Positions 1 through 64,000 of a DNA stretch of 64,000 nt are shown here, in pieces. Positions within the stretch are counted from its first letter, which is position 1, and each line of letters opens with the position of its first letter. The notes beneath the pieces were generated by a model. That model saw only the letters and a program-made list of their open reading frames with translations, searched no databases and had not been told where the DNA came from. A program made the translations under genes and the position numbers. The DNA is from a virus (taxonomy: Duplodnaviria; Caudoviricetes), in IMG/VR virus record IMGVR_UViG_3300044614_001923. One strand, given 5' to 3'.

Positions 1-261
1 CAACCATAAAGTTCCATCAGTTTTAATTGCAGCAGAATGCCCCAATCCACCATCAACTTGTTTCCAATTAGTTCCTCCAGCGAGAGTAGTAACTGGAGTT
101 GATTTTGTTACGACAATATTATTAATTCCAAGTTGTCCATATAAATTATATCCCCAAGTCCAAAGTTGATCACCAATCCATTGGTCTACTAACCAGGATT
201 CGGTAATGTAAGTTTGGTTTTCTAAGTCTCCTTCTGGAGTTCTAAAGTTGTTCGTGGGCAT
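1..261 (-). CDS. RCC1/BLIP-II repeat (beta-propeller) protein, 5' part only; runs off the window start
   Basis: Not in the ORF track; translated by hand from ATG at 261: MPTNNFRTPEGDLENQTYITESWLVDQWIGDQLWTWGYNLYGQLGINN...NWKQVDGGLGHSAAIKTDGTLWL. WGYNxYGQLG and HSAAIKTDGTLW are RCC1-repeat motifs. Overlaps the upstream gene by 20 nt. Confidence 0.85.
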   Translation of the reverse strand, partial: MPTNNFRTPEGDLENQTYITESWLVDQWIGDQLWTWGYNLYGQLGINNIVVTKSTPVTTLAGGTNWKQVDGGLGHSAAIKTDGTLWL

Positions 262-2257
262 CTAGACGCGCCTCCAGATCATCAATTCTCTTCTGCTGAT
301 CTTTAATCGCCTCTATCAGAACACCAATCAGCATATCATAGCAAACTGATTTCATTCCTTCTGGGTCTGTCTTAACTGCTTCTGGTAGAACCTTTTCTAC
401 ATCTTGTGCAATTACACCAACCGAAGGATCTCCACCATCTTTCCAATTAAATCTTACACCTTTAACTTCATTTAAGATCACAAATGGATCATCAATTCTT
501 TCAATATTCGCTTTGAGTCTTTCATCGGAGGTTGAAGTAAATGTATTTGCATACATTATACCTGAAGTATCAAGTCTTGCTGTAATAGGTTGCTCAGTTC
601 CTAATGTTCCAATACCAGTTCTGAATAAAAGTTCTCCTGGATAAGTTGATGACGCTCCACCAACAAAATCAATTTGACCACCTCTTTGTGAAGAGGAAGT
701 CATTCCTCCAGCAAAGATTGATAATCTTCCTCCATTACTTCCCGAAAAAATTGTCGTTGGTATATCAGTATTATTAGAAGTTACTAAAAGATGCCCAACA
801 CCACCAGAATTACTTACTCCTCCAATAAAATTAACTCTTGCAACGTTCGCTAAAGTAATTCCCAATCCAACATTAACATATCCACCAAAGTAAGCGTTAC
901 TATTTCCAAAATCTACTTGTGTAGAACCATTAATAATGGTGGTATTAAATCCTACATTTCCATTAAAGTAAGAATTCCCTTGAACATGAAACTTTTCAAC
1001 TGGATTTGTGGTTCCTATACCCAGATTGCCAGAAACATAAGCACCACCACCAACTTGAAGATATTGATTTGCAGTTCCAGTTCCCTGTGTAGTTCCAATA
1101 CCAACAAATACTGTTGTAGCATTTGTTAAGTTTCTGGTTTGAAGATAAATTGGTCTGGACTGTCCTGTTTTTGCAACATTAATATAACCAGCATCAATAT
1201 TATCATCATATCCCATCCACATAGTTCTTCCAGTATTTCCAGAAGAAAGCGCAAATGCGTGTGCTCCAGATTCACCAGCAGTAGAAGGATTTGTTCCTGA
1301 TTGTGTTACAAAAAGTCTAGATGTTGGATTTGTGGTTCCTATACCAAGATTATTACTTACATAAGCACCACCAGTAACTTGAAGTGTTTGTGATGCGGTT
1401 CCAGTTGAAGTTCCAGAACCAATCAAAATTGGTCCATTTGTAAATGTTGAAATTCCTGCAGATCTTAATAGAGTAACATCTACAGTTCCGTTTACTGCAG
1501 TTGAAACTCCAGATGTAGTTGAATATGTTGTTTGTGTAGCAAATCCAGCAGTTACTGCGTAAGTTGCTGATGTTGCTGATGTTGCTGATGTAGAAAGACC
1601 TGCAACAGTCGCATAACTGGATGTTGTAGAGAATCCAGTTGATGCTGCATAAGAAACACTACCAACTAATGTTGTTGCTGTTAAAATACCAGTAACAATT
1701 GCACCACCAGCAGTTGTTTGAAATTTCTTTACATTATCATGATAAAGTTCTACTGAACCATTTCCATTAAAAATTGCTGAGTTTTCTCCGCTAGGTGTTA
1801 TAATATTAACGCTAGTATTACTGATTAAATATAAATTTGCAGCAGCATTTGTAATATAACTATTATTATTTGCTCCGTTATGGAAAATTTGAAGATCATT
1901 TCCATCACCAAAGTATAAAGTATCATTATCACCAAAATAAGCGTGATTTTGGAAGGTTGAAACGCCAACTACCCTTAAATTTTGTGCAGTGGCAATACCA
2001 GTGACATTTACATTAACTGATGTGATTATTCCAGTAGCATTTAAATTCCGTAATGTATTAGTATTTGAAGAAACAATAGATTGTGCTGTTAAAATACCAG
2101 TAACATTAACATTACCAACAACTTCAACTTTTGCATTTGGAATAGTAGTTCCAATACCAATATTTTGTCCCTCTTGACTTTTAATATTGATATGTTTACT
2201 GGTATCTAATACCTCAATAAGATTTGCTATTTGCGATAACTCTCTATTATTAGTCAT
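242..2257 (-). CDS. Tail fibre protein with C-terminal intramolecular chaperone (Peptidase_S74-type)
   Basis: GIGTT shaft motifs; C-terminus TSDERLKANIERI...GVRFNWK...VGVIAQDVEKVLPEAV followed by a coiled coil. Confidence 0.9.
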   Translation of the reverse strand: MTNNRELSQIANLIEVLDTSKHINIKSQEGQNIGIGTTIPNAKVEVVGNVNVTGILTAQSIVSSNTNTLRNLNATGIITSVNVNVTGIATAQNLRVVGVSTFQNHAYFGDNDTLYFGDGNDLQIFHNGANNNSYITNAAANLYLISNTSVNIITPSGENSAIFNGNGSVELYHDNVKKFQTTAGGAIVTGILTATTLVGSVSYAASTGFSTTSSYATVAGLSTSATSATSATYAVTAGFATQTTYSTTSGVSTAVNGTVDVTLLRSAGISTFTNGPILIGSGTSTGTASQTLQVTGGAYVSNNLGIGTTNPTSRLFVTQSGTNPSTAGESGAHAFALSSGNTGRTMWMGYDDNIDAGYINVAKTGQSRPIYLQTRNLTNATTVFVGIGTTQGTGTANQYLQVGGGAYVSGNLGIGTTNPVEKFHVQGNSYFNGNVGFNTTIINGSTQVDFGNSNAYFGGYVNVGLGITLANVARVNFIGGVSNSGGVGHLLVTSNNTDIPTTIFSGSNGGRLSIFAGGMTSSSQRGGQIDFVGGASSTYPGELLFRTGIGTLGTEQPITARLDTSGIMYANTFTSTSDERLKANIERIDDPFVILNEVKGVRFNWKDGGDPSVGVIAQDVEKVLPEAVKTDPEGMKSVCYDMLIGVLIEAIKDQQKRIDDLEARLDAHEQL

Positions 2258-2299
2258 TCTGCTGAGGGTTTCTTATAGATTTATTTATTAGATGGTAAA

Positions 2300-3355
2300 T
2301 TAACTTAAACGTGCAGTGACAAATGAGGTTACTTGATCTGTCAACTTATTTGTTGTTGCTCCTAAAGATAAAGCATTTGCATCTGGATTGATTGCGATAG
2401 GTGGATCATTTACATCACCAAGATAGAAATTTAAATCTTCATGAGCATATATTTCTGCAGTTGCAACATCAGTACTATTCAAATATAGAGCAAATGTAGA
2501 ATTAGATTTAATTTCAGATGGAAGTGCATCGTAAAATGTTCTTGCGCGTTCAAATCTATCTGTTGCTCCTCTAGTGACAACCAAAAAAGGACAAAATGCC
2601 GAAGAAGCACTTCTAAAGGGAGATGCTGCTTGATAAAAAATCAAACAATTTTGTCTTCCTGTTGTTGAATTTGGATAATCTGTAGTATATGTTGTTCCTC
2701 CAATTGGTATTGGTGGAATTGCAAAAGCGTTTGCATATACAATTTGAGATTTAATATTAGATCCACCTACATCAGTGTTAGTATCCCGAATAATTGTTTC
2801 AATATCATATCCATCAGTATCTAAAGAAATGCATCCTTTAATAGCAGATCTCAAAGCATTTCTCTGTGCAGTTGTAGTATATGCACTATTAATATAAGTT
2901 GTATTTGTGCATAATAGTGAAACTAAATGTGCTCCAGCACTATGCCCAGCAGCAACAATTTTGTTTGGATTTCCTCCAAAACGATTAACATTTTCAAAAG
3001 TCCACCTCAAAGCAGTAACCACATCATTTATATGATTTGGATGACGTACTCTATTTGTCGCCCAAGTTCCAATATTTGTAGATGGTATTGGGCTTAATCT
3101 ATAATTTACCGTTACAAAAATATAACCCAAAGAATTGAAAAATCTCGCTTTAGAATATGTTGATGATCCTTTATCACCAACTGTCCATGCTCCACCATGA
3201 ACCCAGAAAATGACAGGTCTATTTCCATAAATTCCTTCATTTAGATGATATACATCTAGATTTAATAAATTTTGAGTAACTCCAGAAATAGTATTATGAG
3301 ATATATTTAATATCGGAGAATTATCCTCAGATAAAAACAATCCTTGAATTGACAT
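2300..3355 (-). CDS. Alpha/beta hydrolase (HSL-family carboxylesterase/acetylesterase)
   Basis: HGGAW oxyanion motif, VNYRLSP, FGGNPNKI, nucleophile elbow GHSAG, C-terminal His (YAHED); TAATG coupling to the upstream fibre gene. Confidence 0.9.
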   Translation of the reverse strand: MSIQGLFLSEDNSPILNISHNTISGVTQNLLNLDVYHLNEGIYGNRPVIFWVHGGAWTVGDKGSSTYSKARFFNSLGYIFVTVNYRLSPIPSTNIGTWATNRVRHPNHINDVVTALRWTFENVNRFGGNPNKIVAAGHSAGAHLVSLLCTNTTYINSAYTTTAQRNALRSAIKGCISLDTDGYDIETIIRDTNTDVGGSNIKSQIVYANAFAIPPIPIGGTTYTTDYPNSTTGRQNCLIFYQAASPFRSASSAFCPFLVVTRGATDRFERARTFYDALPSEIKSNSTFALYLNSTDVATAEIYAHEDLNFYLGDVNDPPIAINPDANALSLGATTNKLTDQVTSFVTARLS

Positions 3356-5859
3356 TAGGTAACTCCCGCACCAGTAAGAGCAAAACTATTCGTCCCAACG
3401 CATAAAATAGTTGCCAGAGCATATGAATTTAATCCTCTTGGTCCTGTATCGCCAATAGCAGCTCTTCTTAAGGTTACGCCAGCAGATGGAGTTAGCATTT
3501 GAACAGAAGCACTATTGTTGTATATGGTTACAATATCTCCTGTTGCAAATATGCCCTGAGGAATTGTGACTCCTCCAGTGCTAATTGCAACATGTTTTCC
3601 AACATCTGATTTTACAAGAACATAAGCAGATGCACGAGCATTCTGAGGTAATGTTCTAAGATCTCCCTTAGAATCTGCAAGAGTTGCTGCAGTCACAATT
3701 CCTGAGAATTGTGCATCTCCACTGTTATAAATGACAGTTTGTGGAGATGCAACAGTTGGACCAACTTCAATCTTTCCAGTATTGAATTGATTTGACTGAT
3801 AATCAACATACCATCTGTTTGTTCCACTTGTTCTTAGGTAGATACCTCCAGAAACTCCAGTGTTGTTTGAAACAATCTGACCATTTGATGGATCAATTAA
3901 TGTGCCAGCAGTTGATCCCAGTCCAAGACCAACTTCTCCAACTCTAACCACATCATAAAAAGTTGAAATTCCTATAATACTTAGGGATCCGCCAACAGAT
4001 AATCTTGCTGCTGGAGTTGTTGTTCCTACTCCAACAAATCCATTATTAGTTGTTCTTATAATAGTCCCTGCTGCTCCAACATTTAAAGTTGTCGCAGTTG
4101 CAATTCCTGCGGAAAGATTTGTTGTAGATGTGTGAGTTGCAGTTAAAGAAGTAGTAGTTGAGAAAGAACTTGTAAAATCAGTGCTAGTGAAACTAGTAAT
4201 GATACCAGAAGACGCTGTTAATGAAGTAACTATTCCAGTCGCAATATTTAATGTTGTAATAGTTCCTACACCAGAAACTGATAAGTTAGTAAATTCACCT
4301 CTTCCACTTACAGTAAGTTCTGATGTTGCATTTGTAGTACCAATTCCAACCTTAGAAGTTGTATTAATTCCTGTTGCTGTTGGATTCCAATATAAAGGTT
4401 CTGATAGTAGCGCATTAACTATAACTTGACCGTATGAGGTGCTGATAGAAACATTAGTACCTGCTACGAGTGTTGTTACGATACCAGTGATACTTGATCC
4501 TTCACCTCTAAATGAAGTTGCTGTCAAAGCGCCACTAACATAAGCATTTCCACTTACTGTAAGTGTAGCTACTGGAATATTTGTACCGACACTTACAGAT
4601 GATGTAGTATGAATGCCAGTTGATGTTGGATACCACTTAGATGGATATGCCCATGAAAGATTTCCATCTCCATCCGATGTTAAAGCATCATATTGAGATC
4701 CATTATTAGTTGGTAAACGTAAAGTATAGTTATCAGATCCATCTGGAGCAAGTAGAGAAATTACATGTGGATCTTCACCAGCATAGTATGAGTAAAAATT
4801 AATCTTGGTACTTTCATTTGATTGATTCAAATGCAAATTAATACTAGTGGTATTAATTCCAATATAAGTATATCCAAGTCCTACGCTAATTCTTCCCGAA
4901 GTTGTAACTCCAATAACTTTAAGACCACCATCTACATGCAACTTTTCTTCAGCTGCATTTGTACCTATGCCGACATAAAAAGAATTGTTTCCATACAACC
5001 AAGCAGTGTTTCCAGCACCAATCACAAGTTGATGTGATCCTTCTAAAATAGGAGGAGTTTTAAGAACAGAATCTGGATTAACGTCAAATACATCACCATC
5101 TGCTCCAGTTGGTCCGATCATAACATTATATGATCCAGTTAATCCAGGATTAGATGGATTATATCCTACTCCATTTCCAATGAATATATTATTATTAGAG
5201 TCTGCATATGAGTTACCAGCATATGCTCCTACAAAAACATTATCACTGGAACCTAGATTTGTAAAACTTGATCCAGTCTCTTCTCCTATGAATACGTTTC
5301 TTCTTGCAGTACTGTCTAAAGAAAATCCAGATCTCTTACCAAAAATTATATTTCCCTTATTGCCTCTATATCCTAATGTTAAACCAGTATTAATATTTTC
5401 TCCACCTATTGTAATATAACCACGATAATCATAATCACTATCAGCCGCAGTGGTGAATGTCACCATTCCTGTATTGTTTATACCTCCATTAACATAAAGA
5501 GCAGTGCCACCATATCCAATTGTGCCAACTTCTAATTTAAATCTTGGATTGGTTGTTCCTATACCAACATCAGATAATCTATAGATTCCAGATTCAACTT
5601 CAGTCCAAATTGCATTTACATCTACGGTAACTCTATTTGAGGTATATGCAACTCCTAGATAATTTCCAAAATTTATTGATGTTATTCCAGTTCCAACAAC
5701 AGTGCCATTATCTTCTACTGTTAGTGGCACTGTATTTTGTACCAAAATTACAGAAGAACTAAAACCAACCCACTGAACTCCATTCCAGATAAAAGAAGAA
5801 CCATCTGGGGTAGTATAAACTTCATCTAGTGCTGGAGAATTTGGAAAATTTAGTGCCAC
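3355..5859 (-). CDS. Tail fibre protein (GTG start)
   Basis: N-terminal MALNFPNSP..W.WNG.QW anchor; NxFxGxxAG repeat segment; several WxxTxTGIxTTxxVGIGTTN modules. Confidence 0.85.
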   Translation of the reverse strand: MALNFPNSPALDEVYTTPDGSSFIWNGVQWVGFSSSVILVQNTVPLTVEDNGTVVGTGITSINFGNYLGVAYTSNRVTVDVNAIWTEVESGIYRLSDVGIGTTNPRFKLEVGTIGYGGTALYVNGGINNTGMVTFTTAADSDYDYRGYITIGGENINTGLTLGYRGNKGNIIFGKRSGFSLDSTARRNVFIGEETGSSFTNLGSSDNVFVGAYAGNSYADSNNNIFIGNGVGYNPSNPGLTGSYNVMIGPTGADGDVFDVNPDSVLKTPPILEGSHQLVIGAGNTAWLYGNNSFYVGIGTNAAEEKLHVDGGLKVIGVTTSGRISVGLGYTYIGINTTSINLHLNQSNESTKINFYSYYAGEDPHVISLLAPDGSDNYTLRLPTNNGSQYDALTSDGDGNLSWAYPSKWYPTSTGIHTTSSVSVGTNIPVATLTVSGNAYVSGALTATSFRGEGSSITGIVTTLVAGTNVSISTSYGQVIVNALLSEPLYWNPTATGINTTSKVGIGTTNATSELTVSGRGEFTNLSVSGVGTITTLNIATGIVTSLTASSGIITSFTSTDFTSSFSTTTSLTATHTSTTNLSAGIATATTLNVGAAGTIIRTTNNGFVGVGTTTPAARLSVGGSLSIIGISTFYDVVRVGEVGLGLGSTAGTLIDPSNGQIVSNNTGVSGGIYLRTSGTNRWYVDYQSNQFNTGKIEVGPTVASPQTVIYNSGDAQFSGIVTAATLADSKGDLRTLPQNARASAYVLVKSDVGKHVAISTGGVTIPQGIFATGDIVTIYNNSASVQMLTPSAGVTLRRAAIGDTGPRGLNSYALATILCVGTNSFALTGAGVT

Positions 5860-5893
5860 TTTATTCGCCCTTTATTAGTTATTTATTGAAAGA

Positions 5894-8677
5894 TTAGACC
5901 GCAACAGTACTTAAATTACCAGAGTCATTGACAATGAGACGATATTGAGTTCCTCCTGGAGAAGTGAGAATTATTCCAGTTGAGGTATTAACACCAACTT
6001 TAACGTCACCAATAACAGTAAGAGCACTTGTCGCATTTGTGGTTCCAATACCAACATTTGCTGTTGTGCCAATTCCAGTTGCTGAAGGTTCCCAGTAATT
6101 CGTAATACTAATAGTAGCAATTCCTGAAGTTACAAGAACATCGGCATTACCCTCAAAGTTAATTGTTGTCGCTGTTCCTACTGGAAATTTACTTTGCTGA
6201 AGACTTACTCCTCCAGTAACTCCAGTTAAACCAGAACCATCTCCATAGAATGTGGATGCTTTTACATTACCAACAACATCAAGAGTTACTGTTGGCTGAG
6301 TAGAACCAATACCAATAGATCCATTAACTGTGGATGTAAGTATTGTCCCTCCTGTTCCAACATTAATAACATTGTTAAATGTAGAAATTCCTGAAACTCT
6401 TAACTGAGTTACTGAGGATATTCCTCCAACAACTGAGGTTGCTATTCCAGAAGTTGCAGCATAAGTTGCTTGTGTTGCGATTCCAGCAGTTCCTGCATAA
6501 GTAGCAATTCCAGCGGTTCCTGCATAAGTAGCAATACCAGCAGTTGTTGAATAGGTAGCAATACCAGCAGTTCCTGCATAAGTAGCAATTCCAGCAGTTG
6601 TTGAATAGGTAGCAATACCAGCGGTTACTGAATAAGTTGCTTGAGTTGCTATTCCTGCAGTTGTTGCGTAAGTTGCAATGCCTGCTATACTAGTGTATAT
6701 AACATTAATATCAGTATTAATTCCAATTGTAGCAATACCTGCAATAGAAGTACTAATACTTACATTTCCAGTGAAATTAATATTTGAAATTGCTTGAGTA
6801 AGTGGAACACCATTGTTTGAAACAGTAACAGTGTTTGATTGAACTCCACCATTTGGAGAAAAATCTACCCACTGTGAACTATCATCATCAACATAATATA
6901 TAAATCCTCTTCCTAGCATTGAAGAGTACCAAAGATCTCCGCTAAATGGTGAAGATGGTGCAGTATCTGAAATTGATACGTTGGAACCTCCACCACCGCC
7001 ACCTCCTCCAGATGCATTAATAACAACTCTTCCAGTTGATCCACTAATAGTAATATTAGTTCCAGCAATAATAGAGGTTACAATACCAGAAAGCGCATTT
7101 CCACTTCCAGTATAGACTGGAGAATAGATACTATTTGCTGCTGTTATTATACCAGCAGAAACTGTTGTTGCAGTAACTACACCAGTGATTGCCGCATTTG
7201 GAACAGATAGTAATCCATAAGAAAGTCTTTGTTCACCATTAATTTGATATGATCTATTAGACGAAAGACCAATATTTACATTAGATGTCCAAGCATTATT
7301 AGTATAATCCCATAAGAATTGTTTATTTGTATCACCATAGAGAATTATTCCTCCACCATCTGCTCCAATATCATTTGGAGTTGAAGTAGTTCCGAGACCT
7401 ACGATTTTATCGGTAACTTGTAGGTTTACAGAACTAGTTTCTGTTCTGGTTCCATCTACATATAAATTACCAAGAATTCTTACTGCAGTTCCACCGACTG
7501 AAATAAGCCCTGGAGCATTGATTAAAGAACTGTCAATAACAATATTACCAGCACCAATTCCTCCAGATGCTGTTAAACTTCCACCAATACTTATATTTGA
7601 AGTTGCTTCAATTCCACCACGAACATATAATTGAGTTGTAGTATCTCCAAATGATCCAACTTCGAGTTGATACTGTGGATTTGTAGTTCCTATTCCAACA
7701 TTTGCAGTTGTTCCAATTCCTACTGATGGAGTATTAATCCACCCAGTATCAAGTGCCGCTGCTGTGATATTCGTTAATCCAGAACCATCGCCAATAAATT
7801 GATTAGCAGTTACTACTCCAGTTGCACTAATTCCCCCATTAACATATAGAGAAATTTGTGTAGATGAAGTTCCAACTGTTGCAATACCAAGCGTAGTGAA
7901 TCCAGAAATTGATGCGTTTCCAACTACTGTTAATCTATTGGGAGAATTAGTAGTTCCTATTCCAATATTAGAAGTTGTGTGGATTCCAGTTGCGGTTTGT
8001 TGCCAATAAGATTCTCCACCTCCTCCACCAGCACTATAGACAGTTACTCCATATCCAGTAGTTGTAACTCCTACCGTTGGTCCGACAAAATTAATAGAGG
8101 TTACAAGTCCAGCAATACCTTTTAAAGTATTATTTTCATATACTGTAATTCCACCAATAGTTGCTCCACCAGTTGAAGTTCCTACTGTATCGGAAGTATA
8201 TCCAATAATTTCAACAATGTCATCTACAAATGCAGGATCGTTTAATCTTACCTTTACTCCAGGAATATATGTGTAACTATTCTCCGTTAATTTTACACCA
8301 TTAACGTATACATCAATGAAAGCAGCAACTGATGTGTAATCAAAATCAATTTGATCTTCAGTTGCTGTATAAACAACAGAGGTTCTTAGGTCTGGAAGAG
8401 ATGCCCACTCTATTCCACCAGTACCAGTTGCTCTTAAATATTGATATGCTTGACCAGAAGTGTTGGCAATACTAACAGATCCTGTAAGAACAAGAGAATT
8501 GATAGTTGTGACGCCACTTACACTTATGTGTGTTGCTGCAATGCCACCATTGACATGCAACAAATGAGTTGGAAGACTTGTGCCAATTCCAACTCTATTA
8601 GTATCTGCGTTTGCAAGAATGAGACTTGTATCTACCTCAAGACCATTCTTTACGACGAAATTCTTATTTACGCCCAT
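5894..8677 (-). CDS. Tail fibre protein
   Basis: MGVNKNFVVKNGLEV N-terminus; DVYVNGVKL Ig-like domain; GDLWY..W module; VGIGTTN shaft motifs. Confidence 0.85.
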   Translation of the reverse strand: MGVNKNFVVKNGLEVDTSLILANADTNRVGIGTSLPTHLLHVNGGIAATHISVSGVTTINSLVLTGSVSIANTSGQAYQYLRATGTGGIEWASLPDLRTSVVYTATEDQIDFDYTSVAAFIDVYVNGVKLTENSYTYIPGVKVRLNDPAFVDDIVEIIGYTSDTVGTSTGGATIGGITVYENNTLKGIAGLVTSINFVGPTVGVTTTGYGVTVYSAGGGGGESYWQQTATGIHTTSNIGIGTTNSPNRLTVVGNASISGFTTLGIATVGTSSTQISLYVNGGISATGVVTANQFIGDGSGLTNITAAALDTGWINTPSVGIGTTANVGIGTTNPQYQLEVGSFGDTTTQLYVRGGIEATSNISIGGSLTASGGIGAGNIVIDSSLINAPGLISVGGTAVRILGNLYVDGTRTETSSVNLQVTDKIVGLGTTSTPNDIGADGGGIILYGDTNKQFLWDYTNNAWTSNVNIGLSSNRSYQINGEQRLSYGLLSVPNAAITGVVTATTVSAGIITAANSIYSPVYTGSGNALSGIVTSIIAGTNITISGSTGRVVINASGGGGGGGGSNVSISDTAPSSPFSGDLWYSSMLGRGFIYYVDDDSSQWVDFSPNGGVQSNTVTVSNNGVPLTQAISNINFTGNVSISTSIAGIATIGINTDINVIYTSIAGIATYATTAGIATQATYSVTAGIATYSTTAGIATYAGTAGIATYSTTAGIATYAGTAGIATYAGTAGIATQATYAATSGIATSVVGGISSVTQLRVSGISTFNNVINVGTGGTILTSTVNGSIGIGSTQPTVTLDVVGNVKASTFYGDGSGLTGVTGGVSLQQSKFPVGTATTINFEGNADVLVTSGIATISITNYWEPSATGIGTTANVGIGTTNATSALTVIGDVKVGVNTSTGIILTSPGGTQYRLIVNDSGNLSTVAV
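6438..6686 (-). repeat. In-frame ~27-nt repeats encoding AGIATY(A/S)(T/G)T
   Basis: AGIAT occurs 8 times plus one SGIAT in the 927-aa protein. Confidence 0.9.
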
Positions 8678-8720
8678 TGATACTCCTGAGGTTCACTGTC
8701 CCCTCGTAACTTCTTATTAT

Positions 8721-9095
8721 TTATGCAGTTGGAGGTTCTGGAAAAACTACTTCTTCAGGTGAAGAAAAAGTAGTTGTAATATCTCTCAATTCTTGACGAT
8801 ATGTTTTCCATGATGTTGGAATGTTAGTTCCACATTCTTTTGCTTTTAATACAACCCAGTCGCAATTTGTAAGAAGTTGATCTCTCTCTTTTCTAACTTC
8901 TGCCCATGCAAGATCTAAATCTTCAACTGGAGCAACAAATTCGCCATTAATATATGACCACCCCATTCCAACACCCGCAACTGTTGATGTTTCAACATCG
9001 ACCCAGTTTGGATAATTCTTTGCATGTGATGGTTCAGCAGCTGTCATATTGACAACTACTTCGTTTTCTACAATTGCATAAATTTTGATTGCCAT
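8721..9095 (-). CDS. Tail fibre assembly chaperone-like protein
   Basis: AWAEVRKERDQLLTNCDW...WKTYRQELRDIT...FPEPP motif; lies directly downstream of a Gly-rich fibre gene. Confidence 0.85.
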   Translation of the reverse strand: MAIKIYAIVENEVVVNMTAAEPSHAKNYPNWVDVETSTVAGVGMGWSYINGEFVAPVEDLDLAWAEVRKERDQLLTNCDWVVLKAKECGTNIPTSWKTYRQELRDITTTFSSPEEVVFPEPPTA

Positions 9096-9131
9096 TTTTT
9101 TAATGCTCCTTTTTAGATTTATATAAAATTA

Positions 9132-10925
9132 TTACCATGCCCAAACACGGACAACACCATTTCCACCAGCGCCAGAAGGAGATCCTGGAACAGTATTTCC
9201 CCCTCCTCCACCACCAGGAAATCCTCCGTTAGTTGGAAGAGTGGAACTATTTCCACCATTTCCGCCCGCACCCATAGATGAAGCATAAAGACCACCTAAA
9301 GGTCCACCTCTTCTTAGAGAAGTTCCTCCAATTCCTGCGTTTGCTGCTCCTCCCGCTCCAGGTCCAATTACGGAACTTCCTCCACGAGAAGATACTGATG
9401 CGGTGCCTCCACCAGCTCCAGCTGCTGAAGAATAACCATGACAACCTGTGTTTACTGCTGCTGAAGGTGCTGTGATATAAAAATCTCCAGCATATTGAAG
9501 ATTTCCATCGCCACCATAACCACCTCCAAAATTAGTATTTCTAGCTCCGCCACCACCACCAGCTCTTACAAAGTTATCTGCTGCAACTTCAAAAGAACTT
9601 GGTCCACCATCTTGACCAGTAGTTGTTGTAGAATTTGTTCCTCCTAGTCCTACAATTACAGAGGAAACATCTGGCAAATCTTTTGCTCTGAATAATCGTT
9701 CAACTACACCTCCAGCTCCTCCTCCAGAACAGGTAGATCTTGAATTTCCCGCTCCTCCTCCACCAACACACTGAACATATATCCAATTTGCTCTAAATGG
9801 AAGCGATGCTTGATTGAATGTACCAGAAGAAGTAAATTCTTGCAGATAAGTTTGAACGGTGCTAGCAACACCAACTAGACCAGAACCGTTTCCATAAAAT
9901 GTTGTTGCTGTAATAACACCTGTAATATTTGCACTTGCGCCAATTCTAATATGTTGACTTGTTTCTAAGTCTCCATTTACATATTCTGTTGTTCCTTTAA
10001 GACCTGGATATCCAACTTCTAATACATAATTTGGAATAGTTGTTGAACCAATTCCAACCTTACCATCTGCAGTTGCAGTGATAACTGTTCCTCCAGATCC
10101 AACCGTAATTTTTGGAACTTGAACGTCAGTGTAAGCATTAAGAATACCTACGTTTAACTGATCAGTATCTGGGGAATAATTTAAATTAGTATCTGTTCTT
10201 AATTCTTCTGCTCCAGTTGCTCCATTTACAAAAGTAATGTAGTGTGCTCCAGAGTCAGTACTTGCACCAACAATAGTTGCAGTTGTTGCGTTACTCGCTG
10301 TTCCAGTTAAACTGCCAACAAATCCGCCAGTGGCAGTAACTACGCCACTAATATTCGCATTTCCTTGTACTGTTAATTTCCATGGAGAATTGGTTGTTCC
10401 AATTCCAACATTAGCAGTCGTATGAACACCTGTTGCTGTTTGTTGGAAGTAATTTTGCTCATCAAATGCACTAATAGTTACAATTCCAGATCCTGCTGAT
10501 GTTCCAGATGAAACAATGGTGATATTTGTTCCAGCAACAATTTGAGTTACAATTCCAGTAAGAGATCTACCATCTCCTCTATAAGAGAGAGCAGTGACAA
10601 TACCAGTTGCTCTTAATCCTTGAGCATTAACTGTAACTCCAGATCCAACCTGAAGCTGAGAATCGATGGTTGTGACTCCAACAATTCTCAGATTATTTGG
10701 GATATATGTTACAGCAACACCAGCATTTTGTAAATATCGACCATCTCCATAATAAGTAACAATTCCAGATAAAGAATCAGATGTTGCTGTTATAAAACCA
10801 GCAGTTACTTTTACCGTACCTAAAGTTGTTACTCCAGTTACCCCAGAAACTACGAGACCTTGATCAAAGGTTGGAGATGAACTTCCAGATTTACTTCTGA
10901 TTGTATTAACCTGAATTATAGACAT
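9132..10925 (-). CDS. Tail fibre protein with glycine-rich C-terminal domain
   Basis: MSIIQVNTIRS N-terminus; VGIGTTN modules; C-terminal FTSSGTF..VQCVGGGGAG...GGNGVVRVW Gly-rich domain. Confidence 0.85.
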   Translation of the reverse strand: MSIIQVNTIRSKSGSSSPTFDQGLVVSGVTGVTTLGTVKVTAGFITATSDSLSGIVTYYGDGRYLQNAGVAVTYIPNNLRIVGVTTIDSQLQVGSGVTVNAQGLRATGIVTALSYRGDGRSLTGIVTQIVAGTNITIVSSGTSAGSGIVTISAFDEQNYFQQTATGVHTTANVGIGTTNSPWKLTVQGNANISGVVTATGGFVGSLTGTASNATTATIVGASTDSGAHYITFVNGATGAEELRTDTNLNYSPDTDQLNVGILNAYTDVQVPKITVGSGGTVITATADGKVGIGSTTIPNYVLEVGYPGLKGTTEYVNGDLETSQHIRIGASANITGVITATTFYGNGSGLVGVASTVQTYLQEFTSSGTFNQASLPFRANWIYVQCVGGGGAGNSRSTCSGGGAGGVVERLFRAKDLPDVSSVIVGLGGTNSTTTTGQDGGPSSFEVAADNFVRAGGGGGARNTNFGGGYGGDGNLQYAGDFYITAPSAAVNTGCHGYSSAAGAGGGTASVSSRGGSSVIGPGAGGAANAGIGGTSLRRGGPLGGLYASSMGAGGNGGNSSTLPTNGGFPGGGGGGNTVPGSPSGAGGNGVVRVWAW

Positions 10926-10963
10926 AGTATTGTGTAGTAATCTGTTTTTTTACTCTTATGGTT

Positions 10964-10971
10964 TATTTATA
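10964..10971 (-). promoter_or_regulatory. T4-type late promoter TATAAATA
   Basis: Exact consensus 39 nt upstream of the 9132..10925 start. Confidence 0.7.
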
Positions 10972-10988
10972 GTAGAATAACAAAAGAA

Positions 10989-13900
10989 TTATGCTTGTGT
11001 TTCAATCCAAGTAATACGACCAGATACCAAGAATGGAGATGAACCTCTAATCAATGCGGTATCGATAGGTTTAACTGCAAGAGTTAATACATCTGGACCA
11101 TCTGGATAAAGTCCATCACCACCAAGTACAGAGTTTCCAAGTGTTGCAACTCCATCAAGACCTACAGTTGTTCCGTTCAGTCCTCTCTTGAGAGTAACTC
11201 CTTCAAGTGAAGCTCCACCTTGAGCTCTGAATGAATAGACAACCTGACCACTAGAATAAGTGTCTCCAACTTCATGTTGACAATATTGACTTAAACTTGG
11301 GGAACCAACTTCTTCCCATTCATCACTAGAAAGTTTAGCATTAACGATGAGAGAAACTTCGCAATCGTGAGTTGTAAGAACATTTGCTTCTTTAAGTAGA
11401 ATTTGCATTCTATTAATAATTTCTCTAAAACCAACCTTTCCTGTTGTTGAATTGTCCGCAGAAGGAGCAAGTCTGATTGAAACCAGAGGAATAAATTCCT
11501 TGAGAGTTTCAGCAGTTCCAGAGAATGCATAGAAAGCAAAGTTAGTAGTTCTAGTTACTAACGCTTCCTTATCCATAAAGATTCTATAATCGTCTCTTTG
11601 GCGGTTGGTAATAGTAGCTTGCTCAATTTCAATTGCTGTAATACGAGTTCCTGCTTCAAAGATACCTGTAGTTGAACCTGTGATTTCTTCACCAACAACT
11701 AGAGTTTGTCCCTCTGTTCTATTAATAAATGTAACTACAGTTGAACCTACGCTTGTCTGACCAGTTGGAACTACACCATTGTAGTTTGCAATACCACCAT
11801 TAGTGAATGGAAGAACCTTAGAGTCTGCACTGAAGTGATAAACTCTATCTTGGTCAAACTTGCCATCCATGATGACAGATACGCCCCAGTGATATAGTGA
11901 TGGTGAGAAGAATGGGTCATCTAAGGTTTCAACTTCATATCTGACAGGTAAGTTACCAGATCTAAAGTATGCTTCAGTGAATTGGTTATTATGTATAAAC
12001 TCATGACAATACTTAATTTCACCCTCTTGAGTCTTCATACCAAATCTGATAGTTCCAGCGCCATACCAGGAATAATCCATGTAAAGCATTTGAATTCTAT
12101 TTGTATCAATCTGATATCCACTGATACCAGTTCCATCCATTCTATCAATATTCCATTCACTTTGAGGTACAATAGTATCAATAACTTTACTTGCGGTTAC
12201 TCCACTGAGAGTCTTAGATCTATATGCTGGTTGTACATACATTAGATCGTCATCTAAGATCTTAATAACCTTATATGTTTGACCTCTAAGAATAATTCTA
12301 TCAAACTCTCTAAGTTGGGTAGTAAGTCTTGCACGACTTCCTCTAATCAGATACTCTCCTTTTTCGCAAGTAAAGGAACCAGCAAGTTGTTGAGTATTTG
12401 ATCTTCTTACAACAGATAGAATGTCTCCATCAAACTGGAAGAAGAATCCATTTTGATCATCAAACATACCAGCTTTAAGGTATGCGTCTCTCCAATTTAC
12501 TACGTTAAATACAGGGAATCCTTCAAACTTAGGATCTTTTAATGGTGTAGGAGTTCCTATTCTAATATTAAAATCATCAATAACTTCTTCAATTGCATAC
12601 TCACCATTCAATTCTACTGGATAAGTTGCATTTAGAATTTGGAACTTCTGATCATCGTCAAATGGCGCTTCAGTTGAAATACCATGTGGCCATTTTGTTG
12701 TGACAATCAAGTTAGTTGAAACTCCAACTTCTCCTTGAATTTGAACTTTTTCAATATCATATGTTGGGTTGAAGTTCAATGCCATTGAGCACTGAATACC
12801 CTTTCCTGCTTGATAGCGGAAATACTTTCTTGTTTGCCTAATCAATTGAGAATTAGGAACAAGACCTGCAACAAGTTGTACAGCACCGTCAAATGGTCTA
12901 TGAATTACTTTACTGTCACTGACTGCATACAATCTACTAGGAATGAAGTAATTTGCACTTTCATTGGAGAATGATGGTTCATCCTCAAGTTTAATAACAG
13001 TATTACTCTTTACTTGAACAATCTTAGATTCAAAATAAGTTCCTGGTCCAACGTTTGTACCAACTCCAGATCTATTCTTATAGATTCTGAAAGTATCGCC
13101 AGCAGAGAAATCAGTATAGAAATTGGTATTCTTTCCAGTTACTGTTTCCGACTCAGTATTAATTCCAATTGTACCAGGACCTTGAATAAATCCTTTAATA
13201 CTTCTAGAAATGAATGAATGAGTAAGTGTTGAACCCAAAGAAGTATATACAATCAGATCACTATTATCAACATCATTAAATCTATTGATCGCAAGTTCTT
13301 GGTTTGTTGATAAACCAATATGATTTGAATCAAGAGTTCTTACAAAATAATCAGCATTGTCAGTTAGACCACCAATAACAGCGGATCCATTTGAAGTGTA
13401 TCTGATTTTAGTTCCATCTGCAAGTTTATGATCAATAATTCTAAGCCAATTGGAATTAATTCCAACTCTGGTAGTATCTCCACCAGACATTGTATTGATG
13501 ACTTCTGGAACTTCTACGGTACTATAAAGTGTAAATGCATTTTCAGCATATCCTGTTGAAGTAGTTTCAACATCTTTTACTACATACGTATCGTCAGCAG
13601 CTCCATCGGTATCAATAGTGATAGAATGTGTTCCAATTCCACCTTGACTTGTAAATGATGTAATTCCACAAATCTTAACTGAAGCGGATGTTACACGCTT
13701 GTTAAAGACATTAAGACGATTCTTAGTTGTTGGTACAGCAACTGTAATATAAGTTAATGGATTTCTTCTACGTACTTTATATCTTCTCCAGTAGTACCAC
13801 CAATACCTTCTTCTCCATCTTCTTCTCCATCTTCTACTATAGTAGTAATAATAAAAATATGCAGTAGAAATTCCTACAATCTGGTGAATACCTTGAATGA

Positions 13901-16187
13901 GAACGTTTTCAGCAGCAGTTCCTTCATATCCACTGACTTGAGCATACCCATAACGGAATAGACCTGCTGTGTGAGCAGCGCCAGTAATACAAGTAATTGT
14001 TGCAGTTGCTCTTAATCCTCCCGAATAATTCCAGGAATAAATGTCAAGACTTTCTTGTTCACGAGCAACTCTGAATCGATCATTTGAGATTAGACCATCA
14101 TCAGTTTTTGCATAGAAATAATTATCAGCTGTTAATCCTCCTATAGGAGTTCCAGTGGTTGTATTATATCTAAGTCTTTGATTGTTTGTTAGTTCAGCTC
14201 TAGGTGGATTAGTAATTCGAATTGTAAATGCATTTGGTCCAATTAAAGAAGATGTAAATCTATGATAACCATTAAGAGTTCTAAATGAATCATTTGGATT
14301 CTGAATATTCAGAACTAATTTGTTTCTTAGTCTTGCATCTCTATAATTATAGAGTTCATACCAATTATCTCCAATATCACTCTTAACATTTCTAATCAAA
14401 TAATCTGTGTTATTTGCTAATCCAGATGGAGTTCCACGAGTTCCTGTATTAGTTGTATAGCGAACAGTTTGAGCAGTTCTATAACCTTCTGTGCTAAATC
14501 CTACATCCTGAGGAAGATAGATTGAATGCTGCAGTGGGTGATCAACAACCCGAGATGCCGCAACAAGTCTATCGTCATTCATGTAATAGGTAAGGTAGTA
14601 TCCATAATACCAGTAGTAATACCAATACCAACCCCACCACCAGTACCTATAATATCTTGCTCCAGGTACTCTAATCTGATACTCATTTAAGATGCCAGTA
14701 ACTTTATATGTTCTGTATAGATCAGTCGACCAATTTCCTCTTGTAGTAGTAACACCAATATTTCCAGTATTCCACTTACTAAAGAAGCAAATATTATCAC
14801 CGTATTGCAATCCGTGTGGTTTTGCAAACGTAATGGTTCCTCTTCTATCTACACGGGTGATTCTACCACCATTTGCTTTAATTAAACGGTGAGTTCCAAA
14901 ATCATTAGTTCCTCTAGTTGTTGGAGTTATTGCTGGATCATTAAAATCTCCAGCAACTCTAAACGAAACGAAAGTATATCCAGAACCAACTTGTACATCA
15001 CTGACTTTTAGTGGATGATAACTGGAAATTCCTGGTCCAGGAAAACTGTTTCCTCTGGGCGTATAGAACATAACGACGTCATCATTTTCAACAAGAATAT
15101 TCTTGCCGTTTCCATACTGCTCATCCTTATAGATATAAATTCTTCCAGCATTTGCTTCACCATTAATCTTCCAGTTTGCTCTTGGAACATTCCATTCTTG
15201 ACTTCCAATCCAGTTATCCTCAATATAAGGAAGATTTGCAAGATAAACTGAAGAAATTGGAGTAATTGCAACTCCAGGACCTGGAGATGGAATTGTTGAT
15301 TGGTAATATGTTTCGTTTTGGGTTTCAACGTTTGTAGGACTTTGGAAATTATATTTTTTTGTTGCTCTACTTTTCTTGAGGAAGAGTTTTGTTCCCTCTA
15401 CAATACCAGGAATATTATCTGTTGTAACTCTAAACGTTGACGCAGCGCCAGTGCTTGTCTGAATATCTAGAACTTCAATTGTTGATCCAGTATAGAAAGA
15501 TCCTGGGAAAATAAGAGTAAACTCTGTGTCTAACTGAAGAGTTTTATTGGATCTAAATGGAATCTTAACAGCAAATGTTGTGTCATCAGGAACATCTCTA
15601 ATAATAAAGATACCTTCATACTTTGGATCTTTAAGACCTTGAATGTCTACTACAGAACCAATTTTTAAATTATGAGGTTCTGGGGTCTGTACTACGATAT
15701 AATCGTTACCATCATCTACTTTTACAGTAAGAGCTTCAATATTTTCTTCTGGAATACCTGAAGTATATGAAGTTGGGATATTATTAACTAACTTAACAGT
15801 TTCCCATTTAGTAGTTTGAGTTCCATATTCAAAATCAGTATCAATTAGGGATTGTGGCTCAGATACTCTTAATTTTCCAACAGGATCAAGTAAATGCTTA
15901 GTTGGGATTATTTCAATATCTTCTTTTTCATAATAAATTTGGAATGAATCCGTAGATGCCATTCCAACAGTATTATATGATAAATCAAACGTTGTTTGAT
16001 TTAGTGGAGCATTGTAATTTACTCTGACTGTAGTATCAGGATCTGCAAAGCTGTATACCGCAACGTTTCTGGTTGAGTTTACAATGGATAATAATTTTGG
16101 AAGAGGCACATATCCTTTTGCTGTAATAATACCAACAGAAGGAGTAAAACCAATTATTTGATTACCATAAATTAATTGTCTTGCCAT
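10989..16187 (-). CDS. Giant virion structural protein (paralogue of 48331..53211) with Y/W- and R/W-rich inserts
   Basis: Shared blocks with the 1626-aa protein: LIDTDFEYGxQxTKWE, RPFDG..QxxRQTRxYFRYQxGKG, MDYSWYGAGxIRFG, RSGNLPxRYE, SxRLAPS.D, GGDGxYPxGPDVLT; repeated IGGLTxNxxYxV domains. Confidence 0.8.
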   Translation of the reverse strand: MARQLIYGNQIIGFTPSVGIITAKGYVPLPKLLSIVNSTRNVAVYSFADPDTTVRVNYNAPLNQTTFDLSYNTVGMASTDSFQIYYEKEDIEIIPTKHLLDPVGKLRVSEPQSLIDTDFEYGTQTTKWETVKLVNNIPTSYTSGIPEENIEALTVKVDDGNDYIVVQTPEPHNLKIGSVVDIQGLKDPKYEGIFIIRDVPDDTTFAVKIPFRSNKTLQLDTEFTLIFPGSFYTGSTIEVLDIQTSTGAASTFRVTTDNIPGIVEGTKLFLKKSRATKKYNFQSPTNVETQNETYYQSTIPSPGPGVAITPISSVYLANLPYIEDNWIGSQEWNVPRANWKINGEANAGRIYIYKDEQYGNGKNILVENDDVVMFYTPRGNSFPGPGISSYHPLKVSDVQVGSGYTFVSFRVAGDFNDPAITPTTRGTNDFGTHRLIKANGGRITRVDRRGTITFAKPHGLQYGDNICFFSKWNTGNIGVTTTRGNWSTDLYRTYKVTGILNEYQIRVPGARYYRYWWWGWYWYYYWYYGYYLTYYMNDDRLVAASRVVDHPLQHSIYLPQDVGFSTEGYRTAQTVRYTTNTGTRGTPSGLANNTDYLIRNVKSDIGDNWYELYNYRDARLRNKLVLNIQNPNDSFRTLNGYHRFTSSLIGPNAFTIRITNPPRAELTNNQRLRYNTTTGTPIGGLTADNYFYAKTDDGLISNDRFRVAREQESLDIYSWNYSGGLRATATITCITGAAHTAGLFRYGYAQVSGYEGTAAENVLIQGIHQIVGISTAYFYYYYYSRRWRRRWRRRYWWYYWRRYKVRRRNPLTYITVAVPTTKNRLNVFNKRVTSASVKICGITSFTSQGGIGTHSITIDTDGAADDTYVVKDVETTSTGYAENAFTLYSTVEVPEVINTMSGGDTTRVGINSNWLRIIDHKLADGTKIRYTSNGSAVIGGLTDNADYFVRTLDSNHIGLSTNQELAINRFNDVDNSDLIVYTSLGSTLTHSFISRSIKGFIQGPGTIGINTESETVTGKNTNFYTDFSAGDTFRIYKNRSGVGTNVGPGTYFESKIVQVKSNTVIKLEDEPSFSNESANYFIPSRLYAVSDSKVIHRPFDGAVQLVAGLVPNSQLIRQTRKYFRYQAGKGIQCSMALNFNPTYDIEKVQIQGEVGVSTNLIVTTKWPHGISTEAPFDDDQKFQILNATYPVELNGEYAIEEVIDDFNIRIGTPTPLKDPKFEGFPVFNVVNWRDAYLKAGMFDDQNGFFFQFDGDILSVVRRSNTQQLAGSFTCEKGEYLIRGSRARLTTQLREFDRIILRGQTYKVIKILDDDLMYVQPAYRSKTLSGVTASKVIDTIVPQSEWNIDRMDGTGISGYQIDTNRIQMLYMDYSWYGAGTIRFGMKTQEGEIKYCHEFIHNNQFTEAYFRSGNLPVRYEVETLDDPFFSPSLYHWGVSVIMDGKFDQDRVYHFSADSKVLPFTNGGIANYNGVVPTGQTSVGSTVVTFINRTEGQTLVVGEEITGSTTGIFEAGTRITAIEIEQATITNRQRDDYRIFMDKEALVTRTTNFAFYAFSGTAETLKEFIPLVSIRLAPSADNSTTGKVGFREIINRMQILLKEANVLTTHDCEVSLIVNAKLSSDEWEEVGSPSLSQYCQHEVGDTYSSGQVVYSFRAQGGASLEGVTLKRGLNGTTVGLDGVATLGNSVLGGDGLYPDGPDVLTLAVKPIDTALIRGSSPFLVSGRITWIETQA

Positions 16188-16234
16188 CGAATCCCCTTAT
16201 GCTTCTCTTTAATTAATCTGTATTATTTAGTAAA

Positions 16235-19200
16235 TCAAATACCAAAGATAATTGAAATTCCGTTGACAAAATTTCTAATACTTTGATTTCTAATATAAAG
16301 ATTTGTTTGCATGGTTGCAATACCAGTCACAGCAAGATGCTCTGTAGTTAAAACACCATCAACATCTATATTTTTTAAGAATCTAATGTCTTCAGCGAAA
16401 GTTGAGTATCCAACAATTCTATCAACATAGATATCCGAGAAAGTTGCAACACCAACTACAGAAAAGTCTCCGCCAATATTAACTGATTTTTCAATTCCAA
16501 CACCACCTTTGATAACAATAGATCCTGAAGAAATTCCACTGGATTCTGTTGTATTTGCAAATGTTGTTATTCCATTTATTAAAGTTCTTCCTTGAACATA
16601 TAAAGCAGTGCCACTAATTGCTACAGTTGTACCAATACCAACACTAGATGTTGTAACAAGACCTACTCCACTAATGTCTCTCTTCCAAACGTCGGATACG
16701 TTGAATAGTCCCGATCCATCTCCAGTGAAAGTACCAGACCAAATACCAACAAAAGTATTTCCAACCTTAATAGCACCAAATTGTTCCCACTCGTTATCTG
16801 TAGTGTAAACCCATCCTAAATGACCTCCACTTTGGGGATTTGAATTAAATACAACATCGCCAGGAGAACCAATGTCACTAGGAGCAGAAACTCCAACTGT
16901 ATATTTCTTAGATGTTAGTTGATTTCCCTGTAAGTATAGTGATACCGCTTCAATTCCCTTATCTGATGTTGAAGTTAGTCTGTTAGAGAATACTACTGGT
17001 CCATCAAATCTTGATATAATGTTTCCGTCTGGTCCACCTTCAACTTTGACTGATCTACTAATTGTAACTTCTAATGGAGATAATACATCAAAACCAATAT
17101 TAATTCCTTGAATATCTAAATCTTCACCAGTTACAGTAGGAACAGGTGCATTAAACACTTCTTCCTGACCAGTTGCTGAGTTAATCTTTTTATTTCCGAT
17201 GAAGAAAGAACCTTCTCCATTCATTGCTGTATAAACAGCAACGCCACCATCCATTTTTAAAGAAGTTGCAGCAATCTCTTCTGGTCCAGATAGTTTTCTA
17301 TCTTGACGATCTGGAAGAGAAGTTGAATAGTTTCCTGGTCCAAATCCCAGATATTCAAATGTATGCCCAGATGCCCTGATGATTGAATTCCTACGTAGTT
17401 CAATTGGAACTGGATTTATTTTGAATACTTTTGATCCGATTAAATGTCCACTCTTAAATGTTCCAAGAACACCTCTAAACACTGGAATTTCATTCTGAGT
17501 AACATTCTCTCTAATTCTAACAATTTCATCATCAATTGCTAGATAATCTCCAATTTTTAGACCCAGATTAACTGCGTTAAAAATTACAATGTTATCAATG
17601 TCTGGACCTGTAACTTCTCCATAAAGTGTTGTAGTAATTCCAGCATAATATGGAACCATTCTGCCAGAAATATTTTCATTTTTATTAGTTACTGATCCTG
17701 CATTTGAGGTTAATGCTTCTCTATATGCGTATATTGTTCCTGTTGGAATAGTAGTTGTTTGTACACCAACATTCAATTCAAATTGAGTTTTACTAATAAC
17801 TTTTTTAACAATAAAATCATCATTGTAAGATGATATAGAAGCACCACCTATTTTAACTTTATTATTGATAGCGAAACCATGCGAACCACTTGAAGTGAAT
17901 GTTGCAATTCCAGTATTAACATTATATCTGATCGATGTTATTCCTACAGATGGAGAACCTAGAAGTGCATATGCATTTAGTGTTGCAGTAACACCAATAC
18001 CTGTTCCAGGATTTGCAATTTCAACAAAATGAGCTGACTCTACATCAATTGAAGTACTTGCTCCAATTGATATATTTGTGATTCTATATACGGTATTATA
18101 TTGATCCAGTGTGTCAGGAATAATACCTTGAACACTTAAAACATCTCCAACATTATTGTAAATTGATGTTACACTGACGATACCGATAGTATGTCCAGTT
18201 GTTGTTGCAATTCCAACTACTGCAAGTGTATTTCCAACTCCATAAGCACTTCCTCCATCAATAATATTAACATCTAGAAGTCCTCCACTTACGCTATCGA
18301 TTCTTACAATTGCAGTAGCATCACTACCAACAACGGTTGTACCCAATCCAACAAGTCTAGCATTATAAAATACCTCACTTACTCCAATACCTGTACCATA
18401 ATTTAATCCAGAGTTTGCAATGGATACTTTTGTAATTGCATTTAATCCATGATCATGTTTTGTGGTGATTGTATGATTGTATCCTCCAACACTAGAAGCA
18501 ATATTCTGAATGTCAATTCCATTTTTAGAATCAATAAAATTCTTATTAATTGTTTCTTTAGTAACGCTTCTCTGAGGATCATTTAATACTACCTGACCAA
18601 TTGTAGATCGAGAAGCAAATGATCTAGATGGAAGAGGATCTGAATCAAAATTATCTCGGTTTATTTGTGGATAAAGATTTTCAATAGGTTGACCAAACTT
18701 ATATACATCAAAAGGAGATATATTTGGAGAATTTGATGCATTAGTTACTACAAGGTGATAAACACCATCCCTTTCTCCAGGTATATAACTTTGTATCTCT
18801 TGAACTCTATATACGACATAAGTCTCTTTATACTTTGTTCTTGTTAGATATGGAAGAGCAGTTGTTCTTGTTGATATATCATTCTGGAAGATTCCAGGAT
18901 TGGTTGTTAATGCAACTGTAAATCTTCTTCTAGTAGAAACACTCAGTACAGTAAATTCTCCATTAAATCCAAGATCATCTGTTGCGCTTAGATTTTCAAT
19001 ACTTGAAATATTTTTTAAGCGAACAGTGTTACCTGCTGTCAATTTATGAGGAAGTTCTGTAGTAATTGTTGCAACTCCAGAATTCCAGGTAGCGTTAGAA
19101 ATGAATCTAAAATTCCTTAATTCGTAAGTTGAATTTAATTCTTGATTATCAGTACTCAGATACTTAAGAATTTCTTCATCTGTTTCTGCTGTAGTGGTGC

Positions 19201-21619
19201 TGGATTCTTGAATAACATAACCATCAAGTGGTGGTCTTGCTAGTAAGAAACCTCTTGGAATTACATATCTTAAACGATAAATTGAATCAGAGAATGATCT
19301 AGTATCAGGTGTACGAGTAATATAAGTTCTTGCAGTAGCTTTATATGTAAGATCAGATATTGCATCTGTTATTGTATCAGTTGTTTGTGATATTTGAATG
19401 TACCATTGATTATTTGAAGAATCATATTGAATTGGATGTCCAATATCACCAGATTTTTTATCAGATACTCTACTGATTAACTTTAACTCAGATGTTTCGT
19501 TACTGTATATTTGCGTTTCTTGTCCAATAGTTGCTTCATTCAATGATTTAGCAAGTTTTATCTGTGTTGATCCAATTCCAGTTGCAACATCATTTGTAAT
19601 TACATAATACAAATTATTATTTGTCAGACCATCTGGAAGATGTCCAGTATCGGACATTATCCTGACGGTCTCTCCATTTTCAAAATCATGTGGTGCTTTA
19701 AATGTGATAATATTATTTGTTATTGAATTAGATACTCCATTGATTTTTTTAGAAACAATAGAAACTTTCTCTGAAGTATTTTCATTACTTCCGCCACTCA
19801 TTATAACTTTTGAGGAGTATAATTGAGATAAACCAGACTTAGTAATATTAATATTGATTAATTCATTTCTCTTTGCTCCAATTCTATATCCATCAGAAAT
19901 ATAATCTGGGATAATATCTTGGTTTAATTGATTATAAAGATATAATCTACCTGGAGTAGTTGCTGCATTAGTATTTTCTATATCAATTTGATAGAATTCA
20001 ACTGAGGTCTCTCTTTCCTCATTTTCTCTTGGTGGAATTACGTGAGTAATATATCCATAATCATCTCTTCTAAATGCAAGAGGTCTAAATCCTTTGGATA
20101 CAAGAGAAACAGCACCAAAGTTAGAGTTGGAGTTTGTGATTGAAAGATCACCACCAGATTCCGCAACAAAGTGATTTGCATATCCAATTGCAAATACTGA
20201 TACAATTTGGATAAAAGCATTATTTGATGCTTTGATATGGAAATTTTCTGATTCTGGTTTATATCTTGCTCTTGAATTAGAATACAAGTTAGAAACAGAA
20301 GTATTATCTAAATATGATCCTGTTTCATCATCATAAAGAACAAATGCATTATCATCTTTTTGCAGACCAATTCCAGTGAATTGGGCGACTACCATACTTT
20401 TGAATCCACTTGCCTTGCTTCCATCAGCATGTAATCCGCACATGCCAAATACTGAACGGAGTGAAATATTAAAGATGTATGGAGATGCTGAGGTCACAGT
20501 ATCACTAACAAGAACTAGAGATGCATTTGCAGTTGCATCTGCAGTTGGAGCAGCAATAAGTGGAGGATTCTGTACTTGATAACGAATTACCGATGAACTA
20601 ACAACTTCACTTATAACAAATTGTCCATTATAACCACCAGAATCAACATTTTGAATTTGAATAGGCGTATCTACATCTAGACCTGAAAGTGGTTCTTGTA
20701 ATTCTACAGTAATTGTTGTGCTAGAATCAATTGCATTTCCTGCATAAATTGAAGATATTAATGTCTCTTCTCCAGTTGATCCAACAATTCTAAATTCATC
20801 AACTTTAGTTTGAACATCAATACTTGTTGATGGATAATCTGGAAATATATTTCTTCCACTTGACTCGCCATATGCCAAACCAATTTTTTCATAATACATG
20901 TCAAGATCTGTTCTACCAGCATTAAAATTGCTGATAAAGTCATCATTGATTTTGACATTATTAACACCATCAGCGTACTCAAATACGGTTAATTTGTGGT
21001 GAGAAAAATTTGGAACAAATAGATTAGTTGTATAGTCTTTATAAATGTTTCCATTTGGAGCACCATCAAGAATAGTGAATTGCCAAATATAGGAAGAACC
21101 AGTTAATCTAAAAATTGCAGATCTCTCGATTTCATTATTTTGAGGATCTGGAACGTATTTTGGTCTAATTCTAGTTTTTCTGAGGTCTAATCCAACAATA
21201 GATGTTCCTCTTGGAATAATTACTCCACCATGAACACTATTAAACTTGTATAATTGATTATCTTCAGAGTTTAAATTAAAATCAGAAGTTCCACTAAATG
21301 GTGGGAAATTACTTGAGGTATCACTATTTCTAAGTAAGAAATTGTTTGTACCATTAGGTATCCATCCAGGTCTATTATCTACAATGTGATCACCTGGATA
21401 TAGGAGAATTGTTGTCTTACCAAACCTATCATTATCCAGACCTCTTTGATAAGAAAATCTAGCTGCTTCAATTAATGCCCTTTGAATTGTTTTGAAAGGA
21501 CGAGCAAGAGAATTGCCTTGATTTTCTACACTATCTGTAGAATCTAGACTTGATGGGTCAACATATAATATTTCCCCTTTGATGTTCTTGAGAAAATTAT
21601 CTAAGCGGCTTAGACCCAT
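16235..21619 (-). CDS. Large virion structural protein with N-terminal parallel beta-helix-like region
   Basis: MGLSRLDNFLKN...ARPFKTIQRAL motif typical of pectin-lyase-like folds; repeated HGxxxGxxVxI beta domains; C-terminal fibre segment. Confidence 0.7.
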   Translation of the reverse strand: MGLSRLDNFLKNIKGEILYVDPSSLDSTDSVENQGNSLARPFKTIQRALIEAARFSYQRGLDNDRFGKTTILLYPGDHIVDNRPGWIPNGTNNFLLRNSDTSSNFPPFSGTSDFNLNSEDNQLYKFNSVHGGVIIPRGTSIVGLDLRKTRIRPKYVPDPQNNEIERSAIFRLTGSSYIWQFTILDGAPNGNIYKDYTTNLFVPNFSHHKLTVFEYADGVNNVKINDDFISNFNAGRTDLDMYYEKIGLAYGESSGRNIFPDYPSTSIDVQTKVDEFRIVGSTGEETLISSIYAGNAIDSSTTITVELQEPLSGLDVDTPIQIQNVDSGGYNGQFVISEVVSSSVIRYQVQNPPLIAAPTADATANASLVLVSDTVTSASPYIFNISLRSVFGMCGLHADGSKASGFKSMVVAQFTGIGLQKDDNAFVLYDDETGSYLDNTSVSNLYSNSRARYKPESENFHIKASNNAFIQIVSVFAIGYANHFVAESGGDLSITNSNSNFGAVSLVSKGFRPLAFRRDDYGYITHVIPPRENEERETSVEFYQIDIENTNAATTPGRLYLYNQLNQDIIPDYISDGYRIGAKRNELININITKSGLSQLYSSKVIMSGGSNENTSEKVSIVSKKINGVSNSITNNIITFKAPHDFENGETVRIMSDTGHLPDGLTNNNLYYVITNDVATGIGSTQIKLAKSLNEATIGQETQIYSNETSELKLISRVSDKKSGDIGHPIQYDSSNNQWYIQISQTTDTITDAISDLTYKATARTYITRTPDTRSFSDSIYRLRYVIPRGFLLARPPLDGYVIQESSTTTAETDEEILKYLSTDNQELNSTYELRNFRFISNATWNSGVATITTELPHKLTAGNTVRLKNISSIENLSATDDLGFNGEFTVLSVSTRRRFTVALTTNPGIFQNDISTRTTALPYLTRTKYKETYVVYRVQEIQSYIPGERDGVYHLVVTNASNSPNISPFDVYKFGQPIENLYPQINRDNFDSDPLPSRSFASRSTIGQVVLNDPQRSVTKETINKNFIDSKNGIDIQNIASSVGGYNHTITTKHDHGLNAITKVSIANSGLNYGTGIGVSEVFYNARLVGLGTTVVGSDATAIVRIDSVSGGLLDVNIIDGGSAYGVGNTLAVVGIATTTGHTIGIVSVTSIYNNVGDVLSVQGIIPDTLDQYNTVYRITNISIGASTSIDVESAHFVEIANPGTGIGVTATLNAYALLGSPSVGITSIRYNVNTGIATFTSSGSHGFAINNKVKIGGASISSYNDDFIVKKVISKTQFELNVGVQTTTIPTGTIYAYREALTSNAGSVTNKNENISGRMVPYYAGITTTLYGEVTGPDIDNIVIFNAVNLGLKIGDYLAIDDEIVRIRENVTQNEIPVFRGVLGTFKSGHLIGSKVFKINPVPIELRRNSIIRASGHTFEYLGFGPGNYSTSLPDRQDRKLSGPEEIAATSLKMDGGVAVYTAMNGEGSFFIGNKKINSATGQEEVFNAPVPTVTGEDLDIQGINIGFDVLSPLEVTISRSVKVEGGPDGNIISRFDGPVVFSNRLTSTSDKGIEAVSLYLQGNQLTSKKYTVGVSAPSDIGSPGDVVFNSNPQSGGHLGWVYTTDNEWEQFGAIKVGNTFVGIWSGTFTGDGSGLFNVSDVWKRDISGVGLVTTSSVGIGTTVAISGTALYVQGRTLINGITTFANTTESSGISSGSIVIKGGVGIEKSVNIGGDFSVVGVATFSDIYVDRIVGYSTFAEDIRFLKNIDVDGVLTTEHLAVTGIATMQTNLYIRNQSIRNFVNGISIIFGI

Positions 21620-21659
21620 TGTATTAACGCTATATGTTCTGTTATGTTTATTTATTCAC

Positions 21660-21686
21660 AACAAAACCCCCGATTACTCGGAGGTT
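21660..21686 (-). terminator. Intrinsic terminator
   Basis: Minus strand AACCTCCGA-GTAA-TCGGGGGTT-TTGTT: 9-bp stem, GNRA loop, U-rich tail. Confidence 0.8.
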
Positions 21687-21728
21687 CATGAAGTCACACG
21701 GAAGGGTCTGGTTTTTTGTATCGCTACT
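21660..21728 (-). ncRNA. Candidate ~70-nt small RNA
   Basis: ORF-less interval between a perfect sigma70 promoter and a terminator; family not recognised. Confidence 0.5.
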
Positions 21729-21733
21729 TATAT

Positions 21734-21762
21734 ATTATAAGATATTTAATTATTTTTGTCAA
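21734..21762 (-). promoter_or_regulatory. Consensus sigma70 (early) promoter
   Basis: TTGACA (21757-21762), 17-nt spacer, TATAAT (21734-21739). Confidence 0.85.
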
Positions 21763-21925
21763 GTTTACTACTTAGAAGGTATTCGACAGTATTTGCAACG
21801 TCATTCATTGCGAGTCTTAAATCTGGTCTTTGACCAGATTCTTGTTTAACTATGGGTCTTGAGTCCTCAGTTAGAGTCCACCTCCACTGCCCCATGTCTT
21901 TACAATACCACAAATTAATTTTCAT
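21746..21925 (-). CDS. Small hypothetical protein (59 aa)
   Basis: Not in the track; hand translation MKINLWYCKDMGQWRWTLTEDSRPIVKQESGQRPDLRLAMNDVANTVEYLLSSKLDKNN; fills the gap downstream of the tRNAs. Confidence 0.75.
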   Translation of the reverse strand: MKINLWYCKDMGQWRWTLTEDSRPIVKQESGQRPDLRLAMNDVANTVEYLLSSKLDKNN

Positions 21926-21945
21926 TTACTTCTAATGTTAATGTA

Positions 21946-22027
21946 TGTCGATGAAAGGACTTGAACCTTCAAGGATTGCTCCACTGGAACCTAAACCCAG
22001 CGCGTATACCAATTCCGCCACATCGAC
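21946..22027 (-). tRNA. trnL: tRNA-Leu (anticodon TAG), no encoded CCA
   Basis: GTCGATGTGGCGGAATTGGTATACGCGCTGGGTT-TAG-GTTCCAG..long variable arm..GGTTCAAGTCC..CATCGACA; full cloverleaf. Confidence 0.95.
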
Positions 22028-22031
22028 AGAG

Positions 22032-22103
22032 AGCCCCCGACTGGATTTGAACCAGCGACCAACGGTTTACAAAACCGTTGCTCTACCACTGAGCTACAAG
22101 GGC
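22032..22103 (-). tRNA. trnT: tRNA-Thr (anticodon TGT), no encoded CCA
   Basis: GCCCTTGTAGCTCAGTGGTAGAGCAACGGTTT-TGT-AAACCGTTGGTCGCTGGTTCAAATCCAGTCGGGGGCT; full cloverleaf. Confidence 0.95.
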
Positions 22104-22104
22104 A

Positions 22105-22383
22105 CTAATCACAAGGAAGACATTCTGGATTTTCCAGATCCAATTCGAAAAAACATGGATGACATTCTTCCATAATAAGATAACCAGAAGATTTATATAA
22201 CCTTTCAGCATCATAAATTAAATTATGATTCGCCATAGATATGATCTCTGGATCATCTGTTGCAATTTCGGGAAGTTCATCAAAAGTAAAAGGTACTTCA
22301 TTAATAAAGTACATTTTTACAATCATTATGAGGTCTTCATCAAATTTGTACCAACAGTATCTATGAGTTATTTTATGCTTCAT
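22105..22383 (-). CDS. Hypothetical protein
   Basis: 92-aa acidic ORF with SD-like GAAGG upstream; ends 1 nt before tRNA-Thr. Confidence 0.75.
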   Translation of the reverse strand: MKHKITHRYCWYKFDEDLIMIVKMYFINEVPFTFDELPEIATDDPEIISMANHNLIYDAERLYKSSGYLIMEECHPCFFELDLENPECLPCD

Positions 22384-22522
22384 AGTTACAATTCCTTCTA
22401 TTATATGTAGAAGGTTGGGATAGTGAGTTAAAACTCACACTTTAAAAAAGTAATAAGGGCAAAAATTTGAGGAATTTTTTTTCGCCCTAAAATGGAATTA
22501 AAAGTTGATTTTCTCTGAGAAA

Positions 22523-22705
22523 TTAAAAAGGATTTGAATAAACTAGATTATCTTCATGTACCTGATTACGAACAACCTCAAGAACATTCATAAACTGATC
22601 TACAGTTTGGCAGGTCACTTGCTTTTCTGAACCTTCACTGGAGTACAGATACACTGTACGCTTGATAGGGTCTACCACGCAACGTGAGAGGTACTCGTCT
22701 TGCAT
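22523..22705 (-). CDS. Hypothetical protein (60 aa)
   Basis: ORF preceded by a sigma70 promoter, in strand register with its neighbours. Confidence 0.75.
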   Translation of the reverse strand: MQDEYLSRCVVDPIKRTVYLYSSEGSEKQVTCQTVDQFMNVLEVVRNQVHEDNLVYSNPF

Positions 22706-22730
22706 TTGGTCATCCGTTGATTACCTTAGT

Positions 22731-22759
22731 AATATAGCAGGTCCTATGGTCCGTGTCAA
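22731..22759 (-). promoter_or_regulatory. Sigma70 promoter with extended -10
   Basis: TTGACA, 17 nt, (TGc)TATATT. Confidence 0.75.
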
Positions 22760-23688
22760 GCCCCGTATTCCAGAATTAATCTTCCTTCATCATCACTCAT
22801 TTCAGAATTAATAACATGCTCATCTTGTCTCTCTGCTACAACTATCCAAGAAATTAAATCTGTACAATTTTCATCTTCACATTCAATTTCTAAAATAGAT
22901 CCAGTAATTCTTCCTTTTAATCTAGACCAACCTTCAAGATTTTGTAAGAAAATATCTGGGTTTCTATTTAATTTTTCCCAAGTTCCTGGTGTCATTGTTT
23001 GACCACCTGGAGATACACAATCAACGTCTAGATTAACGGTTGCTTTACCAGTTGATAGTCTTACCTTATTTCTGTAAATGTTATCATATCTTGGACCCTC
23101 AATGAATGAGTGTCTTAATCTTTTAGTTTCTTCAAGTGGGTGATTGATGTCAAAAGTACCAGAACCTTTTGTAAGTGTTCCTTCAATACAACAATCTCCA
23201 AGAACAACTAAATTTTGTTCTATTAGAGTATTGCCGTTTACATAAAGTTTAGCATCCCCAGGTACTGGGCATAGTCCTCCAGGATCATCTGAATAAATTC
23301 CTGCAATAGAAACTCTATCGCTAAAGTATGATTTTCCATATACTTGCAAACGGTAATCTGTGAGACCTGGAATTACACTTTCTCCATCTCCTCCTCCACC
23401 AATAATCTCATATTGCAGAACATAAATTTTGTTTGCTACCTCATATCTTTTAACCCAAAGTTTATCTACAACTAACCTTTTAACATCCTTTGGACCTTCA
23501 AGGGTAGTATATCTTCTGATATATTCATACTCATTTTCTGTAGTTCCAATACCAACTGGTTCAGTAGAACCAAGACCTACTGGTTCTGGTTGTAAAATAT
23601 TAAGCGTTAATGGATATGGATCTGGTGGGAGTGGTTGTGGAGGTATTGATACAAATACGGTTCCGACTCCAGCGGGTGCTTCTGCCAT
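22756..23688 (-). CDS. Baseplate/tail-associated protein with FDIxHP..LxHxxxEGP C-terminal domain
   Basis: Last gene of the gp5 run; C-terminal domain paralogous to that of 23694..24491. Confidence 0.6.
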   Translation of the reverse strand: MAEAPAGVGTVFVSIPPQPLPPDPYPLTLNILQPEPVGLGSTEPVGIGTTENEYEYIRRYTTLEGPKDVKRLVVDKLWVKRYEVANKIYVLQYEIIGGGGDGESVIPGLTDYRLQVYGKSYFSDRVSIAGIYSDDPGGLCPVPGDAKLYVNGNTLIEQNLVVLGDCCIEGTLTKGSGTFDINHPLEETKRLRHSFIEGPRYDNIYRNKVRLSTGKATVNLDVDCVSPGGQTMTPGTWEKLNRNPDIFLQNLEGWSRLKGRITGSILEIECEDENCTDLISWIVVAERQDEHVINSEMSDDEGRLILEYGA

Positions 23689-23693
23689 GATAA

Positions 23694-24491
23694 TTATCTC
23701 CTGTCGTAGTGATATCCAGCAATCGATCTTTGAGAATTATCTCCAGGATAATCTTCAATTGTTCCTCGATACTCTGGTATTAATTTTTCAGTGTCTGCTC
23801 TTTCAGCAAAAATATGATAGAAACAATCAATAGGCATTCCACCATTTGATTGTAAAAATACTTTATTCTCCCCTATTCTTTTTATGATCACATTTTGATG
23901 TGACCCTATAGGAGTTAAAGATACTGTGATTGATGTTGGATCTACAAGATTTGTCCAATATTCTGGTAACTCAATTTCATTTTTATTTTTTACTCTTCCG
24001 CGAACATAAACTGCTGCTTCTGGACCTTCTACACAGGTATGAGTAAGTCTCCAACCTTCTTTTGTTGGATGAGGAATATCAAAGTTTTTCTTTTGATGTA
24101 ACTTATGACCTCCACAATGAGACCATACCTGTGCTGCTGATATGATATTGTCTCCTGCTTTTATTTGAGCACCGACTGTAAGTTGGCGGTCAACATCAAC
24201 TGCTCCAAGAAATGCAGATGGTCCCATAACACCTAAAGTATATGGACTGTTGTTTACGGATTCACAAGCTGAAATTGAGCCAGGAATAGATGGGGTTGGG
24301 GACTCTGGATTCGTCAATGGAGCGTGCATTACACACGCTCCAACCTGAGTCCAATAAGTAGCACTTCCAAAAATCATTGGACCCTGAATATAAGCAGATC
24401 CTCTAATTTCTTTAACTCCTATTCCTAGTGGTTTTGGTTTTCCCAAACCAACTTGAAGTCTTTTTCCTACAGATACATTTGGTAATAACAT
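23694..24491 (-). CDS. Baseplate/tail-associated protein
   Basis: KNFDIPHPTKEGWRLTHTCVEGPEAAVYVRGRV domain seen in phage tail proteins; lies in the gp5 run. Confidence 0.6.
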   Translation of the reverse strand: MLLPNVSVGKRLQVGLGKPKPLGIGVKEIRGSAYIQGPMIFGSATYWTQVGACVMHAPLTNPESPTPSIPGSISACESVNNSPYTLGVMGPSAFLGAVDVDRQLTVGAQIKAGDNIISAAQVWSHCGGHKLHQKKNFDIPHPTKEGWRLTHTCVEGPEAAVYVRGRVKNKNEIELPEYWTNLVDPTSITVSLTPIGSHQNVIIKRIGENKVFLQSNGGMPIDCFYHIFAERADTEKLIPEYRGTIEDYPGDNSQRSIAGYHYDRR

Positions 24492-24497
24492 ATTAAT

Positions 24498-25103
24498 TTA
24501 AGCTTGAATAGTTCCAGAATTAAGTTGAGTATTTGTTTGAATATTTGTATCCCAAAGGGAGGGTTTACTGTTTCCTCCACTACAAGCGTTATCAACTGCT
24601 GCAAATAGACCTGCAGAAAAATTCATAGATGATTTTGCTACAAGTTCACATGCACCTGATGAAAAGAATTTTACCACAGAACTGCCATTAAGTTCAACAT
24701 TTTTAGATCTAAGCATAATTTTTTCATTTGCTTCCATGGTAAGAATGCCTTGATCGTTACCACTAGCATTTTCATTTGCAAGAATATCAATATTTCTTGC
24801 TTTCATTTTTATATCACCATTGAGAGCATTTAAAACAATGTCACCATTCAATGCTTCAATTAGGATTGCCGTTTGACCTTTTTTCTGATCATCTCCACAT
24901 TTAATTTGATAAACTTTTGGGCAACGATTTGTTGTTGTTCCAGCTCTTTTTCCTTCAGAATCAAATGTCATGTAGTGGCGATAATCATATCCACTTCTTG
25001 CCATAAAAGAAGATAGAGTTTGGTCATTGTGAACATGTCCAAATTTTATTTCACCATTTCTAGTGCCATACCTTACTGCATCTCTTGATTCTTTTTTTGC
25101 CAT
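24498..25103 (-). CDS. gp5 C-terminal (beta-helix needle)-like protein
   Basis: Repetitive small-residue beta-strand pattern (ALNGDIVLNALNGDIKMKARNI); immediately follows gp5; start trimmed to MAKKESRD. Confidence 0.55.
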   Translation of the reverse strand: MAKKESRDAVRYGTRNGEIKFGHVHNDQTLSSFMARSGYDYRHYMTFDSEGKRAGTTTNRCPKVYQIKCGDDQKKGQTAILIEALNGDIVLNALNGDIKMKARNIDILANENASGNDQGILTMEANEKIMLRSKNVELNGSSVVKFFSSGACELVAKSSMNFSAGLFAAVDNACSGGNSKPSLWDTNIQTNTQLNSGTIQA

Positions 25104-25108
25104 GTTAA

Positions 25109-27484
25109 TTAGTTCTCTGGGATAAGTCTTCCAACACAATCTACGACTTGTATGATTGGAACTCCTGCTGGAACTTCCTTCACTTCGTCTACTCTATTTA
25201 CACAAAAATTTGGGAGGATTTTTGCATTGTAACCAGTGTCACTTTCAACATATATCGTTGGCCAAAAGTCAAATCCATTTCCAGGATTTATGACTCTAAT
25301 CTCCTCTAAGGTTCCATTTGGACCAAACACTGGTTCAAACTCCGCTCCATTACTGTCTGGATATATTTTTATTTTATCTGTTGGTTGATAGTTCCAACCT
25401 TTTCTTACAACTCTCGGATCACATATTGTTAAGAATACGCCATAAGTATCAGCATTTCCTTTAGGTGGAACTTCTTCTGGTTCCACTGGCAAAGGTGCAG
25501 TTATTTCCATAACATCAGTAGTCATATCTTTAGTAATAACAGTAGTAACTCCACCAAATAAAGGAATTGGAAAGTCTATTTTACTATTCTCAGGAAGAGT
25601 TATTTCATCTCCTGGTTTTAAAATAATTTTTTGTCCAGGAGAAAAAGGACGTTCCCAATCTTTATTTTCTCTTTTAACAATGGTTTGATTTGGTTTTGCC
25701 CACTCTCTCCCATCTCCTCCTTTACTTCCATCTGGCTTTGGCAGATATCCATCACCAGGAGTATCAATTAAAACATTAGTTAGAACAAACTGACCAGTAG
25801 GAACGCCTCCTCCAGCAGGAGCGCCACCTCCAGCAGGAGCGCCTCCTCCAGCAGGTGCAAACTCTGCGATTGCTGCTGCTCCAGAACCTTTTCTGCAAGT
25901 ATCTTGAATCATCACTTCAGGCGAATTATTAATTCCAAAGGTACTTCCTGCATTTACAAGATCAACTGCTAATAAATCACCAGCAGCACTGACTACAGCA
26001 TTTGCAGTGGCATTTTTAAGTTGTCCAAAAAAGTCAACTGTAGGTGGTCCGCATTTTTTAGAATCACCACTACATCCCTTAACACCAGAAACTATAGATG
26101 ATATTGCACTTCCAATATTTACCATTGTGGCAAAATTAGCAGATGCACTACTAACTGCACTCTGAACCTGACCAATCAAACCAGAAATTTGACTTGCGAA
26201 TCCAGCAGCGGCACCAAATATTGCAGTGAGATTAAACTGACTTTGCATTCCTGCTATCGTTCCAGGGCCATCCCACAAACTCCAAGTCAATAAACTCTTA
26301 CAATCTTCTTCTTTTTCACATAAGAAGAATCCAACCAGTGCTTGAATAAGACCTAAAATACCACTAATTCCTCCACCAATACCCAGAAGTGCTAAAAGAG
26401 GTTGTAGTAGGTTACTGATCAGAGCAATCAAAGGTCCCAAAATCTGACCAAGAATTGATCCAGCTACATTTTGAGCAATACATGAAGGAACGTTAACTAG
26501 TTTTTTAGATAGTGGACATACAATCCCTTTAACAATTTTTGGTATTGAATCGATAAATTTATTGAAAAGGCAACTTATCAATTCCCAGACTTTATCTTGA
26601 GTTTTCTTTAACTTAGGTCTATCTTCTTCCCAGACTTTACCATATTCCTTTTTAACTTTCTGCTGAATCAGATCTAAAGTATTTTTTCTAATTTCTTCAA
26701 CAGTATTTTTTAATTTACCAGAAATATAATCAGATGCTTTTTGACATAAAGCATCAGCTTGTCCATCAATTCCTCCAGAAATTCCACTAAGTTTTGCTGA
26801 TATAGAATTCAAAGGATCTTGTAGTCTTTCAACATCTTGAATTAAATCACGAAGAAAAATTTGAATACCTTGTGTTTCATCACCTCCACATTTTCTTTTT
26901 GACGGTAAAGTTGTTTCTTTTTTTCCATCATATTCTTGATCATCATCTATCTTAATTTTTTCTACAGTATCACTCCCAGAATTTGATTCTGTTTTTCCTC
27001 CACCACCTTTGATTCCAAATTCGGCAACTCCATCAGATGACCTATATGGATCTTTTCCATATCCAGTTTTATTATCAAATCCCTTATTATCGTTAGCAGA
27101 ACCTAGAGTTTGATTTTGAGAATCGTTTGGTAAAATACCTACAATAAGATATTCTGCACCATCAGCACCATCTTGAGCTTCAAGTTTAACCCAAGTACCT
27201 TCCTTAATATTTGCCGTCTGTGAAGCATTTGCATGTCCACTTCCAGCAGTAACTGGCATTAAGACGCTACATACTGGCAATTTCTCATCAGGTATTTCTT
27301 TTTGGTCATGTACTCCAACGATACGAACTCTATAACGTTGACCAAACCCAGTAATTACTCCAGGTTGTGTCCATTTTTTTCTTTCTTCATTGGTACACCA
27401 AGTTACTTCCTTCCCAATGATGCCTCTAATGACACCGCTGGTCGCAGTTCCTTGTTGTTGAGATGTTTCAACCTGAAAATACAT
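25109..27484 (-). CDS. gp5: Baseplate hub subunit gp5 (OB-fold N-terminus; no lysozyme domain recognised)
   Basis: RYRVRIVGVH..EIPDEKLP..VLMPVTAGSGH..G.WV...DG OB-fold signature; conserved position in the baseplate block. Confidence 0.8.
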   Translation of the reverse strand: MYFQVETSQQQGTATSGVIRGIIGKEVTWCTNEERKKWTQPGVITGFGQRYRVRIVGVHDQKEIPDEKLPVCSVLMPVTAGSGHANASQTANIKEGTWVKLEAQDGADGAEYLIVGILPNDSQNQTLGSANDNKGFDNKTGYGKDPYRSSDGVAEFGIKGGGGKTESNSGSDTVEKIKIDDDQEYDGKKETTLPSKRKCGGDETQGIQIFLRDLIQDVERLQDPLNSISAKLSGISGGIDGQADALCQKASDYISGKLKNTVEEIRKNTLDLIQQKVKKEYGKVWEEDRPKLKKTQDKVWELISCLFNKFIDSIPKIVKGIVCPLSKKLVNVPSCIAQNVAGSILGQILGPLIALISNLLQPLLALLGIGGGISGILGLIQALVGFFLCEKEEDCKSLLTWSLWDGPGTIAGMQSQFNLTAIFGAAAGFASQISGLIGQVQSAVSSASANFATMVNIGSAISSIVSGVKGCSGDSKKCGPPTVDFFGQLKNATANAVVSAAGDLLAVDLVNAGSTFGINNSPEVMIQDTCRKGSGAAAIAEFAPAGGGAPAGGGAPAGGGVPTGQFVLTNVLIDTPGDGYLPKPDGSKGGDGREWAKPNQTIVKRENKDWERPFSPGQKIILKPGDEITLPENSKIDFPIPLFGGVTTVITKDMTTDVMEITAPLPVEPEEVPPKGNADTYGVFLTICDPRVVRKGWNYQPTDKIKIYPDSNGAEFEPVFGPNGTLEEIRVINPGNGFDFWPTIYVESDTGYNAKILPNFCVNRVDEVKEVPAGVPIIQVVDCVGRLIPEN
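25805..25858 (-). repeat. 3 x 18-bp tandem repeat (APAGGG) in gp5
   Basis: gcctcctccagcaggagc / gccacctccagcaggagc / gcctcctccagcaggtgc. Confidence 0.95.
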
Positions 27485-27489
27485 TTAAA

Positions 27490-27711
27490 TCAATCCTCAT
27501 AAATTCTACACTCTAAAGCCTCTGGGTTTGAATCACAATATAATTCTAGAGGGGTTGGGTCATGTTCATCTCCAGGATGATTTTCTTTGTATGATTCTAA
27601 AGAAATCAATTCATCTTCAGTATGTCTACGTGATTGTGGAGATGTCTGTGGATCATCTAATATTTTTTTATCTTGCTCAATATGTTGAGACAGTGTTCTT
27701 TTGTTGTCCAT
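27490..27711 (-). CDS. cp12: CP12 Calvin-cycle inhibitor (phage type)
   Basis: C-terminal LELYCDSNPEALECRIYED is the CP12 Cys-pair motif; no N-terminal Cys pair, as in phage CP12; start set at ATG 27711. Confidence 0.9.
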   Translation of the reverse strand: MDNKRTLSQHIEQDKKILDDPQTSPQSRRHTEDELISLESYKENHPGDEHDPTPLELYCDSNPEALECRIYED

Positions 27712-27740
27712 ATAAGACAATAGCGTTTGTCTTATTTATT
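27712..27740 (-). promoter_or_regulatory. Late promoter (AATAAATA) overlapping a 9-bp hairpin that abuts the cp12 ATG
   Basis: Minus strand AATAAATA-AGACAA-ACGCTA-TTGTCTTAT-ATG. Confidence 0.6.
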
Positions 27741-27752
27741 ATGGATTATAAT

Positions 27753-29087
27753 CTATTTTTTACCTTCAGTGTCTCTAATTAATGTTAATGCAGTTGTATT
27801 TGCAGTATTTGTCATTTTTGATAGTCCAATTTTATGTGCTAAAGATTCAATCATGTATCTGCCACTTTTTCGTTTAGTTAGTTTTAGTGGTGCCTTTCCT
27901 CCTTTGTTTTCAGGGAAAGTAACTTCGATAATATCACCAGCGTGAAGTTTCACATTTAATGGGATTACTATTTTTAAATTTGAAGTATTCAATTGATTAT
28001 AACGCGCTCTTGCTTGACGCATAATTTCATCAGGTAATAGGTTTTGCTCTTTAGATTTCTTTTTGTCTATAGGTTTTAATTGACCAGTATCTAAAGGTCT
28101 CATATTAATTTTAAATGTCCTATTAGCAAAGTCTAATGCCTCTGCAATAATAGGAATATCTTTTCCAGCATTATTCTTTTTTAGATTTTGAGTTATTGCA
28201 TCAAAAGGAGATGCTTCTTTGTATTTTGTTTTATATGGATCTACTGTTATAGATTCTGATTGAGAAAAAGTTCCACCTTTCATCATGTTCTCAATATCCA
28301 TACTCTTATTGAATTGATAATCCATAATTTTTGCATCATATCCAGGAGGAGCTGCTTCTTCAACTTTTTCATTATAAATGAATTTTGCTTTTGGAGACTC
28401 TGAAAATAATTTATCAATAGATTTAAACTTTATAGAATCTGAGGTTTGATACAATAAGTATCCAGCAAGTTTTCCCTTCGCTCCAGAGAAATCAGGAACG
28501 CAACGTGAAGCTAACCACAAACATTGATCGTATGGAGTTGCAGTCGCTTTATTTCCTTGAAATGTAAAATTTCCAAGTGAAGTATCAACATCAACTTTAA
28601 GAGATGTGCCTAAAGTATTTTTTAATATATCACTTACTGAATCTGATATTAATCCTTCATATTGCTTAATTACTCTTTTCTTAGTATCTTCATTTTCAAC
28701 CATGTCTGGCGACCACATATTCAAATCAACAAGAACTCCTTTAGTATCCTGTACATAATTATAATTTTTTAAAATTAAATCCAAATCTAATTTATTTTTA
28801 TAACCATCCTGCAAAGATATTTTTATTTTTTCTCCAGAGGTTAACTTTGCTTTATCAACTATATTAAGGTCTCCTCCAGTGGGCCCACTTACATCAACAA
28901 TTTTTGATGTTGCTCTTATTGTTGTATCGAAAATGCTTTCAAAATATTGCAATTCTGCAAATCCACCAAGATTCTGACTATTAGAAACCTTGATTACTTC
29001 TCCGCCACCATTCGGAGTGATCGTATATGTACTAATTACTGCTTGGCCAGTTTCAGCTGGCGTATTTGCGTACTTCTTTTCTGCCAT
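27753..29087 (-). CDS. Baseplate hub protein (gp27-like)
   Basis: YFESIFDTT, CLWLASR..GYLLYQT..FKSIDKLF, C-terminal LHAGDIIEVTFP..SGRYMIESLAH pattern of hub proteins. Confidence 0.65.
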   Translation of the reverse strand: MAEKKYANTPAETGQAVISTYTITPNGGGEVIKVSNSQNLGGFAELQYFESIFDTTIRATSKIVDVSGPTGGDLNIVDKAKLTSGEKIKISLQDGYKNKLDLDLILKNYNYVQDTKGVLVDLNMWSPDMVENEDTKKRVIKQYEGLISDSVSDILKNTLGTSLKVDVDTSLGNFTFQGNKATATPYDQCLWLASRCVPDFSGAKGKLAGYLLYQTSDSIKFKSIDKLFSESPKAKFIYNEKVEEAAPPGYDAKIMDYQFNKSMDIENMMKGGTFSQSESITVDPYKTKYKEASPFDAITQNLKKNNAGKDIPIIAEALDFANRTFKINMRPLDTGQLKPIDKKKSKEQNLLPDEIMRQARARYNQLNTSNLKIVIPLNVKLHAGDIIEVTFPENKGGKAPLKLTKRKSGRYMIESLAHKIGLSKMTNTANTTALTLIRDTEGKK

Positions 29088-29089
29088 TT

Positions 29090-32000
29090 TTAGGTCTTAA
29101 TATACACTGTTTTGACAGCTAACACTGAAGATCCTCCACCATAACTCTGGTATTTCTGGAGGCTATTATATTTATTAGGATCCCTTGATGGTGTATTAAT
29201 AACACCTCCACCCTGTTTACCTGTCGTTTCAACGTGCATGTGAGTTGGGTGTCCATGTCCTCCTGGACCCTCTTTAGGAGCCCCCGCCCCATACATTGCT
29301 CCCCAACTATCATGAATTAGCATATTAATGTTTTGTCCTTTTCTATTCTCATACAAAGAATTTAAGACAGAACGATATCTTGCTTTAGAATCTTCTAATG
29401 ATCCCCTAAAGTCAGTAACATCAAGTGCTCTTCCTTCATAGTGTCCCCTTCCTTTATGAACACTAGAAACTGATCCTTTTCCTGGAGTATATCCAACATG
29501 CTTTGTAAAATCTGGATGCTCTGCTACTTTGAATCCTTGTTTTAATAAAGATTTTCCAATTTCAACGATTGTTTTTCCACCTGCAGCAGTTTTTCCACCA
29601 CCAGCACCTCCTCCCATAACAACAATATCACCAAGTTGTGGAGCTTTTGCTGCACCTGGATTTTTAGCTCCATAAGCTTTAGCTGCAGGTCCTACAAACC
29701 ACCCAAAAAAGTTATTGGGTGTATTGGTTGTTCTCTGAACATCTTCAGCACCTTTTTTATTACCACCTCCCATAAAATCAGTTCTTCCCCCAACAAATTT
29801 TCTTGCCTCTTCTTGATATTTTGAATTTTTTAAAGCAGCTGCTGTTCTTTGCAAATCTCCCTTAGAAATTCCTGTTGCGGCAGAAGCAGTATCAAGATCT
29901 TTAATATTATGCCATTCTGGATTTGGAACTCCAGTTCTACCTCTTTTTGGATATTTCCAAGTTGGTTCATATTGACCTTGCCTTAGAACTATTTCTTTAA
30001 TGGTTTTGCCACCATATATTCCAGACGCAACTCTATTATAAATTGATTGGGCAACGTCAGCAGATCCCTGAGGATCTGCATCCTCCATTCTTGAGATTGC
30101 AACTAATGTCCAAAAATCTGCATTTCCACCAGTGACAGTTCCACCCTCTCCAGGAGCACCAACATCTAAAGATGCAGATTCATCTTCTTTTCCTTGAGGA
30201 TCTCCATCTTTTGGGGTTGGTTCTCCTATTTCCTTTAAACCAAGTTGTCTTCTAATAATATTTACTGCTTTTGTAACATCTCTTGATGTTGATTGTCTCA
30301 AGCTATTTTCAATAGCGTTTCTCATCTCCTCTGTAGTTACACCTTTATTCTGATCAATTCTTAAATATCTTCCTGCAGTAACACTTTTTACTTCCCCACC
30401 TTCTTCCATTCTAGTAATATCTCTAGAAACATCTGAATATAATCTATTAATAGTTTTTGATCCCTTTAAAACCCCATAAAGATTTATTAAGGAATCAGAA
30501 ACTTCTTTAAAGAATCCTGTTGTAATGCTTTGACCTAATGCTAGATCAATGGCAGCTCCCATTATTCTTCCAATAAAAGGAATTTTCTTTAGAGTATATG
30601 AAAGTGATAATAATGCATCGAATGGACTTTTCTTATTTTGGTCTGGACTCTTAGGAAAAAGTTCTTGAACCTTATTAATTCCTCCAACATCTTTACCAAC
30701 TTCAACTTTTTGGGGGGATTTAATATTTCTTCTTTTTTGTAATTTTGCAGTTTGCTCATCATCCTTCTTTAGAGTTCTTCCACCTTCTCCAATAATATTG
30801 CCACCATTTGCATGAGCAGCAATCAATCCACCATAAACTCTTCCCTGTGTCCCTGCATTATTTTTCTTATTGCCAAAGAAAATATCATAGAGTTTTCCAC
30901 CTGCCCAGTCTCCAGCAAATCCTCCTAGAACAGCTCCTATAGGACCACCAAAACCAGTACCAATAGCACCAAGTATAGCAGCACCAATTCCTTTAAATGC
31001 TGCTCTTCCTAAAGGTTCTCCCATTGCGACCGAGAGACCGAAATCAATCAGACCTCCAATCAGAGGTAATCTTTTAACAAAAGGTCTAACAATTTTTAGT
31101 GCTGCTTTTGTTCCCCCTTTACCAAGAAGTGAGACCGCTCCTTTTCTAGCAAAATTTGTCGCTGAAGATCTTCCATACTTTCCGCCAAGAGATCTTACGC
31201 CATCTTTTCCAAATTTCTTTATTGCAGCATCTCTACCATATCTTTCCGCATATTTTCTAGCAGCAGCTGGATCAACTGCTCTAGTTCTTCCTGCTCTTCT
31301 ACCTGTAATACCTACATCATCACCACCACCGCCGCCAGCACCACGACCTCCTCTTCCTCCACGACCTCCTCTTCCTCTACCGCCGCGGCCTCCAAAACCT
31401 TTTGATTTTGAGAGTAGTATCGCAAGGATAATTGCGCCATTAATAACCTTATTCAACATTCCAGAGAATTGATCAAATATTTTAAGAGATCCTTCGCCAC
31501 CAACTTTTTTGATAAATCCTCTTATTTGATCAAATTTTTCATAACTAAAATCGATAAAATTAACTAATCCTTCTACAGTTTTAACAAATACTGTTCCTAT
31601 AAACTTTCCAATAGAAATTATTGTTTGAAAAGCTTTATTTGCTTTATCTATATTTTCTTTTGTAAAGAATTTGAAAAATAAATTTCCAGCAATTGTCCAG
31701 AAAAAGAAGTTTAGAATTTTATCTAAGAAACTTGGTTTAGGTATAGAAATTCCACTTCCCTTTCCTTCTTGTTGTTCTTTTTTAGTTTGTTTTTCAAGAT
31801 CATCTTCTCTTGTTTTTCTTCTCTTAACTTTAGATTGTTTATCTTTTTCCGATAAGATTTTACTGTTTGTATCTATAATCTTTTTGAATGTTTTATCAAT
31901 AAACTTAACGCTCTTGTCAATCGCCTTTAAGTTTGGAATTAATTTATCAAAATTAAAAGACTCTTTTGATTTTTGATTACGTAGTTTTATTGTTTTTTGT

Positions 32001-32113
32001 TTTACAACCAGAGGTGATTTTCTAACAATGGCACTAGCACTACTTCTGTTTGCTAAAACAATACCACCACCTTTATCTGTAGATCCGAATAGTTTTTGAG
32101 AAGAGATTGCCAT
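29090..32113 (-). CDS. Tape-measure/hub-like protein with SleB-type cell-wall hydrolase and M15-like peptidase domains
   Basis: Helical and Gly-rich TM-like segments; FWTLVAISRMED..VAQSIYNRV..IVLRQGQYEP; HYEGRALDV..HMHV. Confidence 0.7.
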   Translation of the reverse strand: MAISSQKLFGSTDKGGGIVLANRSSASAIVRKSPLVVKQKTIKLRNQKSKESFNFDKLIPNLKAIDKSVKFIDKTFKKIIDTNSKILSEKDKQSKVKRRKTREDDLEKQTKKEQQEGKGSGISIPKPSFLDKILNFFFWTIAGNLFFKFFTKENIDKANKAFQTIISIGKFIGTVFVKTVEGLVNFIDFSYEKFDQIRGFIKKVGGEGSLKIFDQFSGMLNKVINGAIILAILLSKSKGFGGRGGRGRGGRGGRGGRGAGGGGGDDVGITGRRAGRTRAVDPAAARKYAERYGRDAAIKKFGKDGVRSLGGKYGRSSATNFARKGAVSLLGKGGTKAALKIVRPFVKRLPLIGGLIDFGLSVAMGEPLGRAAFKGIGAAILGAIGTGFGGPIGAVLGGFAGDWAGGKLYDIFFGNKKNNAGTQGRVYGGLIAAHANGGNIIGEGGRTLKKDDEQTAKLQKRRNIKSPQKVEVGKDVGGINKVQELFPKSPDQNKKSPFDALLSLSYTLKKIPFIGRIMGAAIDLALGQSITTGFFKEVSDSLINLYGVLKGSKTINRLYSDVSRDITRMEEGGEVKSVTAGRYLRIDQNKGVTTEEMRNAIENSLRQSTSRDVTKAVNIIRRQLGLKEIGEPTPKDGDPQGKEDESASLDVGAPGEGGTVTGGNADFWTLVAISRMEDADPQGSADVAQSIYNRVASGIYGGKTIKEIVLRQGQYEPTWKYPKRGRTGVPNPEWHNIKDLDTASAATGISKGDLQRTAAALKNSKYQEEARKFVGGRTDFMGGGNKKGAEDVQRTTNTPNNFFGWFVGPAAKAYGAKNPGAAKAPQLGDIVVMGGGAGGGKTAAGGKTIVEIGKSLLKQGFKVAEHPDFTKHVGYTPGKGSVSSVHKGRGHYEGRALDVTDFRGSLEDSKARYRSVLNSLYENRKGQNINMLIHDSWGAMYGAGAPKEGPGGHGHPTHMHVETTGKQGGGVINTPSRDPNKYNSLQKYQSYGGGSSVLAVKTVYIKT

Positions 32114-32117
32114 GATA

Positions 32118-34883
32118 TTATCCTGCTGCTCCTATCCCATAATATTTTTGTTTAATTTGCTCTCTATGATCCATTCCAAATGGACTATTAGTACTTAAGT
32201 TTTCAGATTTTGTTCCTGGAGATGGAGTCGGTGCTTTTGGTCTCATATCAAGAACTTCTGGGGGAAGATTCATCATTTTAACACCAGATCCTGTTGGTAG
32301 CGGATTTATTCCTCCATACTTTCCACTTTTCCAAGCATTTGAATTGGGATCTAAACGTGCATTTATTGATTCAACTGCATCAACCCCACCCTTGTCAACT
32401 GCATCTTTAGTTAAAGCAACAAGTTTTTCTCCAGGTTGAACTCTTATACCTCCCCCACCAGCAAACGGTAAAAATTGTCTATCCGCACCTTCTCCAGGAA
32501 TATTATAACCAGTGTTTTCATTTATATCTATAATTCCTCCACCTTGTTTTTTTGAACTTCTACCTCCTCCCATACCACCACCAGCTGGTTTGTATGCAGG
32601 TTTTGCCGCAGGTTTAGGTGGATTTGCTTTTCTCTTATCCGCTGCTGCTTTCGCAGCATTATAGTCTTTATAATATTTACCATCAGAAGATGAATAATAT
32701 CTTCCAATTGCTGCAGCCCCTGCTTGTTTTGCTCTTGCTTCTGATGCTTTTTGTTGAGCATCTAATCTTCTATTTGCTTCTGGACCACCAAAAGCTCTTT
32801 GACTCCATCTTCCCATTTGTCCAAAAAATCCACCTCTCTTATTGTATTCTTCTCCTCTAGCCCTATTCTCTTCAGAAAATCTTCTTGGCATCATATCTGG
32901 ACCAACATCACTCCAAGTCAATCTATTCAATCTCTGCTGAGATTCCAAAGAGGTTAATCTAGATTTTCTAGCAGCCGCTGCGTCATTATAATTTCCATAT
33001 GTCTTTTGATCAGATGATGAATAATATTTACCCTTTGATTCTGCGTAATCCATTCTCGCAGAATTTCTAGGTCCGCCAAATAATCCTCCTGGTTTTAAGA
33101 ATCCTCCTCCACTCTTATCTCTGTGATCTTGAGCAACATAGATAACCTTATCTCCTTGTTTCATTCCATAGTATATTTTTCCAGCAAGAGTTATTTGCTT
33201 TTCATAAGATCCTCCAGGTGGAAGTTTTACCTTAACAGCATCTCTTCCTTTATACTTTGCTCCATATCCTGTGCCTATATTAGTTCCGAGTTGTGCTCCT
33301 TTAATATTAATTCCAGTACCAGATGCAAGTGCTTTTTGCACTTGTAATTGAGATTCTATTCTTTTTACTCTCTGCTCTATTGTTCTGTCTATAGTTGCAG
33401 CAGCAGATCTTGGTCCACCAGAATATGTCCTTCTAGATTCTGGAGCACCAGATCTTAAACTAACTCCAGTTTCTGGAGATTGATTCATTCCCCCAACTAC
33501 TCCACCTTCATGAAACGCCTGGAGTATTCCGCCAAATCTAGCAGCTCTTATGTTACCTGCATATTTTGGTTTATTTGCATTTGGTCCTCCATGCTGAGAG
33601 TTTAATGCGAGTAAATTCTTAGCACCCACTGCATCAACAGTCTTCTTATTAATTACAACCTCTCCAGGTTGAGCTGCGATTAATTGAGTATCTGGACCAG
33701 CGCCAGTAATTCTAACCCCACTATTATTTTTTACTCTACCTCCTTTTTTAAAGGAAATATCTTTTGATCCTATGAGACCACCACTTGCATATGATTTTGT
33801 TTCTCCAGTCTCAAGTCGATGAATCTGCTCATCAATTTCAGACCCCATTCCCTGAACATTTTTTTGGAACCAATTGAGATTTTCTTTTTGCTTCTTTAAC
33901 TTCTCAATCTTTTCTTCAGGAGTGCCAGGTGCTTCTTCTGTTTTTCTTTCTTGCTCATCTACTGTTTTGGGGAAGAGCATTGGTATCACTGCCCCTGCAC
34001 TGAATAAAGCAATTGCGGCAGTTAAAGCAGGATTAATCCTTGCTAACATAAACAGTCCTCTTATTAGAGTACCTGTAATAGTTGCGATAAATCCCCCTAA
34101 AGGTGTGGCAAATGCCAAGAATCCAGTCAATATTGCAGGCCACCAATCCTTTAAGAATCTAAAAATACTTCCTACTTTCTTTTGATTCTTTGGATCATTA
34201 AACCAATCCAACAATTTAAAGAAAGTATTTCCAAGAAGAGTCCAAAATATAAACTTAAAGATCTTATCAAAGATACTTTCGAATGGTTTTACAACCGCAC
34301 TCACCATACTCTTAAGAACTTCACCCCCGCGGGATTCCATTCCCTGTTCTTTTTCAGATCTTCTCTCATTTTCAGCACGTCTCTTATCCGCCAGTAAACC
34401 TTTATCCAAAAGTTTACTGAGAGTTTTTACTGACTGAGCAATAGAGTCTACTGACTTGCGTATAGAAGAAACTAATTTTTCAAGAGAATCTTTAGAATCT
34501 TTTTTAGGTTCTTGTTTTTTTGGTTCTTCTTTTTTATCTTCTTCCTTTTCTTTCTTAACAGCAGTTCCTGGAAGCAATTTTGGAGTATTTGGTACTTTCT
34601 TTTCTTTTAATATATTAAGATTAGTTACAGACTTTGCACTAATCTTTTTACTCTTTGCTTTAAATCTTCCAGACTTTCCTTTTACTTTTTTAAATTCGTC
34701 TCTTAATAATTCAATCTCTTCAGTTGGGATCTTTTGTTTACCTATGACACCATATTTTACTAATGCCTCTTTGAGCAGAGTAGCATAGGTGTCATAGTCT
34801 AAGTCAAATACATCCTCAAGACCAAGCAGCCTAAGAATTCTTTCATCTATAGATTCTGTTTTTGAAGTCTTAGAGGCTGGCAT
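32118..34883 (-). CDS. Tape-measure/baseplate hub (gp29-like) protein
   Basis: Lys/Glu coiled coil, hydrophobic helices, GAGPDTQLIAAQPGEVVI motif (twice); adjacent to gp51. Confidence 0.6.
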   Translation of the reverse strand: MPASKTSKTESIDERILRLLGLEDVFDLDYDTYATLLKEALVKYGVIGKQKIPTEEIELLRDEFKKVKGKSGRFKAKSKKISAKSVTNLNILKEKKVPNTPKLLPGTAVKKEKEEDKKEEPKKQEPKKDSKDSLEKLVSSIRKSVDSIAQSVKTLSKLLDKGLLADKRRAENERRSEKEQGMESRGGEVLKSMVSAVVKPFESIFDKIFKFIFWTLLGNTFFKLLDWFNDPKNQKKVGSIFRFLKDWWPAILTGFLAFATPLGGFIATITGTLIRGLFMLARINPALTAAIALFSAGAVIPMLFPKTVDEQERKTEEAPGTPEEKIEKLKKQKENLNWFQKNVQGMGSEIDEQIHRLETGETKSYASGGLIGSKDISFKKGGRVKNNSGVRITGAGPDTQLIAAQPGEVVINKKTVDAVGAKNLLALNSQHGGPNANKPKYAGNIRAARFGGILQAFHEGGVVGGMNQSPETGVSLRSGAPESRRTYSGGPRSAAATIDRTIEQRVKRIESQLQVQKALASGTGINIKGAQLGTNIGTGYGAKYKGRDAVKVKLPPGGSYEKQITLAGKIYYGMKQGDKVIYVAQDHRDKSGGGFLKPGGLFGGPRNSARMDYAESKGKYYSSSDQKTYGNYNDAAAARKSRLTSLESQQRLNRLTWSDVGPDMMPRRFSEENRARGEEYNKRGGFFGQMGRWSQRAFGGPEANRRLDAQQKASEARAKQAGAAAIGRYYSSSDGKYYKDYNAAKAAADKRKANPPKPAAKPAYKPAGGGMGGGRSSKKQGGGIIDINENTGYNIPGEGADRQFLPFAGGGGIRVQPGEKLVALTKDAVDKGGVDAVESINARLDPNSNAWKSGKYGGINPLPTGSGVKMMNLPPEVLDMRPKAPTPSPGTKSENLSTNSPFGMDHREQIKQKYYGIGAAG

Positions 34884-35052
34884 TTGCGGACTGTTGTTTT
34901 CTTTCTTCTTCGTCTATATGCTGCTTGAGTAACTCAACATAAATGTCTCTTTCCCAAGGAATCAAATTTTCAATCTCAGTTAATGAATATTTATGATACT
35001 GCATTAGAGAAAAATTAAGTTTAAAATAATTCTCAAGATCCATATGAGACAT
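34870..35052 (-). CDS. gp51: Baseplate hub assembly catalyst
   Basis: NFSLMQYHKYSLTEIENLIPWERDIYVELL. Confidence 0.85.
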   Translation of the reverse strand: MSHMDLENYFKLNFSLMQYHKYSLTEIENLIPWERDIYVELLKQHIDEEERKQQSANASL

Positions 35053-35054
35053 TG

Positions 35055-35774
35055 CTATGCGAAAAAACTTGAGAGTCCCTCCAGCGTTACTTCGCTTTCA
35101 ACTTTTGTATTTGGATTCTTTACCTTGACCTTGTGAGATAATTTTGGCATCGTATCAAAGAACTTTTCAACTTCTTTAAATTGACTTGAGTTCATTTGGT
35201 CCATAAAGTCAACTAGTTCTTTCTTAGTTACATCTGAAGAAGTCCAAACTTCATCTTCTGTAAAAACTTTATCAATACAATCCGCCACAAGTTCAAAAGA
35301 TTTTTCCATAGTATCTCCAGCAGATGAATCAAAATTACTCTTGATAAATTGCTCAAGTGATGGATATCTCATTTCCATCGTAATCTTATCATCAATTTTA
35401 ATTTGTTTATTATGTTCTGGATCTTTAACGACCTTAATATCATCAATATTAATTTTAACTGGAACTGAAGTATCCTCATCATCTGGACAGATGATTCCAA
35501 CTTCAATATCCTCACCAACTGATTTTCCTCTAATGTTCAAAAACAAATACTCAATATCAAAAGTGGGTAAAGATTCTACTTTGATATTTTTTGTTTCTAT
35601 GCAACTTTTAATTACAGTTTTAATTGCATTTGTAATTTGTTTTGTATCTTCACTCTCAAGTGCGATTACGAGAAGTTTTTCTTCTCTAACAAGGAATGGT
35701 CGGTATTTAATCGTTTCCCCAGTTGAGGGAAGTTCCAACTCATATGTTGGCGTAGAAATCTTAGGTAAAGGCAT
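35055..35774 (-). CDS. gp26: Baseplate hub subunit
   Basis: MPLPKISTPTYELELPS..YRPFLVREEK..FDIEYLFLNIRGKSVGE. Confidence 0.9.
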   Translation of the reverse strand: MPLPKISTPTYELELPSTGETIKYRPFLVREEKLLVIALESEDTKQITNAIKTVIKSCIETKNIKVESLPTFDIEYLFLNIRGKSVGEDIEVGIICPDDEDTSVPVKINIDDIKVVKDPEHNKQIKIDDKITMEMRYPSLEQFIKSNFDSSAGDTMEKSFELVADCIDKVFTEDEVWTSSDVTKKELVDFMDQMNSSQFKEVEKFFDTMPKLSHKVKVKNPNTKVESEVTLEGLSSFFA

Positions 35775-35811
35775 AATCTCCTAAACAATTCATATGGATT
35801 ATTTATTAGGG

Positions 35812-36906
35812 TTATGCAATGTTCATTGATCCAGGTGTTTGCTGGAAATCTCCTACAGAACCAGAAAATGGTTTTGTACTTCCTGTAGGTTGTCCCAAAT
35901 TCAGATCATACGCACCAGTATTATCAACGCCAAATTGTGGGTTTTGGAATTCTTCTGCTCTACCATATGCCTGCTGCATTTCATTTCCAGTAATTTTAAA
36001 TTCTGGACTACCTGGATTTTTAGGATCGGGAGATGCTGTATCTTTAGCTGTTGGGTTTACCCTAGCAAAGTATCTAGAAAAACTAAAAGAAACAGTACAC
36101 TTAAGTAATTGAGATTGATCATAAGTCACTGGCATTGAATTAATAGCAATTGGAAATGCCTCTAAAAAGACATATTCAAGAGGAGGAGTAACATCTGGTC
36201 TTCCTGTGTTTTTTTCAAACTTGGTAATAATTAAAGTATCTGTTTTATATTTTACAGGATAGTTCATTCTATAATAATAATTATTATCAGTAAATCCTTT
36301 TGCCTGCTGTTCATTGACAATATATGTTATCCAACCTTCAAAGAATCTAATAACTGTATATCTAGTATCTACATAAAATGTAAAATCAGCTCTATCGTCA
36401 TAAAGTCTTCTATATGCCATCTTCTGTGATACACCATGATAATCATTATTGACATCATGAGTGGCAAGTGTTGATCCAGGCAATGATGCTTCACTGCATG
36501 AAATTTCAATTAGATCAGAATTTATGGAGTTATAAGGAGCTCCTGCATACTGAGGTTCTTTTTGTTTCTGCCAAGAATCGACAGGAGCAGGTGGTTGAAA
36601 TTTACATATAAAGTGAGATGTTGTTGCTGGTTGTAAAATCTGAGTTTTAATATCTGCAATACTTCTTGGTCTAGTTGATGCACCTTTACCTGGACCATTT
36701 CCTGATGGACCAGGATTTGTTGTTGATCCGTCTCCAGTTTGACTTGTAGGCGTTAAATTTAATCCAGAAGAATATGCTTGCTGAGTATTTACACTTGTTG
36801 TGCTTGGAAGTGTTGCTGTTGAATTAATTGGCGCAGCACTCGAAGTAAAATCCGTTCCACCACCAAACGCAAGAGCAGTATTATTTGAAGATGCTTTTAA
36901 AGCCAT
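35812..36906 (-). CDS. Tail tube-fold protein (gp54 / gp19-like initiator)
   Basis: CSEASLPG...FTFYVD..FFEGW..FEK..AFPIAINSMPVTY...VSFSFS tube-fold pattern; low-complexity N- and C-terminal extensions. Confidence 0.7.
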   Translation of the reverse strand: MALKASSNNTALAFGGGTDFTSSAAPINSTATLPSTTSVNTQQAYSSGLNLTPTSQTGDGSTTNPGPSGNGPGKGASTRPRSIADIKTQILQPATTSHFICKFQPPAPVDSWQKQKEPQYAGAPYNSINSDLIEISCSEASLPGSTLATHDVNNDYHGVSQKMAYRRLYDDRADFTFYVDTRYTVIRFFEGWITYIVNEQQAKGFTDNNYYYRMNYPVKYKTDTLIITKFEKNTGRPDVTPPLEYVFLEAFPIAINSMPVTYDQSQLLKCTVSFSFSRYFARVNPTAKDTASPDPKNPGSPEFKITGNEMQQAYGRAEEFQNPQFGVDNTGAYDLNLGQPTGSTKPFSGSVGDFQQTPGSMNIA

Positions 36907-36907
36907 C

Positions 36908-36915
36908 TATAAATA
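36908..36915 (+). promoter_or_regulatory. T4-type late promoter TATAAATA
   Basis: Exact consensus 36 nt upstream of gp4. Confidence 0.7.
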
Positions 36916-36951
36916 TTCCTAGTTTATATAATATGTATAAGAGATTTTGTA

Positions 36952-37404
36952 ATGCCAAAAGATAGTAAGTATCATCAGGGCAAGTTTAGACCACAAAATC
37001 CTGAGAAGTATGTTGGAAATCCAAACAATATAATCTATAGATCTAGTTGGGAATTAAAGTTTTTAAGGTGGTGTGATAGAAATCCCAGTATTTTAAAATA
37101 TGGTTCTGAAGAAATTTCAATTCCTTATTATGATCCAGTAACAAAAAAAGTGAGAAGATATTTTCCAGATGCTTTTGTCGAAATTGTACATAAAGATGGA
37201 AGAAAGTGCAAATATTTAATTGAGATAAAACCAAAAAAACAAACAATGCCTCCCCAGAAAAAGTCACAAAAAAATAAAACATACATTAATGAAATATATA
37301 CCTATGTGACAAATGAAGCAAAGTGGAAAGCTGCACAAGAATTTTGCAAAGATAATTTACTTGAGTTTAAAATAATAACAGAAGATGAATTGGGTATTAT
37401 ATAA
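36952..37404 (+). CDS. gp4: Head completion protein (TnsA-like nuclease fold)
   Basis: YRSSWELKF..YGSEEI.IPYY..RRYFPD..LIEIKPKKQT..NEAKWKAA. Confidence 0.9.
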   Translation: MPKDSKYHQGKFRPQNPEKYVGNPNNIIYRSSWELKFLRWCDRNPSILKYGSEEISIPYYDPVTKKVRRYFPDAFVEIVHKDGRKCKYLIEIKPKKQTMPPQKKSQKNKTYINEIYTYVTNEAKWKAAQEFCKDNLLEFKIITEDELGII

Positions 37405-37754
37405 TGGCACGTAATAGAATAAGTTCAATTAAAAAGAATTTAGATTCATTTAGCACAAAGGATGAATTAAGAAAAGAAATTCTAAATTCATTAAGTGAAA
37501 CTCATGCCTTACCAGAAATTGGAAACTTCTATACTTTTTTACATATTCCAGAAAAGAAAATAATATATGATCAATATCCTCTTGTCGCAACAATTAAATT
37601 GCAAGAATGGGGATTTGAAGGATTAAATTTTCATTCAAAAAATTATAAAAGTTATAAATGGAAGTCTATAAAGAGTAAATATCATTTGATAAGGAATAAT
37701 GAAATTGATGATCTGTTAGAACTAGAATATGGAAAACATCGTCTAAATAGATAA
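37404..37754 (+). CDS. Hypothetical protein, possibly gp2 (DNA end protector)-like
   Basis: GNFYTF..YDQYPLV..GFEGLNFH motif; coupled to gp4. Confidence 0.55.
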   Translation: MARNRISSIKKNLDSFSTKDELRKEILNSLSETHALPEIGNFYTFLHIPEKKIIYDQYPLVATIKLQEWGFEGLNFHSKNYKSYKWKSIKSKYHLIRNNEIDDLLELEYGKHRLNR

Positions 37755-37780
37755 AGCAATTTCCTGTCTCCAAATAATTC

Positions 37781-39082
37781 ATGGCTGGATTAGTTAACGG
37801 TCAATTTACAACAAAATCAATACCAAAAACAATTGTAGATAAAAGTGCTACTACAGGAACTAGATCTGTTTCGTATTCATATGGAACAGCTGTAAATCAG
37901 ACTGATTTTAACAATAAAGTTTTGACTGGAGCAAATCCTAATCAAACAGCTATTGATGTTTATGCAACAACTGGCACAGGAAGAGCGGCACAAAGTCTTG
38001 GAAAAGTCGGAACAACAACAGTAGCAGCAAACGGATCTACTCAGTTTGCTCCAAGTGGAAATTTTAATAAATTACCAGAAGCAGTAAGAAACGATATTTC
38101 AAGCACTGCAGGACAAACTGCAGCTAAGAATGCTATCAATGGGGCTGCGGCTGATGCAAAACTTCAAAACAATTTAACAAGTAAAGCAGGATCGGCGCCT
38201 GGTTCTGCTGCTCCTGCTGCAGCTGCAGGAGCTGCTGGTGCCGCTCCAGGCGTAGCGCCTGCATCTGCAGCAAATTTGCCAGGAACTGGATTTGGTGCAG
38301 AAACTGCAAGTGGAGGTGGAGGAAGATATCCGCTAAGAATGAAAGATGATCAAGATTATGTAATGTTTAAAAGTGAGAAGGGTGGATCCGTAGTAATAGG
38401 TATTCAACCAACTATTCAAGATTCAAATAGACAAAACTGGGGAGAAAGTCAATTAAATCCTTTTCAACTTGCAGGTCTTAAATCTGCAAGTAGATTAGTT
38501 GGAGCGGAAGATTATGCTAAGCAAGCTGGAGAGGAAGTTACTAAATTAATGGATGCATTTAAAGCAGCAACTGGAGACCCTATGATGAAGCAAGCTGCAC
38601 AAACATTTTTTGCTGCACAGGCAATGAGTATGGATACAAATCAATTACTTGCTCGTAGTGATGTTGGTATGGGAGTTATTATGAACCCCAACTTAGAATT
38701 AGTTTATACTGGACCATCTCTAAGAACATTTTCTTATACGTTCAAGATGACTCCAAGAGAAGCAGATGAATCTAAAGCAATAAGAAATATTATAAACTTC
38801 TTTAAATCAAATATGGCTCCTAGAGCATCTCAAATGTTCTTCAAAAGACCTTATTATTTTGATATTATATACAAGGGAAAAGGTGCAACAAGTCTTAATT
38901 TAATAAAAGAAAGATGTGCTTTACTAGAATGTAGCGTAAATTACACTCCAGATGGATCTTATATGACTTACGAAGAAGATGGGTCAATGACATCTTTTCA
39001 AGTTACTTTGCAATTCTCAGAGACATCTCCATTAACAGATAAAGATTATGAAGGTGTAAATGATGGACAAATTTTCTATTAA
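37781..39082 (+). CDS. gp48: Baseplate tail tube cap
   Basis: NPNLELVYTGPSLRTFSYTFKMTPREADE..IINFFK..CALLECSVNYTPDG..LQFSET; Ala-rich N-terminal extension. Confidence 0.9.
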   Translation: MAGLVNGQFTTKSIPKTIVDKSATTGTRSVSYSYGTAVNQTDFNNKVLTGANPNQTAIDVYATTGTGRAAQSLGKVGTTTVAANGSTQFAPSGNFNKLPEAVRNDISSTAGQTAAKNAINGAAADAKLQNNLTSKAGSAPGSAAPAAAAGAAGAAPGVAPASAANLPGTGFGAETASGGGGRYPLRMKDDQDYVMFKSEKGGSVVIGIQPTIQDSNRQNWGESQLNPFQLAGLKSASRLVGAEDYAKQAGEEVTKLMDAFKAATGDPMMKQAAQTFFAAQAMSMDTNQLLARSDVGMGVIMNPNLELVYTGPSLRTFSYTFKMTPREADESKAIRNIINFFKSNMAPRASQMFFKRPYYFDIIYKGKGATSLNLIKERCALLECSVNYTPDGSYMTYEEDGSMTSFQVTLQFSETSPLTDKDYEGVNDGQIFY

Positions 39083-39106
39083 TACTAAACTAATCAATTA
39101 ACTAAA

Positions 39107-40171
39107 ATGCCAGGATATTTCGACGGAGTTCCAAATTTTGAATATGTAGATCGTAATCCAGAAAGGAAAAATATTTCTGATTATACTCCTGTGAAAAATT
39201 TATTTAAGCGTGGAAAAATAAGAGATGAAATATTTGGTGATGGGAAATATTTTGATCAGTATATTATTGAGGGAGATGAAAGACCAGATAATACAGCATT
39301 CCAGTTATATGGAGATGACACCTTAGATTGGGTTATTTTACTTTCTAATAATATTCAAAATGTATTATCTGAGTGGCCTATGACTCAGCAAGCACTTGAT
39401 GAATATCTCCTGAGTAAGTACGGAGATTATAATACATTATATAATGGTATTCGTCATTATGAAACAAAAGAAATAAAAAATTCAAAAGATGTTGTTGTTC
39501 TTAAATCTGGAATTAGAACTAGCAATCAGTGGAAAACAAATGGTAGTTGGATAGAGACAAGCACATCTAAACTCCTAGACATTTATTCTGGAAACAGAAC
39601 CAATACATCAACTACTGTAACAGTTGAAGCATATGGTACTGGATTTACTAATCTTAAAGTTGGAGATCAAGTAACTATCGCAAATGTATCTCAAGACATT
39701 TATAACGGACCTCATGTAGTAACTGAACTTGTAGAAGTTAATCAAGTAACTGTCAATGATTATCAAGTTAAAGTTTTCTCATACGAATTGCCAACTGCAC
39801 CTGAAGTACCAGAACCAAAACTGTCTTTTGTTTTAGATAATGAAGGAATACCAGTCGGAAGTCAAGTTGAGGAAATAAGAGTTACCTTATCAAATTCTCC
39901 AATACCTGGAAACGCATACTACTTCGAATATTTTGATAAGATTCTAGAAAAATTAGTACAAGTTCCTTCTACAGAATTTTTAGTTCCAGTGACAAACTAC
40001 GAACATGAAATTCGTTTAGAAGAAAGAAAAAGAATTATCTTTGCATTAAAGAGAGAATATCTTCCAGTATTATTTGATGATATTCAAACTCAGATGGAAT
40101 ATAAAGAAGGGGGAGATCAATATATCAATAGTACCTTGAAACGCGGAGATAACATAAGACTATACGAATGA
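39107..40171 (+). CDS. gp53: Baseplate wedge subunit with internal insertion
   Basis: GDERPDNTAFQLYGD..LDWVILLSNNI..EWPM..YL..KYG..IRHYET; C-terminal NYEHE..E.KR.I..LK.EYL. Confidence 0.9.
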   Translation: MPGYFDGVPNFEYVDRNPERKNISDYTPVKNLFKRGKIRDEIFGDGKYFDQYIIEGDERPDNTAFQLYGDDTLDWVILLSNNIQNVLSEWPMTQQALDEYLLSKYGDYNTLYNGIRHYETKEIKNSKDVVVLKSGIRTSNQWKTNGSWIETSTSKLLDIYSGNRTNTSTTVTVEAYGTGFTNLKVGDQVTIANVSQDIYNGPHVVTELVEVNQVTVNDYQVKVFSYELPTAPEVPEPKLSFVLDNEGIPVGSQVEEIRVTLSNSPIPGNAYYFEYFDKILEKLVQVPSTEFLVPVTNYEHEIRLEERKRIIFALKREYLPVLFDDIQTQMEYKEGGDQYINSTLKRGDNIRLYE

Positions 40172-40197
40172 AAAAGGGGGCATATGCCCCCTTTCTT
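40171..40197. terminator. Bidirectional intrinsic terminator between convergent gp53 and gp32
   Basis: AAAAAGGGGGCATATGCCCCCTTTCTT inverted repeat with A/T tails on both sides. Confidence 0.85.
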
Positions 40198-40202
40198 GTA
40201 GA

Positions 40203-41159
40203 TCACATATCTACAAGTTTACTGAAGTAAGACAGTGCATCTTCTTCATCTTCGTCTACATCATTTTTAGATGTAGGTTCAGGTACAGACTTACTACGTG
40301 CATAAGAGTCTTCAAGTTCCTTCATGACACGGCTTTCAGACGTTTCATTCTGAGAATACGCCTCATAAGATTCCTCTTCTCGTGCAACAGCAGCAACGGC
40401 GGCAGAAGCAGAACTTGATTTTTGCCCCAGAACACCCTTAAGACGTACTTCCAGTTGCTCATAAGTTTTAAATTGAGAGGGAGAAATAATTTCTTCAAGA
40501 GAGTACTCTTTTTTCCAGAGTGCTTCAAGAGCATCATCATCACTAAGAAGAGCACCAGGAGATTCAAACTCAGACTTGTCGTAGTTCCAGTAACCGTCAA
40601 CCTTACGAATCTTCAGTTTAAAGTTAGCACCTTGCCAGAAGTCAAAGGGATTGATGGGAGTTTCATCTTCAAATTCGGGTTGCATCGCTGCCATGATCTT
40701 ATCAAAGATCTTTTTGCCATACTTGAAGAGGAAAACTTTTCCTTCATTTTGAGGATTTACGGGATCTTTTACAACGTAAATGTTTGAGTAAAAACTCAGT
40801 TTACGCTTTTGCTTACGGACAGTCTCCTTATCTTTATCACTACCACTGTTCCACAGTTCGCGGTTGTGCTCAGAGACAGGATCTTTTTGTCCAATGGTGG
40901 TGAGAGAATTCTCAATATACCATCCACCAGTACCTTGGAAAGCATGAGTGTAGAGTTTCACCCAAGGAAGTTCCTCATTTTCAGGTGCAGGTAGAAAACG
41001 GATAACTGCATATCCATTGCCAGTTTTATCAAGTTCGGGTTTCCAGAGACGCTCATCAGCACCTCCACCAGAAGTGTTATTTACCTTTTCCACTTCTTTA
41101 ACAAGTTTAGCAGTCAAACTGCCAAGAGAAGATTGCTTCTTAAGATTTTCGAAAGACAT
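40203..41159 (-). CDS. gp32: Single-stranded DNA-binding protein
   Basis: GNGYAVIRFLPAP..WYIENSLTTIG.KDPV..GKKIFDKI..NFKLKI..NYDKSEF; acidic tail. Confidence 0.95.
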   Translation of the reverse strand: MSFENLKKQSSLGSLTAKLVKEVEKVNNTSGGGADERLWKPELDKTGNGYAVIRFLPAPENEELPWVKLYTHAFQGTGGWYIENSLTTIGQKDPVSEHNRELWNSGSDKDKETVRKQKRKLSFYSNIYVVKDPVNPQNEGKVFLFKYGKKIFDKIMAAMQPEFEDETPINPFDFWQGANFKLKIRKVDGYWNYDKSEFESPGALLSDDDALEALWKKEYSLEEIISPSQFKTYEQLEVRLKGVLGQKSSSASAAVAAVAREEESYEAYSQNETSESRVMKELEDSYARSKSVPEPTSKNDVDEDEEDALSYFSKLVDM

Positions 41160-41204
41160 TTGTGTACCTCGGATTAATTGGATTTGGCTTTTGTGTACCC
41201 CGTT

Positions 41205-41233
41205 ATTCTAGGAGTCAGACCCAGTTTTGTCAA
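41205..41233 (-). promoter_or_regulatory. Sigma70 promoter for gp32
   Basis: TTGACA, 17 nt, TAGAAT. Confidence 0.8.
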
Positions 41234-41552
41234 TCTGTTCGCGCATGACCTGGATCAGGGAGGACATATTGTTAAAGATAACATTCATATCCACATTAGG
41301 GGGTAATCCCATCATGGTCGCTGAATGAGATATCTTTTCTTTCATTTCTTTTGCTTTTGGATCATCAGATAAACTTAATCTAGTGTATAAGATTTTTTGC
41401 TTATCTAAAAGTCTTTGCAAAAGATCAACATGATGAATTTTTTCATCACTATTCATTCTAACAAATTCAAATACATTTTTATAAATTGCCTCTTGAAGTT
41501 CAGATATTTCTGTAAGTTCAGCGCGGACAACCTCAGAATCGAAAAAACTCAT
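41208..41552 (-). CDS. Conserved cyanophage protein (DUF1825-like)
   Basis: MSFFDSEVVRAEL..Q...YTRLSLSDDP.A; located between gp59 and gp32. Confidence 0.7.
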   Translation of the reverse strand: MSFFDSEVVRAELTEISELQEAIYKNVFEFVRMNSDEKIHHVDLLQRLLDKQKILYTRLSLSDDPKAKEMKEKISHSATMMGLPPNVDMNVIFNNMSSLIQVMREQIDKTGSDS

Positions 41553-42139
41553 AAAAGAGACTCCTTTAAAATTTTTTTATAACGAAATACATCAATATTT
41601 AGAAATGGCGTGTACTTGTTTAATTTCATAGAAACGATCTGCCATATTGGATCCTCAAGTTTTTTGTCAAAATGTTTTTTATATCCAAGAATTTTCTCAA
41701 GTATAAGCAAAGTCTCTAAAGATAAATTACCTTGAAGGTGTTTTTTTAGAATAATAGGATGTCTGTTGTTTTCTATTTTAAAAAATTCATCAAAATTTTG
41801 ACCCGAAAAAATAGATTCAACCTCTTCTTTAAAAAGATAAGAAAGAGATTGAATCTTTTTAGACCATTCTTTATGCTTTTCTTCCCCGTTTCTTATAATT
41901 TCTCCAATCCATAATGATTGAGGATCACTACAAGAAACAAAATTAGAAACAAAAAATGCTTCTATTTCTTTATCAGTTTTTTGTCTGGATAGTTTTTCAT
42001 AGAAAAATCTATCTTTTCTTTTATAAAAGGATTCTAAACTTGCTCTTGTTTTACCACAATACTTGTGATAATCGTAATTATTTTTAGTAAAATGATTTTT
42101 TAAAGATAAGTATAATTTATAACAATCAAATGGTGTCAT
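41549..42139 (-). CDS. gp59: Helicase loader
   Basis: YKLYLSLKNHFT..YDYHKY.GK..F.KRKDRFFYEKLS. Confidence 0.9.
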   Translation of the reverse strand: MTPFDCYKLYLSLKNHFTKNNYDYHKYCGKTRASLESFYKRKDRFFYEKLSRQKTDKEIEAFFVSNFVSCSDPQSLWIGEIIRNGEEKHKEWSKKIQSLSYLFKEEVESIFSGQNFDEFFKIENNRHPIILKKHLQGNLSLETLLILEKILGYKKHFDKKLEDPIWQIVSMKLNKYTPFLNIDVFRYKKILKESLL

Positions 42140-42412
42140 TTAGAATACTAATTTTGCTCTAGATGTTTTCTTCAAAAAATTTAATTCCATTGCTTCATAT
42201 TTAATTTTTTCTTTCAATGGTTTTGGAATTAGTTTAGGAACTGATTCTAAATCAATACTATTCTTTTCACAGAAAAATACAATGGCATCAATGTAATTCA
42301 TATCCTCATTATTGAGGACAAGCTTTTCAATTTCTTGTGCAAATTTAGACGGGCAAAAAAACTTGCTTTCTAATACCTTTTCTAACTCTTGTTGATTGAA
42401 ATTATTCTCCAT
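42140..42412 (-). CDS. gp33: Late promoter transcription co-activator
   Basis: FAQEIEKLV..YIDAIV.FCE.NSIDLESVPKLI.KPLKEKIK.EA.ELNFL; start taken at MENN. Confidence 0.85.
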   Translation of the reverse strand: MENNFNQQELEKVLESKFFCPSKFAQEIEKLVLNNEDMNYIDAIVFFCEKNSIDLESVPKLIPKPLKEKIKYEAMELNFLKKTSRAKLVF

Positions 42413-42462
42413 AAGTTCTAATAGTGTTATTTGCAAATTAATTCACCCGTAATTCTTTTACG

Positions 42463-42491
42463 ATTTTACCAGTTAAGACATATAAAGTCAA
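42463..42491 (-). promoter_or_regulatory. Sigma70 promoter with extended -10, upstream of gp33
   Basis: TTGACT, 17 nt, (TGg)TAAAAT. Confidence 0.7.
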
Positions 42492-43162
42492 GAAACCTGA
42501 TTTGTTTTATCAGAAACAAATTTTTTAATATACTTTGTCAAAAGTCTAATGTGTTTTTCTTTGTCCCGCTCTTCATAAACTTCAACTTCTCCATTTTCAC
42601 ATGCCATAATGATTACAAATTTTTTAACTGAAAGACCAGTTAATTCATGAAGCATACACGCATATGCACAACATTGAACAAAATACCCTTCAATCCAATC
42701 TCTTGGCTTTGGTTGTTTTGATGTTTTGAAATCAATGATTGAAAGTTCCCCATCAAATTCTGCAATACAGTCTACTGTTCCTGCGATTCCTAAGAACTTG
42801 CTATAAAGAGATCCTTCAAGAGCGTGAATATTATTTATACGATTTAAAGCTGGCTTAGCAATTTTAAATAACATCTCAGATAAAGGTTGAACTGTAGGAA
42901 GTTCTTCATTTTTAAGATGATGTTCCACAAGTGTGTGCATATCTGTTCCACGACTTGTTGCTTTTTTTGTAATCTTATCTGCTTCCTCTAGACCAACTCT
43001 TTTTCTCCATTTATTAAAGAATTCTTTTTTATAATTACTTGTGACTGAAGTAATAGAAACAAACTCCAGAGGAGAATTTTCCTCTGGAATCTTATAGTAA
43101 CGAACTCCATCAATCAATACCCTCTCAAGAGAAGGAAGATTCAATTCAATATGATTAAACAT
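42488..43162 (-). CDS. PD-(D/E)XK exonuclease (Cas4/lambda-exo-like)
   Basis: SITSV..RGTDMH..E..L....AGTVDCIAE..IIDFKTS..YFVQ..AYA. Confidence 0.9.
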   Translation of the reverse strand: MFNHIELNLPSLERVLIDGVRYYKIPEENSPLEFVSITSVTSNYKKEFFNKWRKRVGLEEADKITKKATSRGTDMHTLVEHHLKNEELPTVQPLSEMLFKIAKPALNRINNIHALEGSLYSKFLGIAGTVDCIAEFDGELSIIDFKTSKQPKPRDWIEGYFVQCCAYACMLHELTGLSVKKFVIIMACENGEVEVYEERDKEKHIRLLTKYIKKFVSDKTNQVS

Positions 43163-43917
43163 CAGAATCCCAATTCCATTTTTGTAATAAGATATTCTTT
43201 ACAGATTCCTGAGCGTACAATATCCTCAACGCCAAATTCAATAGTATCAAATGATGGCATGATATTAAGAATTCTCATGAAATCGACAATACCATTCTTC
43301 TCGTTTGTTTTGACTAAATCAGTCTGAGTGGCATCTCCACAGAACATAATTTTAGAATCTTCGCCAACTCGAGTAATAATAGAATCAAGTTCATGAAAGT
43401 TTAGATTCTGAAACTCATCTACAATAATAATAGATTTGTCAAGAGTAGTACCTCTGATAAAAGATGTGCTCCAAAAACTAATAGTACCTTGAGTTTTTAG
43501 ACTACCATAAAGCATCTCAAAAGAAGCATCATCTGGCATATAGAACATATACTTGACCATGTTCTTGTATGGTATCTGATAGATATCAGACTTATCTTCA
43601 TGACTTCCTGGAAGAAATCCAATTTCTCTAGTTGCTACTAAAGATCTTACAATATAGATCTTTTCATATGGACTATTCTCATCTAGTACATCTTGAAGAG
43701 CATTGTAGAGAGTGATAAATGTTTTACCTGTTCCAGCGCACCCATATGCCACAATATTTTTATTGTCTGCATATGATTTAAATAAGGATTCTTGATTGTC
43801 TGTGAGAGGTTCAATATCTCTCATCAACTCAAGATTGATTGGTTTTTTGCGCTTCATTTGTTTTGCTGTCATACCAACCCCAATAGGTTGATCAGAACCT
43901 CTCCTTCTTCTTGCCAT
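43162..43917 (-). CDS. phoH: PhoH-family ATPase
   Basis: GCAGTGKT Walker A; IGFLPG; SFIRGTT; IIVDEFQN; MFCGD..QTDL. Confidence 0.95.
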   Translation of the reverse strand: MARRRRGSDQPIGVGMTAKQMKRKKPINLELMRDIEPLTDNQESLFKSYADNKNIVAYGCAGTGKTFITLYNALQDVLDENSPYEKIYIVRSLVATREIGFLPGSHEDKSDIYQIPYKNMVKYMFYMPDDASFEMLYGSLKTQGTISFWSTSFIRGTTLDKSIIIVDEFQNLNFHELDSIITRVGEDSKIMFCGDATQTDLVKTNEKNGIVDFMRILNIMPSFDTIEFGVEDIVRSGICKEYLITKMELGF

Positions 43918-43925
43918 ACTTTTTT

Positions 43926-44171
43926 TTAGTTAATTGGTTTTACTTTTGATCCAGGAACTTGAGATGCCTTATGAAGAACATCATTCCAACCAGGATTTTT
44001 CTTAATCAATTTATCTTTCCATTCGCCAATTTCACCAACACTGGCACAACCTTTTGACCAATCTTTGTCCCAATCTGGATTATCTTTTCTCCATTGTTCA
44101 TAGGATGCAACTGTCATTACAAGTTCTTGAGTCTCGCCAGTATTGTTATTGATAACAGGATATGTAGGCAT
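43926..44171 (-). CDS. Small conserved protein (FmdB-like N-terminus without Zn ligands)
   Basis: MPTYPVIN..TGE; GWNDVLHK..PGSKV; typically found between thyX and phoH. Confidence 0.7.
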   Translation of the reverse strand: MPTYPVINNNTGETQELVMTVASYEQWRKDNPDWDKDWSKGCASVGEIGEWKDKLIKKNPGWNDVLHKASQVPGSKVKPIN

Positions 44172-44195
44172 AATTTTATATGATGTATGTGCTAT

Positions 44196-44882
44196 TTATT
44201 GAATTATAATGGAGGGAGGATCTACACACTCTGAACAACCATCACGGAACCATCCAAGTGCTTCAGATACTGCTGGAAATTGGCATGTAAAGATACACTT
44301 TGCTTCATTCGCAATATCCATGTGTTCCTTCTGTGTACCGTGTCCAGAACGCAAATCAATGTAATGTATCCATGACCTGACTGAGCCTGTCATGTAGAGT
44401 CTTGTGGGCACTGCTAAGGGCAATACAAACCTTGCACACTCCTTTGCAATTCCATCATTCAACATATCTTGATATAGTTTCATTGCTTCACCAAAATGAT
44501 GCTGCATTAGAATTTGATATTTTTGAATAACATATGGATCTACATCATCAATACTATTCTGGCGATTCTTAGTATCTTGGCGACGTAGTTCGGGAACTGG
44601 AATGCTTCCCAGTAAAGAACTATCAGCATACCGCTGTGAAAATTCTTGATATGTAAATGAACGGTGGCGCAAAATTTGAGCTGCCAGACCACGAGTAGTA
44701 TTAATCTCAAGAGTCATTGTTGCCTGCTCAAAAATACTCCAGTGCTGATGCTGAATGCAATACTTAAGCAGTCCAGAAAATTTTTCATTATCCTGATTAG
44801 CAGGGTTACTTACCCGAGCACAATATGCCATATGTTTTTCTGCATCTGGCGTTACAGAAATAAGTTTAACGCTTTGGTTCAT
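44196..44882 (-). CDS. thyX: Flavin-dependent thymidylate synthase
   Basis: HWSIFE..QILRHRSFTYQEFSQRYA..ECARFVLP..R...GTQKEH; start at MNQS (ATGA overlap). Confidence 0.95.
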   Translation of the reverse strand: MNQSVKLISVTPDAEKHMAYCARVSNPANQDNEKFSGLLKYCIQHQHWSIFEQATMTLEINTTRGLAAQILRHRSFTYQEFSQRYADSSLLGSIPVPELRRQDTKNRQNSIDDVDPYVIQKYQILMQHHFGEAMKLYQDMLNDGIAKECARFVLPLAVPTRLYMTGSVRSWIHYIDLRSGHGTQKEHMDIANEAKCIFTCQFPAVSEALGWFRDGCSECVDPPSIIIQ

Positions 44883-45067
44883 TCTTTTTCCTCCCAATAC
44901 TCTCTTTCTTTTTTGCGTAGTTTTTTCAATTCCTTCATCATTTCCTTAATCTCTTGATATGCAACTTCGGGAGACATCTTATCTGACACTTCAAGTCCAA
45001 CAATATATTGAACTTTATCTCCAAACCTAGCAAGTGCTCTTTCAAAAGCAGTTAAATCTTCATACAT
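44879..45067 (-). CDS. Hypothetical protein (62 aa)
   Basis: MYEDLTAFERALARFGDKV; coupled at both ends. Confidence 0.75.
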   Translation of the reverse strand: MYEDLTAFERALARFGDKVQYIVGLEVSDKMSPEVAYQEIKEMMKELKKLRKKEREYWEEKE

Positions 45068-45234
45068 TAGATTTCCTCAGATGGATCATAATACTCAACA
45101 TCATCATCAACATAGGGAGTAATTTCTTCATACTCATAAAGTGAATCAAGATTAGAACCTTCGAGTTCTTCTTTTAAGGCATTAAGATTTGATTCAATTT
45201 CTTCAATTAGTTCAAATACTTTCTTTGTATTCAT
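45067..45234 (-). CDS. Small acidic hypothetical protein (55 aa)
   Basis: Not in the track; MNTKKVFELIEEIESNLNALKEELEGSNLDSLYEYEEITPYVDDDVEYYDPSEEI; TAATG coupling. Confidence 0.7.
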   Translation of the reverse strand: MNTKKVFELIEEIESNLNALKEELEGSNLDSLYEYEEITPYVDDDVEYYDPSEEI

Positions 45235-45257
45235 CTTGAATTAAATAGTCCCAATAT

Positions 45258-45286
45258 ATTCTACACAAAAAAAGAGGGGGAGTCAA
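45258..45286 (-). promoter_or_regulatory. Sigma70 promoter embedded in the terminator hairpin
   Basis: TTGACT (in the terminator loop), 17 nt, TAGAAT. Confidence 0.7.
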
Positions 45287-45296
45287 TCCCCCCTCT
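45267..45296 (-). terminator. Intrinsic terminator closing the riboswitch operon
   Basis: Minus strand AGAGGGGGGATTGACTCCCCCTCTTTTTTTG. Confidence 0.9.
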
Positions 45297-45324
45297 GATT
45301 TAAATATTTTTTCAAACCATTGCA

Positions 45325-45390
45325 CTAGATGAATACGATTGGTCTATTGTCCTTGTCTGTATCATCATAGTGATAATGGTAATCTTGCAT
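45325..45390 (-). CDS. Micro-ORF (21 aa), possibly a truncated remnant
   Basis: MQDYHYHYDDTDKDNRPIVFI; TAATG coupling to the 32-aa ORF. Confidence 0.4.
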   Translation of the reverse strand: MQDYHYHYDDTDKDNRPIVFI

Positions 45391-45488
45391 TACTTATTTC
45401 CAATAAGTTGTGCAAGTGATGCCTGGTGACGACGATTCTCCTTTTGTTTCTGCTCTTTGATGAGTTGAAGTACGTTGAGTTTTTTCAT
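45390..45488 (-). CDS. Basic micro-protein (32 aa)
   Basis: MKKLNVLQLIKEQKQKENRRHQASLAQLIGNK; TGATG coupling; GGAGG 8 nt upstream. Confidence 0.65.
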   Translation of the reverse strand: MKKLNVLQLIKEQKQKENRRHQASLAQLIGNK

Positions 45489-45625
45489 CACTTATGACCC
45501 TCCTTAGTGTACTTAACTCCGCGATAAACTTCGTTGTACTGTTGAGGTTGCTGCATCATTTGCTGTTGATACTCAAGACGCTTTTGCGTATCGTATTCAA
45601 CACCGCGATATACTACTTTAGACAT
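45488..45625 (-). CDS. DUF4278-type small protein (45 aa)
   Basis: MSKVVYRGVEYD...EVYRGVKY with two YRGV motifs; GGAGG SD; directly downstream of the glutamine riboswitch-like RNA. Confidence 0.8.
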   Translation of the reverse strand: MSKVVYRGVEYDTQKRLEYQQQMMQQPQQYNEVYRGVKYTKEGHK

Positions 45626-45639
45626 TAGGATTTCCTCCA

Positions 45640-45751
45640 GAATGAGATGATTAGTCCCGTTCCTTCGGGCGGTTTGCGTTTGCTATTTGCAAATAGCAAA
45701 TGAACGTTCCGTTCCGCCGTCCTACTTGCGTCCAGTTTCCTGGATGAACGT
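45640..45751 (-). promoter_or_regulatory. Tandem glutamine riboswitch-like leader (glnA / Downstream-peptide family)
   Basis: Two units CGTTC-A-hairpin-CGCA...GAACG (P1 = CGTTC/GAACG); the second ends GAAG-GAACG-GG...TCTCAT; DUF4278 downstream. Confidence 0.75.
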
Positions 45752-45757
45752 AAGGTC

Positions 45758-45786
45758 ATTATAGACCCATTACAATATCTATTCAA
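45758..45786 (-). promoter_or_regulatory. Sigma70 promoter for the riboswitch operon
   Basis: TTGAAT, 17 nt, TATAAT; predicted +1 falls at the first aptamer base. Confidence 0.8.
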
Positions 45787-45813
45787 GTAAATTTGTAAAT
45801 TACGATACAAATA

Positions 45814-46140
45814 TTATCTTTCGATATAACTTAAAGTATGACTCTGAGCATAAAGTTGTTGAATGATAATATCACAACCAATTTTAGGATTGCAATCTCC
45901 ACAAGTATAAACATCCACAGCTGCCTTACCATCCTCAGGCCAGGTGTGGATGCTAATATGACTCTCTGAAAGTAAGCAAAGTACGGTAACACCCTGAGGG
46001 TCAAATTTTTTAGATATTGTTTGTACTACGGTAGCGCCACTTGCTACTGCTGCATTTTCCAGTAGATCTATAAGACAACGTTCATCGTCTAAAAGGACAA
46101 ATGAACATCCGTACAGATTTAACAAGTAGTGCTTTCCCAT
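45814..46140 (-). CDS. speD: S-adenosylmethionine decarboxylase proenzyme
   Basis: MGKHYLLNLYGC..F.PQGVT...LSESHISIHTWPE...VDVYTCG (pyruvoyl cleavage at E-S). Confidence 0.95.
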   Translation of the reverse strand: MGKHYLLNLYGCSFVLLDDERCLIDLLENAAVASGATVVQTISKKFDPQGVTVLCLLSESHISIHTWPEDGKAAVDVYTCGDCNPKIGCDIIIQQLYAQSHTLSYIER

Positions 46141-46141
46141 C

Positions 46142-46363
46142 TTACTCTTCTATTTTTTCGTCAGTTGATTGTTGATTTTCTTCATCAGTTTCTTCTAAAA
46201 GTTCAGAAACTATTTTTTCATTTCCTTCCATGACCTTTAATGTGTACATGGGAGACTTCATATATTTTTTAATTTTTTTATACTTTTTTAAAAGTTTTTT
46301 AACTTCATCAGTATAGATAGTAACTTTTGCTTTGCTGCTATCACTTTCAAATCCTTGAGTCAT
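46142..46363 (-). CDS. Hypothetical protein
   Basis: 73-aa ORF in a coupled gene run. Confidence 0.7.
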   Translation of the reverse strand: MTQGFESDSSKAKVTIYTDEVKKLLKKYKKIKKYMKSPMYTLKVMEGNEKIVSELLEETDEENQQSTDEKIEE

Positions 46364-46710
46364 TTTCTTTTCTTTTTATTTGGCGCTTTATATCCCCAAA
46401 GTTTGGGACTTACTCTTCCATAACCAAAGTCAATTTTTTTAATTGCTCCTGGTCCATACTTATCATAATACATATCAAAAATTCGAACCCTTGTTCCCCT
46501 CGTCAAATCAACATGATCAGTTTCTCCGATAGTATACCAAACCAAATATGCATCGTTAGGAAAAGAAGTATCTTTTGCTTTTTCTAGAGTTGTTTTTTCT
46601 AGTAAAATTTCACATCCATAATCTGAGGAAAGAACGTTTTTTTCTTCTTTTCCATATTCTGTCATATTTTTCTCCGTATCTACTGCGGATATCATGAACG
46701 ACCACCCCAA
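46360..46710 (-). CDS. Hypothetical protein
   Basis: 116 aa; FDMYYDKYG..IDFGYGRVSPKLW. Confidence 0.75.
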   Translation of the reverse strand: MGWSFMISAVDTEKNMTEYGKEEKNVLSSDYGCEILLEKTTLEKAKDTSFPNDAYLVWYTIGETDHVDLTRGTRVRIFDMYYDKYGPGAIKKIDFGYGRVSPKLWGYKAPNKKKRK

Positions 46711-47288
46711 GTGATATCGGGATATGCCTCTTTTACATTATCAATTGATAATTTATATTTATCAGTCAATCGTTTGTCCTTTACAAGACACATAATTTCT
46801 GCTTCAAGGGGATGAAGTCCTTGTAGCATGTTAATAAACATTGTCTCTTTTCGAATCTGAGACAATTCATTATTACCACCATTAACAAAAATATAAAAGT
46901 TTTTACATTCGTTTCTAATGGAAGTCTTGGACGTTTCTTCTACAAATTCTTCTGTGCCATAATATCCATTTGATTTTAATCCAGCATTTTTTGCTTTACT
47001 ATCAATCAAATCAGTTAAGTTTCCACCAACAGATGTTTGACCATCTACATTTGCATAAGGAACTGCGCCCTCAGGAACTGCACTAGTGATACTAGGATCA
47101 AAGTTCCAAATTAAAAGAGTCACAAGACCATCATTTCGGTACTCTTTTAGAATTTCAACTTTCTTTGCATTAGATCTTTGTTTTGAAACAAGATCTAAAA
47201 TCTCGTGTTGAAATGGATTTGGTTGAAGTTTTTGAATAGGAGTTTCAGTCTTCCTCTTCGTCGTCGTCTTCGTTGTACTCATAGTCAT
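46692..47288 (-). CDS. Hypothetical protein
   Basis: ~198 aa; LIWNFDPSI..PEGAVPY; LQGLHPLEAE..KDK.L; start at MTMS or MSTT. Confidence 0.75.
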   Translation of the reverse strand: MTMSTTKTTTKRKTETPIQKLQPNPFQHEILDLVSKQRSNAKKVEILKEYRNDGLVTLLIWNFDPSITSAVPEGAVPYANVDGQTSVGGNLTDLIDSKAKNAGLKSNGYYGTEEFVEETSKTSIRNECKNFYIFVNGGNNELSQIRKETMFINMLQGLHPLEAEIMCLVKDKRLTDKYKLSIDNVKEAYPDITWGGRS

Positions 47289-47475
47289 TCTCAAATCGTA
47301 CTGCTAAAATTTCATCTGGTATTACATTTCCATTTTCGTCAAACATTTCTGGATGAGTATATGCAACGTAATTTTTTTCATAAAAATGCTGTTTTGCCAT
47401 CCACCCAAACATTCCTCCCACAAAGAAAAACATGATAGAAATTAAAGTGGTAATGGTAAGCGTTACTGCTAACAT
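47245..47475 (-). CDS. Small membrane protein
   Basis: N-terminal hydrophobic helix, HPEMFDENG motif, acidic tail. Confidence 0.75.
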   Translation of the reverse strand: MLAVTLTITTLISIMFFFVGGMFGWMAKQHFYEKNYVAYTHPEMFDENGNVIPDEILAVRFENDYEYNEDDDEEED

Positions 47476-47497
47476 TTTTAAACCTCCACAAAGAGAG

Positions 47498-47710
47498 TTA
47501 CTTTTTTACAATATTAAAAGAAATTTCAAAATGAAAATGTATCTCCCTTTTGAGGAGAGATATCATCTTACCAAACGCAAGTTGAAACGTTCTCGGCTTT
47601 GATGGTTCCTCCTCCTTATTATATTGACGTAACATTAATTCAAATCCTCTATTGATATGAGGATCTGAACTATTTAGACTGTTTTTTGCGTCTTCCTGGT
47701 CGTTTATCAT
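47498..47710 (-). CDS. Hypothetical protein
   Basis: INRGFELML..REIHFHFEI; start uncertain. Confidence 0.6.
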   Translation of the reverse strand: MINDQEDAKNSLNSSDPHINRGFELMLRQYNKEEEPSKPRTFQLAFGKMISLLKREIHFHFEISFNIVKK

Positions 47711-48029
47711 AGTTGTATCTTTGTGCATCCTCTAAGATACCGTGAAGATAGTCTCTTATTTTTCTTGCTTGTGGTTTTGGAATATGACCATATGCTTCTC
47801 TAAGTTGCTTATGATCATTATCCGCCCCACCTTCAATGTAAGAACTAAGGTCTGTTATAAGACTTGTAATATTTAAAGCTGTTGGACTTACAATAAATTC
47901 CTCAACTTCAATTCTTTTAGTTCCTCTTATCTTGAGATAGTCATAAAATTTTAAAACAAACTGACCATTGAATGCAAAATCAATAGCCTTTTCTACATCA
48001 AAATAGACTTCTCGGATAGTGCTGTTCAT
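47670..48029 (-). CDS. Hypothetical protein
   Basis: 119 aa; YIEGG...LREAYGHIPKPQARKI. Confidence 0.75.
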   Translation of the reverse strand: MNSTIREVYFDVEKAIDFAFNGQFVLKFYDYLKIRGTKRIEVEEFIVSPTALNITSLITDLSSYIEGGADNDHKQLREAYGHIPKPQARKIRDYLHGILEDAQRYNYDKRPGRRKKQSK

Positions 48030-48269
48030 TTAGATAATTTTATTTTCTTGAAGGTACTTGATAGTATCGACACATCCGCCAAGATGTTCTTGATCATTCA
48101 AAATAACCTGAGGAAAAGTAGATCCCTCTCCAAATTCAGCATAAAATTGCTGAGGAGTGAAATCATCATGAAGATCATAAATCTTATGCTCAAGGTCAGA
48201 CAACTCTAGCACCTGAGCAATCTTTTGGCAATAGGGGCATCCTTGCTTAGAATAAACTGTGAATCTCAT
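48030..48269 (-). CDS. nrdC: Glutaredoxin
   Basis: VYSKQGCPYC..TFPQV..GG; start trimmed to MRFT. Confidence 0.9.
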   Translation of the reverse strand: MRFTVYSKQGCPYCQKIAQVLELSDLEHKIYDLHDDFTPQQFYAEFGEGSTFPQVILNDQEHLGGCVDTIKYLQENKII

Positions 48270-48301
48270 AAAATTATGTAAAGAAATATACCTATATTTA
48301 G

Positions 48302-48330
48302 AGTATAGTCTTTTACGCATCAAAAGTCAA
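48302..48330 (-). promoter_or_regulatory. Sigma70 promoter (followed by CTAAATA) upstream of glutaredoxin
   Basis: TTGACT, 17 nt, TATACT. Confidence 0.75.
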
Positions 48331-51300
48331 TTATGCTTGACTTTCCTTCCAAGATAATCTTGCTGAAATAGACATTGGGGTATTAACAGTAATACCAGTA
48401 GTGTTTAGTGGCGCAGCAGCAATTGTAAGAACATCTGGACCATTTGGATAAACACCATCTCCACCAAGAATACAATTTCCTAAAGAAAGCAGCGATGAAA
48501 TATCAGCAGTAAAAGCATTTGGAGTTCTTCTTCCAGTCGAATCTGGAGGGTTTCCAGTTGCTCTGAATGAAAATACTTGAGTTCCTCCACTAACAATATC
48601 AAATGAGTTATGAGAAATGACTTGACTTAGACTTGGAATTCCTTGACCTTGCCAAGTAACACTATCAACTTGACCATTTAAGATTAGACGAATTTCAACG
48701 TCATGTGTTGTTAACACTCCCAGAGAATCAAGTGCAAGTTGCATTCTATTAATAATGTCTCTCTCTCCCAATAATCCCGTAATTCCACCATCTACAGAAG
48801 GTGCAAGTCTAAGTGAGATTAATGGAATGACATCAGGAACTGGGATTACACCTCCAAAAGTATGACTAATATTAGATGCAGTTTGGTTTGCAATAAAGTT
48901 TGTAGATGCAGTTGGTCCAGACGGTGCGGAACTAAAGAAGAAATCGACGTATGCTTGTCCCCCTCCCGCAGAAATTATACGATAAACATATGCAGTTCCT
49001 TTTGCTGCAATTGCAGTACTAGTAATTTCTGTACCAAAAGAAACGTTTCCTATACTTGCAAATCCACTAGCGTCAGTCAAGAATCTGTGTATGTATCTTT
49101 CACCAAATCCTGTAACATTTGTTGGCGTTATGGCATATGCAAATGAAGATCTAAATGTATGAGTTCCCGTTCCTGCTGAAGTAAAATCAATATAAGCATT
49201 TGCTTGTGCATTCACAAGTGTAGTTGCAAGTCTAAAGGTATTACCATCTCTTCTTACGACATAATAATAATTTGCACTTGTAAGTCCGCCAATTACAGTT
49301 CCTCCAGTATTAATATACTGAACTAATGCACCAGTACTAAGTCCATGATTGTTTATTGTTACATAATCATTTCCTGGACCAAAAAATACGTTTGAAGTAT
49401 TTCTTGCAGTAAATGTTGTAATTCCAGTAGAAGTAGTACCATCGGCACGTACATAGGTATAATTTCCTGCTGTTCCAATACCAGTTGCTGTAGATCCAGA
49501 GAATGTCAAAAATGGAGCAGAGGCTGTAAACAGATAAGCATCATCATCTTCAAATTTACCGTCCATCTGTACGGTTGTTCCCCAGTGAGCAAGTGATGGT
49601 GCAAAGACTGGAGTTCCAACATTCAAAATCTCATACCTTGCAGGAAGGTTACCAGATCTCATAAATGCTTCATTTTTTTTGTTATTGTGCTTATATTGAT
49701 GTACGTAAATAACTTCACCTTCTTGATCTTTAAATCCAAAACGTATTTTTCCAGCGCCATACCAAGAATAATCCATGTATGCCATCTGTATTCTAGTTAC
49801 ATCAAGAACATAACCAGTTTCTCCAGTTCCATCGCAAGGATCAATAGACCAATTTATTTGTGCCGTTTTAGTATCAACTGTCTTAGATGTAATAACATTG
49901 CTATTCGTTGTTCCTCTGTATGCTGGTTGAACATACAATGTAGTATTATTTGGAATATTAACTATTTTATAACTTTGACCACGTATAACGATTCGGTCTC
50001 CAACTTCCAGTTGTTGTAAAAATCTTGTGCCAGATCCAATTATTTCATTTGAATTATAAGTTACACTAATTGTCCCCCCTAACTGACCTGTACTATCTCT
50101 TCTAACGGCATAAAGTTGGTCTCCATCATATTCATAGAACATTCCATTTTGGAAATCATACATTCCAGCTCTAAGTTTAGATCCTCCCCAACCTTGTACG
50201 ACCAATTGAGGGAATCCCCCAACAATTGATTGTGAAGGAGCGGTATCCATATAGTACTCAAAAGTATTTGAGTCAATAACAGACTTTACAATAAATTGCC
50301 CATTATAAGGATTTGGACCATTTGTAACTTCAGCATCTCTAATAGTAATACTTTGTGATGTAGTCAATCCATGTGGATAACGTGTTACTGCAGTTGCTGT
50401 TGTACTAATACCAGAAATAGTTGAAATATCAAGAGGAGGATTAAAGTTAATAGCGAACTGCGACGCCAAACCTTTACCTGATTGATAACGGAAATATCTA
50501 CGAGTTTGTCTTACAATTTGAGAATCTGCATTAAATCCAGCATTTATTTCAACTCCACCATCAAAAGGTCTATGTACACTAAATGAATTAGACTTCACAT
50601 AAATTGAAGTTGGCTTTAAGAAATATGTATTACTAACTGAAGTAGATGGGAGAGTACCATTGACTTGTATCTTAGTATCACTAAGAACACCATAAACTGT
50701 TCCTTCAAAGACAGTTGTACTACTGACTCCTACAACAATTGGATCTCCAGATTTGAATGATCGATTAAATTTAGTATCAAATCCCTCAACAAGATCAGAA
50801 TCTGCAGTAATTCTAATTGTACCAACACCAATATTTTCTCCATTTAGATTTGAAGAAGTTAAAGTATGTTGTGTACCAGATCCAGTTGAACTAAAAGTAA
50901 TTGCAACTCCAGCAGTAGCATTTGCAAAAGAACTAGCGAGTCTAAGACCATCTTTTGCAATTCTGATAACATAATAAGATGATCCACTAGTAAGTCCGCC
51001 TATATTGCTTCCTCCTCCATTATTATAAAGTACTTGAGTGCCAGTTGAAAGTCTATGCGAAGGAATTTCAATAAAATTATCACCACCGACATATAATTTT
51101 GACTGAGGGTTAAATGTCGCCTCAATCTTTGGTACTGTTATATTGGAGTTTGTAAATCTAAATCCCGTTGTTCCAAGACCAACAGATGATACTGAATAAA
51201 CTCCATCAAATGCGCCTGTGGTGGTAGTAAAAAATGTTTGAATTCCAACTCCAGCACTGGTGATATTAATAGCTGCTGATCCTTGTGTCTCAGATAATCT

Positions 51301-53211
51301 AAAACGATCATCAGTTACATCTCGCGTATAATATGTTAGTCCCCCAGTCAATCCTCCAATCGTTGTACCAGATCCCACTTCATAAACAACTTCAAGATTA
51401 TCACTTAAACCATGTCCTGCTATTAAAATAGTATTTTTAATTGGATTATCAACTATTTTTTGGAATGAATGGGCAGCTCCCACTGCACCGTATCCAGTAA
51501 TATCAATTCTACTACCAACTGTAGATGTTTTTAATCCAAATTGATTTGTATCTGCAACATCAATATAATACTGAGTATTGTTTGTTAGATTACTTATAGT
51601 TGTTCCTCCACCGTTATTATATGTCCATAGTTCATCAGTAATAAATCCATGATTAGCAATGTAAAAAGTATTTCTTGAACTATTTGCTATAAGAGGAACA
51701 AAAACATTTTCGGATACTGTAGATGTAGTTGCACTAAAGTTAATTCTGGTTCCACCGCCAGATGCTAATGATAAAGTACGTGAAGTTGTACCTGCTGCTT
51801 GGAAATAATAATAAGTTACAACAGTTGACTCATCATATAACTTTGCTGGATTTTGCGTAGTTACTAAAGTTTGCATGATATTGGTTCCAGAAGTAGGACC
51901 AACGCATAGCAAAGGTGTGTTTATATCAGTAACACTTGTATCCTCATTCCAGTTCACAGCATCTGATGTGGTATTAGTCATACTAAGGGCAGTATAACCT
52001 CTGTAGAATCCCAAAATTCCAGTTCCAGTAGCTGCAGTAATGCTGACTGCAGCACCTCCAGATGTATCTGATAATGAAAAACTATTCGTTGAGGCACTAA
52101 CAATATAATAACGGTTATTTGCCGTTAGTCCAGTTGGAGCAGTGCTATTGGGAGCTACAATAAAAAGAACAACTTGCCCATTAGTAAATCCATGAGAATT
52201 GATGTTGATTGCATTAGTAGCAACATCATCTCCACCTCTAGCAAACTTGGTGCTTAATGTACTGGTATAATCCCAAATATCTGTTTTGCGTATTCCCGTA
52301 CCATTGTTTGAATTATATTGATTTGGTTCAAATGTGTTAGTTGTGACAATTGTATCAGCAACTTCAACACTTGATGCGTTAAATTCAAGAGATTGGGTTC
52401 CTAGTGTATCAACGACATAAAATTCTGTCCCAGAAGTAAATCCATGAGGATAAGGAGTTGTAACTGCAATAGTTGAAGGTGTTGCACCATCAGTAGTTAC
52501 AATATCATATGCGATATCAGACCCAGTATAAAATTTTCCAGGAACTAAGTAAGTATATGCTCCACTAATTGTTCCCGTAGAATTTGCAGTGTTTCTTGCA
52601 GAAAATGTAAATATATCAGTACCAGAAACAGACTCAACAATATAACTACCATCTAAATTTGATTGGTTAAGTCCTCTGACATCAAAAGGAATTCCTACAA
52701 TAAGTCCATGATCTATACAAGTAACTGTTAGAATTTTACTTCCAGAAGTTGATTTTATATAAGTTAAGTTTAAAGCAATATCTCCAGTACTGGAATAAAA
52801 TCCAGGAATATTATTTACTAACTCTAGGGTTTCCCATTTTGTTGACTGAAGACCATATTCAAAGTCCGTATCAATAAGAGTTTGAGCTTCAGATATTCTA
52901 AATTTTGATACAGGGTCAGTATAAGTTGGAGATGGTCTAAATCTTACAGAGTCCTCTTCAATTAAGATTTGAAGGGAATCATTAGTGCTCATTGCCGAGC
53001 AATCAGCTGATAAAACAACAGTTGTTAATTCAGTATCATTATCAAAAGTTACAGATATTGCTGTCAAATTAGGATCAGCAAAATTATAAATTATCTTATT
53101 ACTTGTAACGTTAGTAATAAGAAGTAATCTTCTTCTATGAATATTTCCTTCAATCGAAACAGTATTTGTAGATGGTGTAAAAGTGTAACGATGTAAAAGT
53201 GCTTTTGCCAT
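48331..53211 (-). CDS. Giant virion structural protein (paralogue of 10989..16187)
   Basis: Same conserved N-, middle- and C-terminal blocks; at least six HGxxxGxxVxY..IGGLT..YYV..FRLA repeats. Confidence 0.8.
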   Translation of the reverse strand: MAKALLHRYTFTPSTNTVSIEGNIHRRRLLLITNVTSNKIIYNFADPNLTAISVTFDNDTELTTVVLSADCSAMSTNDSLQILIEEDSVRFRPSPTYTDPVSKFRISEAQTLIDTDFEYGLQSTKWETLELVNNIPGFYSSTGDIALNLTYIKSTSGSKILTVTCIDHGLIVGIPFDVRGLNQSNLDGSYIVESVSGTDIFTFSARNTANSTGTISGAYTYLVPGKFYTGSDIAYDIVTTDGATPSTIAVTTPYPHGFTSGTEFYVVDTLGTQSLEFNASSVEVADTIVTTNTFEPNQYNSNNGTGIRKTDIWDYTSTLSTKFARGGDDVATNAININSHGFTNGQVVLFIVAPNSTAPTGLTANNRYYIVSASTNSFSLSDTSGGAAVSITAATGTGILGFYRGYTALSMTNTTSDAVNWNEDTSVTDINTPLLCVGPTSGTNIMQTLVTTQNPAKLYDESTVVTYYYFQAAGTTSRTLSLASGGGTRINFSATTSTVSENVFVPLIANSSRNTFYIANHGFITDELWTYNNGGGTTISNLTNNTQYYIDVADTNQFGLKTSTVGSRIDITGYGAVGAAHSFQKIVDNPIKNTILIAGHGLSDNLEVVYEVGSGTTIGGLTGGLTYYTRDVTDDRFRLSETQGSAAINITSAGVGIQTFFTTTTGAFDGVYSVSSVGLGTTGFRFTNSNITVPKIEATFNPQSKLYVGGDNFIEIPSHRLSTGTQVLYNNGGGSNIGGLTSGSSYYVIRIAKDGLRLASSFANATAGVAITFSSTGSGTQHTLTSSNLNGENIGVGTIRITADSDLVEGFDTKFNRSFKSGDPIVVGVSSTTVFEGTVYGVLSDTKIQVNGTLPSTSVSNTYFLKPTSIYVKSNSFSVHRPFDGGVEINAGFNADSQIVRQTRRYFRYQSGKGLASQFAINFNPPLDISTISGISTTATAVTRYPHGLTTSQSITIRDAEVTNGPNPYNGQFIVKSVIDSNTFEYYMDTAPSQSIVGGFPQLVVQGWGGSKLRAGMYDFQNGMFYEYDGDQLYAVRRDSTGQLGGTISVTYNSNEIIGSGTRFLQQLEVGDRIVIRGQSYKIVNIPNNTTLYVQPAYRGTTNSNVITSKTVDTKTAQINWSIDPCDGTGETGYVLDVTRIQMAYMDYSWYGAGKIRFGFKDQEGEVIYVHQYKHNNKKNEAFMRSGNLPARYEILNVGTPVFAPSLAHWGTTVQMDGKFEDDDAYLFTASAPFLTFSGSTATGIGTAGNYTYVRADGTTSTGITTFTARNTSNVFFGPGNDYVTINNHGLSTGALVQYINTGGTVIGGLTSANYYYVVRRDGNTFRLATTLVNAQANAYIDFTSAGTGTHTFRSSFAYAITPTNVTGFGERYIHRFLTDASGFASIGNVSFGTEITSTAIAAKGTAYVYRIISAGGGQAYVDFFFSSAPSGPTASTNFIANQTASNISHTFGGVIPVPDVIPLISLRLAPSVDGGITGLLGERDIINRMQLALDSLGVLTTHDVEIRLILNGQVDSVTWQGQGIPSLSQVISHNSFDIVSGGTQVFSFRATGNPPDSTGRRTPNAFTADISSLLSLGNCILGGDGVYPNGPDVLTIAAAPLNTTGITVNTPMSISARLSWKESQA

Positions 53212-53251
53212 TTTTTAGATTTACCTCTATTTCTTAAAATCTACAAATTTA

Positions 53252-53440
53252 TCAACCACCCAAACCAATTGATAAAGCAACAGCAAATGACTCAGTTGCT
53301 AATGACGTTCCAGATACGGTGGTTCCATCATGAGTCACTACAGTTTTCTTATCAGTATCATAAGTTATTTCACCTTCAGCACCAGTGAAAGAAGCATGTT
53401 GTGTACTAGATCCTCTTCTTATCTGTACTTGCTTAGTCAT
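53252..53440 (-). CDS. Stand-alone Mtd_N-type anchor peptide (62 aa)
   Basis: QVQIRRGSSTQHASFTGAEGEITYDTDKKTVVTHDG. Confidence 0.8.
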   Translation of the reverse strand: MTKQVQIRRGSSTQHASFTGAEGEITYDTDKKTVVTHDGTTVSGTSLATESFAVALSIGLGG

Positions 53441-53500
53441 TATACTTTGGGACTACTAAAACTTATTTAGGCTTTGAATCAATAGCAATTAGTCTTGATT

Positions 53501-55264
53501 TTATCCAAAGTTTCCAATTGTTGTACCAGTACCAACGCATGTAACCTTCATATAAGAGTTTGATAATGCTGTTATTGTTGCAGTTGAACTAAAAGCAAGT
53601 AAATCTAATCTTGAGTTTGATGCTGGTTGAACTAAACCTTTAATTGTGATTCCGTGAGATGTGCCAGCAGTAAGAGATGCTGAAGTAAATATAGTTACTG
53701 GACTTACTGTTCCACCAACAACAATTGCGTTTGAAGCAGTATTGGCCTGCAACGTAGCAAACGTAAAGTTACCTGTTGACAATGATGCTTGAACCGTAAC
53801 TGTGCCAGCGTTCGTAACTTTTGTAACAAAAACAACTGCTTCTATTTCATAGATGTACCCGCCCAGTAAAGCGGGTCTATTTGTTGCACCAAAAAATGAT
53901 GTTCCAGGACTTGTCGTGTCATTAATTGATAAATTATCTGGTCTGCGAATAAACTGAATCTCAGGAACTAATGCTCTTCGGTTAGCATTTGTCGTATCAT
54001 CATTTGTATGATATAACAGAACTCTATCATATTCAAAAGCACCAGATTCTGGCGTAGTAAGTAGAGTTGTAGATGCAACTGATATTTTTAATGGAGCTGA
54101 GGATGCTGCAGCAGATCCCGTTCCTTCAATATGCAATTCTGCAGTTGGATTTGTAACACTAATTCCAATATTACCACCTAAAGGTTGTAAAACTATGTTA
54201 TATGTTGCTGTTGATGGAACCGTAAATCCAGATTGTATCCACTGTGCAAAATTATTACTAGAACCATATTGACCTATTGAAAGATAATTTCCACCTTGTC
54301 CCGATAAAATAGTATGGGCATTTACGGTAATATCACTGATTGATGGATTTCCTTGTGCAACTGAATTTCCTAACCTTACCACTCCAGTTACGTCAAGTTT
54401 ATATGATGGATTAGTGACACCAACTCCAAGATTACCAGAAACATAAGCACCACCAGTAACTTGAAGTGGTTGTGATACGGTTCCAGTTAAAACGTCAGAT
54501 CCAATTCCAACTTCACCTGTTGAATGGACTACAACTCTATTGGTTAGATTTGTAGATGTAGCAATACCTTCAAAAGTTCCAGAAGTTGCTGCTGTATAAG
54601 TATCAATTCTAACTTGACCACCAGCAAGTCTTATTCTATCCCACCCATTGGAAGCATCTGCATCATTTCCTTTAAATAGAAGAAGTTCCGATCTTTCTGT
54701 TCCAGTGGTCCAAACTCTTTCACCAATATAGGTGTGATTATAAGAACCAGGACCATCACCAGTTGTTCCATAAAATGCAATATAATTTGAAGTTGTTGAA
54801 ACTCCAAGTCTCAAGTTACCATCAACTTGAAGTCTTTCTCCAGGATTTGTGGATCCTATTCCAAGATTACCAGAAACATAAGCACCACCAGTAACTTGAA
54901 GTGGTTGTGATACGGTTCCAGTTGAAGTTCCAGAACCAATAAAAACTGGTCCATTTGTAAATGTAGAGATTCCAGTTACATTAATTAATGCAAATGTAGA
55001 GACTCCAGTTACATTAATTCTTGATACGTTCGGTAACGTTGTAACACCACTAACTATTAAAGTCGTTGCTTCAATATCTTTATTTGTAATTCTTTGAGTT
55101 GCTGCAACTCCCACAAGTTCATGACCACCTTTAGTGGATCCATCATGAACTCTTAGAGTTTTATTTGTAGTGTCTACAGTTACTTCTGCTAAAGCGCCAG
55201 TAAATCCAACACCAGAAGTATGATCAGAGGTAGATCCTCTTCTAAATTGTACTTCTTTGACCAT
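53501..55264 (-). CDS. Tail fibre with Mtd_N anchor domain
   Basis: VQFRRGST..FTGALAEVTVDT..LRVHDG..GGHEL; fibre shaft modules. Confidence 0.85.
   Translation of the reverse strand: MVKEVQFRRGSTSDHTSGVGFTGALAEVTVDTTNKTLRVHDGSTKGGHELVGVAATQRITNKDIEATTLIVSGVTTLPNVSRINVTGVSTFALINVTGISTFTNGPVFIGSGTSTGTVSQPLQVTGGAYVSGNLGIGSTNPGERLQVDGNLRLGVSTTSNYIAFYGTTGDGPGSYNHTYIGERVWTTGTERSELLLFKGNDADASNGWDRIRLAGGQVRIDTYTAATSGTFEGIATSTNLTNRVVVHSTGEVGIGSDVLTGTVSQPLQVTGGAYVSGNLGVGVTNPSYKLDVTGVVRLGNSVAQGNPSISDITVNAHTILSGQGGNYLSIGQYGSSNNFAQWIQSGFTVPSTATYNIVLQPLGGNIGISVTNPTAELHIEGTGSAAASSAPLKISVASTTLLTTPESGAFEYDRVLLYHTNDDTTNANRRALVPEIQFIRRPDNLSINDTTSPGTSFFGATNRPALLGGYIYEIEAVVFVTKVTNAGTVTVQASLSTGNFTFATLQANTASNAIVVGGTVSPVTIFTSASLTAGTSHGITIKGLVQPASNSRLDLLAFSSTATITALSNSYMKVTCVGTGTTIGNFG
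54425..54923 (-). repeat. Perfect 64-bp direct repeat (54425-54488 and 54860-54923)
   Basis: Identical tccaagattaccagaaacataagcacc...gatacggttccagtt; period 435 nt (in frame). Confidence 0.95.
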
Positions 55265-55345
55265 TTATATTCTCCAATTCATTATATTCAATAGACCTTG
55301 TTAAAATTTTTATCTATCAAAATATACTTTAAGTTATTTATTTTA

Positions 55346-56191
55346 CTATACATCTGCAGTATTGGTTGAAGGATACAATCTACTTGGTCCCCATATAATT
55401 CTCACTGCTCCCTGAGCTCCAGCACCTGCCGTAGAAGCATCAGATCCACCGCCACCACCACCATAAGCGCCGCCATTAGATAAAGTTGGTTTTGTACCGC
55501 CAGATCCAGCGTTACCACCCTCTGTTGATGTTGCGGTTGCTGCGCCACTGGTTCCTTCTCCAAGAATTCCTACGCCGCCACCACCGTAACCCTGCGCTGT
55601 ACCGCCACCGCCGCCGCCACCTGCTGCTCCTCCCGTTCCAGCGCCGCCCTGAGCATTGTTTGTTGCTCCATTTCCACCATTTCCAGAATATCCTCCAGCG
55701 CCTCCACCTGCACCATTATATGAAGTACTGTTGTTACCACCAGTTCCACCATCACCACCACCGACTGTTCCACTTACTGGCCCAGCGCCAACCGTTGTTC
55801 CAGTTCCTCCAGCTCCACCAGTCGTCTGAGTACCGCCGCCGCCACCATTTGCCTGAACTAAAACAGTACCAGATCTTAAAATATTAGAAAGGACGCCTGC
55901 GATACCACTAGCAGTTCCAGCAGCTGCAGTACCACCAGATCCAACATTTATAGTTAAAGTTTCGCCAGGTGTAACTGCAAGGTTCACAATATAACGTAAA
56001 CCGCCGCCGCCACCACCAGCTACCTCAGTACCAGATGTTGCGTTTCTAGCTCCTCCTCCTCCACCGCCAACACAAACTGCAGATATTACAAATACATCTT
56101 GAGGAACAACAAAACTAGTTTGTCCAGGAGTAGTAAATAACTGCTGTCCAGCAGGCATTCTTTGATGAAAAAATGATTGTTGTATTGTCAT
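55346..56191 (-). CDS. Glycine-rich tail fibre/adhesin domain protein
   Basis: FTTPGQTSFVVP...VCVGGGGG...GAQGAVRIIWG; same domain as the C-terminus of 9132..10925. Confidence 0.8.
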   Translation of the reverse strand: MTIQQSFFHQRMPAGQQLFTTPGQTSFVVPQDVFVISAVCVGGGGGGARNATSGTEVAGGGGGGLRYIVNLAVTPGETLTINVGSGGTAAAGTASGIAGVLSNILRSGTVLVQANGGGGGTQTTGGAGGTGTTVGAGPVSGTVGGGDGGTGGNNSTSYNGAGGGAGGYSGNGGNGATNNAQGGAGTGGAAGGGGGGGTAQGYGGGGVGILGEGTSGAATATSTEGGNAGSGGTKPTLSNGGAYGGGGGGSDASTAGAGAQGAVRIIWGPSRLYPSTNTADV

Positions 56192-56192
56192 A

Positions 56193-57275
56193 TTAAGTTA
56201 AACCAGCTCCAGAAATTATAAATACGGGATTGGCACCTCCAGTGACACAAAGAAGTGTGCAGATACCATATTGAGCAAGCGTTCTAGTGCCCGTAGTTGC
56301 TGTAGCAGCAAGTCTTAAAGTTACGTTTGTACCTTGAGTTATTGTTTGAGATGATCCAGAGTCGTTATATACAGTTACAACATCTCCAACAGAAAAAATA
56401 CTAGCATTAACTGTAACTCCTCCAGTTGTTATATCAATATGTTTTCCAGCATCTGATGCTGCCAGTATATAAGCACCTGTTTGAGCATTTTGAGGAATTG
56501 CTCTTACATCACCCTTACTATCATTAACAGTTGATGAAGTAGTAACTCCAACAACGGTTAGATTTCTTGCAGTAGAGAATCCAGTAACAGCTAGAGTAGT
56601 AGTAGTAACAATACCTGTAGCGGATATACCACCAGTAAAGTTTCCATTACCAGCGACGTCGAGTTTTGATATCGGATTTGTTGTTCCTACACCAACATTA
56701 CCTCCCAAATATTTTAATGTTAAAACATCTAGTGTAGCGCCATCATTTCTAGATCTATAAAATAGATCACTAGATCCTGTAGATACTGATCCGAAAGCCC
56801 AATCAAATAGTCCATTTGTTTGAAAGTCGAATGCATTTGTTCCTGAAGCATCAGGTCTATTTACACGAACTCTTGCTGTTTGTCCCGATACTTGAATATG
56901 ATTAGTAGCACCATTAATGCTTAAGAGATGATCTGGATTTGTGGTTCCTATGCCAAGATTACCACTTATATAACCACCACCAACAACTTGAAAATCTTGA
57001 TCTGCAGTACCTGTTGAAGTTCCAGTACCAATTAAAACTGGACCAGTAGTAAAAGTTGATACGCCACTAACGGTTACATTTGTCGCAGAAATTAAAGTTT
57101 TATTTGTAATTGCCTGCGTTGCTGCAATACCTACAAGTTCTTTTCCGCCAACAGTTGTTCCATCATGAACCACTGCAATATCTTTATCAGTATTAATCGT
57201 TATTTCCCCTTCGGCACCTGTAAAAGCGGCATGTTCTGCAGTAGTACCTCTCCTAAATTTTACACCCTTTACCAT
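56193..57275 (-). CDS. Tail fibre with Mtd_N anchor domain
   Basis: VKFRRGTTAEHAAFTGAEGEITINTDK..VVHDG..GGKEL; C-terminal domain shared with 3355..5859. Confidence 0.85.
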   Translation of the reverse strand: MVKGVKFRRGTTAEHAAFTGAEGEITINTDKDIAVVHDGTTVGGKELVGIAATQAITNKTLISATNVTVSGVSTFTTGPVLIGTGTSTGTADQDFQVVGGGYISGNLGIGTTNPDHLLSINGATNHIQVSGQTARVRVNRPDASGTNAFDFQTNGLFDWAFGSVSTGSSDLFYRSRNDGATLDVLTLKYLGGNVGVGTTNPISKLDVAGNGNFTGGISATGIVTTTTLAVTGFSTARNLTVVGVTTSSTVNDSKGDVRAIPQNAQTGAYILAASDAGKHIDITTGGVTVNASIFSVGDVVTVYNDSGSSQTITQGTNVTLRLAATATTGTRTLAQYGICTLLCVTGGANPVFIISGAGLT

Positions 57276-57319
57276 TAATCCAGTACCAGATTACTTTTAG
57301 TTATTTATTATATGATTTA

Positions 57320-60300
57320 TTATATGATAGTTACAAAGACGTATGGTTGCCTATAAACAATGTATGTACCAACTCCAACTCCATTTATTTCAATTAATCC
57401 ACCACCAATCTCAGTTGTAGGAGTATAAGATTCTCGTCCATTACCAACGATTGCAATTGTACCAGTTGCTTTATAGTTTGGTCTAAACTTATCAATAGCA
57501 GTTTCATTAATTGAAACTATTCCAGATCCAGTTATATTTGGAACATAGACTTGTATGTTCTGAGTTATTCCTCCAGAGAATAAAATAGATCCAGACCCAA
57601 TTTCTCTAAAGGTATTCTTCTCTACCTTAGATCCAGAGAACTCAAAGAGAACTGTATTTTCTGGTGGATTTGCACCAAAGACCTCGGCAGATCCTCCAAT
57701 TGCAGAGAATGATCCAGAACCAATTTCTGTAGCTGGAGTAAAGGATTGTGTAGAAGATCCAGAGAATGTGGCTGATCCAGATCCACTATAAATGAATACT
57801 GGTCTATTAAGAGAATCTCCGTTGACCTGGACAGATCCAGATCCAATTTCCCTAAAGGTACTCTTCTCTACCTTAGTACCAGAAACCTCAAAGAGAACTG
57901 TATTTTCTGGTGGATTTGCACCTATGGATTCTACAGAACCAACAATTGCAGAGAATGATCCAGAACCAAGTTCTCTAAAGGTATTCTTCTCTACCTTAGT
58001 ACCAGATACTTGGAATAGAACTGTAGAATCTGGAGGATTGATCAGTGTAGATTCTGCTGCTCCAGTAATTGCAGAAAGTGTTCCAGATCCTTTATATGAA
58101 GGTAATGATTTTTGGATTGCATTACCTGTTACTGATAATGTGCCAGTTCCTTGATGAGCATAAGTTGCCTTCAGATTACTATAAGATCCACTAATTTCAA
58201 AGAGAACTGTAGAATCTGGTGGATTGACTAAGGTAGACTCTGCAGATCCAGAGAACGCAGAGAATGATCCAGAACCAATTTCTGTTGTAGGAATGAACGA
58301 TTGTGGAGCAGATCCAGAGAATGTGGCCGATCCCTCTCCAACATGTATCGCTAGTGCTTCAAGAGCAATTATTGCCTCTCCAGAGAACTCAGCGGATCCA
58401 GAACCAATTTCGCTAAATGTATTCTTCTCTACCTTAGATCCAGAGAACTCAAAGAGAACTGTGGAATCTGGAGGATTAACACCTGTTGCTTCCGCTGATC
58501 CAGAGAACGCAGAGAATGATCCAGAACCAATTTCTGCTGTAGGAATAAATGCCTGAGGAGCAGATCCAGAGAATGTGGATGATCCTCTGCCAGCAAATCC
58601 AGGATTCTTTCTTGCCGTTCCTTCTCCAGAGAACTCAGCAGATCCAGAACCAATTTCGCTAAATGTATTCTTCTCTACCTTAGATCCAGAGAACTCAAAG
58701 AGAACTGTGGAATCTGGAGGATTAACACCTGTTGCTTCCGCTGATCCTCCAATTGTAGAGAATGATCCAGAACCAATTTCTGTAGCTGGAGTAAAGGATT
58801 GTGTAGAAGATCCAGAGAATGTGGATGATCCAGATCCAATTTCAACAAATCTATTCTGAAGATTTGTAGCACTTCCAGAAATTGTAACAAATCCAGTACC
58901 AATTTCTCTAAAGGTATTCTTCTCTACCTTAGTACCAGAAACATTAAAGAGAAGTGTAGAGTCTGGTGGATTAACCAGTGCAGATTCTGCTGCACCTGTA
59001 ATTGCAGAGAGAGTACCAGAACCAAGTTCTCTAAAGGAATTCTTCTCTACCTTAGTACCAGAGAACTCAGCGGATCCAGAACCAACCCATTCTGGAGTAC
59101 TCAGAATAATTGTAGTACCACTAAATGTAGCAGATCCAGAACCAATTTCTCTAAAGGTATTCTTTTCTACCTTAGTACCAGAAACATTAAAGAGAACTGT
59201 AGAATCTGGTGGATTGACACCTATTGCTTCCGCTGATCCAGAGAACGCAGAGAATGATCCAGAACCAATTTCTGTAGCTGGAGTAAAGGATTGTGGAGCA
59301 GATCCAGAGAATGTGACTGATCCAGATCCAGTTATGTATGGAACATATACTTGAACATCCTGAGTAATAGATCCAGATACCTGGATAGTTCCATAAGGAT
59401 ATGTTGTCTCATTAAATGGAGAGCTTAAAGTTCCATAATCTTCATAACCGACTTGATCACTGAGTAATCCATAATCATCGTAATCTTGTACAACGCTTAT
59501 AATGCCATGATCATCATATCCATCAAATATAAATATCGCTCTCTCATTATAAGAATAAGTGTTCTTCTCTACCTTAGTACCAGAGAACTCAAAGAGAACT
59601 GTAGAATCTGGTGGATTGACTAATCTAGATTCTGCTGATCCACTAATTGCAGAGAAAGATCCAGATCCAATTTCAGTAGATGGTATGAATGATTGTGAAG
59701 CAGATCCAGAGAAGGTAAGGACAACTGTAGAATCTGGTGGGTTGACTCCTGTTTCTTCAGCAGCACCTGTGATTGCAGAGAAAGATCCAGAACCAATTTC
59801 CCTTAAGGAACTCTTCTCTACCTTAGTTCCAGAGAAGGTAAGGACAACTGTAGAATCTGGAGGATTGACGCCAACAACCTCAGCAGCACCTGTAATTGCA
59901 GAGAATAATCCAGATCCAAGTTCCCTAAAGGTATTTTTCTCTACCTTAGTTCCAGAGAAATCTCCAGATCCCTCTGCTTTATGAACATAAAGTAATTTTG
60001 GTTCATATAATGCAGATCCAGATATTTCAACAGTACCAAAAGGATATGCATCTGCAGTATTAAAAATATAACGATAATCTTCAACTCCTGTTGTCAATTC
60101 AGAATCAATAATAAATCCATAATCAACAAATACTGTCGCAGTAGATCCTATACTTCCATAGTCATCTGGAGTTTGTGCAAGTATTATTGATCTCTCATTA
60201 TAAGAATAGGTATTCTTCTCTACTTTAGTACCAGAGAACTCAAAGAGAACTGTAGAATCTGGAGGATTGACGCCAGCAACCTCAGCAGCACCTGTGATTG

Positions 60301-62107
60301 CAGAGAATGATCCAGATCCAAGTTCTCTAAAGGTATTTTTCTCTACCTTAGTTCCAGAGAATATAGCAAGACCTGAAGTTGGAGGATTGACTCCAGTTTC
60401 TTCTGCAGCACCTGTGATTGCAGAGAAAGATCCAGATCCAAGTTCTCTAAAGGTATTCTTTTCTACCTTAGTACCAGAGAATATAGCAAGACCTGAAGTT
60501 GGAGGATTGACTCCTGTTTCTTCAGCGGCACCTGTGATTGCAGAGAGAGTACCAGATCCAAGTTCTCTAAAGGTATTTTTCTCTACCTTAGTACCAGAGA
60601 ACTCAGCGGAGCCCTCTGCTTTATGAATAAATTGAGTTAAGAATTCTGTAACTGCAGATCCAGATACCTGGATAGTTCCATAAGGATATGTTGTTTCATT
60701 AAATGGAGGATTTACAGATCCATAATCCTCATAAACGACTTGATCCGTAAGTAATCCATAATCATCATAATCTTGAATAACACTTATAACACCATGATCA
60801 TCGTATCCATCAAATATAAATATTGCTCTTTCATTATAAGAATAGGTATTCTTCTCTACTTTAGTACCAGAGAACTCAAAGAGAACTGTAGAATCTGGTG
60901 GGTTTGCTCCAACAACTTCAGCAGCACCTGTAATTGCAGAGAATGATCCAGAACCAATTTCCCTAAAGGAACTCTTCTCTACCTTAGTACCAAAGATTTC
61001 AAATAGTAAATTTTGATCTGGAGGATTGACTCCAGTTTCTTCCGCTGATCCAGAGAAGGTAGAGAAAGATCCAGATCCAAGTTCTCTAAAGGTATTCTTT
61101 TCTACCTTAGTACCAGAGAATATAGCAAGACCTGAAGTTGGAGGATTGACACCAGCAACCTCAGCAGCACCTGTAATTGCAGAGAATGATCCAGAACCAA
61201 TTTCCCTAAAGGTATTCTTTTCAACTTTGATTCCAGAAAACTCAGCAGATCCAGAACCTACATGGATAAATTGAGTTAAGAATTCTGTAACTGCAGATCC
61301 AGATACCTGGATAGTTCCATAAGGATAGGTTGTCTCATTAAATGGAGAGCTTAAAGTTCCATAGTCTTCATAAACAACTTGATCAGTAAGTAAACCATAA
61401 TCATCATAATCTTGTACAACGTTTATGAAACCATAATCATCGTATCCATCGAAGACAAATATCGCTCTCTCATTATAAGAATAAGTGTTCTTCTCTACTT
61501 TAGTACCAGAGAACTCAAAGAGAACTGTAGAATCTGGTGGGTTTGCTCCAACAACTTCTGCAGATCCAGAGAACGCAGAGAATGATCCAGATCCAATTTC
61601 CCTAAAGGAACTCTTCTCTACCTTAGTACCAGAAAAATCTCCAGATCCCTCTGCTTTATGAATATAAAGTAATTTTGGTTCATATAATGCAGATCCAGAG
61701 AACTCAATAGTTCCGTAAGGATATGCATCTCCAGTATAGTAAATATAACGATAGTCTAAAGCTTCAGTCTGATTATCTGCAATAGATCCATAATCAATAA
61801 AGGATGTTACAGTAGATCCTATGCTTCCATAGTCATCTGGCGACTGTGAAAGAATTATAGATCTTTCATTATAAGAATATGTCCGTTCTTCTAACGCATT
61901 ATCAAGATCAAATATGAATTTGCGCTGATCTTGATAATCTAAAAGTTCTTGTTGAGGTGTAAGTATAGATCCATAATCTTCTCGTTCTGTATCGGGAGAA
62001 GATACTAGACCTAAATTTACAGATTCTGTTGAAGATTGTGTTACTAAACCCCAATCTTCTTGAATATAATATTCAGGATATGAAAACGTCTTCAGGTTAA
62101 ATGTCAT
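57320..62107 (-). CDS. Repeat-rich acidic virion surface protein (1595 aa)
   Basis: About 20 copies of FSGTKVEKNTFRE(I/L)GSGSFSAxxGxAExxxVNPP, plus DYG-rich modules. Confidence 0.7.
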   Translation of the reverse strand: MTFNLKTFSYPEYYIQEDWGLVTQSSTESVNLGLVSSPDTEREDYGSILTPQQELLDYQDQRKFIFDLDNALEERTYSYNERSIILSQSPDDYGSIGSTVTSFIDYGSIADNQTEALDYRYIYYTGDAYPYGTIEFSGSALYEPKLLYIHKAEGSGDFSGTKVEKSSFREIGSGSFSAFSGSAEVVGANPPDSTVLFEFSGTKVEKNTYSYNERAIFVFDGYDDYGFINVVQDYDDYGLLTDQVVYEDYGTLSSPFNETTYPYGTIQVSGSAVTEFLTQFIHVGSGSAEFSGIKVEKNTFREIGSGSFSAITGAAEVAGVNPPTSGLAIFSGTKVEKNTFRELGSGSFSTFSGSAEETGVNPPDQNLLFEIFGTKVEKSSFREIGSGSFSAITGAAEVVGANPPDSTVLFEFSGTKVEKNTYSYNERAIFIFDGYDDHGVISVIQDYDDYGLLTDQVVYEDYGSVNPPFNETTYPYGTIQVSGSAVTEFLTQFIHKAEGSAEFSGTKVEKNTFRELGSGTLSAITGAAEETGVNPPTSGLAIFSGTKVEKNTFRELGSGSFSAITGAAEETGVNPPTSGLAIFSGTKVEKNTFRELGSGSFSAITGAAEVAGVNPPDSTVLFEFSGTKVEKNTYSYNERSIILAQTPDDYGSIGSTATVFVDYGFIIDSELTTGVEDYRYIFNTADAYPFGTVEISGSALYEPKLLYVHKAEGSGDFSGTKVEKNTFRELGSGLFSAITGAAEVVGVNPPDSTVVLTFSGTKVEKSSLREIGSGSFSAITGAAEETGVNPPDSTVVLTFSGSASQSFIPSTEIGSGSFSAISGSAESRLVNPPDSTVLFEFSGTKVEKNTYSYNERAIFIFDGYDDHGIISVVQDYDDYGLLSDQVGYEDYGTLSSPFNETTYPYGTIQVSGSITQDVQVYVPYITGSGSVTFSGSAPQSFTPATEIGSGSFSAFSGSAEAIGVNPPDSTVLFNVSGTKVEKNTFREIGSGSATFSGTTIILSTPEWVGSGSAEFSGTKVEKNSFRELGSGTLSAITGAAESALVNPPDSTLLFNVSGTKVEKNTFREIGTGFVTISGSATNLQNRFVEIGSGSSTFSGSSTQSFTPATEIGSGSFSTIGGSAEATGVNPPDSTVLFEFSGSKVEKNTFSEIGSGSAEFSGEGTARKNPGFAGRGSSTFSGSAPQAFIPTAEIGSGSFSAFSGSAEATGVNPPDSTVLFEFSGSKVEKNTFSEIGSGSAEFSGEAIIALEALAIHVGEGSATFSGSAPQSFIPTTEIGSGSFSAFSGSAESTLVNPPDSTVLFEISGSYSNLKATYAHQGTGTLSVTGNAIQKSLPSYKGSGTLSAITGAAESTLINPPDSTVLFQVSGTKVEKNTFRELGSGSFSAIVGSVESIGANPPENTVLFEVSGTKVEKSTFREIGSGSVQVNGDSLNRPVFIYSGSGSATFSGSSTQSFTPATEIGSGSFSAIGGSAEVFGANPPENTVLFEFSGSKVEKNTFREIGSGSILFSGGITQNIQVYVPNITGSGIVSINETAIDKFRPNYKATGTIAIVGNGRESYTPTTEIGGGLIEINGVGVGTYIVYRQPYVFVTII
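60260..60600 (-). repeat. Near-identical 120-nt tandem units
   Basis: Sequence at 60301/60421/60541 and at 60361/60481 aligns almost base for base. Confidence 0.9.
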
Positions 62108-62457
62108 CGTACTTTACCTGAAGCTAGATATGGAGATACTATTCTTTCAAGTCCATTTTCTATTTCAAATACTGTACCAAATCCAATCCAGGTCAAAATA
62201 ATCCCAAAGAAGACTATAGAATCTTCATTGAGATCTTCTATGCGAATAAAAATTGTAGTAAAGTTGTTTTTAGATGATCCCTTTATCTTAAAAGATTCTG
62301 TTTTTCCAGTAGAACAATACGAAAAAGAATTTGGAAGAGGTTTATCTTCCTCTTCATCTTCTAAATCATTATCTTTTTTTACGGGAATACTGCCACAATC
62401 TATGATTTCTGTTGGCAAATCAACTATACTGCCATAATCATCGGGAAAATTTTGCAC
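62104..62457 (-). CDS. Small acidic protein related to the repeat protein (GTG start)
   Basis: PDDYGSI motif shared with 57320..62107; GGAGG SD; ATGA overlap. Confidence 0.65.
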   Translation of the reverse strand: MQNFPDDYGSIVDLPTEIIDCGSIPVKKDNDLEDEEEDKPLPNSFSYCSTGKTESFKIKGSSKNNFTTIFIRIEDLNEDSIVFFGIILTWIGFGTVFEIENGLERIVSPYLASGKVR

Positions 62458-62474
62458 TCTCTACCCTCCATATG

Positions 62475-62504
62475 AAAATAGGGATTGCCCCCAAGAGCAA
62501 TCCC
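62475..62504 (-). terminator. Intrinsic terminator
   Basis: GGGATTGCTC-TTGG-GGGCAATCCC-TATTTT. Confidence 0.75.
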
Positions 62505-62536
62505 CAAAAACTAATCATATAATCTATAAGTATATA

Positions 62537-63583
62537 TCACTCAAGAGTTACGTTAAGAGTAACTTTAATTTCATCACCAGGGTTCTGAATTCTGTAAGGA
62601 CCATTTGTAAATCTTTCAGCGTAGAATACACTATTCAGAAGAGTTGCAGTTCCAGTACCATGAATAGCAGGAGTTGTAAAGAACTCTCTAAGTCCATTTA
62701 CGCTATGAACAGTATAGGTAGATGAAGTAATACCCCAGTTTGCGCCAGTGGTTGTTCCTGACTGATTACCTTGAATAAAGATTACATCTCCTGCAGCCAA
62801 TCCATGGTTTACAGATGTGCTGACCTTTGAGAAGTTAAATCTAACAGTTGATCCAGTAGCAACCTGAATGTTAGCAAGTAGAGGACTATCAAGATAAACA
62901 TATCCAGTCGCTCTGTCGACTCCAACAACCTGTGCGGTAGTAGCAATACCTACAGTGTTACCAGTAATTGCAAGGTGAGTCATTGCCATTCCGACAGTAA
63001 CTTCATCAACACCACCACTATTGATTTGAACGTAACGGTTTCCAATAACTCCAGTTACATCAGTTTTAGTAATAGCTGTTCCAGTACCAACAGTTGCGGC
63101 ATCTTGAACACCAAGTAGAGTAACAGGCATATTATTTGCTCTTGCAAGATAATATCCGTAGATGTAATCTGCGTTTGTATTCAGAGCAACGTCACCACTA
63201 AAGGTAAATGTTTGCTCTGGATATGTTGCAGTCACTGTAGTTCCACCAGTACCAGTTCTTCTAAGAACCCAGCGTGATCCATTTAATAGGATACCATAAT
63301 TTGATGTATAAGACTGATCACTTCTATTGTTTATGCAACTTGGATATCCAGTTACAGGTGCGGTTCCATAACCACATGAAGCAGCAGCTGCACCACCAGC
63401 ATATGGTTCATAATATTTGGTTCTGCTTGGTTCATCACCATCAGCAGGTGTAGTATTACTAGAATATAGTTTAAGAATTAAATTTCTTGGAGAAGTCTCA
63501 GAAAGGGTTGGCACATGATTATTTGCGCCAATCAGATATCTAAGTGATTCTACTTCACCAATAGCTGGTACTAACAGTGCCAT
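62537..63583 (-). CDS. Virion structural protein
   Basis: MALLVPAIGE..LILKLYSSNTTP..YPEQTFTF..IYGYY..YAERFTNGPY.IQNPGDEIKVTLNVTLE. Confidence 0.7.
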   Translation of the reverse strand: MALLVPAIGEVESLRYLIGANNHVPTLSETSPRNLILKLYSSNTTPADGDEPSRTKYYEPYAGGAAAASCGYGTAPVTGYPSCINNRSDQSYTSNYGILLNGSRWVLRRTGTGGTTVTATYPEQTFTFSGDVALNTNADYIYGYYLARANNMPVTLLGVQDAATVGTGTAITKTDVTGVIGNRYVQINSGGVDEVTVGMAMTHLAITGNTVGIATTAQVVGVDRATGYVYLDSPLLANIQVATGSTVRFNFSKVSTSVNHGLAAGDVIFIQGNQSGTTTGANWGITSSTYTVHSVNGLREFFTTPAIHGTGTATLLNSVFYAERFTNGPYRIQNPGDEIKVTLNVTLE

Positions 63584-63629
63584 CTAAAAATCTCCCTCGT
63601 TGGCTTTCGTGTTTAACTAAAGTTATTTA

Positions 63630-64000
63630 TCATAATTTCAATTTAAAGGATATTAGGAATTGCGTAATATCCACAGAATAATTTACCACAAATTTTATAA
63701 TATCCCCAGATAATATTGTAGTATTCCATCCAGTTAACGTATCATCAAATCCCTTATTTGTATTAGATATTGTAGGATAATTGCCAGAAACAATCGACGT
63801 AAAGGTAGGATAACTGGAATAATTTGATTTTTGAATATCAAGTTGAAGATTTCCAGGAGTTTCTGCAAATATCTTCCAAGAATCAATTATACCATTCACA
63901 TCAACTGTTAATAATCCTTTTTCACCTGGCGTCATATTTTGATTTCCGCTATCAACAATAAAATTGACAGTTCTAGTCAGATCAGCAGTTGTTACTAAAG
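63630..64000 (-). CDS. Structural protein, 3' part; frame is open to the window end
   Basis: Frame stays open upstream of the tracked Met (LVTTADLTRTVNFIVDSGNQNMTPGEKG...); GxIDSWxIxAxxxGxLQLDIQKxxYxxYP domain. Confidence 0.7.
   Translation of the reverse strand, partial: LVTTADLTRTVNFIVDSGNQNMTPGEKGLLTVDVNGIIDSWKIFAETPGNLQLDIQKSNYSSYPTFTSIVSGNYPTISNTNKGFDDTLTGWNTTILSGDIIKFVVNYSVDITQFLISFKLKL

What the first reader, a model, noticed from the sequence alone, without database searches (positions are those of the whole stretch)
45640..45786. Interlocked tandem glutamine-riboswitch-like aptamers in a phage early operon
Minus strand from the predicted +1: CGTTC-A-[TCCAG GAAA CTGGA]-CGCAAGTA-GGAC-GGCGG-AACG-GAACG, which overlaps CGTTC-A-[22-nt perfect palindrome 45679-45700]-CGCA-AA-CCGCC-C-GAAG-GAACG-GG..TCTCAT..GGAGG..ATG. 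Each unit has the P1, P2 and junction of glnA/Downstream-peptide glutamine aptamers but no P3 hairpin. Instead the two replacement loops are complementary (GGCGG 45714-45718 with CCGCC 45668-45672). This gives either a kissing-loop dimer or a single outer aptamer with the second nested in P3, and the palindromic GAACGTTC junction allows a P1 register switch. Inference: a cooperative glutamine sensor that lets the phage read host nitrogen status and tune a micro-protein operon. The aptamer families and their link to DUF4278 are established; the interlocked geometry is my reading of the sequence.
Basis: partly seen in the sequence, partly recalled or inferred. Interest (0 to 1): 0.85.

Follow-up and report, generated by a model that had tools for sequence, protein, structure and literature searches.

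The report
Nested double glutamine riboswitch in cyanophage
The leader of a small-protein operon in this freshwater cyanophage holds two glutamine-sensor cores that are not in series: the second sits, in permuted order, inside a stem of the first, a layout I could not find in the riboswitch papers I could read.

Summary
Rfam's glutamine-I model hits 45654-45752(-) at 40.7 bits (cut-off 35), but only as one outer aptamer with 52 extra bases in its third stem.

I compared more than 130 distinct relatives from phage contigs. Three results fix the fold.
- The two "replacement loops" pair with each other and covary.
- The long-range "linchpin" pair of each binding core covaries only in the swapped partner choice. 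Core 1 closes with the last GGAACGG and core 2 with the first. 25 sequences fit only this choice and none fit only the serial one.
- So the fold is nested. An outer canonical glutamine-I aptamer shares its P3 stem with an inner, circularly permuted core that has no E-loop.

A kissing dimer of two serial aptamers is rejected. Glutamine binding, cooperativity and the direction of control were not tested; folding models weakly favour switching translation on.

The gene controlled is a DUF4278 (IF17-like) micro-protein.

This scan already reported the same nested layout, with genes inside its hairpins, in other phage genomes. This window holds the compact, gene-free form. I found no paper that describes it.

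The parts
45781..45786 (-). -35 box TTGAAT of a sigma-70-type promoter
   Evidence: TTGAAT, 17-nt spacer, TATAAT, 10 of 12 matches.
45758..45763 (-). -10 box TATAAT, flanked by the inverted repeat GGUC/GACC (45767-45764 and 45757-45754). The predicted start is about 45751, right at the aptamer's 5' end.
   Evidence: Metatranscriptome contigs of relatives cover 45440-45767 and none cover 45776-45811. This is weak support, because these are contigs from relatives.
45746..45750 (-). Outer P1, 5' strand CGUUC (core 1). It pairs with 45662-45658.
   Evidence: Rfam alignment. The partner choice is fixed by covariation of the outer linchpin.
45731..45744 (-). P2 hairpin of core 1 (UCCAG GAAA CUGGA)
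   Evidence: the three junction-proximal pairs are 100% paired in 114 sequences, and all three show changes on both sides.
45723..45730 (-). Linking strand CGC plus AAGUA (E-loop half) of core 1. C45728 is the linchpin base that pairs with G45657.
   Evidence: this pair is C-G in 96 and G-C in 18 sequences, with none unpaired. Roles of these bases are taken from PMC6698751.
45717..45722 (-). Segment a (GGACGG), the 5' strand of the shared P3 helix
   Evidence: a and a' have equal length in 139 of 152 sequences and keep pairing through compensatory changes.
45709..45716 (-). First CGGAACGG. GAACG 45714-45710 forms the inner P1 with 45706-45702. G45709 is the inner linchpin base and pairs with C45676.
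   Evidence: every sequence with C or U at this position has G at the partner position of core 2.
45701..45708 (-). Two-base linker AA, which with G45709 caps the inner P1, followed by CGUUCA of core 2
   Evidence: linkers are 2-4 nt in nearly all relatives. That suits a hairpin loop and is too short to span P3 in a serial fold.
45679..45700 (-). P2' hairpin of core 2: a 22-nt palindrome with a 9-bp stem
   Evidence: One search shows compensatory changes among relatives (C-G to U-A, G-C to U-A, C-G to G-C); junction-proximal pairs are 99.7% paired.
45673..45678 (-). Linking strand CGC plus AAA of core 2, with no E-loop half. C45676 is the inner linchpin partner.
45667..45672 (-). Segment a' (CCGCCC), the 3' strand of the shared P3 helix
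   Evidence: The Rfam alignment independently pairs G45722/G45721 with C45667/C45668.
45657..45666 (-). GAA (E-loop half), G35, the outer P1 3' strand GAACG (45662-45658) and the outer linchpin G45657
45644..45658 (-). P4 hairpin, GGGA (45658-45655) paired with UCUC (45647-45644). It uses G40 and G41 of the outer core, so it cannot coexist with the closed outer pocket. Probably part of the expression platform.
   Evidence: 48 of 68 relatives have a 4/4 complementary P4, against 38.1 +/- 2.5 after shuffling. Pair types include GGGA:UCUC, GGGU:ACCC, GGAU:AUCC and GGCA:UGCC. The RNAalifold signal is weak.
45634..45638 (-). Shine-Dalgarno sequence GGAGG
   Evidence: it lies 8 nt upstream of the ATG.
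45488..45625 (-). Controlled gene: a 45-aa protein with two YRG repeats, DUF4278 family (IF17-like)
   Evidence: E = 0.0015, below Pfam's cut-off on its own; 15 of 17 orthologues behind the same RNA match DUF4278, best E = 1.8e-13; 119 of 136 downstream genes are of this kind.
45390..45491 (-). Second micro-ORF (33 aa), overlapping the first in GUGAUGA
   Evidence: Its N-terminus resembles the MNTLNLIK... proteins that follow the same RNA in 12 relatives.

Best explanation
The 5' leader, roughly 45751 to 45626 on the minus strand, is a nested double glutamine riboswitch.

Outer unit. It is a canonical glutamine-I aptamer. P1 is CGUUC 45750-46 paired with GAACG 45662-58. It has the P2 hairpin, the E-loop halves AAGUA and GAA, and the linchpin pair C45728:G45657.

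Shared stem. Its P3 is not a hairpin. It is a 6-bp helix, 45722-17 with 45672-67, carrying one A.C mismatch.

Inner unit. That helix closes around a second binding core written in circularly permuted order: GGAACGG first, then a 3-nt cap, then CGUUCA, the P2' hairpin and CGC. The inner core has its own P1 (45714-10 with 45706-02) and its own linchpin (G45709:C45676). It has no E-loop. It uses the same helix as its P3, entered from the other end.

Inferred function, not shown:
- Each core binds one glutamine, as in the solved glutamine-I and -II structures.
- Because the outer pocket can close only once the inner domain has formed its P3, the two sites are coupled.
- Closing the outer pocket takes G45658 and G45657 out of a competing downstream hairpin (P4, or the longer GGAACGGGA/UCUCAUUCU helix). 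This frees the pyrimidine-rich stretch next to the SD.
- The result is more translation of the DUF4278 (IF17-like) micro-protein and its coupled partner when glutamine is high.

My confidence is about 0.85 for the nested architecture, about 0.55 that both pockets bind glutamine, and about 0.55 that control is ON. The figure given below is for the statement as a whole.
For: Family membership of the outer unit:
- RF01739 scores 40.7 bits against a cut-off of 35, with a 52-nt insert in P3.

Shared P3 helix:
- a and a' have matched lengths of 5, 6, 8 or 9 nt.
- Compensatory changes include AGUCG/CGACU to AGUCA/UGACU..ACU/AG.. to ..ACA/UG.. to ..ACG/CG.., and AGCCGACU/AGCCGACU to AGCCAACU/AGCUGACU.
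- On 114 aligned sequences the nested structure is 94.6% paired. Its covariation score is 0.214 against 0.073 after shuffling (0 of 500 shuffles reach it) and at most 0.068 when partners are slid.

Partner choice:
- Linchpin states written as (19#1, 41#1, 19#2, 41#2) among 132 distinct sequences: CGCG 102, GGCC 16, CCGG 8, GCGC 3, CUGG 1.
- 25 sequences fit only the swapped choice and none fit only the serial choice.
- The switched states lie on several different a/a' types, so they arose more than once.
- In samples unbiased for the pair in question there are no mismatched combinations apart from one G.A. The unbiased samples are the scan-2 loci for the outer pair and the scan-3 loci for the inner pair.
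- The serial reading leaves 23 of 114 sequences unpaired at each linchpin.

Conservation of the inner core when only outer words were required:
- 80 of 95 inner sequences are strict matches, 13 are near-strict and 2 are spurious.

Generality:
- Apparent singlets and 1.5-mers are the same fold with an ORF inside P2' (97 of 103) or inside P2 (35 of 36).

Energy:
- Nested -26.9 against serial -19.5 kcal/mol.

Feasibility:
- The pocket consists of the CGUUC:GAACG helix, CGC lying in its groove, and the 19:41 pair.
- The glutamine-II aptamer also works as two separate RNA pieces, and it crystallised with exchanged strands (PMC6698751).

Output:
- P4 covaries modestly.
- Positions -22 to +3 are more open with the outer P1 enforced in 86 of 92 G41-class and 18 of 18 C41-class relatives.
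- Published glutamine riboswitches switch on DUF4278 genes (PMC6212724).
Against: - No binding or reporter data exist for this RNA or any relative.
- The P1 strands themselves never vary, so their partner choice rests on one tertiary pair per core, plus sterics and energy.
- The loci were fetched with patterns that required core words, so conservation figures are partly circular. I used the scan that left each pair free for each claim.
- The inner linchpin base is the first base of a 3-nt cap in this window. That geometry must differ from the crystal structures and could hinder the pocket.
- The nested fold is not the minimum-energy fold: -30.7 with constraints against -33.9 unconstrained.
- In this window SD accessibility hardly changes between the modelled states (0.74 against 0.69; 0.49 against 0.47). 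The direction of control is therefore a weak inference.
- I could not read Ames and Breaker 2011, so the claim that this layout is undescribed is limited to the papers I could search.
Confidence: 0.7

Rival explanations
1. One sensor only. The outer glutamine-I aptamer binds glutamine. The inner domain is a structured P3 extension or decoy. It helps folding, or offers alternative pairings for the GAACG and CGUUC strands, but binds no ligand.
For: - Rfam sees only the outer unit.
- The inner pocket is capped by 3 nt and has no E-loop.
- One metatranscriptome contig of a relative lacks 45673-45717, which is the whole inner domain, so an outer-only form may exist.
Against: - All pocket bases of the inner core (CGUUCA, CGC, GGAACGG) are kept even when the search did not require them.
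- Its linchpin pair covaries: G:C, C:G and U:G, with one mismatch. Selection for that tertiary pair is hard to explain without a working pocket.
Confidence: 0.17
2. Two serial aptamers, each closing its own P1, joined by a kissing or pseudoknot helix between their loops.
For: - The word order 5'-3'-5'-3' looks serial.
- True serial glutamine-I tandems exist in other phage contigs.
- Published surveys count phage and marine doublets as tandems (PMC9481103).
Against: - Serial linchpins are broken in 23 of 114 sequences each, and 25 distinct sequences fit only the swapped choice.
- The 2-4-nt linker cannot span a 5-9-bp helix.
- The serial fold is 7.4 kcal/mol worse.
- True serial tandems keep a P3 hairpin in each unit, and this RNA has none.
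Confidence: 0.03
3. Register switch. The reader's helix GGCGG/CCGCC (45718-14 with 45672-68) is a real alternative conformer. It takes G35 and G36 of the inner core out of play when glutamine is absent, and the covarying register forms on binding. This is compatible with the best explanation.
For:
- C-G35-G36 can pair with a' positions 3-5 in most relatives: 87.7% of cells are paired.
- In the main register that spot often holds an A.C mismatch.
Against: - Only one pair shows a change on both sides, and the rest are invariant or G-C to G-U.
- The similarity may simply follow from the repeated CG(A/G) words.
- The 5-bp class (AGUCG/CGACU) offers at most 2 bp in this register.
Confidence: 0.25
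4. Not a metabolite sensor. The element would be a conserved promoter-proximal cassette for recombination or protein binding, and its likeness to glutamine aptamers is vestigial.
For: - The element sits in a gene-shuffling region behind a promoter embedded in an inverted repeat.
- It carries different genes in its loops in different phages.
Against: - The Rfam score is above the curated cut-off.
- Covariation is RNA-type, including G-U pairs and tertiary pairs.
- The element is consistently tied to DUF4278 genes, as are host glutamine riboswitches.
Confidence: 0.03

Closest known systems
Glutamine-I riboswitch (glnA RNA, Rfam RF01739; Synechocystis gifB leader, PMC6212724; structure by Ren et al. 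2015 as described in PMC6698751)
   Same: The outer unit has all the parts: P1 CGUUC/GAACG, the unpaired A, P2, CGC in the groove, the AAGUA/GAA E-loop, a P3 helix and the 19:41 linchpin. It scores above the Rfam cut-off and precedes a DUF4278 gene.
   Different: P3 is not a hairpin. It is closed by a second complete binding core (52 nt here, or more than 200 nt when a gene is carried). The linchpin is C:G here, whereas the Rfam glutamine-I consensus has G:C; relatives show both forms.
Glutamine-II riboswitch (Downstream-peptide motif, RF01704; PMC6698751)
   Same: Same pocket bases (CGUUCA, CGC, GGAACGG, linchpin C19:G41) and no E-loop, like the inner core. It can be assembled from two strands.
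   Different: Glutamine-II is an H-type pseudoknot in which GGAACGG lies inside the loop of its own P2. Here the inner core is a three-way junction in permuted order. The RF01704 hit (27.3 bits, cut-off 33) corresponds to the serial reading, which covariation rejects.
Serial tandem glutamine riboswitches (Weinberg 2010, PMC2864571; 157 doublets in Sherlock 2022, PMC9481103; examples L270, L271 and L276)
   Same: Two glutamine cores on one leader, 5-8 nt apart, in marine phage or metagenome DNA.
   Different: In serial tandems each unit has its own P3 hairpin and its own P1, and they are described as independent, pseudo-cooperative units. Here neither unit has its own P3, the strands are swapped, and there is a single expression platform.
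Tandem glycine riboswitch and guanidine-II (two sites, one expression platform)
   Same: Two ligand sites of the same kind are physically coupled and read out once.
   Different: In those, the two domains lie side by side and touch through tertiary contacts or kissing loops. Here one domain is inserted in a stem of the other, in circularly permuted order, and they share a helix.

Membership tests
Glutamine-I riboswitch (RF01739): outer unit | Covariance-model score at or above the curated cut-off | tested here: met
   40.7 bits against 35, E = 2e-5 for the 64-kb window. The alignment needs a 52-nt insert in P3.
Glutamine-I riboswitch (RF01739): outer unit | Three-way junction P1/P2/P3 with E-loop strands (AAGUA and GAA) | tested here: met
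   P2 and P3 covary. The E-loop words are invariant in 114 sequences. P1 never varies, so it is uninformative on its own.
Glutamine-I riboswitch (RF01739): outer unit | Long-range linchpin pair between the linking strand and the base 3' of P1 | tested here: met
   C-G in 96 and G-C in 18 sequences, none unpaired, but only with the distal GGAACGN as partner.
Glutamine-I riboswitch (RF01739): outer unit | Selective binding of L-glutamine | not testable with these tools
   Needs in-line probing or ITC.
Glutamine-I riboswitch (RF01739): outer unit | Sits in the 5' leader of a DUF4278 or nitrogen-related gene | tested here: met
   DUF4278 in 15 of 17 orthologues. 119 of 136 downstream genes are YRG proteins. 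The association is as described in PMC6212724.
Glutamine aptamer core (I or II): inner unit | Pocket bases CGUUC-A, CGC and GGAACG(G/C) present and conserved | tested here: met
   Present at 45716-45673. Kept in 91 of 93 genuine relatives found with a pattern that did not require them.
Glutamine aptamer core (I or II): inner unit | Linchpin pair | tested here: met
   G:C in 105 sequences, with C:G and U:G variants and one mismatch.
Glutamine aptamer core (I or II): inner unit | Family strand order (5' P1 strand, then P2, then P3 or P2, then 3' P1 strand) and recognition by the family model | tested here: not met
   The order is permuted, with the 3' strand first. No Rfam hit covers the inner unit as such. 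It therefore works like these aptamers but is not a member by the models.
Serial tandem glutamine riboswitch | Each unit closes its own P1 and linchpin and has its own P3 | tested here: not met
   Neither unit has a P3 hairpin. Serial linchpins are broken in 23 of 114 sequences.

The most novel reading that the evidence does not exclude
Both pockets bind glutamine, and they are coupled through the shared P3 helix. This would make it a natural riboswitch built from one aptamer nested, in circularly permuted order, inside another. It would give a steep or thresholded response to host glutamine. The same scaffold is common in cyanomyoviruses and can carry whole genes in its hairpins, so phage use of riboswitches would be much wider than surveys report.
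Probability: 0.5. Interest if true: 0.85.

Novelty: new variant of a known kind. Interest (0 to 1): 0.75.

Why it matters
- It changes what phage "tandem" glutamine riboswitches are. Here the two cores are one interlaced fold with swapped strands and a single read-out, not two independent switches.
- I did not find a circularly permuted aptamer nested inside another and sharing a helix described for any riboswitch class in the papers I could search.
- It offers a compact natural design for a two-site sensor, with obvious uses in RNA engineering.
- It explains why standard models miss these elements. Relatives in S-PM2, P-TIM68 and Bellamy score at or below the Rfam cut-off.
- It also bears on a 2017 survey that found only two glutamine aptamers in cyanophages and concluded that phages rarely use riboswitches (PMC5473149).
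- Biologically, the switch controls IF17-like micro-proteins. IF17 inactivates glutamine synthetase in cyanobacteria (PMC6212724). The phage may therefore tie manipulation of host nitrogen assimilation to the host's glutamine level.
- S-PM2 with Synechococcus WH7803 is a cultured system in which this can be tested.

Tried and rejected
- Single-sequence folding. The minimum-energy fold is neither the nested nor the serial fold, so it does not decide between them.
- SD-only accessibility model. It gives a clear ON logic only for the C41 sister class (0.36 against 0.02). There is no change for the window's class, so I dropped a simple anti-SD mechanism for this window.
- RNAalifold on the 3' tail. 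It gave only a weak 3-bp consensus, and P4 needed a custom test.
- Scans for mismatched inner linchpin combinations. They returned almost only chance hits in unrelated phages and no genuine mismatched doublet. All scans stop at 120 rows, so counts are samples.
- My first reading of "singlets" and "1.5-mers" as separate architectures was wrong. They are the same nested fold with a gene inside one hairpin.
- Host copies. The genome-contig scan found only phage-like contigs in marine MAGs and SAGs plus three chance hits. It therefore gives no evidence of chromosomal copies, and only the CGCAAGUA type was searched.
- No whole genome is held for this window.
- RNA-run contigs cannot show a transcript start or expression level.
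- Ames and Breaker 2011 could not be opened, and searches for "nested" or "circularly permuted" glutamine riboswitches found nothing.
- No covariance-model scan of an artificially re-permuted inner core was possible with the tools.

Full report
**What is there**

On the minus strand a sigma-70-type promoter, TTGAAT-17-TATAAT at 45786-45758, is followed directly by these words:
- CGUUC-A, hairpin, CGCAAGUA, GGACGG, CGGAACGG;
- a two-base linker AA;
- CGUUCA, a 22-nt palindromic hairpin, CGCAAA, CCGCCC, GAAGGAACGG.

About 30 nt further on lie the SD GGAGG and the ATG at 45625.

Rfam's glutamine-I model (RF01739) hits 45654-45752 at 40.7 bits (cut-off 35). It does so only by taking the 5' half of the first unit and the 3' half of the second, leaving 52 nt as an insert in P3. 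The glutamine-II model gives a sub-threshold hit (27.3 against 33) on the first unit read serially.

**Context**

- Upstream is speD (AdoMet decarboxylase, E = 1e-34).
- Downstream are a 45-aa ORF with two YRG repeats (DUF4278, weak on its own), a coupled 33-aa ORF, further micro-ORFs, thyX and phoH.
- The closest cultured relative over this stretch is Synechococcus phage S-PM2, at 78.7% identity.
- The DNA recurs in lake-water metagenomes.
- No whole genome is held for the window.

**Relatives**

Pattern scans of viral contigs and four phage isolates gave 132-152 distinct sequences with the same word order.

**1. The inter-loop helix is real, in a shifted register**

Call the segment between CGCAAGUA and CGGAACGG "a", and the segment between CGCAAA and GAAGGAACGG "a'". 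They have the same length in 139 of 152 sequences, and they stay complementary across classes of 5, 6, 8 and 9 nt:
- AGUCG/CGACU, with the variant AGUCA/UGACU;
- GGACGG/CCGCCC, which is this window's pair;
- GGACGACG/CGCCGCCC;
- AGCCGACU/AGCCGACU, with the variants ..ACA/UG....ACG/CG.. and AGCCAACU/AGCUGACU.

On a MAFFT alignment of 114 complete sequences, the innermost pair is U-A in 25, G-C in 23 and A-U in 21. The outermost pair is A-U in 78, G-C in 28 and G-U in 5. Two internal positions are usually A.C or C.A, and Watson-Crick in some classes.

Only one of its pairs shows a change on both sides. It may be an alternative conformer.

**2. Which strand closes which pocket**

The solved structures show what the glutamine pocket consists of (PMC6698751):
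- the CGUUC:GAACG helix;
- CGC of the linking strand lying in its groove;
- a long-range "linchpin" pair between the third base of that CGC (position 19) and the base just 3' of GAACG (position 41).

This pair is C:G in glutamine-II and G:C in the Rfam glutamine-I consensus.

The P1 strands never vary here, but the linchpins do. Written as (19 of core 1, 41 after the first GAACG, 19 of core 2, 41 after the second GAACG), the distinct sequences are:

| State | Count |
|---|---|
| CGCG | 102 |
| GGCC | 16 |
| CCGG | 8 |
| GCGC | 3 |
| CUGG | 1 |

Two further sequences were read as CGAG; one is a parsing artefact and the other a genuine G.A mismatch.

GGCC, CCGG and CUGG break both serial pairs and keep both swapped pairs. 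No sequence does the reverse.

On the alignment, the swapped pairs are formed in 114 of 114 and 113 of 114 sequences. The serial pairs fail in 23 of 114 each, no better than shuffled.

The switched states occur on several a/a' types, so they are not one inherited event. The sample that left the outer pair free (scan 2) gave only matched states, 41 C..G and 21 G..C. The sample that left the inner pair free (scan 3) likewise gave only matched states. Scans aimed at mismatched inner states found no genuine example.

Two further points agree with this.
- The linker between the first GGAACGG and the second CGUUCA is 2-4 nt. That is ideal for a hairpin cap and too short to span a 5-9-bp helix.
- The nested fold is 7.4 kcal/mol better than the serial one.

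**The fold**

The structure is nested.
- The outer unit is a canonical glutamine-I three-way junction: P1 45750-46 with 45662-58, P2, the E-loop and linchpin C45728:G45657.
- Its P3 is the a/a' helix.
- At the far end of that helix sits a second three-way junction made of the first GGAACGG, a 3-nt cap, CGUUCA, P2' and CGC-AAA.
- This inner unit is a glutamine core in circularly permuted order. P1 is capped and P3 is open. It has no E-loop and has its own linchpin, G45709:C45676.

The whole nested structure is 94.6% paired, with a covariation score of 0.214 against 0.073 after shuffling (0 of 500) and at most 0.068 when partners are slid.

When only outer words were required in the search, the inner core words were still intact in 91 of 93 genuine hits.

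**3. Generality**

I first read some sequences as singlets or as units lacking the first half. They are the same fold with an ORF inside a hairpin.
- 97 of 103 "singlets" have CGCAAA-a'-GAAGGAACGG 134-188 nt downstream, with a' matching a. P2' closes around a 49-64-codon ORF.
- 35 of 36 "half" forms have CGUUCA-UCCnAUG about 200 nt upstream. P2 closes around a 59-70-codon ORF.

Earlier notes of this scan, made on other genomes, gave me this lead, and I checked it here. This window holds the compact form with no gene inside.

True serial tandems, each unit with its own P3 hairpin, also exist in other phage contigs. They are clearly different from this fold.

**4. Output**

The gene behind the RNA is a YRG/DUF4278 protein in 119 of 136 cases, and a longer YRG protein in 12. 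15 of 17 sampled orthologues match DUF4278. This is the family of the glutamine-synthetase inactivating factor IF17, whose gene is switched on by a glutamine riboswitch in Synechocystis (PMC6212724).

Just 3' of the outer core, a small hairpin P4 uses G40 and G41 of that core (45658-55 with 45647-44). It covaries modestly: 48 of 68 are fully complementary, against 38 +/- 2.5 after shuffling. P4 cannot coexist with the closed pocket.

In this RNA the unconstrained fold pairs GGAACGGGA with UCUCAUUCU, right up to the SD.

I enforced the outer P1 as a proxy for the bound state. This makes positions -22 to +3 more open in 86 of 92 relatives of the window's class and in 18 of 18 of a sister class. 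The sister class has an explicit anti-SD. The effect in the window itself is small (0.49 against 0.47), and SD-only accessibility does not change.

I therefore rate "ON at high glutamine" as the more likely direction, but weakly.

**What is shown and what is inferred**

Shown by comparison:
- the a/a' helix;
- the two hairpins;
- the swapped linchpins, and hence the nested topology;
- the association with DUF4278 genes.

Inferred:
- both pockets bind glutamine;
- coupling through the shared helix;
- translational control and its direction;
- any role in reading host nitrogen status.

**Novelty**

Tandem glutamine riboswitches are known (PMC2864571; 157 doublets in PMC9481103, where they are listed as pseudo-cooperative systems with separate platforms).

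I found no description of a nested or permuted arrangement. Rfam has no model for it.

A 2017 survey found only two glutamine aptamers in cyanophages (PMC5473149). Relatives in S-PM2, P-TIM68 and Bellamy score at or below the Rfam cut-off.

The original 2011 paper could not be read.

The scan itself had already noted the nested layout in other phage genomes. This report adds the compact form, the linchpin table, the register of the shared helix and P4.

Noticed in passing
window 45794-45809 (-): A perfect TGTA-N8-TACA palindrome, like an NtcA box, lies 8 nt upstream of the -35 box. GTA-N8-TAC is present upstream of 99 of 113 related leaders, against 5 of 113 control regions. It is mostly centred 51-53 nt before CGUUCA. 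That spacing is not the classical -41.5. If functional, the operon would read both 2-oxoglutarate (through NtcA) and glutamine.
   Followed up: partly
window 45754-45767 (-): The -10 box TATAAT sits in the loop of an inverted repeat (GGUC...GACC). Relatives show the same arrangement with other stems, for example GUGUUAUAAUUAACAC and GGUAUAAUUACC. It resembles the promoter-early stem-loops of T4-type phages (from memory). The element lies in a gene-shuffling region.
   Followed up: no
L003, L005, L008 and others; L006, L009, L019 and others: In many relatives P2' or P2 of the nested riboswitch closes around a complete 49-70-codon ORF. The start codon follows the 5' stem strand and the stop codon abuts the 3' strand. 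For the inner ORF the SD (GGAG) is formed by G40, G41 and the linker. Translation of that ORF and folding of the sensor should therefore exclude each other.
   Followed up: partly
window 45679-45700 (-): The 22-nt hairpin (UUYGCUAUUYGCAAAUAGCRAA) is nearly identical in many marine and freshwater phages. It also appears as P2 of core 1 in some of them (L023, L105). Its stem changes are compensatory. Why this long version is kept instead of the usual 4-5-bp P2 is unexplained.
   Followed up: no
window 45673-45717: One metatranscriptome contig (run X18, depth 81) joins 45718 directly to 45672, skipping the whole inner domain. It is either a relative that has only the outer aptamer or a reverse-transcriptase jump across the base of the a/a' helix.
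   Followed up: no
L270, L271, L276, L294, L303, L312 and others: Other phage contigs carry classical serial glutamine-I tandems. Each unit has its own P3 hairpin and a G19:C41 linchpin, and a clear anti-SD (CAUCU...AGGAGAUG) follows the second unit. They are useful as a contrast set.
   Followed up: partly
alignment A1, columns 47/114 and 53/111: Two positions of the shared helix are A.C or C.A mismatches in most sequences (89 of 114 and 51 of 70) and Watson-Crick in the others. In the 8-bp class a and a' are the same word (AGCCGACU), so the helix looks alike from both junctions.
   Followed up: no
L618 (NZ_RMVE01000006.1) and L622, L613: Contigs of 188-194 kb filed under Nonlabens, Prochlorococcus and Synechococcus assemblies carry the phage-type element. 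Their size suggests they are cyanomyovirus genomes sitting inside cellular assemblies.
   Followed up: no
window 45390-45491 (-): The 33-aa ORF is coupled to the DUF4278 gene through the overlap GUGAUGA. Its N-terminus (LNVLQLIKEQ) resembles the MNTLNLIKKQIEK... proteins that directly follow the same riboswitch in 12 relatives. Those proteins end in YRG repeats.
   Followed up: no
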